A DNA stretch of 63,088 bases, the filler included, from Thelocarpon superellum (lineage: Eukaryota): assembly GCA_026025795.1 (NCBI GenBank). It is 4 parts of 4 records of this genome, joined end to end, with 100 filler letters (N's around TTAATTAATTAA, not from the genome) between each part and the next. Parts side by side here need not be neighbours in the genome. Positions count along the whole stretch, not along the records: positions 15,810 to 31,517 come from JAPEUG010000405.1; 3 more parts are not named here. One strand, given 5' to 3'. Position numbers and translations under genes: made by a program. Under the pieces are notes generated by a model. The model ran no database searches. It was not told where the DNA came from and saw only the letters and a program-made list of their open reading frames with translations. Positions 1-63,088 of the stretch are shown here, in pieces (the first letter of the stretch is position 1; the number at the start of each line of letters is the position of its first letter).

Positions 1-297
1 GTCACGCTCGAGTGCGGTCGTGCAGCGCCTACGCCCCTTGCTTTGCTCGATGTAGGGCAACACACCGTCACCCTCGTTGGCTCGTCACCACGTCACAACT
101 CGTCGTTGCTCCTCTGTGACAAGGAAAGGTGCTTCGTACATGCTGTAATGGTGGGAGGAGATATACCTACATCCTCCGTACATCCTACCGCTAAGCAAGA
201 TAAACCTTCTCACACATCGCAATCGCTAGCCCGGCCCTTGGCGCCCCGGCCCATACCGTGCTCGAGTACTGGAGCCCTCAATCCCGACATCCCCGCA

Positions 298-2226
298 TCA
301 TGCCCAAAGATTGGAAAACCACGACTTGGAAGTGAGATCGCCCACGAAGCCCAGCACGGCACGATCGTCGTCCAATACCCTCGCGTATTCCAGGAGCAAC
401 AGCAGCGTGTAGATCTGCATATCTTCTTTCCTCAGCACGCGGTCCGCCCAGGTTCTGCCGGCCTCTGCGATGCGCTGTGCCTCTGCGTCGTGGCCGGGTA
501 CGACGTTGTTCGCGTCGCTCACGACCTCGTAGCCGTGGAGGTACTCCATGATGCCGTAGAAATCCCCGAACCGCGCGTCCATGGGAACGTAGTGCTTCCA
601 GGCCACCAGGCGTGAGTCGTGCCATTCGCGGAAGATGGTGGACTTGATGGGGACAGAGGTGGACAGGAGAAATGCGCGGTAGCGGCCCGAGAAACTGTTC
701 CCGTCAATGTCCGGCAGGTACTTGCGCCGGTACTGGTCCGGCATTGGCACGCCAGCGACTTCCGCAAGCTGCGGGCCGAGGTACGGACAGCTGTGGTCCG
801 GCAGTTTCGGAAAGCATTCGAGCGTCACGAAACCAACGTCGGTGAAGTTGGACAACCAGCCGCCGAGTTGGCGCGCCTTGGTCGCCTGGAGGCCGTAGAT
901 GTTGCTGGCGGATGGCAGTTCGAAGTTGAGCGGCTGCTCCTCGCCCGTCTCGACCCGCTGCACCTTGCTCCCATTGACCATGGCCACGAACCGAGGCCGT
1001 TGAAAGGCCGTCCAGTTGTCGTCGTGGTTCCGGCCGCCTGCGTTCGCTCCGCGCCAGATTGCGGCGTCGATCTTCTCCGCCCACGGAACGCCGTGGTCGT
1101 CGCCACCGGAGTATTGCTCGTTCGTCGCCCAGTAGACCGCAGAAGGAAGGAGGATCTCGTTGCCGGTGGAGAGCTTGCATTCGCCAAACATCGGGTAGAG
1201 GTGGGAAGACGTGCTAAGGGACACGGGCTCAACGAAGATGCCCTGGTTGGACTGCAGGTCCGGCTGGTGGCAGAGTGATGCCGCGAGGCTGGTGTTCTGG
1301 ACGTAGCCCTTGTAAGAATGAGGCTCGGCATTCGCCATGGAAAGCTCGGGGTGGCGCCATTCATGTGCCACGGTAGCTTGACGTGCTGCGCTATCCGGCG
1401 GACAGCCTCGTCTGGCTCGTTCGAACGGCGGTGATTGGTCCTGTCCGCCGCCATATGGCTCCCAAGCGATGGCCACCCCGGGCTCGGAAGCATCTAACGG
1501 GTATACCGAGAATGAGCTCTTCGTCTGGCCTGCGGGGGTGACGGATCGCCCCCGTCGCTCTTTCGCCACCAGGTCGTTGATGTCTTCCCAGGGAACCATC
1601 AGCCGGGGTTCGTCCATCCCGTTACACGGAATGTCGAGGTCTGGAAGAAATCCGGCGATGCTGGAAATTAGATCCGTCCATTCCGGAGTCCGCATGCCTT
1701 GATCCGTCCGATTCGCCTTTCCATTCCGCACCTGGATGACCGCATCGAGCGCTCGCGCTTCCAGCCGTAGCTCCGCCGGCGGACGGCCCCAATAGGGGCT
1801 CAAGTCGTGATAGATCGGATCAAAGAATTCCTCCACCATCACGGCCTTCCGGCGCCGCGCAAACGCATACCATCGGTCGAAATTTGGTGGAGGATGTCGT
1901 CCTCGTATCTGTCGATATCGGGCTGCGGCGTCGTGAAGGGAGGTAGTCTCGTGGGAAAGCAAGTCGTCGAACTCGCGCTCCGCATTGTGGATCAGGAGAT
2001 CAATCGGATGCTCCGCCTTGTCAGCATCGAGAGGCGGCCTATTGGGACTTGACCCCGGTTCTGCCCCTGCTCCAGCTCCTGCTCTAGTCCCACTTGTCCA
2101 CTCCCGCAGACGGGATGATGTGCTGATCACGTATACGGCAACGAGGAAGAAGCCGACCACGACCGCGATTCGGACAACGGCCGGTCGGCTCCGCCATGGT
2201 GCCACCAGCAGGTTGCCAAGAAGCAT
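298..2226 (-). CDS. Glycosyltransferase family 90 (CAP10-like, putative beta-1,2-xylosyltransferase), single exon
   Basis: Intronless ORF from ATG 2226 with an N-terminal TM anchor (IAVVVGFFLVAVYVI), GRHPPPNFDRWY, and C-terminal KYLPDIDGNSFSGRYRAFL...IFREWHDSRLVAWKHYVPMD typical of Glyco_transf_90/CAP10. Confidence 0.9.
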   Translation of the reverse strand: MLLGNLLVAPWRSRPAVVRIAVVVGFFLVAVYVISTSSRLREWTSGTRAGAGAGAEPGSSPNRPPLDADKAEHPIDLLIHNAEREFDDLLSHETTSLHDAAARYRQIRGRHPPPNFDRWYAFARRRKAVMVEEFFDPIYHDLSPYWGRPPAELRLEARALDAVIQVRNGKANRTDQGMRTPEWTDLISSIAGFLPDLDIPCNGMDEPRLMVPWEDINDLVAKERRGRSVTPAGQTKSSFSVYPLDASEPGVAIAWEPYGGGQDQSPPFERARRGCPPDSAARQATVAHEWRHPELSMANAEPHSYKGYVQNTSLAASLCHQPDLQSNQGIFVEPVSLSTSSHLYPMFGECKLSTGNEILLPSAVYWATNEQYSGGDDHGVPWAEKIDAAIWRGANAGGRNHDDNWTAFQRPRFVAMVNGSKVQRVETGEEQPLNFELPSASNIYGLQATKARQLGGWLSNFTDVGFVTLECFPKLPDHSCPYLGPQLAEVAGVPMPDQYRRKYLPDIDGNSFSGRYRAFLLSTSVPIKSTIFREWHDSRLVAWKHYVPMDARFGDFYGIMEYLHGYEVVSDANNVVPGHDAEAQRIAEAGRTWADRVLRKEDMQIYTLLLLLEYARVLDDDRAVLGFVGDLTSKSWFSNLWA

Positions 2227-3274
2227 GATCGAGGGTTGATCGGTGCCAACTGGATCGACGGCCTGAGGATGATTGACAACGCCGATCGTCCCCCAGCGCC
2301 AAGCGAGCGACGTTTGGCGAACATGCCGCCAAATGTTTTGACCACCGTTAGGTTTCCACTCGGCTGGCGAGTGGCAGGTAGCAAGCATAAGTGCGCCAAG
2401 TATGTTAACCTACTTTTGGCACAATCACGTGATCTGATAGCTTTCTTGGCCAGACTCATATCACCCGTCATTCATGAGTAACATACTCGTACGTCGTTCT
2501 ATCTTATGACTCTTGCACGCGCCATACCACACTAGACTGAGCAAACGTCTCATAGTAAAGCTCCAATAGCCCAGAGCCATTGGTGGTAATTGGCATGGGG
2601 ATCACCTTGGTCGCCAACGACTCTGAAACAAAGGAGGGCACGATGCAGCGCCACGCAAACCCAGAGACTCTTACTGAGAAGATGTAGATGAAAATGCATT
2701 CTGGGGTCATACGCCTTACGAAGCCACGGGCTGGTCGGCCTGAGTACTTTGGAAGATAAGTGCGCACGTACGACCGCTCGAACGGTGCCCCTCACGCCTC
2801 ACTTCTCGGGTGCCTCGTAGGGGAGTACGCACTCTACGAGGCTCGACGACGCTCGCCTGTGGCGAGCAGCACTCGTGCAAGCTAAGCTACAAGTACTTGT
2901 GGTCAGCTCTATCGATAGAGCTTCCCTCAAGCCGTGACTCGTTACTGTGATTCGTCACTCTGCTCTACCGAGTGCTGACGCCCGAGCCTCTCACGCCTGC
3001 CGCCTGCGGCGGCCAAAGTACGAGGACGCCCCATTGCAGCCTAATCGTTAGCTCTTCTGCCCAGTCGCCCACTCCGCACCTCACCCCGAAGACGAGAAAG
3101 AAGACGACGTCGCAGTCGTCGTCAGCTATCCCGTGAGCCACCTGTATCTCTGCAACTGCCTCACCCGGATCTTCTCTTCTCTCCGCCCAGCCACTCGCGC
3201 TCGTCATATGCGTGCTCAACCGCCTGAAAGCCTCCCAACTGTGGGGTCAATCGTTACCATCGCCCATCGACATC

Positions 3275-6200
3275 ATGCTACCCCGCTTCCGCATCCGCCA
3301 TCTACGCTCCTCCAACAACCCGTCGGGCCCCGACTTGGGAGATGATACTATCTCCTCCCCGCTGCATCACGGTCGTGACGGCGACAAGAACAACAATGAC
3401 GACAGCGACCGTGAGAGCGATGACGGTGTCCTGCAGCTCAACCCCGCTGACTATGATCGCATCGTCTTCGACTGCCCAGATGCTGTGCTGACGTACCTTG
3501 ATGATGATGACGGCGAGCTCATCACAGTAAGACTTGACGAGAGGTATGAATGGATCAACGCTAATCACCTCGCCAGATCGGAACCTCACTTGAATTGACC
3601 CAGCGCCTCGCCGAGCCCGTCGTTACTCCGGCGCGCCCGGGACCCCGCACGTTGACCTCCACCATCGACGCTGGCAGCCACGGCAAACCCATGCACATCT
3701 TTGATGTGAATCGATCCAAAAGGGTCCTGAATCTTTGGCGCTTCCTGGAAGCCATACCTCCACCTCAACCCTGGTCCGAGAACGAGGATAGGCAACCGAT
3801 CCTGGTCAAGGGGGAAGAAAAGGGGAAGGGAAAGGGAAAGGTAAAGGAAAGGGAAAAGGAAAGGAAAAAAGGGAATGGAAAGGCGAAGCGGCGGGCCCGA
3901 CATGGACATCACCCTTCCCACGACCATGGCGAGGATCTCGAGGTTCAAGTCGATTTCCATGATGATCTCACTCGCTTTCACGAACTGCACCACCTGCGCA
4001 AAGCTCATCGATCGCGGAGTATGCCTCGCGCGACTGTGCAGATCCTCCCACCTTCGGATTTGTCGACGGGTACGACGCTTACACAGGAGGGAATCAGACA
4101 AGTACATTATCCCACACACCATCATGACGATCTAGCTCACCGCCAACGAAAGGCGGCCGAGGCCGGACGAACGCTCATGAACAGACTCGGATCAGCCCCA
4201 CAGCGTCAGCCCGATTTGTCTGAGCCCGAGAGAGATAGTCATCAGCGCCGATGGACCTCGTATGGCGCAAGCGTGGGCGTGGATCCGCCTAGCCTCGCCA
4301 CCGCCCCTGACGCCAACAACGAGACAGACCGTGGGCGAGTGGGCCCCGCCCTCTCCATCACCGAGGCGGTGGCCCATCCCGATGCGCAGACGCTACGCTC
4401 TTTCATGGAGATCTCCGACGATTCACTTCGCCCCGCGCCCGCCCCACTGACGCAAAATGCCTCCGAAGGAGGACCGGTTGGCGCGAGTCCATCGGTCTCT
4501 GCACCCGCAACGGCGCGGTCTGCCCGAGAGAAGGGTCCCACACCGGCCGAGGGCTTTGCCAACACCCTCCTATCCGTCATGACAACGGTCAGCGACCTCG
4601 GCGCTGAGCTGAAGAACGTCCTTGCCGGCGTGCACGAGCAACTCCAAGGGCCATTGCAGCATGCGCCACAAGCCGCCGAAGTGATCGTCCGAAAGGCGGT
4701 CGAGGGCTTTACCACGCGCGTGCAAGACTTAGCGCACGCCGCCCAGCACGCATCCCATTTGGCACGTAATGCGGCGGAGCAGGCCCGACAGGCCGATGTG
4801 CAAGCCTCGGGCGCCGCCCTGGCCGAATTGAGTCGGACCGCCCTCAGCCTAAGCCAATATGGTCAGGAGATATATGCCCGCGCCAGCCCTGCCTTGGCTG
4901 CCGCAATGGCGCCATCACGCGTCCCCGAGCCCGGATCATCGGAGACGCCGGTCGACCAGGAAACCCCAGGATCTATTGACGCCGCTACCGAGCCAGCCGA
5001 AGATACCGTTGCGAAGTCTCCGGAGCTCGAGTGCGTTGCATTGGCGGGGCTTCCGGTCGATCCTGTCACGGACTCTCGCGCAATTCCACACGCGGATGAC
5101 CTCGGCTCTCCCTTTGACACCCGACGGCGGCCGGTGCGCACGCGGCATGAGCGAGGCGCATCGCCGTATCATCGCCGAAGCGACATGCAGCGCAGCTGCT
5201 TTTCACGGAAGCCTGGTCGAGCGTTTCGAGAGTACCTCGACACTGTTCAAACAGTCCCGGAGACCGAGGGCGGAGTCAATCCGCCGATGGCCCACGCACA
5301 TCACGATCGACTCCGCAGCCGGTCCCCGCCGCCGCCCTCGAGGGTCCCGTCGGCACCAGGCTACAGCCCGTCACGTCCATATTCGTGGACTCTGGGCACG
5401 GAAGGATTCGCTGGCCTTGGTCGCGATGTCTTTGCCCCATCGCACCCACGCCCCGCACCTCCACCCCCGCCCCCGCCCCCGCCGCCCCCAACATCTCTTC
5501 TATCGTTTGTTCCCAGCCCGTCTCATCCCTGGGTGCGTGGCTTTGTGCCACCACTACCACCTCCACCGCCGGTGCCGGCGCGGCCCGACGATCGAGTTCC
5601 AGGACCTCCCAGACATCATCCGCATCCTCTAGGCCATCCACATCGCTTCCCAGCGGGCCCACCGCGTCCATTGCGTCATCGGCAATCCTGGCACCCGGGA
5701 ACGTTCGCACCGCCGCCGCCGCCGATGCCGCAGCCCGCGGTAACCTTTACGACGCCCCCACGTGCCCAGGGTCATGCCCGTCCGACTCGTCCGAGCGACC
5801 GGTTGCCCCGCGTCCGTGGAATTCATGCCACGGTCGACCCCGTCGCCGACGAAATGCCCGCGCGCCGTCACCGCGCAACCTCTCCCCGACGCTTGCCCTC
5901 AGGTGCCCAGGGAGTCCACGCCTTACGACGTGCCCGGACGACTGTTGGGTCGTACCACCGACCTGAAGCCCTGACCGACATCCGCCCACCCTTGATCGTG
6001 GATACGACCGTGGCGGCCGTTCCATCGGTCAGTCCGTCGCGCTGGCCGGAAGACGGCGAGCATTTGGGTTGGGCGCGCTTCCAAGAGCGCTACGAACGCA
6101 TCCCCGGCCACTTTCCCGAAGACGAGGCCCGACGTGCCGATACGAACATCGCCGAGCCGGCGGAAGGTGGGGCAAAGACAAGAACGTGTACGGATCAGCT

Positions 6201-6366
6201 GGTCGAGATGGGCTTTGGAACGACGGAGGACGGCGGTCGAGAGCGTCTCGTTGTGTACGCCCAGGCCGCGAACGGTGATGTGGGGGCCGCGATGGAGATG
6301 ATCGAGGAGGACCGAAAAGCTCACGCGGAACGACGGAGACGCGCGGCGGCCTTGGGGCCTCTTTGA
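3275..6366 (+). CDS. Pro-rich protein with N-terminal PB1-like acidic motif and C-terminal UBA-like domain; exons 3275-3526, 3577-6366
   Basis: Intron 3527-3576 (GTAAGA..GCTAAT..CCAG) joins LTYLDDDDGELIT|IGTSLELTQRL in frame; C-terminus CTDQLVEMGFG...LVVYAQAANGDVGAAMEMIEE is UBA-like. Confidence 0.75.
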
Positions 6367-7216
6367 TATGACCATTCATTCCACTCTATCCGCAAGCGAT
6401 GTACGCTACGCGTCCCTCATGACCTGCCTACCTTAGTCTGCATCGATGACATACTTCACCTCTTCACGCTACTTCCGGCTGCAGGCCCAAACTGTGAAGA
6501 TGGAGGTGGGAGGCGGAGGGTACCAGGTGGCATGGCCATGGACATGCTCCTACTGGCGATGCTCATTGTCTGGGTGGCACGTCGGACCATCGCCGGGGAG
6601 TGCGGGCCCAACGAAGTTGGCCTTCGGTAGAGGGGCCAATGGCCGTCTAGTGTCGTAGTGGCTGGTTCGGGCTGCAAGGGACCTGTCCTTTGCCCGCCGT
6701 AGCGACCCCTTACTAAGCTGGTAGTACCCCTCGGCGAGGTCAGGAGAGGCTGAGCTATGGGACCTGTCAAAGAGATGACGAGGCAGCGGGGCCAGGAAAG
6801 TCAAAAAGAAAGTCTAAGCCGTGCAGTGGTCGACCGAGAGTTTCCCTGCGCGGCGCGGCGCGGCGAGACCAGGAGGAGCAGGAGACGAGAGCAGCGCAAA
6901 GCAAAGCAACGTCACTCCTCGGCCAGGGTCGCACTTGGGCAGCTATCCATCCTTGTGCTGCATTCTCGCATTATTCACGACCGCGACCGCGACCGCGACC
7001 GCAGTCTCGTCGCCTCGTCACCCCGGCGCATGTCTCGTCGCCTACGAATTCACTGACTCTACCGTTGTCACCGTCGCTGGCGCCTCCAATTGTGTCACAA
7101 TCTCTGCGTCCTACACTACCGCTCCGCGCTCCACTCCACGCTCTCCCCCACTCTGCACCGCCCCACCATCACCCTCAATCCCCGCCTCCATCTCCACCAC
7201 CACCACCACCAACACC

Positions 7217-8293
7217 ATGTCGACACCCACGCTAATCAATCTTCCTCCCCCACCTTCGAATCCCGATACACCCTCCGACCTAGGACCGTAAGTGTCGCCG
7301 CACAGATTCTGCTGTCGTTGCCTCCAGCACTACCCGCCCGTGGAGGACGACAGACGTAGAGTCCGGAGAGCTGAGATCGTGCACAGGGGGACACCCGGTT
7401 CGACCACGACCTCGCTATCGGCCCTCTCCACGACCGCGATCAAGGATGGACACCAAGGCCACGGCGGCCACGTCCCGTCGCACGGGCACCAGCATTCCAC
7501 GTCGTCTGGCTCGAGCACCAACACCCTCGACGCCGAGCGCGCCGATCGCATCTCACGCCTTGCCGGGCTCGAACGCGTGGCGACGGTGCGCGGCCAAGCC
7601 GGCACCGCCCACCTGATACCGGGCGCGATTCCCGGGCCGCCGCCGGGCTACTTTGACGGCGGCCAAGGGCAGGTCAAGGAGCGCAGCACGGTCGGCAGTG
7701 CCAGCGCCACGGGCAGCGTCGGCGGCCGCACGACCTGGGCCAGCAGCAGCGACGTCAACGACGCCGACAAGATGAGCGAGGACCAGGACGACGGCGTCTC
7801 CAGCATGGGCGGCTTCTCGGACGAGGGCAACGCCAGCCTGGTCGGCTTCGGCGAGGGCGCCAGCACGACCGACGGACCCGTCTCTACCTCCACCGTCGGC
7901 CGCATCCCCGGTCGACAGAGCGGCGTGGCCAGTCCCATCGTGGCCAATCCCGGCCCCACCAAGCCCGGCCCCACCCCGCCTTATGGCGGCGCCCACGGTC
8001 TCGCTGGCCACCGGCCCTCGTCATCCAACCCCTTCATCAGCGCCAGCACCGGTGGCAGCGGCAGCGTCCCTGGCGACGGGCGCCGCATCGACGGGATGAC
8101 GTATGACGCAAACGTGCTCGACACGGTCGACCGCGCCCCGCCGCCCATTCACGGCATACCCGACGTCATTCCAAGCACGGACTCGGCAGACGCCATGATC
8201 GAGGAACGATTTGAGCCGGGCGAACAGACTCGTCCTCCCCCTTCTGCGGAATCCGAAGGTCAAAGACATCAGGGGCAGTATTACGCTGAGTAA
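7217..8293 (+). CDS. Conserved low-complexity fungal hypothetical protein; exons 7217-7287, 7387-8293
   Basis: MSTPTLINLPPPPSNPDTPSDLGP|GTPGSTTTSLSALSTTAIKDG joined in frame by intron 7288-7386 (GTAAGT..GCTGAG..ACAG); strong GC3 bias. Confidence 0.75.
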
Positions 8294-8303
8294 AGGTAGG
8301 ACA

Positions 8304-8350
8304 TGTGGATGTGGATGTGGATGTGGATGTGGATGTGGATGTGGATGTGG
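8304..8350 (+). repeat. (ATGTGG)n microsatellite in 3' region
   Basis: Tandem hexamer just downstream of the stop codon at 8293. Confidence 0.9.
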
Positions 8351-10689
8351 CAGTAGAGGTGGACAGATTGACCCTGATGGATGATGATGGATGATGACGG
8401 CACGGAAGGGAAGCGCGACCAAAGGACCAGGATCGGGACCAGGAACCAGGAGTGAGGGAAGCATTTTTGTTTTCTGTTCCCACTTTGCTTGTTTGACTAC
8501 TTCTTCGACTGACCGACTGATGAACGGATGGATGGATGGAGCTGCACTGTAGGAATATTCGAGTGTTAATCTCAGCCTGGCTGGGATTGATTGATTGATT
8601 GATTGATTTACGAATGTGATTCTACGACTACAAGTTTGGCTTTGACTACTCCCTGTCGACATCGACCTTTTCAGAACCAAATCTATTACCTGTACGTCTA
8701 TCCATTGGATGTCCATCTCACATCGGTGTTTGAAGATAAGTGCGGGGCAGAAGATTACTACAGCACAGTGTGGTCTTGACAAGGAGAAGAAGAAAAAGTA
8801 GGGGAAGCGTAAGTCTACACATGTGTGCAGCGTCGTAGTAGAAAATGAGACACACTGGCGCGGCATGGACCTTAGTCAGGACAGTGCCGGGGGTATAACG
8901 AAGCGGGTCGACACGCGGGGACCCACGACTAGGGAAAACGACGAAGCTGCGGTTCTAATTCGTGCTGACCCGGAACGAGAGCGGTTCTCGCTCGGGGTCC
9001 GGATCCAAGTTCTGGTCCGCAACCAAGCAGGGCCGTCCCAGACGTAAGTGGTTGTTGAGACTACCGCCTGAACCGTGCATTACATAGATGACCTTTTCTT
9101 CTGGCGCGCGAGACAAGTGGCTTTGGCTCAATGCCGATGGCCGCGGGATCCGCGTCAGTGAATGCGTCAGCCATGTTCGAGAGACGGCGTTGACGGAAAA
9201 TACGCGTCTCACTCCGAAGGCTATGGTACTCGTCGAGGAGAAGGTTGAGCTCGGAGTTTGACTGGACGAGTCCCCCGCGACTGTGTCTCCAGAGCACGAG
9301 GAGGTCGTGAGAACACAATCAAGAGAAATCTTTACCAGTCGCACGTCGATTACGTAGGGATGGAAGGCAACGCGCGGGTGGGTATCGAGTATTGGCGGCA
9401 CGGGGGCCCCGCCCAACAGTTGCTGGCCATTCGTGAACTCACCTGTTCCAACGGAGCGAGCTGGGGTTCATCATGGCGGGAGCCAGGGTCAAGCGGCGGA
9501 CACGCGAAGCTCCTCCTCTGCCGCTTTTGGCCCCCGCGCTTCTTCAACATGATTTCGACACAAGCCCACACTGGAGAGCTGAGGCTCCGGCCCATTTTGT
9601 CCCAATAACAGCGCGGAACTCCAACTGCCATGTTGAAGGCTGGCTTCTGCGGCACGTGCCGCAGAAGCTACATTTGGGCCCACCTCAAGCCATCGTCGAA
9701 TACACTCACGTTGGAAGATTCGGCAAGGTCTCTTGGATGTCCCGGACCAGCAACGTCCAAACCAGTAACCTCCAAAACGGAGTTGGGCGGATGCATCTTG
9801 GGCGAGAGAAGTCCGGGGTGGACCCACCGTGTGGCCGACTGGTCTCCAAAGTGCTTCAGCGACACTTCGCACAGGGTCGTCATGACCCTCCGTACCACAC
9901 CAATATCCCCCTTCCACTCCTCTCCACTCTATGCTAGTACTCCCCGTTCAGATGGTAGCAAAGTGGGGTGGTCGATGTGGGATGTGGGACCTGCGATAGG
10001 CGTGGGCTGTCATGTCTGGGAGTGGGACGCACCCACAACAACAGAAACCCTCCGTAAAGCCAAAGCACACAGGCGTCAACACGCAGGCCGACCGACTTCA
10101 TGGTCGAACACTATGTTAGCACATCTAGTCGTAGGACAGACATCCTCCACCTGCTGCCTAGGACGACATGTTCTCGCCGCGCGAGACTGAATCCTCCTTC
10201 GTCCTTTCTCGTCTTCCGACTCTTCTCCTCCCATCGATTTTTGGCCAAGGCGGTCGGCAATGCCGGTTTGAAGAATCGCACAGGACTCGTCCTCGTAGTC
10301 GCACTCGCACCCGCACGGTAAAGACGGACACGAACAGCGACCAACGGCCTACGACCAGCGAACGACCAACAGCGTACACGCACAGCCCGCATTGCTTTTC
10401 CCGCCACGTCAAATCGGTCGCTTCGCAAAACCAAAAAGATATTTTGGGTGCGAGTTGTTGACCGCACCTCGCCGTGCGCCCGTGCGCATTGAATTTGAAC
10501 GGTTACGAGACAAAGATTGGGAGCAAGTGCGAGCAGTCGTACAGGCGGACGAGTACTCGCGTACATCCTCCTCCGAGGAAGTCTCCCCAGTCTCATCTCA
10601 AACATCGTCACATTGCGTCGGCCCCCGGCAGCCAACCTCCACGCGGCGCATCGTCCGTCCTCGAAGGCTCTCTGTGACTTTGAGTAGTC

Positions 10690-13060
10690 ATGGCGGCCCC
10701 CATGCAATTTGCCTACCGGACGTTGAAGGGAATTGGCATCGTCAATGCCGCACCGGTGTACGAGTCATTACCTGGCTTCGAGAGGTATGAATTCGACGGC
10801 GCTTGTGGCTTCCAGGTCTGACTCAACTCGGCCTAGACCAGGAGGCAACTTACGCTGCTGTACATACTCTCCGTGCGGACGGTACTTTGCCTGGGCCTCG
10901 CCCGACCAGTGAGACGCTCTTGTCCAATCCTCCATCCTAGCCTGGTCCTGATCGTGTAGGGTCGCGGTCATCGATGCGTCCGTGGGATCCATCATCACCA
11001 CCTTGCCCACGTCGAACGTCTATGAGCTCGGCTTCTCTCCTCAAGGTTCCTATCTCATCACCTGGGAACGGCCGTCGAAAGACGCCGACGGGAACGCGTC
11101 CAAGAACCTCAAGGTGTGGCGGGTGGTGGAGCGGTCAGAGGGCGATCGACGCGCCATGGGACAGTTCGTGCAGAAATCACAGACCGGATGGAACCTGCAG
11201 TACACCTCGGACGAGCGCTTCTGCGCACGCACCGTGACCAATGAGGTGCAGTTCTACGACAGCGGGGACTTCGGCACGGTATGGAACAAGCTGCGGGTGG
11301 AGGGCGTGACGGACTTTGCCATCTCACCCGGCAAGAATCACTCCGTGGCCGTGTTCATTCCCGAACGAAAGGTGGATCCTGATGGCCGTCGCTGCCGATG
11401 CATGACTGACGGGGACAGGGCCAACCTGCCACGGTCAAAGTGTTCAACGTGCCACATTTCACCTCGGCCGTGTCGCAAAAGACCTTTTTCAAAGGGGACA
11501 AGGTGCAGCTGAAGTGGAACGACCAAGGCACCAGCTTGATCGTGCTGGCGCAGACGGAGGTCGACAAGACGGGCAAGAGCTACTACGGCGAGACGAATCT
11601 GTACATTCTCGGTGCGAATGGAGGCTTTGATTCGAGGGTGCAGCTAGGTCGGTAGTCTCTGTCGGCGGGATGGGAGTGATCTGCTGACCGGGTGCCCAGA
11701 CAAAGAAGGACCGATTCATGACGTTACCTGGTCACCGAACTCGCGCGAGTTTGGGGTGGTCTATGGATACATGCCGGCCAAGGCGACCATCTTCAACGAG
11801 CGCGCGGTGCCGACGCATGAATTTCCCCTCAAGCCGCGCAATACCATCTTATTCTCGCCCAACGCGCACTTCGTCTTGGTGGCAGGGTTTGGGAACCTGG
11901 CCGGACAGATGGACATATACGATCTCGAGCAAGACTATGCCAAGATCACGACGGTGGAAGCGACGAATCCGAGCGTGTGCGAATGGAGTCCAGATGGGCG
12001 ATATATTCTAACGGCGACGACGAGTCCACGATTACGCGTGGACAATGGGGTGAGGATATGGCATGTCAGCGGTGGCTTGATGTATAACGAAGATCTAAAC
12101 GAACTCTATCATGTGGGTCATCTCCGTGGAAGGAAACCGGTCAAGGCTGACATGATGCAGGTCTGCTGGCGCCCACAACCCAGTGCGCTGCTCATCAAAA
12201 GCAACCCGCTGCACCCGCTTCCTGCCCCGCATCACTCGGCATTAACCTACCTGGGCACGGTCAAGACGCCGTCCAAACCCGCGGGCGCCTACCGACCGCC
12301 CGGCGCACGGGGTCAGGTGACGCCGCTCCACTTCAAGCGCGAGGACGAGGGGGGTGCTGCGCATATCAGCAATGGGGCCGCGGCCCCGTACGGTGGAGGA
12401 GTCGCAAATGGTTTCGGCAAGGCACGACGGCGCGAGGTGCCCGGAGCCGAGGCAGCAAGTGACGAACACCTCCCCCCAGGTGCAGCCCCGGGTGGGGGAG
12501 TCAGCTTGGTAGGGGTCGCCGACAACAACGATGAGGGTCTGTCCAAGGCGGCGCTGAAGAACAAAAAGAAGCGCGAGGCGAAGAAGGCAAAGGAGAGAGG
12601 GGAGGAGCAAGCTGCAGAGCTATCCACAAACTTGCACGAAGGACGAGAGTGGATCCGAGGAGGGAATCAAGCACAAGCAGACAGCCATCCGTCGCAGGCC
12701 CCGCAAGGTGCCGCAGCCACAGCAGCATCAGTCGCGAGCCCAACGACGCCATCAAAACCCACGCCGCCTCACCCCGCCAGCGCACCATCGACTGGCACCC
12801 CGTCTACATCGACCAGCACCATCACCACCACTACCACCTCCTCCGCGGCTGCCGCGGCAGAAGCAGCCGCCGCCGCAGCGGGGTTGCAGTCGCCACGGGA
12901 GAAGAAGATCCGCGGCCTGCTGAAGAAAGTCCGCGCCATCGACGACCTGAAGATGCGCCTGGCGGCCGGTGAGAAACTGGAGGATACGCAGATGAAGAAG
13001 ATCGCGTCCGAAGATGGCGTCAGGAAGGAATTGGACGGGTTGGGCTTTGTTGCTGATTGA
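10690..13060 (+). CDS. eIF2A: Eukaryotic translation initiation factor 2A (beta-propeller), 6 exons
   Basis: MAAPMQFAYRTLKGI..., NVYELGFSPQGSYLITWER, KTGKSYYGETNLY, KEGPIHDVTWSPNSREFGVVYGYMP, AGFGNLAGQMD, TSPRLRVDNG, C-terminal KKIRGLLKKVRAIDDLKMR; five GT-AG introns restore frame. Confidence 0.95.
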
Positions 13061-13687
13061 TCAGTCACATGTACCCTCTCCTCTATTCACATCCGCCTCT
13101 GACTCTGGAGTGGTTGGAGCGTGTGAATGGGTGAGCGACTTGGGCGAGGTTGATGAGGGATGGGGGGAAAGAGAGGAGAAAAAGATGAAACACATCCATA
13201 GATAAAACACAGGAATGAAAATTGCCGAAAAACAAAGAGGACGATAGATGGACGTCATCGATGAGTGCGCCAAGGACCCACCCTGGAAGCGCCTCATCGA
13301 GATGGTTGAAGCAAACGACGAGCTTGACAAGGACGCTGCGACACTCCCTTATCAGCAGATCCACAGACTGCTGCACCACATCGACATCGAGCGGGGATTG
13401 CGCCTCAGCATTCCCAACAGCCTTGTCAACGAGGTCTTCCAGCTTGCACACAACGAGATGGGCCACCTGGGATACACACGCACACACAGACATCTGACTC
13501 AAGGGTCATACTTGCTTGGCCTCTCACAGAAGCCCCACAACTACATTCGAAATTGCCTGGAATACCAGCTATGTCAGACACCACAACGACAGCCTTATAG
13601 ATCCCTACAGCCAACCCTCATCCTGCCACAGCTGTTCTATACAATATCGATCACTTCATCACTGGCCTTCCTATCAGCTCGCCAGAG

Positions 13688-13918
13688 TGTGAGGACGAGG
13701 CTTTAGGCGGAAACAGTAGACGTCGTCAGTAGGAGTTGACTCTGTGGCTCCTTAGGGCTCATAGACCTATTCCTAGCCTCCTCGTACTACTCGAGTTGAA
13801 GGCTGGGGTTCTGCTAGCTCGCAGCGGGACTTGTTTTATATACAGCGTGCCAGATCACGTTCTGTATCACGTGACCTCTCCTATCCTCGCGGCGAGGCGG
13901 GGAGCTCCCGGCCTCACA
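13688..13918. mobile_element. Solo LTR (231 bp) nested in the gypsy integrase
   Basis: Termini TGTGAGG...CCTCACA (7-bp inverted); flanks CAGAG/CAGCG (5-bp TSD, 1 mismatch); removal restores TGLPISSPE-RHNCIMSVINKF. Confidence 0.8.
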
Positions 13919-14209
13919 CAGCGCGTCATAACTGCATCATGTCAGTCATCAACAAGTTCAAGGAGGCTGTCACATTCGTCCCTGGAACTATTGCAGTATC
14001 TGGAAAAGACTGGGCTATACGCCTACTCAATCAGCTCGCTCTTGTCAGCTGGGAGTTACCACACACCATTGTATCAGACCATGATGTCTGATTCGTCGCC
14101 AGCCTGTGGTGAGAGATTTTCAATCAGTTGAATGTACATCTTCTCTGTTCGACAGTGTACCACGCACCGAATGACAGAAACTCCAAGGTGACAGACCAAA
14201 TGATACGCA

Positions 14210-14538
14210 TGAGGGTCCGCGAAGAGTCACGTGGCTACATGACTAAGCGAGGCGGAGCCTCGCTAGTCATTAGCCCCGCTTCCATTCCACGAACCTCTCT
14301 TCTTCTCCTTAAGTTCAGTGTTACTAGAATCGTGACCTCAATTAATGAATCAATTCCCTACGAACGTTACACCAAACTTCTGAGATCGCTATGCAGTTGT
14401 CACAGACGTACCTGACATCAGGAGGTTAGCCTACAAACGCTAGCTTACGTCACGTAGTATGACGATTACGCGTACTACGCGTACACCTATTAAGCCATTA
14501 CGCTCGATTTCGAGCTCTAGGTCATGGAACCACCCTCA
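14210..14538. mobile_element. Second solo LTR (329 bp) nested in the gypsy integrase
   Basis: Termini TGAGGGT...ACCCTCA; flanks ACGCA/ACACA (5-bp TSD, one transition); removal puts the ORFs at 14128 and 14627 in the same frame. Confidence 0.75.
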
Positions 14539-15709
14539 ACACACCATTCGTTCCGCCTATGTGTTGCAGTAGTACTACCTGGTAACGTTAAAGAACATCA
14601 ACACATGGCACACAGTTCTCCCATGCATGCAAGCACCATCGAACAACACCGTCAACTCAGCCACCGAGAAGACACCAACAGAGATACTATACAGTTTTCG
14701 CACCTGCAAGCTGTTGGACCTCATGCATGTGAACGAGTTGCCAGCAGATGACGTACGATATGACCACCACAGTCGACTGTTTGACAACACAGCCACAAAC
14801 AGCTCAGAGTTGGCTGTGGTCAACTTCACCAGTGCGACGGTGAGAAACAATATGACGTTGATTGCTGACAAAATCGTCGCCGCGCTCCCAGCTGTACCAC
14901 CGGCGCAGATCGACAGCTATTGCCCGAGTCTGATCGATGCGAAAGACGCTGTTGCGTTCGCTGTGCTCGAAGTGAAGTGGTACTACGAGACCGCTTGTCA
15001 ACCACGAGACTCCCAGGTTGGAGACGCTGTTCTCCTACAGCTACACTGTGGCTACTCCCTCCCTGGTGTACCCAACCAGAAGCTTGAGCAACAAGTTGTC
15101 AGGCCGCTTCACATGGTAGAACGTGTGGGATGTTTGGTGTACCGCCTGCACCTTCCTGCCAACTGGAAGATCCACGATGTCATCTCTGTGGCTCACCTAG
15201 AGCCGGCCACTACAACAGAAGACGACCTGTTCCACTGGCCGCGTCCTCATCACCCACCCGCAGTGACCGTCGACAGTGAGCAGGAATGGAAGATCGAACA
15301 GATCCTCCACTAGCGAACGCAACGACAAGGACGTGGGCTCTCCACAGATTATCTCGCACGCTGGAAGGGGAACAGGCCGGAGCATGACGCGTGGTACTCG
15401 AGGAAGGGCCTGGGCAACGCTCGCGACCTCGTCGATGAATTCGAAGTGACGGACGTGCCGACGGACATGCTGGCCGAACCAGCAGCGACAAGATGTGACG
15501 CCCAATGCCACCCTCCTCGCCGATTTGCCCAAGAACGACCTACAGCCCCTCCGTTGCTACACGTGTGCAGCGCGACCCATCGTTGGTACAACCCGTCGCT
15601 GCTACCGCCATCGAGGCGATGGCCTCTCTAGAAGGGGAGGTGATTGTCATATTCGCATGACGCACGGTCGAACCGTATATAAGCGTAGTTGCTAAGTTGA
15701 CGAAGCATC

Positions 15710-15809
15710 NNNNNNNNNNNNNNNNNNNNNNNNNNNNNNNNNNNNNNNNNNNNTTAATTAATTAANNNNNNNNNNNNNNNNNNNNNNNNNNNNNNNNNNN
15801 NNNNNNNNN
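15710..15809. other. Artificial contig linker (N44-TTAATTAATTAA-N44)
   Basis: Six-frame stop linker inside N runs; identical 100-nt structure at three places. Confidence 0.98.
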
Positions 15810-17110
15810 ACCGTCGACAGTACCGGCCTCACGATCGGATTCGGGTACTGCATCAGCCCTGGATTGTTCGACTCCACTTGCCGCGGATGCGTCAGCTGCA
15901 CAGGTCTCGGATTCGGATTCGGATACGGATACGGATTCGGATTTGTGTGCGGGTTCCGATACGCCATTTGCCCTTGAGGCATCGAAAGCACTGGACCCTG
16001 GGGGGTGTACTGCATCTGCTGCGGATGTGGGTACTGCATCTGCTGCGGATGTGGGTACTGCATCTGCTGCGGATGTGGGTACTGCATCTGCTGCGGATGT
16101 GGGTACTGCATCTGCTGCGGATGTGGGTACTGCATCCCCTGCTGGCCGGTGTACTGCAATCCCGCCTGGTCGGTGTACTTCCCCGGGCCAGTGAACTGCA
16201 TCCCTTGCTGGCCTGTGTACGGCGTCTGCCACTCGTTGGGGGACTGCCCCGGCAGCTGGACTGTTGCATGCGCAGCCCACATTGGGTTTGTGCGCTGGTT
16301 CAGCCCTTGGCTCGTGGGCTGTCCCCGCCCCGGATTGATCATCGAGACATCCCCGGGATTCGTCGGCTGCATCTGGCTCGAGTACGGGTTGGTATACCGT
16401 GTCGGTCGTTGGTTCATGGGCTGGACTCGGCCTGGTACCACCGACTGCACTTGCCCGAGGTTGTGGCTCGAGTACTGGACTCGCTCTGGATTCATCGACG
16501 GCTGGGGAGCGGCAACGTATTCATGCTCGACCTGCGCCGACGCACCGATGTTCATGCTATGTACGGGCTCTGCACACCATCTCAGCGATCCTCTCGCTGA
16601 GGTGAGATCCAAGGAAGCAGGGCCACGACCCGTCCCCTTGGAGGCAACGAGACGACGGAAGATGGAGGAAAGGAGGAGGGTTGCATGGGGGAAACGGCTT
16701 ACCACGACGAGCGGATGCAGGCACCCAGGTGTCCAGATCGATGATTTCGACAGCTCGAGCCGCCGGGGGATGACTTCATCCCCAAGGTCAGCTGCGCCGT
16801 CTCCCACACGCCGTTTCCCACGTGGAGACGAGGAGGATCGGGGTAAGACTTACCCTGGTCCATGCTGCACGGTCGGAGATGGCTCGACCGTGGACGGCCA
16901 GCGCGAGGCGCGTGGATCGACCTCGATGGAGGTGGGGTGGAGCAGGTTACGGAGATGGGGATCATGCGAGGCTCGGTGGTTGGCATGGTGGGGCCGCCAG
17001 CTCGAGCCTCGGATGAAGGAGGCGGACGGGGATGGACCAGGAGCGGCCTCATCGCGCTGGTGGATACGGGGATCACCCGCGGGGTCGTGCTGCTGGTGCC
17101 CACGCTCCAT
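15810..17110 (-). CDS. Q/P/Y/M-rich low-complexity protein with QQMQYPHP repeats, 3' end cut by contig edge; exons 17110-16854, 16773-16703, 16596-<15810
   Basis: ATG 17110; GTAAGT..GCTGAC..AAG and GTAAGC..CTCAC..CAG introns give one continuous frame into the repeat-bearing ORF. Confidence 0.6.
16007..16136 (-). repeat. 24-bp coding tandem repeat, about 5.4 copies (QQMQYPHP)
   Basis: Unit gtactgcatctgctgcggatgtgg repeated perfectly on the + strand. Confidence 0.95.
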
Positions 17111-19423
17111 CTTGGGGACGTGGCACAGCGAGACGCACTGGTGGTGCAGGAAGCAGCGTGCTTGAGCTGCGAAGAGGATCGGAGAGCGGCAAGGACGATC
17201 AGAGAGCAGCGAGGAGGATCAGATCTGGTTCTACCGACCGTCGTGGCTCGAATCGAAACGGAGATGGACGAGCACAATCAAGGAAGACGAGCAAAATGTC
17301 CTATTCAAAGCTGATGGGGGAACCACCACAAGTCTAAATTCCTACTACCTGAGTGACGGTATACTAGAAGCAACATTCACGCCTCCCAAGGTGAATCTCA
17401 GGGTGTTAGAGCAACGGGTGATGGCCCACGCGCCATGACGTGTCGGCTGTGTTGATGCCCCTTTTCCCACGACACACGCACCACCATCTTTGGCGAGAGC
17501 CGCATTCACCTACACCAGATCGGCGCTGCACGAGCCGCACGAGGCTGGTGTTCGAGGAGCATGCCGAAGCTCTCCGTGTCATCGAGTCATCATTGCGGCC
17601 TATGCGTTGCCGGGCGGATCTGCGTCCGTGCCCGTCGCGATGTGGTATCACGAACCTCCCATCACGTCTTTGATGAGGACGGACGCTTTTGGCCCCTTGG
17701 CACGCGTCTGTTCTACGTTTCCTCACGCTGTACATGTGTGCAATGACACGGCGAGGATCTGGCTTGCGTCCCCCCTTCCCCTCTCCCCTTCGTTGTCCTT
17801 CCTACTTCTATGGCAGGCGATCGTCGATCCAGTCGTGCCCACGTTTTCCAGGAATAGATCATCGCAGGAGTTTCTCCCCTAGCTTCCATGGATCCAAAGC
17901 ACATGAGGTATTTACAGGGACTCGACGGTTGACGGGCAAGGATTCCCCCATAGATCTTTCGATACCAGCTAGTAGCTGTCAGGCCGTGTGTTCACCGGGT
18001 CTTGTGGCGACGTCGTGGCCGAGAGGCGTCCGTCAGTGTAAAGTTTCGCTCGCTGACCCACGCTAAATCTTCGGCTACGTTGCCGCTTTGGGCATGGTCA
18101 GGGTCTCGGCAGTTGCTGACCCTCCAGCCCCGCCGTTGTGTCTGCTGGCTCGCCCTGGTCGGCGTCCCACCTGTACCGGCCCCGCCCCGTCCCAATAACA
18201 GAGTGGCGCATACCAGCGAGCGGCGAGCGGCCCACGGCGAGCTTCTGCGTCACTTCCAGAAACACGACCCTCCACCGTCACAGGTGAAGGCGCTGCCTTG
18301 TTCATGGTGGCTCATGAGCGGCGTGGATGATGAGCACCCGCAAGGCCCCCTAAACCCATTCCACCCGTCGTACCTTACTGCACCCGCCTTCAGAGAGAGA
18401 TTCGAACCAGACCACAGCTCGAACACGGTGATCCACCAGCGAGCAACGTCATGCCTCGATGACGAGGGATGCACAATACCTGCACAGACGAAGCACTGGC
18501 CGACGTGGGAACAGGACAATCTCTCCATTTTCACGGCTTGGACGAGCGTGCACAGTTCGATTGTAAACTTACCACGGACGCTGGGTGGTGCTGGGCCCCC
18601 CGGTGGACTGTGAGGCCGGGCGACACGGATCACCATCGTGGACTGCTCGCCTCTTCGGCCTCGGCCCCTTACCGAGGTGGCTCGGTAGGGGGGCACTGGT
18701 CACCAATGACACCAAAATGACTCAAGCGAGCCAGGGTTGCCATTGCGCGCCCCGAGTGTGACCTGAATCCAGGGAAAGCCAAACACGACCCAGTGGCTGG
18801 ATGGCGGTGTCTGTGCTGTGCAAAGCCCTCACCTACTCATGGCCACAACGCCTGGATGTTGGGGAATCTGGCATCGCCCTCACGGCGGGTGCAATGCGAG
18901 ATCGGTGCCTTGGATGCATGTCGATCTGGTGCGCGGAAGCAGTCGGCTGTCCGCCGTGGCCGCCGCTCAGCGGCATCGGATGACCCGGTGCTGCGTCGCC
19001 GATCACGATCGCCAACAGGGATGTTGGGAGGTCCCCCGTACGAGGACGAGTACTCGCATTCGCACTCGCACTCGCACTTGTACGTGATCTGGTATGGCGG
19101 GCGCTGCACAGCGTGACTGGGTGTGCTGGTGTGCAGGGATGCCCGCTATCACGAGGCTGGTGGGCGGGCGGTGCGCGATAGACTTCTCGGCTCTTTGGCG
19201 ACCTGCCACCGGCCACTCGCCTATGCACCGTGCTGCCAACCTCGTCCGAGCGTCGATCCACCCCTCCACCCCTCCTCCCCTCCACCCCTCCACGGCCTTA
19301 GGCCTCACCTCTCCGCCGAGCGGGCCAGGAGGGTCCGGAGCAATTAATAGGCCAGCATTCCTCCCCTCGCGCCGCCTGCATGATGAGTTGTTGTGCATGG
19401 CGGCTAGGCGGGCCACGCATTCC

Positions 19424-22079
19424 ATGGACGAGATGGATCGCGAGCCTCCCCTCCGCACCGTGAACTGTGAGTCGTCGTCGCCAGTGTCACCGGTCTCTTC
19501 CTTGCCTGAGCCCTCCCTGACCACGCTTCCATTGGCAGTCAGCACGCCGCGCATCCAGCGCCAGCCCTCTCGTCAGTCCTTGACCGTGTCCGATGACTAC
19601 CATTCCTTGGCCGAGCGGGCCTCCATCTCGAGCTTCGACGATCGCACCACCGTCATCCGCTGGCAGACGCCCCCGCCCGAGTCGCGACCTACCAGCAGCA
19701 GCTATGAGACGCTGCAGAAAGACCAGGACCGCATGATCAAGCAGTCGGAAAACCTCGCAGCGTCCTCGTCCGAGCCCGTCTTTGTCATCTACGACGAACC
19801 CGTGCGCGCCCGGGACCAGGACCGCATCGAGCCCATTCCCCTGCGGCCCGCCGCCATCCCTCTGGCACCCAACCCCATTGCCGATCGGTCCAAGGCCGCG
19901 CACAGTCCCGCGCGTGGCCTGACCCCCGGCACCGACGACACGCCCTATATCCAATACGCCATCAACCAGCTCACCCGCGAACCCGAGCCGCCCCTACCGC
20001 CTTTGCCGCCGCTCCCCCGCGCGCCGCAGGCCCGCGCAGCGCAGCCCCGCGCAGCGCAAGCCGGTGCTTTCGGGTTCGAAGACATCGTCCCCAATGCCGA
20101 CGCCGACGCCGACACCGAGGTCGACGATCCGCCGCGCGGTCGGGCCTTGCCACGGCCCCCGGAGCGGCCCATCTCGTCTGGTGAGCGCCTCCACCTTGGC
20201 TCGTATGCCGTGATTGTCCCCATGCTGACCCGGGACAGACAAGCCCGAGATCTTCATCCCCGTGGACGAACCGGAGGATGCGCGCAGCTTTCCCGCCTTG
20301 ACCGCGATCCCGGCCATCTTGCACCCGGTGTCGCTGATGAGCCTCGCGGTGCTGTGCCTGCTCGAGATGGCCGCGCTCGTGACGAGCGTGGTCTGGTCGC
20401 AGCGGCATCATGGAGTGGACGACTACGATGGCGATGGCGGTCGGCGGTATTTCATCTTTGAGTTCTTGCCCCAGATCGTCGCCGCCGTGATCCTGGTGTA
20501 CATCCTGTCGGTGCAGACGGCCATGACGCGCGTCATGCCCTTTCTCTCCATGGCCTCGCACAGCGCGCGCCAGCGCTCGAGCGCACTGCAGATGGACCTC
20601 TTTCCCACCGACTTCGTCCTGCCCCGCTGGTCCTACTTCCGCGCTGGGCACGTGGTCGTCGGCACGTGCTTCGTCATCTTCTGGCTGTCGCTCTTCACCC
20701 TCCCCCTGCAGGCCTCGCTCTTCCAGGCGCAGCTCCTCGTCGTCGATGGCGAGTACCTCTGGCGTTGGGTCACGGTCCGCCCCATCGCGGAGCTCCTGGC
20801 CATCCTGTACGGCCTCGTGGCCGTGGCCTGCATTGCCAGCGTCATCTTCTTCTTCCGCCGGCGCACGGGGCTGAAGTGGGATCCGACCTGTCTGGCCGAC
20901 CTCATCCCGCTGATCCAGCGATCCAACAGTCTCGCCGACTACCGCTCGTCCGAGACCTTTTCGAGCATCCACGACTTCGGCAAGCGGCTGGCCGTGCGCA
21001 GCGATCGTTTGGGCTACTGGCGCACCCGCGATCCCGCCTCGCGCATCTTCTACGCCCTGGGCGAGGAGGGCGCGCCCCTCCGCACGTACTCGCTCAGGCA
21101 CGGCAAGGTGATGCCGATCGCGCCCGAGCCGCAGGAGCACAGCGACTCGGACGGGGAGGTGGAGGCGCAGGCGCAGGCGCCGGTGGCATCGTCGACGGCC
21201 TCGTCGCTGCAGGCCAAGATCTATTCGCCCGCGGTCCGGTATCGCTTCGTGCCCTGGTTCCTCCGCGACCGCTACCTCCTGGGGTGGATCGTCGTCGCGT
21301 GCGCGCTCTTTCTCGCCTTCGTCGTGGCCAGCTTCGTCAAGCACGCGCTCGCCGTGGGCTTCTACCCCCTCTTGGGCACGACACCGAACCCGCTCGGCTT
21401 CTCGCCCGGCGGCTTCCTCTACAGCTTCGTGCCCTGCCTCATCGGGCTGATGCTGTTCCTCGCCTGGCAATCCGTCGACATGCGCTTTCGCGCGCTGCAG
21501 CCCTTTGCGCACCTGGCCGGTCCCCAGGGCACGTCGGCGGAGAAGAGCCTGCTGCTCGACTATCCGAGCTGCCTGCCCCTCGAGGTGACGGTCAAGGCGG
21601 CGGCGCTGGGCGACTTTCGCGTGGCGTGGATCTCGTTCCTGGGCCTCCTGTGCCTGGTCCTGCCCATCATCGCCGGCGGCCTGTTCTTCGCCGTGTACGT
21701 GCCGGAAGCCAACGAGGTGCGCATGGTCACCAGCCTGTCGGCGCTGTACACGCTCGTCGCCTTCCTCGCCCTCTACCTCCTGTCCCTGTTCCTGCTGCGC
21801 CCGGGACCGGAGCGCCATCTCCCCCACGACATTCGCAAGCTGGCCGAGGTCATCAGCTTCATCTACCAGAGCCCCCTGCTCACCGACCCGGCCTTTCGCC
21901 ATCCGCGCAGCAAGGTGGATCTGGTGACGCGGCTGCTGAGCGTGGCGCAGCGGAAAGACGAGGAGGTGAGGTATGCGTTTGGCGTGTTCCGCGGCCGCGA
22001 TGGCAAGGAGCATCTCGGCGTGGACCGCCTCCATCGGCCCGGTGCCGACATGATTGTCACGACGGGACGGATCCGATGA
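19424..22079 (+). CDS. Multi-pass membrane protein, DUF3433-like; intron 20181-20238; start codon uncertain
   Basis: DDTPYIQYAINQLT, TGLKWDPTCLADLI, SLLLDYPSCLP motifs and many hydrophobic segments; GTGAGC..GCTGAC..ACAG intron joins the two ORFs in frame. Confidence 0.75.
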
Positions 22080-22414
22080 GGCACGTCCGCTACGCTTTAC
22101 GTTTCTTCCACGACACACGCATGATGCTTATGGATCCCACGACGGACGAGACGAGACGGGACGAGACGGGACGAGGCGGGACGAGGCGGGAGCACGGCCT
22201 TGACGACCGCGCAGAGTGACGAGATCTCGGTCAGATATCCGCGTCGATGTGATTCTGGTGCGCTTGGATGATACTGCGGAGTCATACGGGACGCGATGCA
22301 TTGGGGTTCATCGAAGGACGGGAATACACGGAGCACCAGGCAGCACCGGGCAGCACCAGGCAGCACCCTGGAGCGGCGTAAGACACGGAGTCGACGGACA
22401 TAATGTATGATAGC

Positions 22415-22972
22415 TCAAGCGCCGTCCATAGTCTGCATCAAGTGCGACGATATCTTGGCCCCTTCCGTGTCGGTCCCATCCTTCCCCTGCGCCTTGCGTC
22501 CCGCGATGCCATCTCGGTTGGCCCGCCAGACGCCCCCGTCGGCGAACTCCTCCCGCTTCCACACCTCGACCTTGGCCTTGCACTCTTCCAGCGCCGCTTG
22601 CGCCGCCCGCCAGGCCTCGTGTCGATGTGGCGCGCTCACGGCGATGATGATGCTCTCCTGCCCGATGGGCACCTCGCCCAGCCGATGGGTGATGGCGATG
22701 CCGGTGAGCCCATGCTGCACATGGACGGCCTGGGCCACCGACCGTAACGTGTGTAGCGCCAGGGGGACGTACGCGGTGTAGGTGAGGGACTGCACCGGTT
22801 TGGCGTCGAACGAGTCGCGCGTCGTCCCGACGAAGAGCACGATGGCGCCGGCGCGGGGACTGCGCACTTGGTCCATGACGGACGGCACCGACAGCGGCGC
22901 CTCCGTGAGAGAGACGGTGACGGGGCCTTCGGACCGCGTGTGGGTCGCGGGTGGCGTGGGACCGTCGGCCAT
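22415..22972 (-). CDS. MOCS2B: Molybdopterin synthase catalytic subunit (MoaE/MOCS2B/CnxH)
   Basis: AGAIVLFVGTTRD, HRLGEVPIGQESIIIAVSAPHR, KAKVEVWKREEF. Confidence 0.95.
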   Translation of the reverse strand: MADGPTPPATHTRSEGPVTVSLTEAPLSVPSVMDQVRSPRAGAIVLFVGTTRDSFDAKPVQSLTYTAYVPLALHTLRSVAQAVHVQHGLTGIAITHRLGEVPIGQESIIIAVSAPHRHEAWRAAQAALEECKAKVEVWKREEFADGGVWRANRDGIAGRKAQGKDGTDTEGAKISSHLMQTMDGA

Positions 22973-23271
22973 CTTGCCTCCGCGGCTCGTGTCGCCCGCT
23001 CGCCCGCTGATTCTCACACCATCGACTTGCTCTCAAATAGACGTCAGGTCATCCTTGTGTAGTCTCTAGACGTCACTTCGTTCGAGTGATCAGCGACGTA
23101 GTGTAGTCCCACGTGGGGACTCGAGCCAGGGTCAGACGGCGGGGGAGGAGGACGATGCCAAGGTCGAGGTCGAGGTTTCCTCGGTTCGCCTCGACGACGT
23201 GTCTCCGTCTCTTCTTCCTCCTGCTCCTCTCCATCGTGCAAGAGGCCCTTTTCTTCCTCGATCCCTTCAGC

Positions 23272-26127
23272 ATGTCCTACTCTAGGTTCCACGACGAGTC
23301 CGCCGGCGGTGGCTATCGACCGCGGCCGCTGCCGCGTGAAACGGACCACCACGGCCAGATGTACGACGATCGACCTCCACCGCCGCAGGTCGGCGACCGC
23401 CACGCCGGCGACCGCCACGCCGGCGACCGCTCTCGACGCAGCGCACCCTCACCGAGGCGACGCTCTCCGCCGCATGGTAAACGAGATGGATAGGGCCGTC
23501 CAGGGATGCATGCATCAGCTGACAGACGCCGTGGAAGACCACCTACAGGTTGCGCCGCGTGGTCTAGGCGCAAGTCGGTCGAGCCTTGATCCTCGACGAG
23601 ACGCGGAGCGACGGCGTGACCGGGGCGATCTCCGACGTGATCGATCACCGTCGTCGCCCCCGTCCCACCCGCGCGCCTACCGCGACCGAGATCGAGAAGG
23701 ATATCGGTCGCCGGACAACGATCACGGTCGCAGTCGCAGCCGCAGCCGCAGCCGCAGCCGCAGCCGGAGTCGGAGTCGGAGTCGACCTGGCCCACGCGGC
23801 CGGTCTCCCTACTATGGCGGCGCGGCCAGCCGCGATGTGATCATGGAAGGACTCCTCGAGCGGACGAGGGAAGAAGACGTTGGACACCACCCTCCCTGCC
23901 CACCGGCTCTGATGGCCATCGTCATTCCATGACAGCTCAAGTGAGATGCGCCATCGACGTGGGATCCTGGCTAAGGCGTAGGAATGCGGCCGCATGGCCC
24001 TTGGCTGGACGCAGATCGATGCAACGTTGAAGCAAGACTACGATGTTCCCGGCCTCGAGAGCGTGCGCGTCATCAAGGACCGCCAGACGGGTGAGGCGCA
24101 GGGCGACTCCGTTGGTGTGCCGTGCAATGCGCTGACGTCCCATCCCCTTCTAGGCGCGTCGCGGCGCTTTGGCTTCTTACATTTCCGCTCGCCGGACGAC
24201 GCCAAGGCGTTCCTGCAGCAGACCTACCCTTCGTTTCCCATGCGTGCAGGCGGGACGGCTGATGATCCGAAAGAACGCTCGACCCGCGTGCGCGTATCCT
24301 TCTGCCGGGAAAAGAACGAGCGTGACCGCCCGGGGGTGCCGGAGGCCGACTGGACCTGTCCGATGGTAGGGGATGCGATTCCCTCGCGCACGCAGCTGGC
24401 TCATGGGATCAAGTGCTCCTTTCCCAACTACGCCCGTCGCCTGGAATGCCACCGATGTCTGGCGGCACGAGATGGTATGCGCCAGACCGTACTTGACACC
24501 ATAGGTCCACGGCTGATCTTGATCTTGATCTGCTAGATAACGTGCTGGCCAACCCGCAAGCCGCCGCCGTCTTTCGCAACACGGGCGATAGCGACGTGTC
24601 TCCCGACGGACGCGCTTCACAGTTCCTTTTATTCCGCGGCTTGGAAGGCACGGTGACAGAAGAGCTGTTTGCCAAAGGCGTGAGCAAGCTGTACAAGACG
24701 TCGGGCAGTACCTCTCCCTCACGAGGCGGCCCTAGGAAAGCCACGGCCAAGGTGACGTCGACCACGGCAGATAGCAACTTCGGTGCCAAGCCCGGGAGTC
24801 TGCAACGCGTGTTGCTGGTTCGAGATCGACAGACGGCCGAGAGTTGGAGGTTTGGCTTTGCAGAGTTTGCCACTTCCGAGGTACAGATGCCGCTGTGCCT
24901 AGAGAGAGGCTGGCTGACGACCTGCAGGACGCGCAAGCGGCGCTCTCCAAGTTCAACATGCTGGAGAAATTCACCATCTCCTCCAAGCCCGTCATGCTCA
25001 GCTTCATCCACGCCGGCGTCTTTGTGCCGGCGTACAACTATCCCCCGGAGTTTGACGGATTCACCTTTCGTCCGCTGAACAACGCGTCGATGCAGTTGGT
25101 GTATTGGGATGAACAGGCCTATGTTGGCGAACTGAAGGTGTTTGACCATGCGTCTGAGGGAGAGGGGAGCGTGGCGACGGCCAAGGGGCCCATGGAGACG
25201 GAGGGAAAGGTCAAGAAGCGGAAGGCGGAGAGTGGCGACGCAGCCAGCAACAAAAAGGTACACCTCATCCACAGCACACTGCACCACGCTGCAACTTGGC
25301 TCCTCTGATCTGTACAGGCCGTCCCCGCGCATCTGGATTTCTGGCGCAATCGACATGCGGAACTGCACGGCATCAAAGTGGACAAGGGTCACGCGGACAC
25401 GACTCCGGCGCTCGACAAGAAGGAGAGGGCAAAGACGGAGGTTCACCTGACGGCCAAAGCAGCACCCGCAGCATCCTCCTCCGCCTCTGCAGGCACGGTA
25501 GCCTACGCCGACCCCGTACGAAAATGCTGTCTGTTGTGCTCACGCCAATTCAAGAGCGACGAGGAAGTTGAGAAGCACAACCGCGCCAGCAAGCTCCACC
25601 GCACGAACCTGGGCAACGCGGAGCTGGTGGCGCAAGCCCGGGCCAAAGTCACCAAAGCGCACGCCGACGCCGCTGCCAATTCGGCTGAATACCGAGACAG
25701 GGCCAGCGAGCGCCGGCGCGCGTTCAACCAGCCTAAGAAGCCTACCCCGTCGTCGTCGGCCTCCACCACGGCTCCACCTACCTCCACCACCGGGGCGGAC
25801 ACCGACGCAGCCAACACGCGCCCGGACGCGCCGCCTTCATCCGATGCGCCCCGGCCAGATACCACGGCCAGCGGAGGTAAAGGAGCCGCGCTCCTTGGCA
25901 AAATGGGATGGAGCACCGGCTCAGGCCTTGGCGTGTCCGGGAGCGGCATCGTTGCACCACTGTCCACAGACCTGTACGTCCAAGGCGTCGGGCTCGGCGC
26001 GCAGGGGGGCAAAGTCGGCGACGCGGCGAAGGAAGCGGCCCGCAAGACTCGCGGCACCTTTGACGCCTTCTCGGATCGCGCGCGGGAAGTCACCAAGGAG
26101 AGGTTTGAGCGGTCAGGAGGGGAATAG
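23272..26127 (+). CDS. RBM5/RBM10-like splicing regulator (RS region, RRM, RanBP2 zinc finger, RRM, C2H2, G-patch), multi-exon
   Basis: RSRSRS tract, VRVIKDRQTG|ASRRFGFLHF, DWTCPM|CSFPNYARRLECHRC, CLLCSRQF...HNRASKLH, YRDRASERRR, KGAALLGKMGWSTGSGLG. Confidence 0.9.
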
Positions 26128-26265
26128 GGCGTGGTCGACGAGGCTGACGATGACCCTGAATCCGATGCACGGTGCGTCTCACTCTCTACCTGAATTGAAC
26201 GCAATGGAAGTGAATGGTATGTAATTGGACGTAAAGCCAAGTGAAATCCGGTCAAGATCCCTCCC

Positions 26266-27135
26266 TCACCAATCCCACTCTCCCGTCGCCATGGCTTTGA
26301 GATACCGGCTGACAGACATCAACTGACAGTTCACGTCGAGTCCTTCTGCCTTCTTGAGGACGTTCCTCAAACACCTCTGCGCCCTCGTCTCCGCGCCCAT
26401 AAACCAGGCAAAAGGGTAGGTGGAACGCATGGGAAAGGTGAAGGTCAGGGCATACGACGCCGTGCTGTCGTCATCGCTGAAGTTACACCCGCCGGGAAAG
26501 GTCATCATACACCCGTTCTCGGCCGCGTTGTCGCCGATCAGCTCGTTGTACACGCGCAAGCCGCACACGCCCCGGTCCAGTCCTTGCTGTAGCTCTGCCT
26601 CGACCACCACCGTCACCAGCGTCGAGAGGCCCAGCACGTTCCACAGCGCACATTTGCCGCCGGTGGCCCCGTCATTGATGGGTATCAGCTCGGATGGGGA
26701 GGTGGCGGTGATGTTGCTGCTGCTGCTGCTGTTGCCAAGTTGCGGGATGGCCTGCGCCAGCTCCGACGCCGCCTCCGCCGCGATCCGCGTCATCGTTGCG
26801 ACGGAGATCTGGGTCGGGCTCGGTGTGTCGGGCTTGGACTGTGTCGCGTCGTCGCCGTCGCCGTTGGTGGCGTTGGTGTTGGTGGGTGGCGTCGAATTGG
26901 TGGACGCAGCGCCCATCACGTACGACTCGTTGATCTTGACTTGGTCTTCACGTCGTCGTATCAGGTCCGGCAGCCCGCGCTTTATGAGTGAGGATGAGGA
27001 CGAGAGGAGGGATGGTGATGCGTCGGATTGGAAGGGGATGGCGCCTGTTTGGAGCACGAGCAGGCAGAGGCTGAGACAGAGGCTGAGACACAGCCGCGTT
27101 CCTTGCTGTTGCCCGAACATCCTCGAGGGTTGCAT
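26266..27135 (-). CDS. Putative secreted Cys-containing protein of unknown function
   Basis: Intronless ORF; signal-like LCLSLCLSLCLLVLQTGA, dibasic KR/RRR sites, several N-x-S/T sites, Cys-containing C-terminal domain. Confidence 0.6.
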   Translation of the reverse strand: MQPSRMFGQQQGTRLCLSLCLSLCLLVLQTGAIPFQSDASPSLLSSSSSLIKRGLPDLIRRREDQVKINESYVMGAASTNSTPPTNTNATNGDGDDATQSKPDTPSPTQISVATMTRIAAEAASELAQAIPQLGNSSSSSNITATSPSELIPINDGATGGKCALWNVLGLSTLVTVVVEAELQQGLDRGVCGLRVYNELIGDNAAENGCMMTFPGGCNFSDDDSTASYALTFTFPMRSTYPFAWFMGAETRAQRCLRNVLKKAEGLDVNCQLMSVSRYLKAMATGEWDW

Positions 27136-27894
27136 CTTGATTGTGTCGTGCTGTGTCGTGTGTCGTGCCGTTGTGCCGTCGTATTCCGGTCCCCTCCTCC
27201 CTCCTCTCTCCTTCTCTCTGCGTTGCCCACTGCGAATCAAGTCGACCCAGGGGTCTTTCCACACGTGTATAAGAACCCGACACCACGTTACCACCCCGGT
27301 GTGGGAAGAAGCAAGACGATCATAACCGCGCGGGTGAGAGGACCATGAGCAATATAAACGACCAGCTGCGACTGTCAGCACGCACCATACCCAAAACTCT
27401 ATCCATCACCACCACCACCACCATCGCCAGGGATACTGGTGAGGGGAAAAGGACTGACTGAAGTCAACCAAAGCACGTGCCCATGCACACGCGTACGTAC
27501 ACGCGCAAGGTAGAAGATCCGGCCACCCACGCGGTCCGATGGTGCCAAAGACATCACACTGGACGTAGACCGCAGCCGTTCGTACAGGTACATCGCGTTG
27601 CTCTCGCTGCTGCGCCATCACGGTCTGTGCGTTGAGTAGTAGGGTTATGAGAGATTCTCACGCCATGCCATTGTCGTGGACAACCCCAAGAGTCCAAGCG
27701 GGGGAGGATTCGTATCCTTGCACGCGCTCCCGCCTCCGAGTCCACTCATCGAGCTGTCGCGTTCATACCGAGCGCTTTTCCTTTTAGCTCATCGATAGCT
27801 GGGTGATGGATGGCGTCATAGCGTGTTTCACCGCGCCTTTGGAGGTTTCTGCTCGTGTGCATGCATATCAGAGGGTAGCCCCGAAGACGAGCAC

Positions 27895-28084
27895 AGCTAA
27901 TGGGGGCTCCCCTGTTTCTTCGGCTGATCTAATGGGTCTTCCGCCGTTTACCGGGCCGATCTTATGGGGGCTCCTCCGTTTACTCGGCAGATCTAATGGG
28001 GGGTCCCCCATTGAGTAGGCAGATATGAAAGAGGCTCCTCCGTTTATCGAGCGAATTTATGGAGGGCCCCCAATTCACGGACAA
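27895..28084. repeat. Degenerate 32-bp minisatellite, about 6 copies
   Basis: Units start at 27926, 27958, 27990, 28022 (exact 32-nt period); consensus about GATCTAATGGGGGCTCCTCCGTTTACTCGGCA. Confidence 0.85.
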
Positions 28085-28545
28085 GATATTCTCGAGTACT
28101 TTCTATCACATCAGCGCCGGAGGTGGGAAGCGCACTCTTGCCCGGCGGTGGTGACCGACTGCGCCTGCTGTAGTCCAGCATGATCGTGATGGAGACGTGA
28201 CATGCATTACTTCGTCTACGTATCTGAAACGAAGGCTCGCAGTGGCTGATGCTACACGGTTGATGATCCTTTGTGAAGCTGGTCCAATCGAGAAGATACG
28301 TCAAGCTCGTTTCCGACAGGTTGTGCGATAAGTTCAGACGCTATGCTATGGTGCAGACATGACAACTAAAAGATGGTCCATGCGTTCATCCTTAATCGAT
28401 CTTTTGCTCGTCCCGGCTTGACATCCCCGTCTATAGATCCGGGCCCCTTTCGAACAGCTCTTCCGTCTGGTGGTCATTGGAGCATTGATGCCCTGAGCCG
28501 TATACGCCGCATGGATCATGCCAACGTGCAAAGCGCAACCATCGC

Positions 28546-30185
28546 CTACAGATAACGACTCCGGAGCGCCTGGCTGATTGTACTCATCCGACTTGCCACG
28601 CTTCCTCCTTGCATATTGCTCAAGAGAGCTTCTTCCAAGGCCGATTGCGTGACGCTTGCGTCTAAGGCAGGGCATGGTCAGTTGGTAGACGGGCGATGAA
28701 GAGACGGAAGAGCAGAAGGGCAAACGGCACGCACCGTCTAAATCACTGAAGCTGCTGCCCATGCTCGGGGTACCGTCACTTCCCACTCTGCCGACTCCTC
28801 GGCGACGTGGACTCATGCTGGCGATTTCCGCCGCCGCTCGACGTTGACTCGCCGATCCATGATGCACGTGTGGCCGCGGATTGGGCCCGGCTTGTGAGCT
28901 GCCAGAGCTGGCCGACGACTGGCCCGTGGGCGATTGCGCGCTCTTGTGAGACGGTCGGGATGGGTGGGATGCCGGATGTTTGCCTTTCCCTGGTCCGGCC
29001 CAGCCCCCGTCGGCGGTGACGACGCGCGCCCCCCCCTGCGCAGCATCATTGCGCACAGTTGAAAAGGGCAGAAAAGCCGGGGTTTCGTCCTCGTCTTCTT
29101 CTTCATCCTCTTCGTCATTTGTGTCCATCCCCTTGACCGCTTTGGCAGATGCAAATCGAGCAGGTCGTCGTAGTACTTGACTCGTTCGTGTCTGTCGGTC
29201 CGATGTAGAGCCTTCGGAAGATGCGGAGCTGTTTAGTCTCGCCTCCGCAGGCTCCACGGTTGCAGGCACGCCGTCATCTGCCGCCCCCGATGCGCCCTGT
29301 CGTGGAGATGGATCAGTGTCCTCGGACCCTGTGGGAGTGTTCCGATGTCGGAAGCTGCTGGTGCGGCCCGGTCGTGATGCCACGATGGTCCTGCTCTGTG
29401 CCACGGTGTTGGTGGAAGAGGTCCGAGAGGTCGGCGGACCTGAACATCCCATTCTCAGTCACCTTCCCCGCCGCATCACACGTGCACACTCACGGGTCGG
29501 TTTCGGGGAGGCGGGTCGAGGTCCCTCCTCCTTTGCCACCACCGAATTGCTCTTGGGACGACTCGACAAGGAGCTTGGACCTGAGGCGGTGAGCCGGGTA
29601 GATCAACACATCTGCTTCCGCTGACGGGTACTTACCCGCGCCCCCACTGGGGCCTCGTCGCATGGACTGCGCCCCGGTTGCACTCCCCGACGACGAGCCC
29701 GGGACGGGCGACGGACTGGACGAAGCATTCAGATTCCCCACCCGTCGCATCTGTGCGCGCACTTGCGACAGCTGGCGCTCGTACAGCCAGGCGGCCTGCT
29801 GGAGCAAGAAGGGAAGCGAAACGTCAAACTGGTCGGCCCTATGACGCAGGTGAGCCCGCGTCCTGCTTGAGACGGCATGCGCTCCTACAGTTCCTGCCCT
29901 ACGTCACGTCAGACGAACGTCGCGGACGTGACCATGGTGACGCTCACAGTTGATCAGATTCCCCCCGGAGACCTGCGAGAGAATCTGCCAGAGCTTACGC
30001 TCCTTCCCCGCATCCCAGTCGACTTGCGGGGGATCGACAAAGTCGTGTCGAGGAAAGGGAAGGCGCACCAGGACGGTGTAACGCACGTTGCCCGTGGGCG
30101 CCGCGGACCCTGCGGCGGTAGACGGGGGGGGTCGTGATGGATGCGAGGTTGATGTTCTTCCATGAGAGGAGGAATGGCGAGACAT
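28546..30185 (-). CDS. ATG29: Autophagy-related protein 29, multi-exon with a 10-nt microexon (29889-29898)
   Basis: YTVLVRLPFPRHDFVDPPQVDWD, INWQELADQFDVSLPFLLQQAAWLYERQLSQVRAQM, C-terminal SMGSSFSDLDDASVTQSALEEALLS...SRYL*. Confidence 0.9.
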
Positions 30186-30590
30186 CTTGGGTCATGTGCA
30201 TGGGAGTATACTGATGATGGATCTATCGGAGTGCTCCCTAACCAGCCGAGCTTGATGTATGTTTGAGCAAGGTCATCTCAAGTTCATCCGCGTGCTCATC
30301 CGTAAAGCTGCTGGCTGCTGCTGCTGGCCGCTGCTGCGTGTCCGCGTGCCTGACCAGAAGAATGCCCGAACGAGCATAGCGGTTTGACGGTGGCTTGCTT
30401 GGGCCGAGGATGACAGCGACAAGCCAGGTTGCTCTCCATTTATCCTGACCGAGTGTATCAATATCTTACATCGATCCTCTACGACACTGAATCCTGTCAC
30501 TAGTCCTATAGAAATCCGCTCCTAAATTTAGAAAAAAACGCAAGTTTGCCATAACCTGAATGTAGTATTCAGATCGCCCAAAAATAATGG

Positions 30591-30734
30591 GGCTCCGCCC
30601 AGGATTCGAACTGTGATCTTCTCTCAATAACGAGCGAGGCGACATGCAGACGATATTTTACTAACCTTGGGACCTCTCGCAGATCTGTTTAGGGTGGGCC
30701 CTAAGCGAGAATCATACCGCTAGACCAACGGAGC
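30591..30734 (-). tRNA. tRNA-Pro-AGG: tRNA-Pro(AGG) with canonical 17-nt intron (30682-30698) and a 55-nt GT-AG insert in the T-arm (30611-30665)
   Basis: Removing both inserts gives 72 nt: GCTCCGT TG GTCTAGCGGTATGA T TCTCGC TTAGGGT GCGAGA GGTC CCAAG TTCGAAT CCTGG GCGGAGC C; T5 terminator at 30580-30584. Confidence 0.85.
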
Positions 30735-31517
30735 TGATGGAAAGATAAAGGCTTAATATAATCTATGAACTATTGCAAGTATCGACTGACTTTTTAGTGA
30801 TGACGGGGAATCTACAAGGGCAGTGGTAATCAGTAGGGAGAGTCGTTGCACGCCGACCAGTGCGAAGACGGGTAAGGGAAACGGGTGTGGTCAATGAAAG
30901 AATGGCAAACGCCGCATTGACCCAAGGCCTAGACCGCCCGCCGGGACATTGACCCTGTGCTTCACGCGTCGATGATTGCAACTGCCAAGTCTAGCAGGCG
31001 AGTCGCAGGCGTGGGAGTGGCGGTGGTTCGATTTTGAAAAGATCCGTCCTCGGGGTACAGGGTGTGCAGATAGCTCAGCACATGCACATCAACGCTGCCT
31101 AAGGCAATGCACTGGGCAGCGTAGTCTCGGTAAGTACTTGTAGCGCTGGTCAGAGGCAAGGTAGGGTCGGACTTCGCGGTGGGAGAGGCGTGGCCGGCAT
31201 GTCTGCAGGGTCATGCACGCCATCAAGACGCAGTCGGCGACGCCCACGACCATTCATCGCACCCTGCGCCTGCACGATGGTCGACGTGGCCACGGCCATT
31301 GGGCCCAGTCGGCGCGACATCAGATAAGCTGGTCCCCATCGAAAGGGCCCCCGCCCGATCAGCAGCGCACTCTGCTCGCTCCGTTCCTTGTGCTCGCTAC
31401 CACCGATCGATGCCGCGGCGGGACAAGCGAGGGAGGCTGCCGCAGAAGCGACGTACCAGCTGCTGGTGTTCCTTGGGTCGGTACGAGTGACTCTGCGGCG
31501 GACGGGCTACTCCTCCT

Positions 31518-31617
31518 NNNNNNNNNNNNNNNNNNNNNNNNNNNNNNNNNNNNNNNNNNNNTTAATTAATTAANNNNNNNNNNNNNNNNNNNNNNNNNNN
31601 NNNNNNNNNNNNNNNNN
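31518..31617. other. Artificial contig linker
   Basis: N44-TTAATTAATTAA-N44. Confidence 0.98.
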
Positions 31618-32114
31618 CTAGGCCTGGGCGCTCCGACGGCTCCGCGTCGATGAGGCGGCGTGCGACGGACTCCGCGTTCTCGCCCTGGCGCAGGCGGTGG
31701 AGAATGTCATCGCCGCCACGCTCCGCGGTCAGCGCCCCAATCACCGTGGCATAGGCGGCGCTTTCCGCGCGGAGATGCTCGATCTCACTCAACATACGCT
31801 CCTTGGCCGTCTTCAAATGCACCTCGTACACGCACGCCGCAGGATCCCGGGTGGCGCATCGTGAGCAGGGCCTTCGGCCATCGCACTATTCGTCGTCGGG
31901 GGTGAACATCGGTCTACGGCACGGGTCGGCGATGGCAGGGCGGGCGCGCGGGACTGACCTTGGTCTTCCGGCGCTTGCATGCGGTGCAGGCGACTGGCGT
32001 TAGGTGAGGTGGTGGTCGTGATCGCTTCCCCCACGGTCGCCCCACACCATCGGCTGCGGTGGGAGGGTCCGGCTCAGCCTCAGATCGGGACGCCGCATCG
32101 GACGGCGTGGCCAT
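31618..32114 (-). CDS. Zn(II)2Cys6 transcription factor, 5' part only (cut by contig edge); intron 31886-31958
   Basis: ACTACKRRKTK|CDGRRPCSRCATRDPAACVY followed by a coiled coil and DILHRLRQGE. Confidence 0.9.
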
Positions 32115-33683
32115 GGGACGGGGAGGCCCGAGGGAGGTTGCGTCGCCGCGCCGTGGATCGTGCGCGATGAGGCCGGGGCCGCCCGATGCTGCTTCGTCCC
32201 TTGGGAAAGGATCCCGTCATCGGCGTGATGGCAATTCGTCAACAAGCACGGAGTTTGAGAATGAGACTCGGAGATTTGCGTGGGATCGCCGTCACCGGGA
32301 AACCGTAGCCGGACCGGGCTAGACCAGGGCCTGACAAAGGCACGTAATCACGGAAGCGATCCCCGCTTAGGCGGGAAACGCTGCAGATCGCAAACCAGGG
32401 TCCAGCATCTTGGCGGCACTCACGCATCCACGTCGGCAGACCGAGGGAGAAAGGAGGACTAAAACGGGCGACCGTTGGTCCGTCATGATCCAACACCTAG
32501 TGGTGGTCCAGAATCAAGAGCCGACTCTGCCCATCTAGGGAATGCCGTGTCACGTTGCACGGTGTCTATCTCGACAGGAAGACAACGTGAAAATCACGAG
32601 GCCGCAGATCCGTCGAAACGAGAGGCAGTCCAGGTTGAAAACGCTAGCGAGCGAGAGACACAAGCATGCCCGTTACTCACGAATCTCCCGCCAGAAGGAA
32701 AACACGTACTACGACGGACACAGACACCACATCCAGGGTATCTACAGTTTCCAAACGCTGTTGTTGTCAGTTTTCTCTTGGCCGAATTGCGGACGCTGTG
32801 GTGGACTCGAGAACCTAGAATCCAACCCGAGGCAGTGGAGTCCAGTTCAACAAGCGGAGGCCGCTGCGAGTCTTTGCATGACTCGAAGAGCAATCATACC
32901 AAGTGCGCGACCGGTCTTTCCGCTTGGGCGGTTGGGTCAGGGGCACGCTCGATAGACTCTCGCCCGCATTTTCTGCACGTCGGAGTGGTGACGAAACATT
33001 CTACTTCGTCGAGCAAGTCGTGACGAGCGCAGTGCGTTGGCGTTGGCGTTGGCGTTGGCGACCCACAACGCGCATTTCAACATGGCGCTCGAAGCATGTT
33101 CACCATGGCTCCATCTGGGTGTTACGTTTCTGAACGAGTCGTCATGACTCAGAGCCAGGCACCCGACAGGCTCCCGACAGGCCAAATGGCATCATCGGCC
33201 TTCCTCTGGGGCTACTCCGGCCGCCGTTAGCGACGTCGGTCTGACACAGTGACCGATGTTCGGCGGAGAATGCCGCTTCATGTGGTCACACGGCTAGTGA
33301 CACGCATCAACAGGCTCGTGTGCGACGGTTCCCCTGCCTACCACTGCGTCGAGGCCATTTAAGCCCAAGTGGCTCAGCGTGGAAACCAATCGGATCAAGT
33401 CTGCAGGGAGTCGGTCGTGATTTGGACCAGAATTGACGACACTTAGAATGGTGATGGCATCGTCATCTTGACCTCATGATGGCGTACTCGACATCAAACG
33501 TAATGATGATGTTTACCCGTAACGCGTTGGAGACGCTGTCAGGAACGTCTATAAGAAGCCTCTCGATTCCACTCCTCTCTCTACACTCCATCCATCATTT
33601 CAACCCACGCTTTATCAAACCCCTGTTCAATTTTCAGTCTTCGAAATCCACACACACCTATAATCACCATACACTCGATCACC

Positions 33684-33971
33684 ATGTCATCTACGGGTAA
33701 CACCAATCCGGGCAACTTTGCCAACCGTCCCAAGGAAGAGGTTCGGGACATTGCCAGCAAAGGCGGCCAGTCCAGTACTGGTGGGGGGTTTGCGTCCATG
33801 GACTCGGACAAGCAGGTATGGTTAGACTCAAAGGTATTCGCTCAAGCGTCAGCTAATCGGGTCTGTCAGCGTGAGATTGCTTCGCAGGGGGGAAAAGCCT
33901 CCGGTGGCTCATTCGAGCCAGGAAGTGAGCGGGCGAAAGAAGCAGGAAAAAAGGGCGGGTCGGCCAGCTAA
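33684..33971 (+). CDS. con-10: Conidiation/stress protein Con-10 (KGG repeat); intron 33816-33869
   Basis: NPGNFANRPKEEVRDIASKGG...FASMDSDKQ|REIASQGGKASGGSFEPGSERAKEAGKKGG. Confidence 0.93.
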   Translation: MSSTGNTNPGNFANRPKEEVRDIASKGGQSSTGGGFASMDSDKQVWLDSKVFAQASANRVCQREIASQGGKASGGSFEPGSERAKEAGKKGGSAS

Positions 33972-34666
33972 GGGTCCGAGTAAAGAAGGAAAACTAGCCA
34001 TCAGCTCCAGTCAAGACAACACCACAAGAGTAGCGAAGTGGGAGGAGGGACTGGCAAAGTAGTAGGAACCAATTACCATTTATCTTGCTATCGTATGACG
34101 TGCGATGGATGGAAAGAGTGATGTAATAGACGGAAATGTATCAGTCTACAGTTCTCGACATCTACGCTCCTTGAAACAACTCCGACTGAGAATGCTGTAG
34201 TGAATTTGATCGTTAGATCATGGACGATAACGATAGAGTGAGTCGGTAAGTCAAGCGTAGTGGCAACCTTATTGGATTGAATGAAGCTCATTATAGGATG
34301 CGGGATTCTACTATCATTTCTTCAACATGATTCGAATTCGAAAGTCACAAACTTCCGGTCCTCGAGTCGGCGATGACATAATCCGACACAGCCGACTACG
34401 GGTGATCAGATCCACGGCCCGCGCATTCGCGAAGAAACCACTAGCAGTCTGGCCAGAGAGCTCGAGCAGACGGCCGCACAAGGCGCCGCGAGAGTGTTGC
34501 TGCACATCAAGGAAACAAGGTTGTGAGGAGAGCAGGAGCGAACTCGACCACAGGGATTGGCCAGTGTCGAAGCCTTTGGCCTGGTGCCAGCCACCTGCAC
34601 AACCCATTCTAGCACAACTATAGCCACCTTTCACGACTGTCGTTTCGAAAGTAACGCTTGGGCAAG

Positions 34667-35986
34667 ATGAGAGGGTTCACCCTCGCATGGGCACTGCTGT
34701 GCTGTCTTGTGCCATTGGTTGCTGGCTGGAGCAAGGAAGGTCCGGCCTCTCGCGCGCGCGCTCGTCCTGGGTCTCACTGACGAGCATTAGATCACGAAAT
34801 CTTCCGGCTACGGGATCAGGTCGAGGGTGCCGAAGGGCCGGGCGTGACATTCTATGGTAGGAGATTGTCGGAGACGGGAGATGATTGCAGGATTGACTCA
34901 TGGGGACAGAACTTCTCGGCATCGGCGCGTCCGCGAATCAAGAGGACATCAACAAGGCCTACCGGAGCAAGTCGAAGTTGTCGCACCCGGACAAGGTCAA
35001 GCAGTCTTTCCTGGCCAAGAGCCGCAAGGCCCAGGAGAAGAAGAAAGGAGGAGTCCAGAGCCCCTCCAAGACAGAGATCGACCGCGCCGTGCGAGAAGCC
35101 AGCGAACGTTTCAAGCGGCTCGGCTTGGTCACCACCATCTTGCGCGGTCCTGGGCGCGAGCGGTATGATCACTTTCTCAGCAATGGCTTCCCGCGCTGGC
35201 GGGGCACCGGCTACTACTACGCGCGCTTCCGGCCTGGACTCGGGTCGGTGCTGCTGGGTCTGTTCATTGTCGGCGGTGGTGGCGCCCACTACGGCGCGCT
35301 GTACCTGAGCTGGCAGCGACAGCGCGAATTCGTCGATCGCTATATTCGTCACGCGCGGCGTACGGCGTGGGGGGATGAGCTCGGGATCAAAGGCATCCCT
35401 GGCGTGGGAGGCACCAGCACGCCACCCACGACGGGGGCCGAGAAATCGGACTCGGCCGCAGCCGGGCTCAATCGGCGACAGCGCCGACTACAGGAGAAGG
35501 AGAGTAAGCGGAGCAAGCCGACCCGGGAGGTGGCCAGTGCCCCGAGCGAGATGGTATCGACGGTGACCGGACCGACCGGGGAGAAGAAGCGAGTGACGGC
35601 GGAGAACGGAAAGGTGCTGATCGTCGACTCGCTCGGGCACGTCTTCATGGAGCAGGAGAACGAGGAGGGCGAGGTGCAGGAATACCTGCTAGATGTGAGT
35701 TCGAAAGAGCAACCGGGCCGCCGGAGCTGACGCCATCCAGGTCAACGAGATTCCCAAGCCCACCATTCGCGACACCGTCCTCTACCGCCTGCCCGCGTGG
35801 GTCGCCGGGCAAACTGTCGGCCGCGTGGTGCGATACGCGCGGGGCGAGACCGATGAAGCGCCCATGGAGAGCGACGACGAGTCCGATACGGGAAGCGATG
35901 AAGCCGCGCCAAAGGCTAAAGCGGCCACGACCGTCGACGCGCCGGCACGACGGCGGGGTAAAAAGCACGGGCGAGGACGATCCTGA
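34667..35986 (+). CDS. ERJ5: ER membrane J-domain protein (Erj5/DNAJC1-like), 4 exons
   Basis: Signal peptide then WSKE|DHEIFRL, HPDK motif, RERYDHFLSNGFPRWRGTGYYYARFRPG, TM segment. Confidence 0.85.
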
Positions 35987-36230
35987 CCTGGTACGCCATC
36001 GGGCCGAGGCTCCTTATGCATGCTCGGAGCGTCGGGATGTGGGAACACCAGAGAAGAAGACGATCATATTGTTCCGATTTGCGCGGGGTCCGTGGCGCCA
36101 CACTAGATAGCGACCTTAAGATAGCGACATGTACAGTACACGATCTGCAGACGGCCGTGATGCGTGCTGGTCCTCGAATCATCAGTCCCGCGTCGAATCC
36201 AATTAACCCTCCTGGCCAGGATTCAGCCGT

Positions 36231-36716
36231 TCACATAAAGGCTTGCGCGATCTTCATCAGGCCCTGCACGCCTCCGCCGCCGGCCAAGGCACCAAGCCCA
36301 CCACTCGACCCACCAGAATAGCTGCTGCCGCCTGATCGATGCCACATTAGCCAATGCGTGGGATCACGGAATGCCCAGCTGCCGTCGACTGGCGGCGACT
36401 CACCTCGTCCACCACCAAAGAGTCCCGGCGGCATTCGAATGCCGAACCGGCGGAGCACGCCCGTCAAGGCACCGCCGGTGAGCAGCGGCATGATGACCAT
36501 CATGACGACGCGCATGGGGTTGCGGCGGGCGTAGGCAATGAGATCACGCATGAAGCGTCGCATCTGGTAGATGATCCGCTGGATGAAGCCATCGCGGGGC
36601 CGCCGTCGAGATGACGAAGAGGAGTAGGTGGATGACGGGCGATAGTAGGCGGAGGAGGAATGTCGGCGCGAGGAAGAGTGCGAGTGCGACGATTGCGATG
36701 GCGTGAACAAGCCCAT
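36231..36716 (-). CDS. Small conserved fungal Gly/Ser-rich hypothetical protein; intron 36332-36403
   Basis: MGLFTPS...RPRDGFIQR...ARRNPMRVVMMVIMPLLTGGAL...LMKIAQAFM; GTGAGT..GCTAAT..CAG intron. Confidence 0.75.
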   Translation of the reverse strand: MGLFTPSQSSHSHSSSRRHSSSAYYRPSSTYSSSSSRRRPRDGFIQRIIYQMRRFMRDLIAYARRNPMRVVMMVIMPLLTGGALTGVLRRFGIRMPPGLFGGGRGESPPVDGSWAFRDPTHWLMWHRSGGSSYSGGSSGGLGALAGGGGVQGLMKIAQAFM

Positions 36717-37566
36717 TGTGACCAACGTATATCGTTCACGGCTCCGAGACAGGACAGACACCAGTGAGGTCGAGTGCGAGGGAGCTGTGGAGATGGAGGA
36801 AAGGTGTTGGGGACGCCGCCATCTCGCACCGCTAGGGAGGGGGCTGGGGCCGCTCTCGACATGCGGTGGCCCCCGGTCCGCCACAAGCGAGGCTTTGCAT
36901 CGCTGAGCCAATGATCGGCGACATCCTCTGGAGCAGCGGATGCCATCCAAGGCTCACGAAGGTATTCGTACGAAGTACCTCGGACGGAGCGATCACACTC
37001 ACATTCGCTCAGGCAAAAGTCCCGCGGGGGCTTACATCTCGACAGAGGTCGACGGCATTATTCTCCATGGATGGGTAGCCTGCCCGAGGATGAGGTGGGC
37101 GTCGCCAAGGGTACCCCGTAGAGCGACCCGGAGAGCTGGGTGGCTACCAGCCACGCGTTGGGCATTCATACAGGTGCCATTGAACGAAAATCAGCGGAGC
37201 TTTCCATCATGCCCGCGTCCCGTGTTTCTACGTCCACGTTTGGAGCAAGGTTGGAGCAAGATCTCGAGGAAGATGCAAGTTCGGGGACCTAATACTATGT
37301 TACTAGTAGTAAGCGCGTTGGTACGATAGAATCAGGTTTGGTCCCGCAATTGGTCGTGACGCGGTCACATGTGCGCTATGAGCGACGACCCCATACAACC
37401 GGGTCATCGTGGCGTAGTGAAGTTATCGCCCACCTGATAGGCAGCTCTCCCGACCCTGATCATCAACTACAAGGATTGCAGGCCAACTTCTGGCAACGCA
37501 CCCTATCTCATACTCGTATTTCTCATTCCCTACCATATACATCGTGTGACACGGTTCGATCCTGAG

Positions 37567-38399
37567 ATGTCTGGTAGGGTCCCGCGTCCCACATTCCCGC
37601 TGCGTTCCCCGCTGACTTGTGTACCAAAGCTCCCCCGGTCGATTACTGTAGGTCCCGTGGATGGCGAGACGCTTCCTGGTGAAATGCTGATGAGCGCCAG
37701 ATGCCACCCTCGAGATTACCTCGACCGCCTCACAGCAGGAGATTCGCGAAGCCTACAAGAAGTCGGTCGAGCCTCCTTTATGGCCGTGGCCACGACTGAC
37801 GCGCGACTAGGGCGGCACTCAAGTCGCATCCAGACCGAGTCCCGACGGACTCTCCCGAGCGGCCAGCCCGGACGCGGCGCTTCCAGCAAATCAACGATGC
37901 CTACTTTACCCTCTCCGATCCGGGGCGCCGACGCGATTATGATGCCGCACGCGCCTTTCACGGCTTCGGGACACGGCCCGGCGACGAGGCCGGCGCGTCG
38001 GAGCCGCAACCGGCGCCGGCCGGCGGCTCCTTCCCTTGGTCGTCCTTTGGCTTCGGTCGGGCGAGCAAGGAGGAGGGCGAACAGCACGCCAACGAGCAGT
38101 TTGGTTCGGTCTTTGAAGAGATGCTACGCGAGGAAGGCATGGCCGAGGGCGAGCACGCGCAGCCGACGGGCAAATTCTGGTCCATCGTCGGCGGCCTGAG
38201 CGGTGGAGCGCTCGGTTTCATCGTCGCCAACGTGCCGGGCGCGCTGGCCGGAGCCGTGGCGGGGAACCGCCTCGGAGCGATCCGGGATGCCAAGGGGCGC
38301 AGCGTGTATGCCGTCTTCCAGGAACTGCCTCAGGGTGATAAGGCACGGCTACTGAGCGAGCTGGCGGCAAAAGTCTTCGCGCAGGCCGTGGGCTCCTGA
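37567..38399 (+). CDS. DnaJ-domain protein with glycine-zipper C-terminus, 4 exons
   Basis: Spliced MSAPPVDYYATLEI...AYKKAALKSHPDR...FQQINDAYFTLSD...GALAGAVAGNRLGAIRDAKG. Confidence 0.9.
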
Positions 38400-40113
38400 T
38401 GACCGTGCGCCGTGCCCGCCGTCCTGGGGTCGGGACCTCCGGCACGTTCGACGGCGGGCCCAGAACCGTCGATCGGGACCAGCCGTCGACATCCGTGGGA
38501 AAGTCTCCGGAGACGCGGGGACTCCGGTCGGAAAAACCGGGTCATGGGAGGCGCTCTTCCAGGACCCGTCCTCAGGCCGGATCCCCTTCGCATTCGACGA
38601 TCGGGAGCGCCGCACGGATCATGGTAGCACGGACCATGCTGACACCACGATTCAGCATCCGTGACGTGGGCTGCGATATGAGCCGGGTCGACAGGGAAGG
38701 ATCTGCCGTGGCGGTGTCGCTTTGGTTAAGGTTCAGGCGGGTGTCAGTGGAAGCTCGTCGTTGCAAACTGGACGGTGGCGTCGGGTTGACCAGCATCCTG
38801 GTCGTCACCGCCGTTGCACTCGTCATCATCACCCGAGGCTGCCTCCGCCGCGAAAAGAGGTATCCGGTGCAGCATGGCTTGGGGAGATTGCGGCCCATGG
38901 CCAGCTGGCATGGATTGTAGTAAACTTCATGCCTGAGTGCCTGCGATTCCTGGTCGAGGGTGAAGGGAGACGCACCTCTTGACCGTGACCAATAGTGAAA
39001 ATCTCATGGTGGTTTCCAGGTGTGGTAGCCCGTTCCAATCCTTCCATGCATGCAGCGCAGGGTTGGTGCCTGTCGCGCGGATTTTAACTTCATCGTGCGG
39101 TGGAATGGTTACGATGGTGGCATGTGCTTCCTCACCCTTATCTCCTTCAGCCGCGTCGGTCGCGCCTCTCAACAGATCCGAGTTTGGCTGGCCAGGATAA
39201 AGAGATTGCCCGTGAAGGTCGATGCAACGTTGCAACGTCGCAGGCGCGCACCTATATACCGTCCTGCTCTTGCCCTGATCTTCGTAGAACAAGACTGCTG
39301 CTTACTAGATCAATGAGTCCGTAATGCACCGGGGACAGACGGATGTGGCTCGTCCATCGCCAGACCTCCCATTACCGACCCACCGCGTCCTGTGACCTGA
39401 ATCCACCGTGCACGACCTCTCTACGACGACGCGTCGGCATGCAGCGGTCCGGCGCGGCCGACCTCGAAGAAGGCGCTGGCCAGCCACTTGCGTCCTCGTC
39501 GTCGGCCTCTGCCTCATCGGACTGCCGGGCCAGATCGGCGCCCTTCCCATCCCACCACTCCCGGACACGACTGAACTGTCCCCGGACACGACCGGAATGC
39601 CCCCGGACACCCGTCCGCTCACCGACGCCGAGAAGGTGGCCCTGGGCTTCATCACGCCCATTAAGCTCATCCCGCTCGATGCACATGTGGCAGAAGCCCT
39701 CCCTACCAACCTGACCGCAGTCAAGGACATCGCTTGCCTGAACGATACCGACTCGTCGACCATCACGTGCGTCAACACGACGACCGGCGGGGTGCTCTCG
39801 TTTCGGTGACGGGTCTCTGCGAGCGGCGTCGCCATGCTTGCATTGATGCGACTCCGACTCCTTCGACATACGCATCGTGATGGATTACCGGCATCCCGTC
39901 GATGACGGAGGGAGCTTGCCAAGGGTTGAACGGGAGCACTTTGGATGTGCATCTATCCCGCTCCATCTGATGTTGCGACTCATAAAGACCGGCAATCCTT
40001 CCACTACCTGCGACAGGGGCGACAGGGGCGACTCAGGCTATGCTAATTCGCTGTGCGTGCAATACCCTGCAACATGGTGAGGGGTTAGGGATTCCTGTCT
40101 CTAAACATAACCT

Positions 40114-40202
40114 TGTAGGAGCGCGCACGTGATCTGGTCACGTGAATTCCTATTACTATCCCAGACTACGCGTAGATTAGCAATTCAGCTCTGATTCCTG
40201 CA
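40114..40202 (+). mobile_element. 89-bp TG..CA mini-element (solo-LTR/MITE-like), copy 1
   Basis: TGTAGGA...TCCTGCA termini, 4-bp TSD ACCT/ACCT, near-identical inverted copy at 47791-47880. Confidence 0.85.
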
Positions 40203-40715
40203 ACCTGTAATTTCTCTCGACCGGCTTCAGCCGCTCATGACATAGACACGAGGGATCTGGATAAACGCACCCCCTTGAGTTCACTTGAAATACGTGCGTG
40301 TTTTCGAGAGTCAGTTGTGAGTCATGGAGGTTCCTTGGAAAGGTCCAGGTTCAAAGAACACCAACAGCGACATGAATCGTTTTCGATGAATCCTAGCTGT
40401 GCTTTCCTTCGTACTGTGGTTCACAAGCAGACCGTTGGTGCCCGAGCGAATTCCATTGGTACTCCACGTGGACGTGAAACGGTCGCCCGCTGCGGGGGAG
40501 CTGCCACGGAGTAATTTGCTCGACGCTGATTGGAGGATGACGTCACGGCACGTACAAGTATCACTCACCCCGATCCCGGTCAACACCGGCCAAAAATCTG
40601 GTTTGAGGAGGCACAGGCCATTTCAGGTCTCGGTCGACGTCGTTTGAGTCGTGACATTGATCCTTCTAGAGGCACGACATCGACCGCGAGCGTCTGCAGA
40701 CCATCCACTCCAACC

Positions 40716-43700
40716 ATGACGATCTTTGTCGTCTCCCTGTGAGTTCTCGCCGGCTCGTGCTCCCTACTTACCTTCGGGTTGGTAGCAAACGACCACTAAC
40801 CTAGCCAACAACCAACGACCAACGGCCAACGACCAACGGCCAACGACCAACCAAAGGCTGATGGAATGACCCTCTAGGTTCCTACCCTATACCGTCCACT
40901 TCAATGTGCCCGGGCCCCCGCGACGGCCCAGTCCCCCGCGACGACAATCGACGCTCACCCGACAAGCGTCGCGAGATGGCAGCGCCCGCGTGCCGAGCCT
41001 CTTCGACACCCCACGTCGTCTCGGCACGACGGGGCCGACCCCGCCGCTGACGCCCACCCCGGGAGACGTGGACGATCCATTTGCGCAGCCGCCTCCACCG
41101 GTCGCGGAGAATTCGACATCTCGACTCCAGGAACTCAGCACGATCGCGCGCAGCGACCCACACTCGCCCCGCTGGGGCAGCGCCGACGTCTTTTTCCAGC
41201 CGCCGTCACGGGCCGGACCTCCGCCGCCGCCCTCGATCCTGAAACATACCAAGGTCGTCGACAAGCTCGGCCGATGGAAAGAGGGCGCGCAGGAGACCCT
41301 TCAGGACCGGTCCCCCCGTGACCGCAGTCACGATCGGCTCTTTGCCGACGCGGAGTGGTCCGTCGTGCCCGCCGAGCAAGGCAATGGCGGGCTTCGGAAT
41401 GCGATCGAGGCCGCGACGAATGACGGCTCGCCGCATGAGCGGACCTGGGTGGGGACGCTGGGAATGCCGACCGACGCCCTCTCCGAGGAGCGCAAGAAGG
41501 ACATCCAGAACGCGCTCGAGAATGAGCACGACGCGATGACGGTGTGGTGCAAGGACAGCGACTTTGACGGCCACTACAATCACTACAGCAAGCAGATCTT
41601 GTGGCCCGTCTTCCATTATCAGATCCCCGACAACCCCAAGAGCAAGGCGTACGAGGATCATTCCTGGGTCTACTACGTCAAGGTGAATCAGGCATTCGCC
41701 GACAAGGTGGTGCGCAACTACAAGCGGGGCGACATCATCTGGATCCATGACTATCACCTCCTGCTGGTGCCGTCGATGATCCGGCAACGCCTCCCCAACG
41801 CCAAGATTGGCTTCTTCCTGCACGTTGCCTTCCCCTCGTCCGAGGTGTTTCGTTGCCTGGCGGTGCGCAAGGAGCTGCTCGAAGGACTCCTGGGTTGCAA
41901 TCTGATCGGCTTCCAAACGGAGGAGTACTGCCGCCACTTTCTGCAGACCTGCAGTCGCCTGCTCTGCGTCGAGGCCACCAACGAAGGGGTCCAGCTGGAG
42001 GACCGCTTCATCAGCGTCATCAACCTGGCCATCGGCATCGACCCAGACTCGCTCCGTCGGGCGCGTGAGGACCCGGCCGTGGCGGAATGGGTGCGGGTCA
42101 TGCGCGAGCGCTACCAGGGCAAGCGTCTCATCGTCGCCCGGGACAAGCTCGACCATGTGCGCGGCGTGCGTCAGAAGCTTCTGGCGTACGAACTCTTCCT
42201 GAACAAGTATCCCCAATGGAAGGATCAGGTGGGCCATACCCCTCTCCATGCCCGACCATCGCGGCTGCCGCCCCGGTGCTGACCAGGCGCCAGACCGTCT
42301 TGATCCAAGTGGCCACGTCGACGACGGAGCAGGCGGAGCTCGATGCGACGGTGAGCGACATCGTCACCCGGGTCAACTCCAGCCACGCCTCGCTCGCCCA
42401 TCAGCCGCTCGTCTTTCTCAAGCAGGACATCAGCTTCCCGCAATACCTCGCCATGCTCACCGTCGCCGATGCCCTCATGATCACCAGCCTGCGCGAGGGC
42501 ATGAACCTGACCAGCCACGAGTTCGTCTTCTGCCAGGACGGCCAGGACGGGGGACCACGGCACGGCTGCCTCATCCTGAGCGAATTCACGGGAAGCACGT
42601 CGGTCTTTGGTGGGGCGGAGCTCGCGGTCAATCCTTACGACGCCAAACAGTGTGCGGATGCCATCCGCATCGCGCTGGAGATGAGCGCGGACGAGCGCGC
42701 GCGGCGGTGGCGACTGCTCCACGACGTCGTCACGCACCGCACGGCGGCCTACTGGGTCCACACCTTCATCGAACGTCTGTCCCAAGTGTATGAGGAGCAG
42801 CAGGCGCGCGAGACCGTGGCGATCCCGCGCCTCTCGATCAACGCCCTGGCCGCCTCCTTTCGCGAGTCCAACCGGCGGCTCTTCTTCCTCGACTATGAGG
42901 GGACGCTGGCGTCGTGGGGGAACCCGTCCAGCATCATATTGACGAGTCCTCAACGCGTGCTGGACGTCCTCAACGACCTCCTGTTGGATCGACGCAACGG
43001 GGCCTACGTGATGAGCGCCCGCACGCCCGAGGAGCTCGAGCGCCTGTTCCGTCGGGTGCCGGGGCTGGGCTTGATCGCGGAGAACGGCTGCTTCTTGCGA
43101 CCGGCGGGGGCGGAGGCGTGGACGGCGTTGGCCGACCCGGCACAGGTGACGACATGGAAGCAAAGCGTGCTGCGCATCCTGGAATATTACCGCGAGCGGC
43201 TGGTGGGCAGCCGGGTCGAAGAGCGACATTGCTCGCTGATCTTCCACTACGAAGACGCCGAGGACCAGACGGCGGCGGCCCGACAGGCCGGCGACTGTGC
43301 CAACCACATCAATGACGCCTGTGAGGCGCAGCGCGTCCGGGCCATTCCCGTCGACCATGCCGTCCTCGTCGAGCCGATCGACTGGAGCAAGGCGACGGCG
43401 GCCCGCCACGTCTTCGAGCGTCTCACGTCGGCGGCCGCGGACGGGACCACACCCGCGCCGCCCGACTTCCTGATGGTGGCCGGAGACGACCGCGAGGACG
43501 AGACCATCTTCCGCTGGGCCAACCAGCTCGACGCCGACGGTGTGGTGCCGAAGGTGACGACGGTGAGCGTCGGGTCGCGGAGCACGCAGGCCATGGCCAC
43601 CCTGACGCAAGGTGTCACCGGTGAGCTCCCTTTCCCCGAAGCCGACCACCTTTGCCGCTGTCTCGCTGATCATCTTGGCTACCAGGGATGTTGTCGGCCC

Positions 43701-43735
43701 TCCAGAAGCTTGCGGCGTTGTCGGGCACCGCCTAA
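40716..43735 (+). CDS. TPS3: Trehalose-6-phosphate synthase/phosphatase complex regulatory subunit (Tps3/Tsl1/TslA-like), 4 exons
   Basis: MTIFVVSL|FLPYTVHF; GT20 motifs WIHDYHLLLVP, GFFLHVAFPSSEVFRCL, SLREGMNL; phosphatase motif is DYEGT rather than DYDGT. Confidence 0.9.
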
Positions 43736-45061
43736 CATGCAGTCTCGCATCCCACAAGATCACTCCCTGTTTGTATGAGCCTCTCCATCGGGGGCCAGAT
43801 CGGCATCCACGGCGTTGCTTTGGCTACGGGTGCATCTCGAAATCGTTGGCTGCCCCGCGTTGCCGTCATCTTCGTAGCCGTTTGGTGACTCCTCCTGTCC
43901 CCCGTGCCGCGGCCTTTGGAGCTAGCCAGCTGCGTCGTAGTCGCGCGGAGACGAGTGAATCCTACATACTAGTAGTAGTAGTAGTAGTCTGTTAAGATAT
44001 GTCAGAATCGACTCGAGGCCACATGTGACGCGAGTCACGTGATCTTGCATAAGCGGTACCTGAGGCGAAGGCGGAGGATGACGCAGTCTGACGTAGAGAG
44101 ACGTGGCGTCGTCGTAGTACGATAACTACTAGTACACGTATGCATGTAACAAGCAGAGCCAGGCACTGAAACAATTGATGAAACCGAGCCTCTGACGTCG
44201 CCAAGTCCATGCGTGCGACGAACGAAGATGCCGCGGAGTCGTGGCGACGTAGGACCACGGCCGACGCACGCTTCGGTGGTGGTGGTGCGTGGCGGAGAGC
44301 AGTGAAAGAGAGTTTCCGGGCTGGCGTGGAGGGTGGCGCGCGCATTACCCCACATTTCCACGCTGCAGAGCGTCTGGAACTGACGAGCCTGCGCCGGCTC
44401 GGTGCTCCCTCTCAGCTAACCACCAGCTAGTGACTGGTGGTGCTCGCTTGAGCTGCACACCCTCGACCGCACGCTGGACGCTCATTGGCCCAACCAAACA
44501 TGACCCTCGTCCGGGGCATGAGTTGAGGGTCGCCCGAGCACGATGGCACGCAACCTCCTGCCCCCCCCCGAAGTTCGCTGCCCATCCGATCCGGGCTCGC
44601 CGTGCGTTGAACATTCCTTCCATCTTACGTATCTCCTTCGCGCGTCTCTCCATTCTCAGCGTGTGCCCAGACGCGCGCGCGGACACCTGCATTGCTCTGC
44701 GACAAGTCGGCCGCGCAACCACGGTACTCTGAGGTCATCGCCGATCTGCTGACTCACCGCAGCGCTCGTGTCAGCCCGGCGTCCCACTCCCAGGTCCACT
44801 TACCCACCCACGACTCATCTTCGCTCGCTGAGCTTCCGACCCTTCGCCGCACCTCCTCGTCCCCGCCAGCCGTGTTCTTTACTCTCCCCTACCTCACTGC
44901 ACCTCGCACGCAACGCCAATCCCGCTCCTCACTGCTGCCTCGTTCTGCCACGCAGACCTACGACCCGGTGATCGGGCTAGGATCTGTCGACCGAACCGAC
45001 CCCACAAATCTCACGAGAAACACACAGTCCTGGTTGACTGCTCCTCGACACGCCTATCACG

Positions 45062-45842
45062 ATGCCCAGCGAACCGACACCCCCGCCGAGCCCATCGACC
45101 TCGTCCTACCGCCGACGAGCCTCCTTCTCACCGGGGCAGACCTTCTCGGGCATCTTCAACCGCTCTCCCTCCAGCACGACGGCGACCTCTCCTTTCCCCG
45201 GCTCCATTGCGACGGCGGCCGTGAATGCGCAGAACCGTCGCCGCATGTCCATCACGACGCTCGGACTGTCCGGGTCTTCGTCGACGCAGACGTCGCCCTT
45301 TGGCTCCGCCACCTCCCGCCGCGAGAGCATCTCGAGCGCGGGTTCCCCAGGCTCGGCCCTCGACGAGAACGTCATCGAGGAAGGCGACGGCGCAGCGCCC
45401 TCGGTGGCGCCCAATGCAGCCTTTGCCCGACGGATGAGCTTCGGTGCCCGCGCGCTGCGTGACGTGCGTACCGGCGGGCCAAATGGCGTCAATGGTAAGT
45501 TTGTCACGGTCGGACTCGCTCCCGATAAGACACGATCGGGAGTGTCCTATCGCAGGCGTTGGCCGCGACACGCCAGGAACCGTGGCTAATCATCGCCCGC
45601 GGTGCTCGACAGGCGAAGGCTTCAGCTGGACCGAATCGCTCCGCTCGCGTGCCGAACGCACCTCGACCGCCGGCCCGAGCACCGCCCACGCCAGCACGCC
45701 CTCCACTGGCCCAGCCGTGCATCAGCGGGCCCAAAGCATCGCCACCGCGCCGCCGCCCGTCGAAGAGATTCCCAAGGCGGCCGCCCGCGTGCCCGACCCC
45801 TTCCAGGAGCGGATCCTGAAGGGCGATTTCTACATGGACTAA
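45062..45842 (+). CDS. Conserved Ser-rich fungal hypothetical protein, 2 exons
   Basis: RRASF, RRMSI, FARRMSFGARALRDV; GTAAGT..GCTAAT..ACAG intron to GEGFSW; ends PDPFQERILKGDFYMD*. Confidence 0.75.
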
Positions 45843-46333
45843 ACCAAGACCGGGCCGGAAGGTCGGTCTTGTTCATCTGCGGGGCGTGGCGTTAGGAGAG
45901 CACGGGTCTGTCGGAGAGCGTACGTCGATGAGACGAGGCCTGTGGCCTGAGGTCTGTGGTCTGTTTGTGGTCTGAGGTCTGCGACCTGTGGTCTGACCTG
46001 GCGTGAAACGTTGAGCCTGATGCTCTGTGTGCTAGCTGCCTGGCTGTGTGGATGTCGAGCTCGAGCAGGATTCATCTTGCTCGCTTCTGTACCATATCTC
46101 TCGTTCTCTCTCTTGCTCGCACGCTTCCTCTACGACGACAAGGAAACGAATCGTAAAGGGCTAGGTTTAGCTGGAATCTATCAATCAGTCCCCCACCGGA
46201 CCGTTCATCGAGTATCCTGGATCTCTTCGTTTCGTCTATGGTGCATGTCTGGAACGAGCCGACTGATATTCATCGTATCTCACGTCGTTACCAATCGTCT
46301 CTCGATGCGCGGCCCCACGACCTCAACTCGAGA

Positions 46334-47210
46334 TTACGCCTTGAGAACCGCGCCACCCGCCCGCGTCTGTTCCTTGCGTACTCGTCGCGCTTCTCGCCGC
46401 GTCCTTCGCTCCAGCTTGCGCTGTTTCCGGGCCGCCTTGTCCACTGCGAGAGGTCGCTCGACCCGTGTTTCAGGGTCATCTTGCTTGCGCTTCTTCGATT
46501 TGTTGCCCCGTTTGGGGTCTTCCGCGGGTGTCTTGGTCGGTTGCTCCCCTCTGTCGCTCTCTTTCGTCTTCTTGGTCCTCTTTTTCTTCTTCTGTTGTTT
46601 CATCGTTGTCGTCGTCTCTGGTGAGGCGTCTTCTGTCGAGGTGGACGTCTCAGTCGCGGGCCTTGCTTCCCCGCCGTTCCGTGCAAGCTCTCGGAGGCGT
46701 GCCTCCTCGGCGTCCTTGAGCTCCTGAATCTTGTTTCCCACCAACATCCCACCCCGGACGAAGGTCATGGTCCCGAAGCGTTGCTCGATGTACGAGCGCC
46801 GGGTCACCTCGGCGCGTGCCTCCTGCTTCCGTTCAATCTCCTCCCCGGATTTCCCGCTCAATCGGTCCAGAATGCTCTCAAAGGCACTCAGCCCGGTGGC
46901 GGCCCGTTCAGCGTGTCCCCTGCCCACCTTCGCTCCCAGTCCGAGGTTGTCATCTTTCAACGCGACACGAATGTAGGTCTGGCTGGCGGCGGAATGATGT
47001 TCTGCGTGCGGGGCGTCGGTGAGGCCGAGAAGGCCGCCGGGCTTCCATCCCTGCGCGGTCAAGATCTTGTGGCCAAAGGTGTCGGTCGAGCGTGCCCAGT
47101 TGACGTTGTTCGGGTCTTGGGAGATTTTGGTCCGCCTGTAGACAAGAGATGAGCACAGGCTCGGTGGTTGGGAAAGATTGGTCTGACTTGCGCGGTCCAG
47201 CGAGGCCCAT
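46334..47210 (-). CDS. PXR1: G-patch protein Pxr1/Gno1 (PinX1-like), 2 exons
   Basis: MGLAGPRK|RTKISQDPNNVNW...FGHKILTAQGWKPGGLLG...KDDNLGLGA...FVRGG; Lys-rich tail. Confidence 0.92.
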
Positions 47211-47324
47211 CGCCAAGGTCCGGGCACGGTAGAATCGAAAGATGCACGCAGTGGGTCAAGGCACCAGCGTCTCGGCTTGGCTAGCGAGTCTCGCCGATCA
47301 TACCGTCCCGGCCTAGAAGTGGGG

Positions 47325-47424
47325 NNNNNNNNNNNNNNNNNNNNNNNNNNNNNNNNNNNNNNNNNNNNTTAATTAATTAANNNNNNNNNNNNNNNNNNNN
47401 NNNNNNNNNNNNNNNNNNNNNNNN
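47325..47424. other. Artificial contig linker
   Basis: N44-TTAATTAATTAA-N44. Confidence 0.98.
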
Positions 47425-47790
47425 TCCCAACTTTGCCTCTGCACTGGGCCGGACTTAGAGACTCGTAAAACCGCTCGGAGGTTTCGACGTAAGAGAGTAT
47501 CGTCATTGCTTCGGTCGGCGATGTTGCTCGCTTGCAGCATCAGCTGATGGCTTGCCAGCTGACGGCCAGCTAGAGGCCGGGACGACATTGGTCTTCGCGC
47601 CCCGAACGCAGCTACTTAGCTGCGTACGTACTATACCCTCCCCTCTCCGAGAGCGCGCCAGTGGACGTGTGGTCTTTTTTCAATTGGCCGAGGGGATTGC
47701 TTGTCCCCACGGCAAGGACGACCTTTCCAATGAAGTGTATCAGGGCCGGGAAGGAAGGAAGGGATGCGTGCGGTGTACTATGTATCTCAT

Positions 47791-47880
47791 TGTAGGAATC
47801 AGAGCTGAATTGCTAATCTACGCGTAGTCGGGATAGTTATAAGAGTGGGCACGTGACCTGGTCACGTGCGCGCTCCCACA
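47791..47880 (-). mobile_element. 90-bp TG..CA mini-element, copy 2
   Basis: Reverse complement of 40114-40202 with few differences; 4-bp TSD TCAT/TCAT. Confidence 0.85.
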
Positions 47881-48158
47881 TCATCGAATTTCTTAGTCAC
47901 GACTACTTACCCGCTGAATTGTCATTGCTGCCGTCTAGACTCGTAACATGATTGATTTCTGATGGAAGGCGGACCCAACCGGAAGATGCCGGGCACGACG
48001 TAATCCTTAAGCGAGACCGCCTATGCTGACTGACGAAGCAGTTCACAATCGCCTTCAAAGTAATAGAAGGAAGTATGATGATGATCAGCACATGAGGCCG
48101 TTGACCGAGGTAGTCTATGAGACGTGAACACGCAGTGTGCAACAACAGACGGACAAAC

Positions 48159-48974
48159 ATGTTTCCACCCGGGCTCTTTCCGCGCAGGTCTCTGCCCAAG
48201 GTTCTTGCTATCATGGAACGGGTGCGAGGCGCAAGAACGCCCAACTTCAACCCAGCTCTCCGACACTTTAGCGTACGCAAGACCGCTGACAGGCCGACCT
48301 ATGCCTTTTCACGACGGCCATCGCTCTTCGACCGTTTGGCAACCCTTCGCCATCTCCGCTTTCGCCGTCACAATGGATCTACCAGCCCAAATCCTACCCC
48401 CAATCTCGGATCCCCGCAACCCGCGCTCTCTGTCTCACAGCGCTTGCGCAAGCTGTCGAGAGAGTATGGCTGGAGCGCTCTAGGCGTCTACCTCCTGCTC
48501 TCCGCCCTGGACTTCCCCTTTTGCTTCCTCGCCGTTCGGATACTCGGGACCGACCGGATCGGACACTGGGAGCATATCGTCATCAACTGGTTCTGGAGCG
48601 TGGTGCCTTGGAAATTCACCCCGACGGAGGGTCAGGATCAAGACCGTGATGGACAGCCCGACGTCGTCGATGGTGCCATGACTCGAGTGGGAGAAGGGGG
48701 CTGGGGAGTGGAGGCGGCTGAACAAGCCAATACCGAATCCGGCGCAAGTACGTATCCTCCGTCGTGGCAAGATGTTTTACTCATTTCTGACCGTGATGGA
48801 TGCGCAGGTATCTGGACGCAACTGGCGCTGGCATACGCCATCCACAAGAGCTTCATCTTTCTTCGAGTCCCACTGACAGCCGCCGTGACCCCCAAGGTGG
48901 TTCATGTCCTCCGACGATGGGGTTGGGATATCGGCAAACGGAAGCCCAAGGTCTCCCCTGTCACGAAGACATGA
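48159..48974 (+). CDS. Mitochondrial NAT2/FAM210 (DUF1279)-like protein; intron 48748-48807
   Basis: Arg-rich presequence; SQRLRKLSREYGWSALGVYLLLSALDFPFCF, LAYAIHKSFIFLRVPLTAAVTPKVV. Confidence 0.85.
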   Translation: MFPPGLFPRRSLPKVLAIMERVRGARTPNFNPALRHFSVRKTADRPTYAFSRRPSLFDRLATLRHLRFRRHNGSTSPNPTPNLGSPQPALSVSQRLRKLSREYGWSALGVYLLLSALDFPFCFLAVRILGTDRIGHWEHIVINWFWSVVPWKFTPTEGQDQDRDGQPDVVDGAMTRVGEGGWGVEAAEQANTESGASTYPPSWQDVLLISDRDGCAGIWTQLALAYAIHKSFIFLRVPLTAAVTPKVVHVLRRWGWDIGKRKPKVSPVTKT

Positions 48975-49163
48975 TGGAGGGCGAGTGAGCAGGGCGGTCC
49001 CCTCGAATTCATCTTTGTATCTTACATTCATCGCACCCGCCACGGCGGCCAATCTCACCTCCTTTTCACAGACCGTCTGTCAATTGACGCAACTCAATCC
49101 CTCGGGTACACTGTTCTCGATGAACGAGAAATCCGTCGCGCAACCTTGTGCCAATAGCCTCGA

Positions 49164-51617
49164 TTAAAGAAACTCAAACGTGTCCCCTTTATCGCCCTTG
49201 ATCATGGCGCCGGCGCGTTGCTCACCCACGATCCGTTCCAGCTTCAGACCATCCCAGCGCGAGAAAAGACATCGAACTCCGGTATCGGCGGCGGTGATGC
49301 GACCTTCGCCAACGCTGCGCTCCAAATACCCGCCTGTGATTTCGCGATAGAAGATAGGATTGTCTGGCAGCCCGTACATCACCACGCGCGACACGCCTCG
49401 GATCCGGTATCGGCGAAAGTGATGAGCACGCTCCGTGTAGAGTAAGAGCGCGTGACGGCCCGTCAAGAAGTGCGATCGAGCGCGAGCCACGTCTGGCGGT
49501 GCGGTGTATTCCGAAACAACTCCGAAGGAGAGAGACGTCGTCGCGAGATGATTCCGCACGCGGATAAAGTCCAAGCTTGACGGGATGAAGAGCAGAATAC
49601 CAGGGGCACGCGTGGTGCTCGAAGAGGCCGGTGAAGGGCGATGGCGTACCTTCAGGAGAGAGGGTAGGATGGCGGCGCTGAAGTACTTGAAGCGCACATC
49701 AGGCTCGGCGGCCGGAGAAGGACAGTCGAAGCGCGAGAACACTTGCTTCAGCGTGAACGGCTGGAGCAAAGCGGAGCCATCGTACTGGGGGCTGCACTTG
49801 ACTTTCCCGGCCACGTTTTTCATGTGGCTCGAGAAGAGGCTGTTCAGTTCGGGCGTGTGATAGCCGCTGAAGACCAGGGTCTGTCGGAGATATTGAGCGT
49901 GATCGTCCAAATACCATGCTCGTACGCGACTGAAGTCGCAGCCACGGGCCTCCTTGGGCTGCAGGTTGAGATGGTCGAACAGACATTCCACGTGTTCCCA
50001 GTTTTGCATTAGCAGCGCATCAGCTTGGTCAAGGATGACCATCTCTATTGAGCTCAAGAAATCGTGATCTTGTTTCTTTTCACTGTGGTGGGTCAGACGA
50101 ATGTCTCAATCAACAGGAACGAGGATGACGTACTCGTCCATACCCATCGCCATGCGAAGACCCAGCGGACTTGCGATGATGATGTCGGAGTTGTAGAATC
50201 GTGCAAAGTACTTGATCGTTTTGCGGGTAAACTTCAATCCGATTCGGAAGAGGTCGTCGTCATTGCCACTGAATAGATCCCGGAAGTCTTCGGGCTTGTC
50301 TGCACCCAGCGATCCCTCCGTTTCCACGTATGCGTCCTGAAAGCGCTTCTTGTTCTCCTGCTGCTCCGGCTCACATAAGCCCGCGATGGTATCCACGATT
50401 CGGGCACATGAATGCCGCGTTGGTACAACCACTAGCACTTTCGGCCGGGTAAAGCCTTGGTCGCGCAGCTCCACGTCGTCATCACCGTCCCCTCTCATGC
50501 GGCGCCCGTTGTTTTTGATCACTCGATCTCGTGTCCTGCGGGCTATCAGCATAACCACAGCAATCCTCTTCGATGCTCATACTTGAAGATATGATTCAAG
50601 GCATGGAGACAGTAGAGTGTCCTTAACCCATCAGAGTCGTGAATGGTTCGGCCACCGAAGAGGACATCTTGATAGTCAAAAATATAGGGAGCGATGGAGG
50701 CTTCCACATCGTTGAATTTCGATTTCATCTTCTTTACGCTTGCGACGAGCTTTGATTTCAGCTAAGAATGTATGAGATATCCTCATCTTCTTGAACGCGA
50801 GTAGCCGGGGAGCCATACTTGTAAATCTTGGGGACCTTGGATAGCTTTCGTCGCGGACATTTGAGAGCCCGTCCCCCCCGACGGTATGTATGCAATGACT
50901 TTACCGATTGACTTGGCATGGAATTTCTGAACACGCCATTGGTTCTGTGACACGGTTGCAATGGTCTTTGCAAGGACTGCGTCGTCAGGATTGGCAAAAT
51001 GGGTCTCGAAGATATCGAGGCCTATGAAGATCAGTCTCACTCATTCCACGGGACAAAGTGACAACCTACCATCGCTAGCGGTCTTTTCGTCGTCTGCATC
51101 ATCCTCGGAATAGTCGCTGCCTGTCGAAAGCAGGTCCTCGTTGTCCTCTTGGATCTTGTCGACGTTTCTATCGTCACTTTCCGCTGGACCCTGCCCAAGC
51201 TCCACACGATTGACTGCTGCACCGTCTCGAGGCGTTGCATGCTCTCCTCTCTTTCTTTTCCTGCCATGGAGCTCTTTCGGCGTCGATTCTGGTTTCAAAG
51301 AACGCATGAGGAGGCTGAACGCCGGAATGGAGGAATTGGGGACATCCTCGTCGTCGCCAGCGGTTGAGAGGTCTTCATCGACGAAATCCTCAATGCCGGA
51401 GCTAGAAGACACACTTGCTGATGCTTCAAGGTCTCTAGAATCCGTCAAAAACGATCATCTTACAAGGTCGAGCAGTGGGGGATTACTGGACCATAGGCTC
51501 AACTCTTGACGTGGCGAACTGAGTCGCTCGTCCCCCTCGGCCTCGAGACCGGGAGAAAGGTCTCCCACGTCCACGGCCTCGTCCACCAACTGATCGACCG
51601 CCCTTTGCCACGGCCAT
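49164..51617 (-). CDS. UTP25: U3 snoRNA-associated protein Utp25 (DUF1253), multi-exon
   Basis: [80 protein letters not shown]. Confidence 0.93.
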
Positions 51618-51871
51618 TACCCGACGATGGGGATTTCTTATGCAGGTGCTGGAAAGATTCTTGTTCCGCTTGACCTTCGATAAGTTCCGGTAGCTCCAGG
51701 AACTTTCGCTCTAGCGCGAAATTGGAGGGCTAACCCCACCCATACCCGAAGTGTCTGGCGAAAAAGCCCGGCCATCAGGGCCTGGGACGACGTCCAAGTG
51801 CTCAGCTTTCCTCCTTGACTGGACTGCCCAGCCAAAAGACGTGCAGACGAACCTGACGTCACTTGCCCGGC

Positions 51872-53049
51872 ATGGCAGACCAGGACTCGTTTTTGCACTT
51901 GGCCAGACCCTTGGGGGCCACCGCCCTTGGGGCACAGCCAACGACTGCCCCTCTCAATGTTGTCATTCAACCTCAGGTATGTAGTGGATCATTCTGGCCC
52001 CTCACACCATAGCGGCGCAGGCTTTGAGTCACGCTAACCCTCTCCATAGGCTCTCTTCTCTATTCTGGACCATTCTTTACGCCGGAATGTGGACCAAGAA
52101 CGTGTGATCGGGACGTTGCTCGGGGTCCGATCCGAAGATGGCAGCGAGGTGGAGATCCGGAACTGCTTTGCCGTCCCACACACCGAGACGCAAGAGCAAG
52201 TCGAGGTGGACATGGAGTATCAAAAAACGATGCTGCTGTTACATCTGAAAGCCAACCCGCGCGAGGTCCTCGTGGGATGGTATGCGACCTCCTCCGAGCT
52301 CAACCAGTTCTCAGCCTTGATCCAAAACCACTACGGCAGCCAGGGCGATGGCACCTACCCACATCCCGCCGTGCATCTGACTGTGTCGACGGTCCCCGGG
52401 AAAGACATTGAGACCCGGACATACATCTCCGCGCCGGTCGGGGTTACGGCGGAGCGAGTGGCGGACAGCTCGTCCTTCATCCCTATCCCCTACGAGATTC
52501 GATACGGCGACGCCGAGAAGAGCGGCTTGGAGCTCATCTCCGGAGCCAAGGACAAGGAGAACCGCTCAACGGGCATCATCACCGACGTCCATGCCCTGGA
52601 GCGAAACGTGGAGGAAGTGCTCAAGATGCTTGACCGTGTCTCAGAATACGTGAGCTCGGTGCTAGATGAGGAGCGGCCCGGGTCGAATGCGCTGGGTCAG
52701 TTTCTCTTGAATGCGCTGGCCCTTGCGCCCAAGGTGGATCCCGCGGATATCGAGCGGCATTTGTGAGCATCCTCATCATCCTCGCTGCCGCTGCGAAGTA
52801 CTGACGTGCGGTAGCAACAACCACATCCAAGACGTATTGGTCGTCTCGTACTTGGCCAATACTATCCGGACACAGATTGATCTCTCCAACCGATTAGCCA
52901 CGGCGGCATTGACCACCGGTTCGTCTGACGGTCTAGGGGCCTCGGGCGGTGGCGGTGGTGGGGGGGGAGAGGGCGGTGGTCAACGTGGAGGCCGGGAGCA
53001 CCGGGGCGGGCGGGGGCGAGGACAATCGCAACGAGAGCCACGTGAATGA
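51872..53049 (+). CDS. eIF3f: Translation initiation factor eIF3 subunit F (MPN domain), 3 exons
   Basis: [15 protein letters not shown]...[52 protein letters not shown]. Confidence 0.93.
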
Positions 53050-53241
53050 TTAGATGTCATGTATTTGATCGGCCCCACATGAAAGGAAGCATGGCGTCTC
53101 GGCCTTTGTGATCCAATGCAGCCTCTATTGTAGCCCTCGCGTAGCCCCGTCGGCGCGGTGCGATCAACGCCGTATCCGATGCCCTCCGCTAAACGCCCAG
53201 AATCATGCTGGAGGTAAGTCGCCCCAGATCAACGCCAGATG

Positions 53242-53789
53242 CTACGCCGCCATCTGCCGCGTCTCTTGGTCATCCAGCTTCCCTTCCGCCAATCTCTCCA
53301 CATCGGCCTTGACCAGCTTGTCGTCGTTCTCGTTGAAGACCTTACGCAGCGTCTTGAGATGCTTATCCATCTGGACGAGCTCCTGCACACGACCCAATTT
53401 GATGGCGTCTTTCCGTAGAGCGAAGGTGAAGTCGTCAACCTTCATCTTCTGCCGCCGGCTGTACGACGCATGGGCTGCCGCTTCGTGGCACGTTTCGATG
53501 ATGAAGCTGCGCCAGACGTTCAGCCTCGTTCCATCCCGAGCAGACGCACTCAAGATCTGGATAGGCGAGTACCGGTGACGTACTCCGTAACGATCTCATC
53601 CAGCACCTTGACCGTCTCATCCAACGGTTCCCGAACGTCTCCAAAAGCATACATGAGTATCCTCACTAACAACCCGGGGACAAATGAGTGAGCGGAAACC
53701 AGCAAAGCATAGATGGGGCTCGACTCACACTCTTTGGAAAAATTCTGCTGCCCTTTGGTATGCGCAACGCGTGCTCGTGGCTCCGCCAT
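53242..53789 (-). CDS. TAF13: TFIID subunit Taf13, 3 exons
   Basis: LMYAFGDVREPLDETVKVLDEIVT|DFIIETCHEAA...KMKVDDFTFALRKD..KLGRVQEL. Confidence 0.9.
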
Positions 53790-54237
53790 CTCGATGCTTA
53801 AGGATGGTGATGGCAAAGTAGGGAGAGGAAAGACGAATCGCGGTCGATCCTGTTCACACGTACAAGGATCATGAATGCCAGAGAGCTGGCGAGTTCGCTT
53901 CGCGATTTGACGCGTGGTCTGCCGCGCGCCTACGTGTTGAAGCATGCCAACACGTTGGGAGAAATCGGACGGACATTGAGTCGCAGGTCACTTAAAAAGT
54001 AACTCATCACCTTTTGGATGCTAGTGCTCTGCTTGAGTCTAGCGGCGGAAAAGGATTCAAGGGTTCATTCACCTTGCTAGCAGGTGAAGGCTATTCCAGC
54101 TCTCTCGCTATTGTTACGCCAGCTGTCTTCACCTTCGCTTACGTCCGACCTTCCGATTCATCTTCACATCCGCCGAGGTATCGACCAAGATCATCGCGAG
54201 TTGCGCCCAGCCCGCCAGAGAGCATTTCAGAGCAGCC

Positions 54238-54634
54238 ATGGTGTGTTTGCGTAGCAATATAGGGAGGTACGAGAGCGGGAATGCTGATAAGCCTTGCAGA
54301 CCGCTCTCTTCAACTTCCAGTCCCTGTTGCTGGTCATTCTCCTCCTCATCTGCACAAGTGCCTACGCTCACGGAGTGTTCCCTGGCATGATCGACCGAAA
54401 CAAAGATGGGTGGGTCTCCTGAGGTCAGCGAGCCTAGTCTCGCCATGATGCTGATGTCTCTGCTCCGGTGTAGCGTCTTTGGTATCTTCTGGAAATGTGC
54501 GCGGATTGGCGAACGGTTGAGTCCGTACGTTAGTATATGTTGCGTCGTCATGGCGGTGAGACCCCTAACGACCCTGCTATGCGATGACCCATGAACTGAC
54601 TTCGCACCCAAAGGTCTCCATTTTCATCCAGTGA
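54238..54634 (+). CDS. KSH1: Protein kish (Ksh1/TMEM167), 4 exons
   Basis: Spliced [23 protein letters not shown]...[36 protein letters not shown]. Confidence 0.93.
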
Positions 54635-55350
54635 CGATCTCTCGGCCAGGACAATACCCCGTCCCGCTTCTGTTGGCGTCAAAGCGAATTGTATCAATCA
54701 TGCGAATGGAGGTATCCAGTGTCTGGTTTACTTGAGCGCTTTCTTCTCCTTGACATAACTCTTCTGCGCCAATATTTGGACCTGCGGAGGTCGACATCGT
54801 ATACGAACATGCATTCATCCTCAATGCTTAAGTCTCATCCCCACTGCAGCAAAGACATCACGGTTGCGCGTAGCCACGGCTGGGTCCGCCACCCTGCACC
54901 CGTGCCTAATCAGCGAAACCCGGGTCCTGTCAAACATCATCTGTGATGGCAGCTCTAAGATGCTGGACACGGCCGTAGTCAAATTCTAGACTGTGTGCCG
55001 ACGTCCTGCAAGGGTGTCTCTTTCCTCGGGACTGTGTCAAGTATATCGTGTCATTATGTTCCTTGCACGTTATGTCGTCGTAGTCGTGTCCTGGAGGGAG
55101 AGCTCCTTTCACTCCAAAAACATGACCTCGATTTGGTGCAAACGCGGTGGCCCGAAACTAAATCAAGCTACGGTACACGTACAGTTAGGCGAAGTAGACG
55201 CGCGGGTACACCCTCGCCTGTCTCCGCAAGAAATGTTCGCTCCCAGAACTTTGTCCCACCATTGACTGCTAGCTACCCGCAACGTCGCCCAGCGTCCTCC
55301 AGTGCGAAGATCAGACATATCTCCGCTGCGATCTGGTACAGGTCGAGACC

Positions 55351-56031
55351 ATGTCCACCTCCCACACGTCGCTTGCGGCTCAAGCCAATGAACGAACGGC
55401 CCGCCTCGCCGCGCTCAAGAACCTCAAGCGCAAGCAACCTCCGTCGGACGAGCCGACCCGCGGTGCGTCCAACACCGGCGACGAAGACAGCTCAAAGACC
55501 TCTACAGCGACGCCGGCGCCACCATCAAGAAGCGAGAAGAATGGCGACGCAGACGAAGAACCAGACGTGACGCGGTTACATCTCTCAGGGCGCAACTACG
55601 ACCCGGAAGTGCGGGGACCCAAGTTGGGATTTGATGCGGCGCCCACGGCGGGCGAGTCGACGGTTGAGGTCCGCGCGGCGGCGCTGAAGGAGGAGACGGC
55701 GAGATTGCAGGCGAAGCATGACGCGGAGGCGAAGAAGCCGTTGGATCTCTGGCGGCTGCAGCCTAAACGACCGAATTGGGACCTCAAGCGTGACCTGGAG
55801 GCGAAGCTGGTGCGTGTGAATGTGCGCACCGACAATGCCATTGCGAAGATGGTGAGGAAGCGAGTGGTGGAACAGCAGCAGCGCGCGAGAAAGGAGAGTG
55901 GTGAGGATACGGACGGGGAGGCGGCCGGCTTAGAGGGTGCGGCGTTGGTGGAGGGGGTGCACATGAGGGAGCGAGAGGAGGATGAGGAGAGGAGGGCCGA
56001 CGAAGCCGATGATCTCGGCACGGCCACATGA
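55351..56031 (+). CDS. cwf18: Pre-mRNA splicing factor Cwf18 (CCDC12)
   Basis: ERTARLAALKNLKRK, LSGRNYDP, LQPKRPNWDLKRDL, RTDNAIAKMVR. Confidence 0.9.
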   Translation: MSTSHTSLAAQANERTARLAALKNLKRKQPPSDEPTRGASNTGDEDSSKTSTATPAPPSRSEKNGDADEEPDVTRLHLSGRNYDPEVRGPKLGFDAAPTAGESTVEVRAAALKEETARLQAKHDAEAKKPLDLWRLQPKRPNWDLKRDLEAKLVRVNVRTDNAIAKMVRKRVVEQQQRARKESGEDTDGEAAGLEGAALVEGVHMREREEDEERRADEADDLGTAT

Positions 56032-56207
56032 AAGCACATCTACAGAGGACACGGCGAGCGCTTCGTCAAAGCTGGGCTCAGTCAAAACACGGCCCGACAC
56101 GACATCCTTCGCGGACTCAGTGAGAACGCCTTGCCAAAATTGCACCAAAAGGACTTCGCCACCCGCATTCCCTTCCCAACGCTATGCGCCTTGAGTCAAA
56201 TTCAAGT

Positions 56208-57297
56208 CTACCTTCCCGTATTCATGGCCTGGGTTAACGCCAGACGCTTGCTGAACGGGCTCAAACTACGCTCTTTGCGCGGTGGAGGGGCCGGAAGTGG
56301 TGCATGAGGCCGCCTATCATCCCGACGTGAATCCTCGCGGAAGTGGCTGCGGTATCGGTCCTCGTCCCTGACGTCCCGCACGACCGCGGACGGATTTGAC
56401 TGCTCCTGCCGCCGCGCTCCGTATCCTCGTGCTCTTGCTCGTTGGTCCTCAGCTTCCGGTGTCCGCGATCGCCGATCTCGTGCAATCCGGCTTGGGTCGA
56501 TACTCCTGCTCTGAGAGCGACGATGGAGCCGTCGTTCACTGGAACGGGTTGAGCTTCGTCGCCGGCCGCGCACCGCTGGGCTAAAGGAGCTGCGCCGGCG
56601 TCGGGTGTGGCGATCGTGTGCCTTTGGGCGATCGGTCCGATCATAGGACGAGACGGAGGTGTAGGACATGGACGAGTCACTCGGTCGTCTCGTTCGCTTT
56701 CGACTCGCGGGTGCGACTCGATCAGCCGTGGAAGTGGGCCAAGCCCCAACCGACCGTCGTGAGAAGGAGTGGGAGACACCGTCTCGACTTCGTCGTCGTG
56801 GCGGAGAGCGAGAGCGACTCGTCGAGATGGTGGAGACTGAGGAGGAACGTGACGAGCCGGGACGAGCGCGAGGTGGATCTCCCGCGTCGGACAGGATGTC
56901 GTCGTCGTCTGCTAGCTTCCGCTCGCGTCGTCGCTGCTCCTCCTTCTTGGCCAGTTCCTCTTCAGCGATTCCTTTCCTGCATGATGTTAGCCACGGTGAC
57001 GCATCCACGCCGCAAGACATGCTCACTTTCGCAAGAGGTCATTGGGCACGTCGCTAGTCAGCTTCGGGACGAGCTTGGGATTCAGCAGCTGCTGCGTGCG
57101 CGACGGTCGGGCGGCATAGGGCCGTTCATGGGCGGAGGCCTTGCACTCATAGCTGTAATGACGTGAGGGAAGATCAGCCAGGCGAACCCCTTCCATAGCA
57201 GCATGAGACACCTATCTCGTTTCAAGCATTTTTGGCAAAGCGTCGACGCGGTCGCCTTGGACGGGCCTCCCGAGGATGGTCCACGGTAGCGGTTCAT
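56208..57297 (-). CDS. ZCCHC10-like zinc-knuckle / RS-rich protein, 3 exons (first intron probably AT-AC)
   Basis: CQKCLKR|GHYSYEC, ERPYAARPSRTQQL, long RS-rich tail ending ERSLSPFSKRLALTQ. Confidence 0.88.
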
Positions 57298-58925
57298 CAG
57301 ACGAGGCGGGCAAGGAGGAGGGCCCCTTCACACGGGTGTCTGGAACGAAGTAATGAAATGCGGGTAGAGCCTGAGACCTGGGGCAACTCTTTCTCCGAGG
57401 GAATCGACTCGGCGAGAGGACCGACGAGGGCCCGCACAACTGACACTGAAGGCCGCCGTGATCACAGAAGGTGGCGAGGAATAGGTGACGGGTACAGAAT
57501 AGAGAGATCAAGGCGGCGGTACGGGGACAGGTCGAAGTTGTCCCTCGTCACACTGATTTCTCCTCTCCCCAGCGAGCGCAGTCAGAAGATTCCGCCTGAA
57601 TAATCGGCGCCTTGACGAGCCGCTGGCAGGCGCGGTAGGGAAGGCTAGCCCGACTCCATTCTTTATAGTTATGGTACAAAGTACGGAGCGCGCTACGCCC
57701 TTACCGATACCTACAGGACTCTAGTAGTCACGTGTTCGCTCAGGGCGAAGTCGCGGGCGCGGCCTAGAAGAAACGGAAAAATAGCCAAATGGAATGGTAT
57801 AACGCTGCTGGCAGCGAAGAAACCGATCAGGACATTGAGTGTTCACGTCGACAGCTCCTGCTCTTGCACCAGATTCCTATTTTACCCGCACCGCTCTCTG
57901 GCCATAGAAATGTCTTTACAGTGAGACAGCTAAGCTGCGATTTGTCTGGACTGGGCTGCGGCTGGCTTGCATCAGCCTAGATGGTCCGGCTTGAACCCAG
58001 TCTTGACGGCCCAAACTGCTTTTTTGACTCTTGGCGAGGTATCTGAAAAACGGTTCGATGAGCGACGAGGCAGAAAGGCGTCCTGCTCAGATGCAGCAGC
58101 GCGTGGATTGAAGCGCCTTTCACCGTTGGAGGAAAGCCTTCTCGCCGAGGGACGAGCGTGTCGTAGTTAGCTTGGTGCCCAATCGAGCAAAGCGAGGCGA
58201 AGCGAAGCGAGGGATGCATAGGACGAGCAAATTCCAACGGCTCCCGCGTACGAGGCGAGGACGACGCACCTGCACCTGCACTTGCACTTGCACTTGCACG
58301 AGTTCGTAGGACGTACGGTACTCGTAGGGTACAGGACCAGTACTGGCCAGTGGGAGAAGTGCATGCAGTGTTTTGAAGTGTTTGATGCCATCCACCCCAT
58401 CGGAACTCTACCTCGGGTGCCGCTTGACCAAACCGCAGCTCGAATTTGAACAATTCCCTGACACCGCGCGGGCCGTTCCACTCGACCAACGCCCTTCGTC
58501 CATCACCTCTCACCATGGCGACGTTACACCGGGCCTGATCCACTGCGGCCCTCTCACAGCTGCCTTGCACCAACGCTCGTCCCAGCGGGAGCTTTCCTGA
58601 CGACATTGCGTCGTGATATCGCCTTGGCCTGGCCCCCTCGACCTCCGTCCTGATCCCCGACAACGTCTCCCGGCGGTGCCGACTGCTCCTCCCCTTCATA
58701 CCTCGCCCGTTGTCGCGCGCCGAACATGTCCGCCGTCCCCGTCCAGACGTCCTGGCATGTTCCTGATTCCTCAGCTTCGTGACCGGTGGTCGTTGTTCTT
58801 TGATCCTCTTCTTTTGCCACGGCATACGCCTGGCCTGTCTTAGCACCTCCCCCTTTACGCTTCACGCTGCCTTCGACCTCCGCCTTGCTACATCCGAGAC
58901 GCCCGTCGGCCGTGACCGTTCCAGC

Positions 58926-61601
58926 ATGGCGACGACCTCGATCAAGCCCGTGGTGCCCAAGTCCAGCTTTGCAAAGGTGAGCCCCTCATCCAGTCCATCA
59001 GTCTGGATATGCGGCTGACTGGAATGCGGAAACCAGGTTGCGGCCCTCAACGCGAATCAACGTCCATCTCCAGTTGTGGGGGCCAATAGCATGAGCTCCG
59101 TGGAGATGACCGATCCATCTTCGATGCCAAAAACGTCCGTCTCACCTGTGCCAGCCGTTCCGTCGATGGCGGGTCGATTTGCACGATCGCAAGGCGGTGA
59201 TGGGGTGAAAGCCTCCAGCTCGGCGTCTGACATGCAGCGGATCAATGAGGCTGTCAAATCACTAAAGTTGAAGGATGAGCCCTTGAGCGTGACCTCGCGA
59301 AGTTCGGACGATGGCGTCCCGCACACCTCGCCCTCAGAAGCGTCGTCCCGACGACCAGCTAGCCTCGACGGCAAGAGCACGATATCGGGGACAACATTTG
59401 CCTTGGACGAAAAGGAATCCCTCCGTCCCGACGATAGTGCGAGTGTCATGGCCGCCGAGGAGGAGGACTCTTTTTCTGCCCCTGGATCTGTTGCGCCCGG
59501 GTCGCGCCCGGGCTCGGAGACGGGCGCCCGCGCTTTTCGAGATCAGTTTCATGAAATCTCCGAACGAATCGGCGACCCAAGTGACGGACAGGCCCTCCGA
59601 TCCGGTCCCTCCACCCAGCCGCACCCCTTGTCCAATACGGCCAAGCCCACCGATTTGGCTAGCCCCGCTGTCGTGGCAGGAGCAACAAGTGGCGCGTCCG
59701 CCCCGGCCGTCCCTTTTGGCTTCACGCAATCGGGCCCAGATGAGAAGTTACTTGAAGCCCTTGAGTCGCCCAAAGATCGCCTGTTCCTTCTTCGGCTCGA
59801 GCAGGATGTGGTGGAGTTCGTCAAAGATTCCAAGTACGTGCCATGTTGAGTGGTGCTTTCCGTCGCGGCTAATCAGACGGCATAGGGAACCCATGCTTGA
59901 TCTCCCACCATGCAATTCCTTCTGTCGACTACTAATTCACAAGCTGGCGGATTATTACTTTCTCACACATTTTGTTGACCCCGCGGCCAACTCGATTCGG
60001 ATCTACCGCACTCCATTCTGTAGACTGTACGTCCTCGCCACGTTGTTGACGGCCTCGCTAATCTGAGATCAAGTCCGCCTCCTTTAACGGGCATCACCAA
60101 CCCTCCGTTGTCCGGGACGACGCCTCCCCCCACGGCTCAGGCGATGAAGATCATGCGAAGAGGAATGTCGGACAGAGACAACGGAAAAGGCGACAGGAAC
60201 AACCGCGACAAGGCCAACTCGTCCGCCGCCGCGTCGGACGACGGCGGGGACTTGGGGGGCGAGGATGGCAAGATGTCGCGCACGTCTACCGACCCTGGTA
60301 CCGGTGGCTGGAGCAAGGACAAGAGCAACATGACCCGTGAGGAACGAGAGATTGCATATCGCGAAGCGCGTGAACGTATCTTCAAGGGATTCGAAGCGCC
60401 GGAGAGCGACGAAACGAGCTCTGCCGCGGCGGCTGCCACGACCGGTGTCAGCAGTCGGGAGCTGTCGCGGTCCAGCTCCCGTAACGACCGAAGCAAAACG
60501 GCTGCCAAGCGGACGAAGAACGCCAAGGATGACGGGTTCGAGGCACGGTCACAGTTTGCCCCGTACTATCCTCCGCCGCAGTATCAGGTGCCGTCGTTCG
60601 GAGGCGCGCCTCCTTACGGACCCCCTGCGCCATACCATGCGGACTTCGCGCCGGCGATACCGGGCCCGCACGTCACATACCCCACCCCAGCGCATCCACC
60701 GCCCTTGGCGAACGGCTCGCCATCGCACGTCGGCTACGGACCGCAAGGCCCGATGCCAATGCCACGTCCTCCATACTCTCCTGTGAACATGCCGCCAACG
60801 TTTCCTCCCACGATGCCACCGCCTCCTCCCAACTTTGGCCATCACACACTTCATCACTCCGCGGGACCTGATCCGCAGTGGTCTGCGCCGTTCTACCACA
60901 GCCCGTACCCGGCACAGAACCCGCAGCTTGGACAGATACCACCGTCGAACATGGCTCAGCCCGGAAGCTCGCCAGGAAAAACCACGGGAATCAACCCTTA
61001 TCCCTACGGACAGCTACCTAGTCTGAGCTACCCACAACACGTGGCGCCGCGGAACCCACAACATCCTATCCCGGGGAGCTTCAATCGCAATGTTTTTAAT
61101 CCTCGGACGCAGTCCTTCGTGCCGGGAGGCGGCCCGTACGGTGCCGAGGGCATGTCGGGGCCGGCCATGCCCGGCGTCGAGCATCCCCATGGCCACCATG
61201 GGTCTCCACCCTTCCGAATGCCGATGCAGGCGATGCAATCGATGCATGCGACCAAGTATCCTAGTCCGTCGCACCACCTCTCCCCTCAAGCGTCTTCGGC
61301 TCAGGTGGCAAGGAAAGGGTCATCATCACGTGCGGCACCCCCCACGAAGCCCGCCGCGATGCAGAGCACCCTCTCGAAGTGGGGTACTCCCCCGAACCTG
61401 CCGCCCAAGCCTCCAGCGCCGGCATCTTCTAGCCATATCGATCCGCAGCGGAACTTGCCACCAGCGGCCTTTGCCAATGGAATCAAACCACCGCTTCCCA
61501 TGAATGTGGGTCCGGGGTCGACGACTACATCCATGTCGCCCGTCAACGTCTCGGACAAAGCTTTGGGTCGAGGAAAGTTTAGCGGCAATAGAAGGATATA
61601 G
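58926..61601 (+). CDS. R3H and SUZ domain RNA-binding protein (Rbs1/R3HDM-like), 4 exons
   Basis: TFALDEKESLRPDDSAS, EALESPKDRLFLLRLEQD, PPCNSFCRLLIHKLADYY, KIMRR, REEREIAYREARERIF; Pro-rich tail with FNPRTQSFVP. Confidence 0.9.
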
Positions 61602-62029
61602 AGGGGGACTTGGGTTGGTCAAGCCTTGCTTATGCCAGGATCATCGTCTTCCGCATGGCGACGTATATCGCATGTCACCCTTGGCCACTTGTTCTTTTCG
61701 TGTGGAGAGAGCGAGAAAGAGAGAGACGACAGAGCGAGAGCCAAGCATAATGGGCGTTGGGTCAGGAAGATTGTGGAATACACGGGAATCAGAATCAGAA
61801 CCGAATCATAGACGATGCAGACGTGAAGGTGTCAGGGTGCAGAAATGGGGAGAGATCCATCTGCGAGCAGGTGTTAATCCTATCAACGGCAAAATATCCT
61901 ATCGATAGGCATTCAAGCCAAGGAAGAGGTATCGCGAACGCCGGTATAAGCCCCCTAGGACGCCATCTAACGAGAGTAATGAACGACGAGCGACGAGCGA
62001 TGAGGGATGACCGAGGAGAAGAGCGAGAC

Positions 62030-62474
62030 TCAGCCCAAGACCCTCTTCCACAGCTTCACAGCGGCCTGCTCAGCTCTGTCGGCGACATGGGTCCAATCCA
62101 CAGCATGCATCCACCTCACGCCCTGCTCGACCTCTCGATTCCACCTCTCCTTTGCCATATCCAATATCCCTGCAGCCGGAGGCGTGTGATAGTCTATCGT
62201 GGACTGCGGGAGAGTAGGATTGAGATACGGTGCCTGAGATAGGGACGTTGAACCCTGACGCGCCGCAGCATCCGCATCGACGACCGTAGAGAGGAGAAAC
62301 GTCTGTTGTCGTAGCAGGTGACCCTGCACGATTCGATTGCGCTGGTGCGCGGAGATCGAGAGCCATGCGATTGCGCTCGTCAGAGTGATTCCTCCCAGCT
62401 GGCAATGGTCAGCACTGATGAAGGAAACGCAGGTAGGACTGCGGGAGATTTACCAGGCCGGTCGTGAAGCCCAT
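62030..62474 (-). CDS. MIC12: MICOS complex subunit Mic12 (Aim5), 2 exons
   Basis: MGFTTGL|LGGITLT...HQRNRIVQGHLLRQQ...AKERWNREVEQGVRW...DW. Confidence 0.8.
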
Positions 62475-62997
62475 GTTGTAGTGAACGGTTGGTGGAGGAT
62501 GAAGGATGTCGGAGAAGAATTCCTTGGATGGTTTGACTGATCGAGAGGGTGATCTGGAGAGGTCTAAAACGGGGGGTCTGACAGAATATCGATCATGGCC
62601 ATTGACCTGGATAGGATGGTTTGGTAGAGGGACGGAGAGGGTGATGATATGGCAGCTTGAGGTTTAAATTGCCGACTGATGTGGATGTCGGATGTCGGAT
62701 GTTGCGCGAGCTGAGGCGCCCCAGCTCGCCAGGTCGTCAAACTCAAATCTATGCTGAGTGAAGAGCAGGAGCTTCCATTCGTCCTTCCACGACCCATTCC
62801 AGCTCCAGACGTGATGACGACTCTGTCACCCTCGGCCGCACGCTCAAGGATGCGGTGTGCGCGATAGATACCCTTCTTACTCACCCGCCAAACCTTCAAC
62901 GATCTCAATTCCTACCGTCCTCTACTCACACCTCGTACCTCCGCCCGACATACTCCCTTTAATCTCCCTCCATCTCAACACACCCATCACCAAGAGC

Positions 62998-63088
62998 ATG
63001 GCAGGCGGAATAGCGAAATACCGACATCTAAGCCGAAGCTCGGCGCACCGACAAGCTCTGCTACGGAATCTAGTCACGTCGCTGATTC
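62998..63088 (+). CDS. MRPL8: Mitochondrial ribosomal protein bL17m, 5' fragment
   Basis: MAGGIAKYRHLSRSSAHRQALLRNLVTSLI is the L17 N-terminal signature; runs off the window. Confidence 0.9.
   Translation, partial: MAGGIAKYRHLSRSSAHRQALLRNLVTSLI

Follow-up and report, generated by a model that had tools for sequence, protein, structure and literature searches.

A twice-interrupted tRNA-Pro(AGG) gene

The stretch of DNA analysed here (63 kb from Thelocarpon superellum, hereafter the window) carries on its minus strand a tRNA-Pro(AGG) gene that is broken at two places (Table 1). One interruption is a 17-nt intron at position 37/38. The other is a 55-nt insert, GTTAGT...CACAG, located between G53 and T54. 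The three exons sum to 72 nt (36+16+20). The unedited window gives zero tRNA matches with ARAGORN, run without and with its intron mode, and zero tRNA matches with Rfam, both at the gathering threshold and at E<=10. When the 55 nt are cut out in silico, ARAGORN (option -i) reports a complete cloverleaf, called as tRNA-Pro(agg) and holding a 17-nt intron, with a single mismatch in the T-stem (A52·C62) and a T7·G66 wobble pair. Pairing is complete in the acceptor stem, and those conserved positions that were inspected by eye are in place; A52·C62 is the sole defect of the exons. The initial annotation had described the two interruptions, the recovery of a 72-nt cloverleaf by exact GT..AG removal and the A52-C62 mismatch, and direct reading of the sequence together with the ARAGORN call on the edited sequence agrees with it on each count. 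It had also pointed to a CCCTAA within the 17-nt intron as able to pair with the anticodon loop; this hexamer is indeed complementary to TTAGGG.

Table 1. Features of the tRNA-Pro(AGG) locus, in window positions
Feature	Position	Strand	Remarks
TATA-like TATATTAA	30760-30753	-	19-26 nt upstream of G1
tRNA-Pro(AGG) gene, two interruptions	30591..30734	-	144 nt including discriminator C73
Exon 1	30734-30699	-	G1-G37: acceptor 5' strand, D arm, anticodon stem 5' strand and loop
Anticodon AGG	30702-30700	-	in exon 1
Canonical 17-nt tRNA intron	30698-30682	-	at 37/38; ARAGORN intron call
Exon 2	30681-30666	-	T38, anticodon stem 3' strand, variable loop, T-stem 5' strand CCAAG
55-nt insert, candidate U2-type intron	30665-30611	-	GTTAGT...CACAG, between G53 and T54
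Donor hexamer GTTAGT	30660..30665	-	preceded by exon letters AAG
Best branch-site candidate TATTGAG	30623..30629	-	candidate branch A is 30624, 13 nt ahead of the final base of the insert
Acceptor CAG	30611..30613	-	fits YAG
Exon 3	30610-30591	-	starts TTCGAATCC; T loop TTCGAAT, T-stem 3' strand CCTGG, acceptor 3' strand GCGGAGC, discriminator C
CCATTA			right after exon 3, followed by the T5 run
T5 run	30584-30580	-	6 nt past the discriminator

The 17-nt intron occupies the position of the canonical eukaryotic tRNA intron, which lies one base 3' of the anticodon and has its 3' splice site bulged next to the anticodon stem. Of 74 metagenome relatives, 42 have an intron of 17-48 nt there. It is expected to be a TSEN substrate. 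In a window-wide scan, each of 55,661 GT..AG segments (30-160 nt) was removed singly and the product searched for tRNAs. A credible tRNA was obtained at the tRNA-Pro(AGG) locus only, where eight of the nine junction-spanning ARAGORN calls fall; this excision scan revealed no further disrupted tRNA gene in the 63 kb. The ninth call (31998-32136) has a junk structure with no credible tRNA, and was rejected.

A functional Pol III tRNA gene has an A box, a B box and a terminator, and in many fungi also an upstream TATA-like element. All of these were found at the present gene, as judged by the usual consensus forms. The A box TGGTCTAGCGG and the letters AGTTCGAATCC are both present; the latter match the B-box consensus and we take them to be the B box. 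The acceptor AG of the insert replaces A52 and G53 in front of TTCGAATCC, and since the insert ends in AG at this point the DNA still reads a B box. The survival of the B box in the DNA, as well as a T5 terminator after the gene, had been claimed from the outset, and both are there in the sequence. The T5 run is presumably the Pol III terminator. The distance between the A box and the B box is lengthened by 72 nt; the tolerance of such a lengthened distance is a question that has been addressed by work in yeast. The TATA-like TATATTAA lies in an AT-rich patch of a window of about 60% GC, and it is the same in the minor allele of sequencing run X1, an allele with 8 differences close by. It probably acts as an upstream Pol III element. 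Farther upstream on the same strand, an ORF (30965-31210) scores as coding, with 14 bits over 82 codons, and stops 228 nt before the tRNA gene.

Properties of the 55-nt insert

For comparison with the insert we used the 19 mRNA introns of the window that are defined by a motif demanding G at +5, CTRAY and YAG. At least two of them are also backed by homology to eIF2A. An intron catalogue drawn from coding potential alone was dropped, as its relaxed filter performed no better on GT-AG than on control dinucleotides (79 GT-AG groups vs 82-92 for the controls; 11 vs 15-19 in a second run). The eIF2A matches also place the host, roughly, as a Pezizomycotina ascomycete.

The donor of the insert, AAG/GTTAGT, fits the usual 5' splice-site letters at -2, -1, +1, +2, +4, +5 and +6. 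Its G at +5 and T at +6 agree with the window introns, which exhibit A at -2 in 10, G at -2 in one and G at -1 in 10 of the 19 cases. The T at +3 is shared by none of the 19. The length of 55 nt falls within the range of the window introns (46-73 nt, median 52). The longest T run is of 2 nt in the insert and never above 3 in the 19 mRNA introns. The best branch-site candidate fits in distance, its TTGAG beginning at -17 from the insert end where CTRAY begins at -12 to -22 (median -15) in the 19 introns, but not in sequence, since it offers no match to CTRAY. CTRAY is present in all definable window introns, but the reference set was itself selected for it: the lack of CTRAY is thus measured against a biased set, the reference motif having required G+5, CTRAY and YAG. 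The GTTAGT donor, the YAG acceptor, the mRNA intron-like length, the non-consensus branch site around ATTGAG and the lack of a T-run that would stop Pol III had all been put forward in the initial annotation, and all of them hold.

Ends of the form GTNAGT..YAG occur in only four of the 125,142 55-mers of the window, the insert included; looser ends are found in 13 (GTNNGT..YAG) and 408 (GT..AG) of them. Because AG closes exon 2 as well as the insert, three excision registers lead to an identical product, and just one of these registers is GT..AG. With the three registers allowed, the chance of GTNAGT..YAG ends is about 1 in 10,000. The donor and acceptor of the insert are far more intron-like than chance allows.

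Position 53/54 is one of those used by archaeal non-canonical introns, so the insert might be a second protein-spliced tRNA intron, lying at a non-canonical site and cleaved by the tRNA splicing endonuclease at a bulge-helix-bulge (BHB) motif, in which a 4-bp helix separates two 3-nt bulges at the exon-intron borders. In eukaryotic algae, BHB introns at ectopic sites are described with lengths of 11-69 bp (PMC3978253). However, none of the three registers yields such a motif at the borders of the insert: of the four central pairs, one, one and two form, and the flanking helices have 0-2 pairs. The identical test gives the gene's own 37/38 intron three of the four central pairs plus the 6-bp anticodon stem. 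Neither the minimum-energy fold nor the centroid fold puts an insert junction in a 3-nt bulge. The insert is not a tRNA-type intron, being in the wrong position (53/54 instead of the canonical 37/38) and devoid of a BHB motif, and the explanation by a second endonuclease-cut intron is close to refuted.

The insert has no marked fold. Its minimum free energy is -5.6 kcal/mol (z = +1.21), and 182 of 200 shuffled sequences fold equally well or better. An origin as a transposon fragment, a possibility raised at the start, finds no counterpart in the window: its 63 kb contain no further copy (the best other match is of 11 nt), no terminal inverted repeat is seen by eye, and duplication at the borders is limited to the AG dinucleotide.

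We also considered whether the 55 nt might be absent from the tRNA gene in the real genome, as the result of an assembly or read artefact. A single data set (X1) covers the insert and is probably the source of the assembly, and the window consists of four pieces with N44-TTAATTAATTAA-N44 spacers between them. The moss-metagenome runs do not reach the insert, X4 ending at 30588 and X2 and X3 covering just 30994-31200. Nevertheless, in X1 one unbranched contig with a depth of 100.9 extends over 30546-30740, insert included, with 0 differences, and both arms of a nearby allelic bubble join this insert-bearing contig. On the misassembly check proposed earlier, the reads therefore agree with the assembly, although the X1 contig is not independent support because X1 may be the source of that assembly. 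Among the X1 contigs that passed a filter, no other of main-genome depth lies on the conserved 5' half, a count that carries no weight since contigs cannot show absence and the filter drops records. A contig of about 7.6x in X1 matches 30669-30728. The nearest spacer is 784 nt away from the insert, and it would be surprising if cutting out an artefact gave back a tRNA so exactly. Such an error is thus highly improbable.

Relatives of the gene and the fate of the insert

A scan of metagenomes with a 28-mer of exon 1 (G9 to G37) yielded 77 tRNA-Pro(AGG) loci with an identical 28-mer. None of the 77 has the acceptor stem of the present gene or an insert in the T arm, and no orthologue was recovered. 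A restorable T-arm insert is seen in none of the 75 evaluable genes; the insert is therefore not a conserved feature of the family. Among the 73 intact genes, none exhibits a T-stem mismatch, and A52·C62 is absent from all of them. Two of the 75 evaluable loci (L018 and L036) are damaged, by truncations and not by clean restorable insertions. A scan of GTDB genomes with the full 5' exon returned 0 matches, as expected for prokaryote genomes. The search for further tRNA halves split by GT..AG segments, which the initial annotation had suggested, thus provided no second case in the 63-kb window or in the 75 metagenome genes.

Taking these data together, we consider the insert probably a spliceosomal-type intron sequence. 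This interpretation, already made when the insert was noticed, is supported in part, by donor, acceptor, length and branch distance; it is not matched by a CTRAY branch, by the T at +3 or by the A52·C62 pair. The sequence was presumably acquired in an intron-gain event. The host gene would be a nuclear tRNA-Pro(AGG) of a GC-rich filamentous ascomycete (Pezizomycotina), belonging to an ordinary family with a 37/38 intron, and a 55-nt sequence with the ends, the length and the unstructured nature of the short U2-type introns of this host would have entered its T loop at G53/T54. From here, two outcomes have to be weighed, and we regard a young crippled gene copy as slightly likelier than a tRNA whose maturation involves the spliceosome as well as TSEN. 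The earlier proposal was that the gene either needs both machineries or records a reverse splicing; a record of intron insertion fits at least equally well, and the family has provided no orthologue for comparison.

For a crippled copy, to which we commit narrowly and with the other outcome kept well in sight, the 62-nt T loop would be unable to form the T-loop/D-loop elbow. The Pol III transcript would mostly be discarded instead of matured, as may be expected from this expanded loop, the off-consensus branch site and the T-stem mismatch. In favour are the missing CTRAY, the T at +3 found in none of the 19 window introns, and the absence of the A52·C62 mismatch from the 73 intact metagenome genes and of a restorable insert from the 75 evaluable ones. 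Against it, the exons are flawless save for A52·C62, and the TATA-like element and T5 run are intact. Any dead copy that had existed for some time would be expected to carry more damage, and this one would therefore have to be very young. Were the weak branch site a CTRAY that had decayed neutrally, much greater divergence would be expected in the exons than is seen. Moreover, A52 supplies the A preferred at donor position -2, where G is rare in the window introns, and this looks like an adaptation to splicing rather than decay.

The same observations lend weight to a working, doubly spliced tRNA, an arrangement that would be new for tRNA genes, in which both the spliceosome and TSEN would be required. 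We hold this for a serious if somewhat less probable possibility, suggested by the sequence features. Pol III would make a 144-nt precursor from which the spliceosome would remove the 55-nt GT-AG intron before any other step, since the tRNA body cannot fold until these 55 nt are gone; RNase P and RNase Z would follow, and TSEN and ligase would then take out the 17-nt intron to yield tRNA-Pro(IGG). The clean exons, the presence of promoter-like and terminator elements, the strong donor preceded by exon AAG, the CAG acceptor, and the host-typical length and branch distance are as such a gene would have them. So are the terminal AG of the insert, which rebuilds the B-box letters, and the A52 suiting the donor preference at -2. 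The T runs of at most 2 nt point the same way, although mRNA introns of the window are similarly poor in T runs. There is a precedent in the U6 snRNA of Schizosaccharomyces pombe, a Pol III transcript of similar size that is spliced by the spliceosome, and spliceosomal introns are also described in U1, U2 and U5 snRNA genes and in ascomycete rDNA, according to the part of the source used here (PMC5855946). Standard tRNA finders would miss genes of this kind. Furthermore, a spliceable insert should outlive a lethal one, and clean cases, when observed, may therefore be enriched for working ones. On the other side stand the branch site lacking CTRAY and the unmatched T at +3, a product that would carry a mismatch shared by no intact relative, the failure to find an orthologue or second case in the metagenome genes or any GTDB match, and a literature search that gave no published tRNA case.

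Other fates and origins of the insert appear less probable. The gene could be an ordinary pseudogene, disrupted when 55 bp of arbitrary DNA (such as filler from break repair) were inserted, with GT..AG ends by coincidence. The 2-nt AG repeat at both borders would suit microhomology at a repair junction, the insert lacks CTRAY and is unique in the 63 kb, and damaged tRNA-Pro genes do exist in the metagenomes. Yet the scarcity of GTNAGT..YAG ends among the 55-mers of the window, the extension of the match to the exon side (AAG), and the typical intron length and branch distance all argue against coincidence, and the damage in the metagenome genes is of another type, truncation instead of clean restorable insertion. 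We therefore regard random insertion as unlikely. Far less likely still is a retained insert, either in a non-decoding, tRNA-like RNA whose T loop would be expanded or in a Pol II transcript from the upstream ORF. The coding-like ORF does end a short distance upstream on the same strand, but the insert has no fold of its own, and the exact restoration of a cloverleaf favours removal or recent insertion over a new structured RNA.

Both of the leading outcomes would have consequences. If the gene is spliced, it would be the first with a spliceosomal intron among tRNA genes, and tRNA would become a new class of host, made by Pol III, abundant and far from the catalytic centre of the spliceosome; tRNA maturation in Thelocarpon superellum would then depend on the spliceosome. 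Fungal tRNA gene counts could be systematically too low, as fungal genes of this sort, being invisible to tRNA finders, may have gone unnoticed. A dead copy, for its part, would capture something seldom seen, the arrival of an intron-type sequence in a gene without selection for splice signals. The splice signals would then have come with the insert and not by later selection, which bears on the origin of introns.

Comparison with known introns

Our literature search found no report of a spliceosomal intron in any tRNA gene. Several known systems resemble the insert in part. The red alga Cyanidioschyzon merolae, algal nucleomorphs and archaea have genes with several BHB introns outside 37/38, of 11-69 bp (PMC3978253). 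From what that part of the source describes, they are like the insert in their non-37/38 site, their comparable length and their escape from eukaryotic tRNA finders, but they need a BHB motif for cutting by the tRNA endonuclease, which the insert does not have. GT..AG ends, present in the insert, are not the rule among them. In tRNAscan-SE 2.0, as described in the part of the source used here, non-canonical introns are searched for in the archaeal mode only (PMC8450103).

Fungal introner-like elements are new short introns of less than 200 nt without transposon features, possibly moved by the spliceosome itself (PMC11146597, PMC3609843). In the portions of these sources used here, they are characterised by many near-identical copies, a length greater than that of regular introns and a stable fold. 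The tRNA-Pro insert is unlike them in being of ordinary length and unstructured, and within the 63 kb of the window it is single.

The nearest parallel is the U6 snRNA gene of S. pombe and other fungi, which contains a short GT-AG intron, with splicing shown experimentally in S. pombe; the U6 introns are thought to come from reverse splicing followed by reverse transcription, on the account given in the part of the source used here (PMC5855946). In both U6 and tRNA-Pro(AGG), a short GT-AG segment lies within a small Pol III non-coding RNA gene with internal promoter elements, and in both the exons and the intron are of similar size. U6 is a target of intron insertion because it sits in the catalytic centre of the spliceosome. 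The tRNA does not, and the insert, known from its sequence, has an off-consensus branch site.

Spliceosomal introns of snRNA and rRNA genes are the main natural evidence for intron insertion by reverse splicing. Beyond U6, they are known from the U1, U2 and U5 snRNA genes of Rhodotorula hasegawae and from ascomycete rDNA (PMC5855946). These, like tRNA-Pro(AGG), are fungal non-mRNA hosts, some of which (U1, rRNA) are off the catalytic centre. Among the hosts named in the part of that source used here none is a tRNA, and they are Pol II or Pol I transcripts, whereas tRNA-Pro is a Pol III transcript.

Anatomy and sequence support of the interrupted gene

The tRNA-Pro(AGG) gene is broken twice, by 17 nt and by 55 nt, as the initial annotation had described. 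This anatomy is real, being borne out by direct reading and by ARAGORN after excision. The three exons measure 36, 16 and 20 nt, and CCCTAA in the 17-nt intron is complementary to TTAGGG in the anticodon loop. As AG ends both exon 2 and the 55-nt insert, three excision registers give an identical product; just one of them exhibits GT..AG ends. The terminal AG of the insert also keeps AGTTCGAATCC in the DNA, so that the B box survives. The upstream TATATTAA sits within an AT-rich patch of a window of about 60% GC overall.

Features of the tRNA-Pro(AGG) locus
Feature	Position	Strand	Basis
tRNA-Pro gene, two interruptions	30734-30591	minus	read from sequence
Anticodon AGG	30702-30700	minus	read from sequence
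17-nt intron, starting one base past the anticodon	30698-30682	minus	read from sequence
55-nt insert between G53 and T54, ...CCAAG/GTTAGT...CACAG/TTCGAATCC...	30665-30611	minus	read from sequence
T5 run, 6 nt past the discriminator	30584-30580	minus	read from sequence
TATATTAA, 19-26 nt upstream of the tRNA	30760-30753	minus	read from sequence

ARAGORN, with intron mode off or on, reported no tRNA anywhere in the 63 kb, and Rfam reported none in the window at its gathering score or at E<=10. tRNAscan-SE 2.0 seeks non-canonical introns in archaeal mode only (PMC8450103). When the 55 nt were scripted out, ARAGORN -i called tRNA-Pro(agg) with the 17-nt intron and the complete cloverleaf predicted for exact GT..AG removal, its sole flaws being an A52·C62 mismatch and a T7·G66 wobble. 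As a control, all 55,661 GT..AG segments in the window measuring 30-160 nt were cut out one at a time and every product was rescanned. Eight of the nine junction-spanning calls fell at this locus; the ninth (31998-32136) was rejected as junk, its "intron" being 5 nt long. The restored cloverleaf and this control together confirm the original observation. The search for GT..AG-split tRNAs proposed with it, run within the window, thus recovers this locus and no other credible case.

One unbranched contig of the sequencing run X1 covers 30546-30740 at a depth of 100.9 with 0 differences. Just upstream, at 30711-30824, X1 exhibits an allelic bubble, both arms of which join this contig. The arms (depths 97.8 and 34.7) differ by 8 letters, all within 30741-30794 (54 nt), so that the sample is not one clean haploid genotype at that spot; TATATTAA, the tRNA, both interruptions and the outer flanks are identical between the two alleles. 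Misassembly had been named as a possible refutation. The contig across the insert shows no difference, a match that amounts to consistency and not independent proof since X1 is possibly the sample behind the assembly, and the insert is probably not an artefact. Three identical spacers, N44-TTAATTAATTAA-N44 (15710-15809, 31518-31617 and 47325-47424), separate four pieces, each about 15.7 kb long. The window is thus composite or masked, and neighbourhood across spacers is not to be assumed; the gene lies 784 nt inside its piece.

A further X1 contig matches 30669-30728 only (T7 to C50, 37/38 intron included) before passing into unlike letters. Its calculated depth is about 7.6 and that of the main genome roughly 100-130; a minor organism or variant is its probable source. 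Its 30 letters past the match hold the remaining T-stem 5' strand, TTCGA, then directly GTACGT, with no T-stem 3' strand; it may represent another tRNA-Pro gene, its T loop holding a GT-start insert, or a truncated copy.

The eIF2A, trehalose-phosphate synthase/phosphatase and GT90 domains in the window indicate a eukaryote. An eIF2A exon finds its best matches, among over-long proteins only, in Pezizomycotina (Dothideomycetes, Lecanoromycetes, Chaetothyriales; 51-69% identity). A coding-like ORF on the same strand as the tRNA (30965-31210; 82 codons scoring 14 bits) has its stop 228 nt before the gene, and the next one downstream ends at 30191. Beyond a spacer, and so perhaps not contiguous with the tRNA piece, a candidate Zn(II)2Cys6-type fungal cysteine motif was read by eye on the minus strand within 31619-32010, also delimited as 31619-31885 (…ACTACKRRKTK, intron-like GTCAGT…AATAG, CDGRRPCSRC…). 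A tandem array at 15996-16144, of an approximately 24-nt GC-rich unit (…GTACTGCATCTGCTGCGGATGTGG…), gave a spurious weak Rfam match to isrG (E 0.018).

The 55-nt insert compared with mRNA and tRNA introns

The reference set comprises 19 mRNA introns of the window, defined by donor G+5, CTRAY, YAG and open coding flanks; at least two, both in the eIF2A gene, are also backed by tblastn with homologues. Their lengths (46-73 nt, median 52) bear out the intron-like length ascribed to the insert. The insert donor, AAG/GTTAGT, agrees with the set everywhere but at +3, where it has T and the references have A or G (17/19) or C (2/19); the references exhibit T at +6 in 10/19, A at -2 in 10/19 (G in 1/19) and G at -1 in 10/19. 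Its acceptor is CAG. CTRAY starts 12-22 nt (median 15) from the 3' end of the reference introns and is absent from the insert, whose best branch candidate is TATTGAG (30629-30623; TTGAG from -17). The yeast branch box is UACUAAC. By our own comparison TATTGAG is identical to it at 4 of 7 letters; of the three differences, two would preserve pairing with U2 through G·U, and the final one would not pair. Of the splice signals in the initial annotation, the GTTAGT donor and YAG acceptor stand; the insert lacks CTRAY and its T at +3 occurs in 0/19.

Among all 125,142 55-nt windows of both strands, 408 exhibit GT..AG ends, 182 GT..YAG, 13 GTNNGT..YAG and 4 GTNAGT..YAG, the insert itself being one of these four. 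Allowing three registers, the chance of such GTNAGT..YAG ends comes to around 1 in 10,000. This rarity favours a spliceosomal-type intron sequence over random DNA, and the insert is likely to be one.

A tRNA-type intron is all but excluded by the location at 53/54, not 37/38, and by a test for the bulge-helix-bulge (BHB) motif. Across the three registers the insert forms 1, 1 and 2 central pairs out of 4, and flanking pairs number <=2; tested alike, the gene's own 37/38 intron forms 3/4 plus an anticodon stem of 6 bp. BHB is the motif on which algal ectopic tRNA introns depend (PMC3978253). The insert is unstructured (-5.6 kcal/mol, z +1.21; 182/200 shuffles fold as well or better). No second copy was found in the 63-kb window; a match to a transposon fragment had been one of the anticipated objections.

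A working gene or a crippled copy

The comparison set consists of 77 metagenome loci sharing the 28-nt 5' half of the gene. The T arm is uninterrupted in 74, with all five T-stem positions paired in 73 of them; the lone exception is L018. Of the remaining three loci, L036 is truncated like L018, and two run into contig ends. L018 and L036 are tRNA-Pro(AGG) genes from other organisms that break off within the T loop or just past it; the next 400 nt downstream contain no matching 3' half, which marks them as truncated pseudogenes. The A52·C62 mismatch occurs in none of the 73 intact relatives, a restorable insert in none of the 75 evaluable loci, and the acceptor stem of our gene in none of the 77. 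As the T stem CCAGG/CCTGG is present in L014 and L065, A52 may derive from G52. Nine loci, from one group of fungal contigs (L002, L003, L012, L016, L017, L020, L034, L057 and L066), exhibit unusually long canonical 37/38 introns of 43-48 nt; those of the other intron-bearing loci span 17-22 nt.

Most likely, a spliceosomal-type intron sequence entered the gene. Judging from sequence features, that the locus is a young crippled copy is a serious but tentative possibility. That the tRNA works, its maturation needing both the spliceosome and TSEN, the tRNA splicing endonuclease, is possible but somewhat less probable. In favour of a working gene, the exons are clean save A52, the locus retains its promoter-like elements and terminator, and the B box is intact despite the insert. 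The odd A52 supplies the preferred A at donor -2, as expected if splicing efficiency was selected, or if insertion favoured an AG/ site. Nor can the weak branch be neutral decay of CTRAY, because two changes in five bases would entail much heavier damage to the exons than they show. The reported lack of a T run that would stop Pol III holds (maximum 2) but is uninformative, since the 19 mRNA introns reach only 3.

Against a working intron, CTRAY is present in every reference intron, although by construction of the set, and T at +3 in none. A selection without branch-site demand, whose coding-flank filter did not outperform control dinucleotides (11 groups versus 15-19), still places CTRAY at -13 to -16 in 7/11 candidate groups, or 8/11 if the donor at 50133 is paired with a nearer acceptor; the three groups lacking it exhibit no other intron features. 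The spliced tRNA would moreover carry a mismatch foreign to its intact relatives, none of which shares a restorable insert. Chance insertion of random DNA, against which the splice-site-like ends speak, is improbable, and BHB/TSEN removal, an artefact or a retained insert, even taken together, are highly improbable.

Spliceosomal introns in other non-coding RNA genes

No report of a spliceosomal intron in a tRNA gene was found in the literature searched, which covered few subscription journals and does not prove absence. A review lists spliceosomal introns for the snRNA genes of U6, U2, U5 and U1 and for rRNA genes; it states that the spliceosome splices S. pombe U6, which is made by Pol III, and proposes that the introns originated by reverse splicing (PMC5855946). 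One class of short introners in fungi and algae, which lack transposon features, is described as possibly moved by the spliceosome (PMC11146597).
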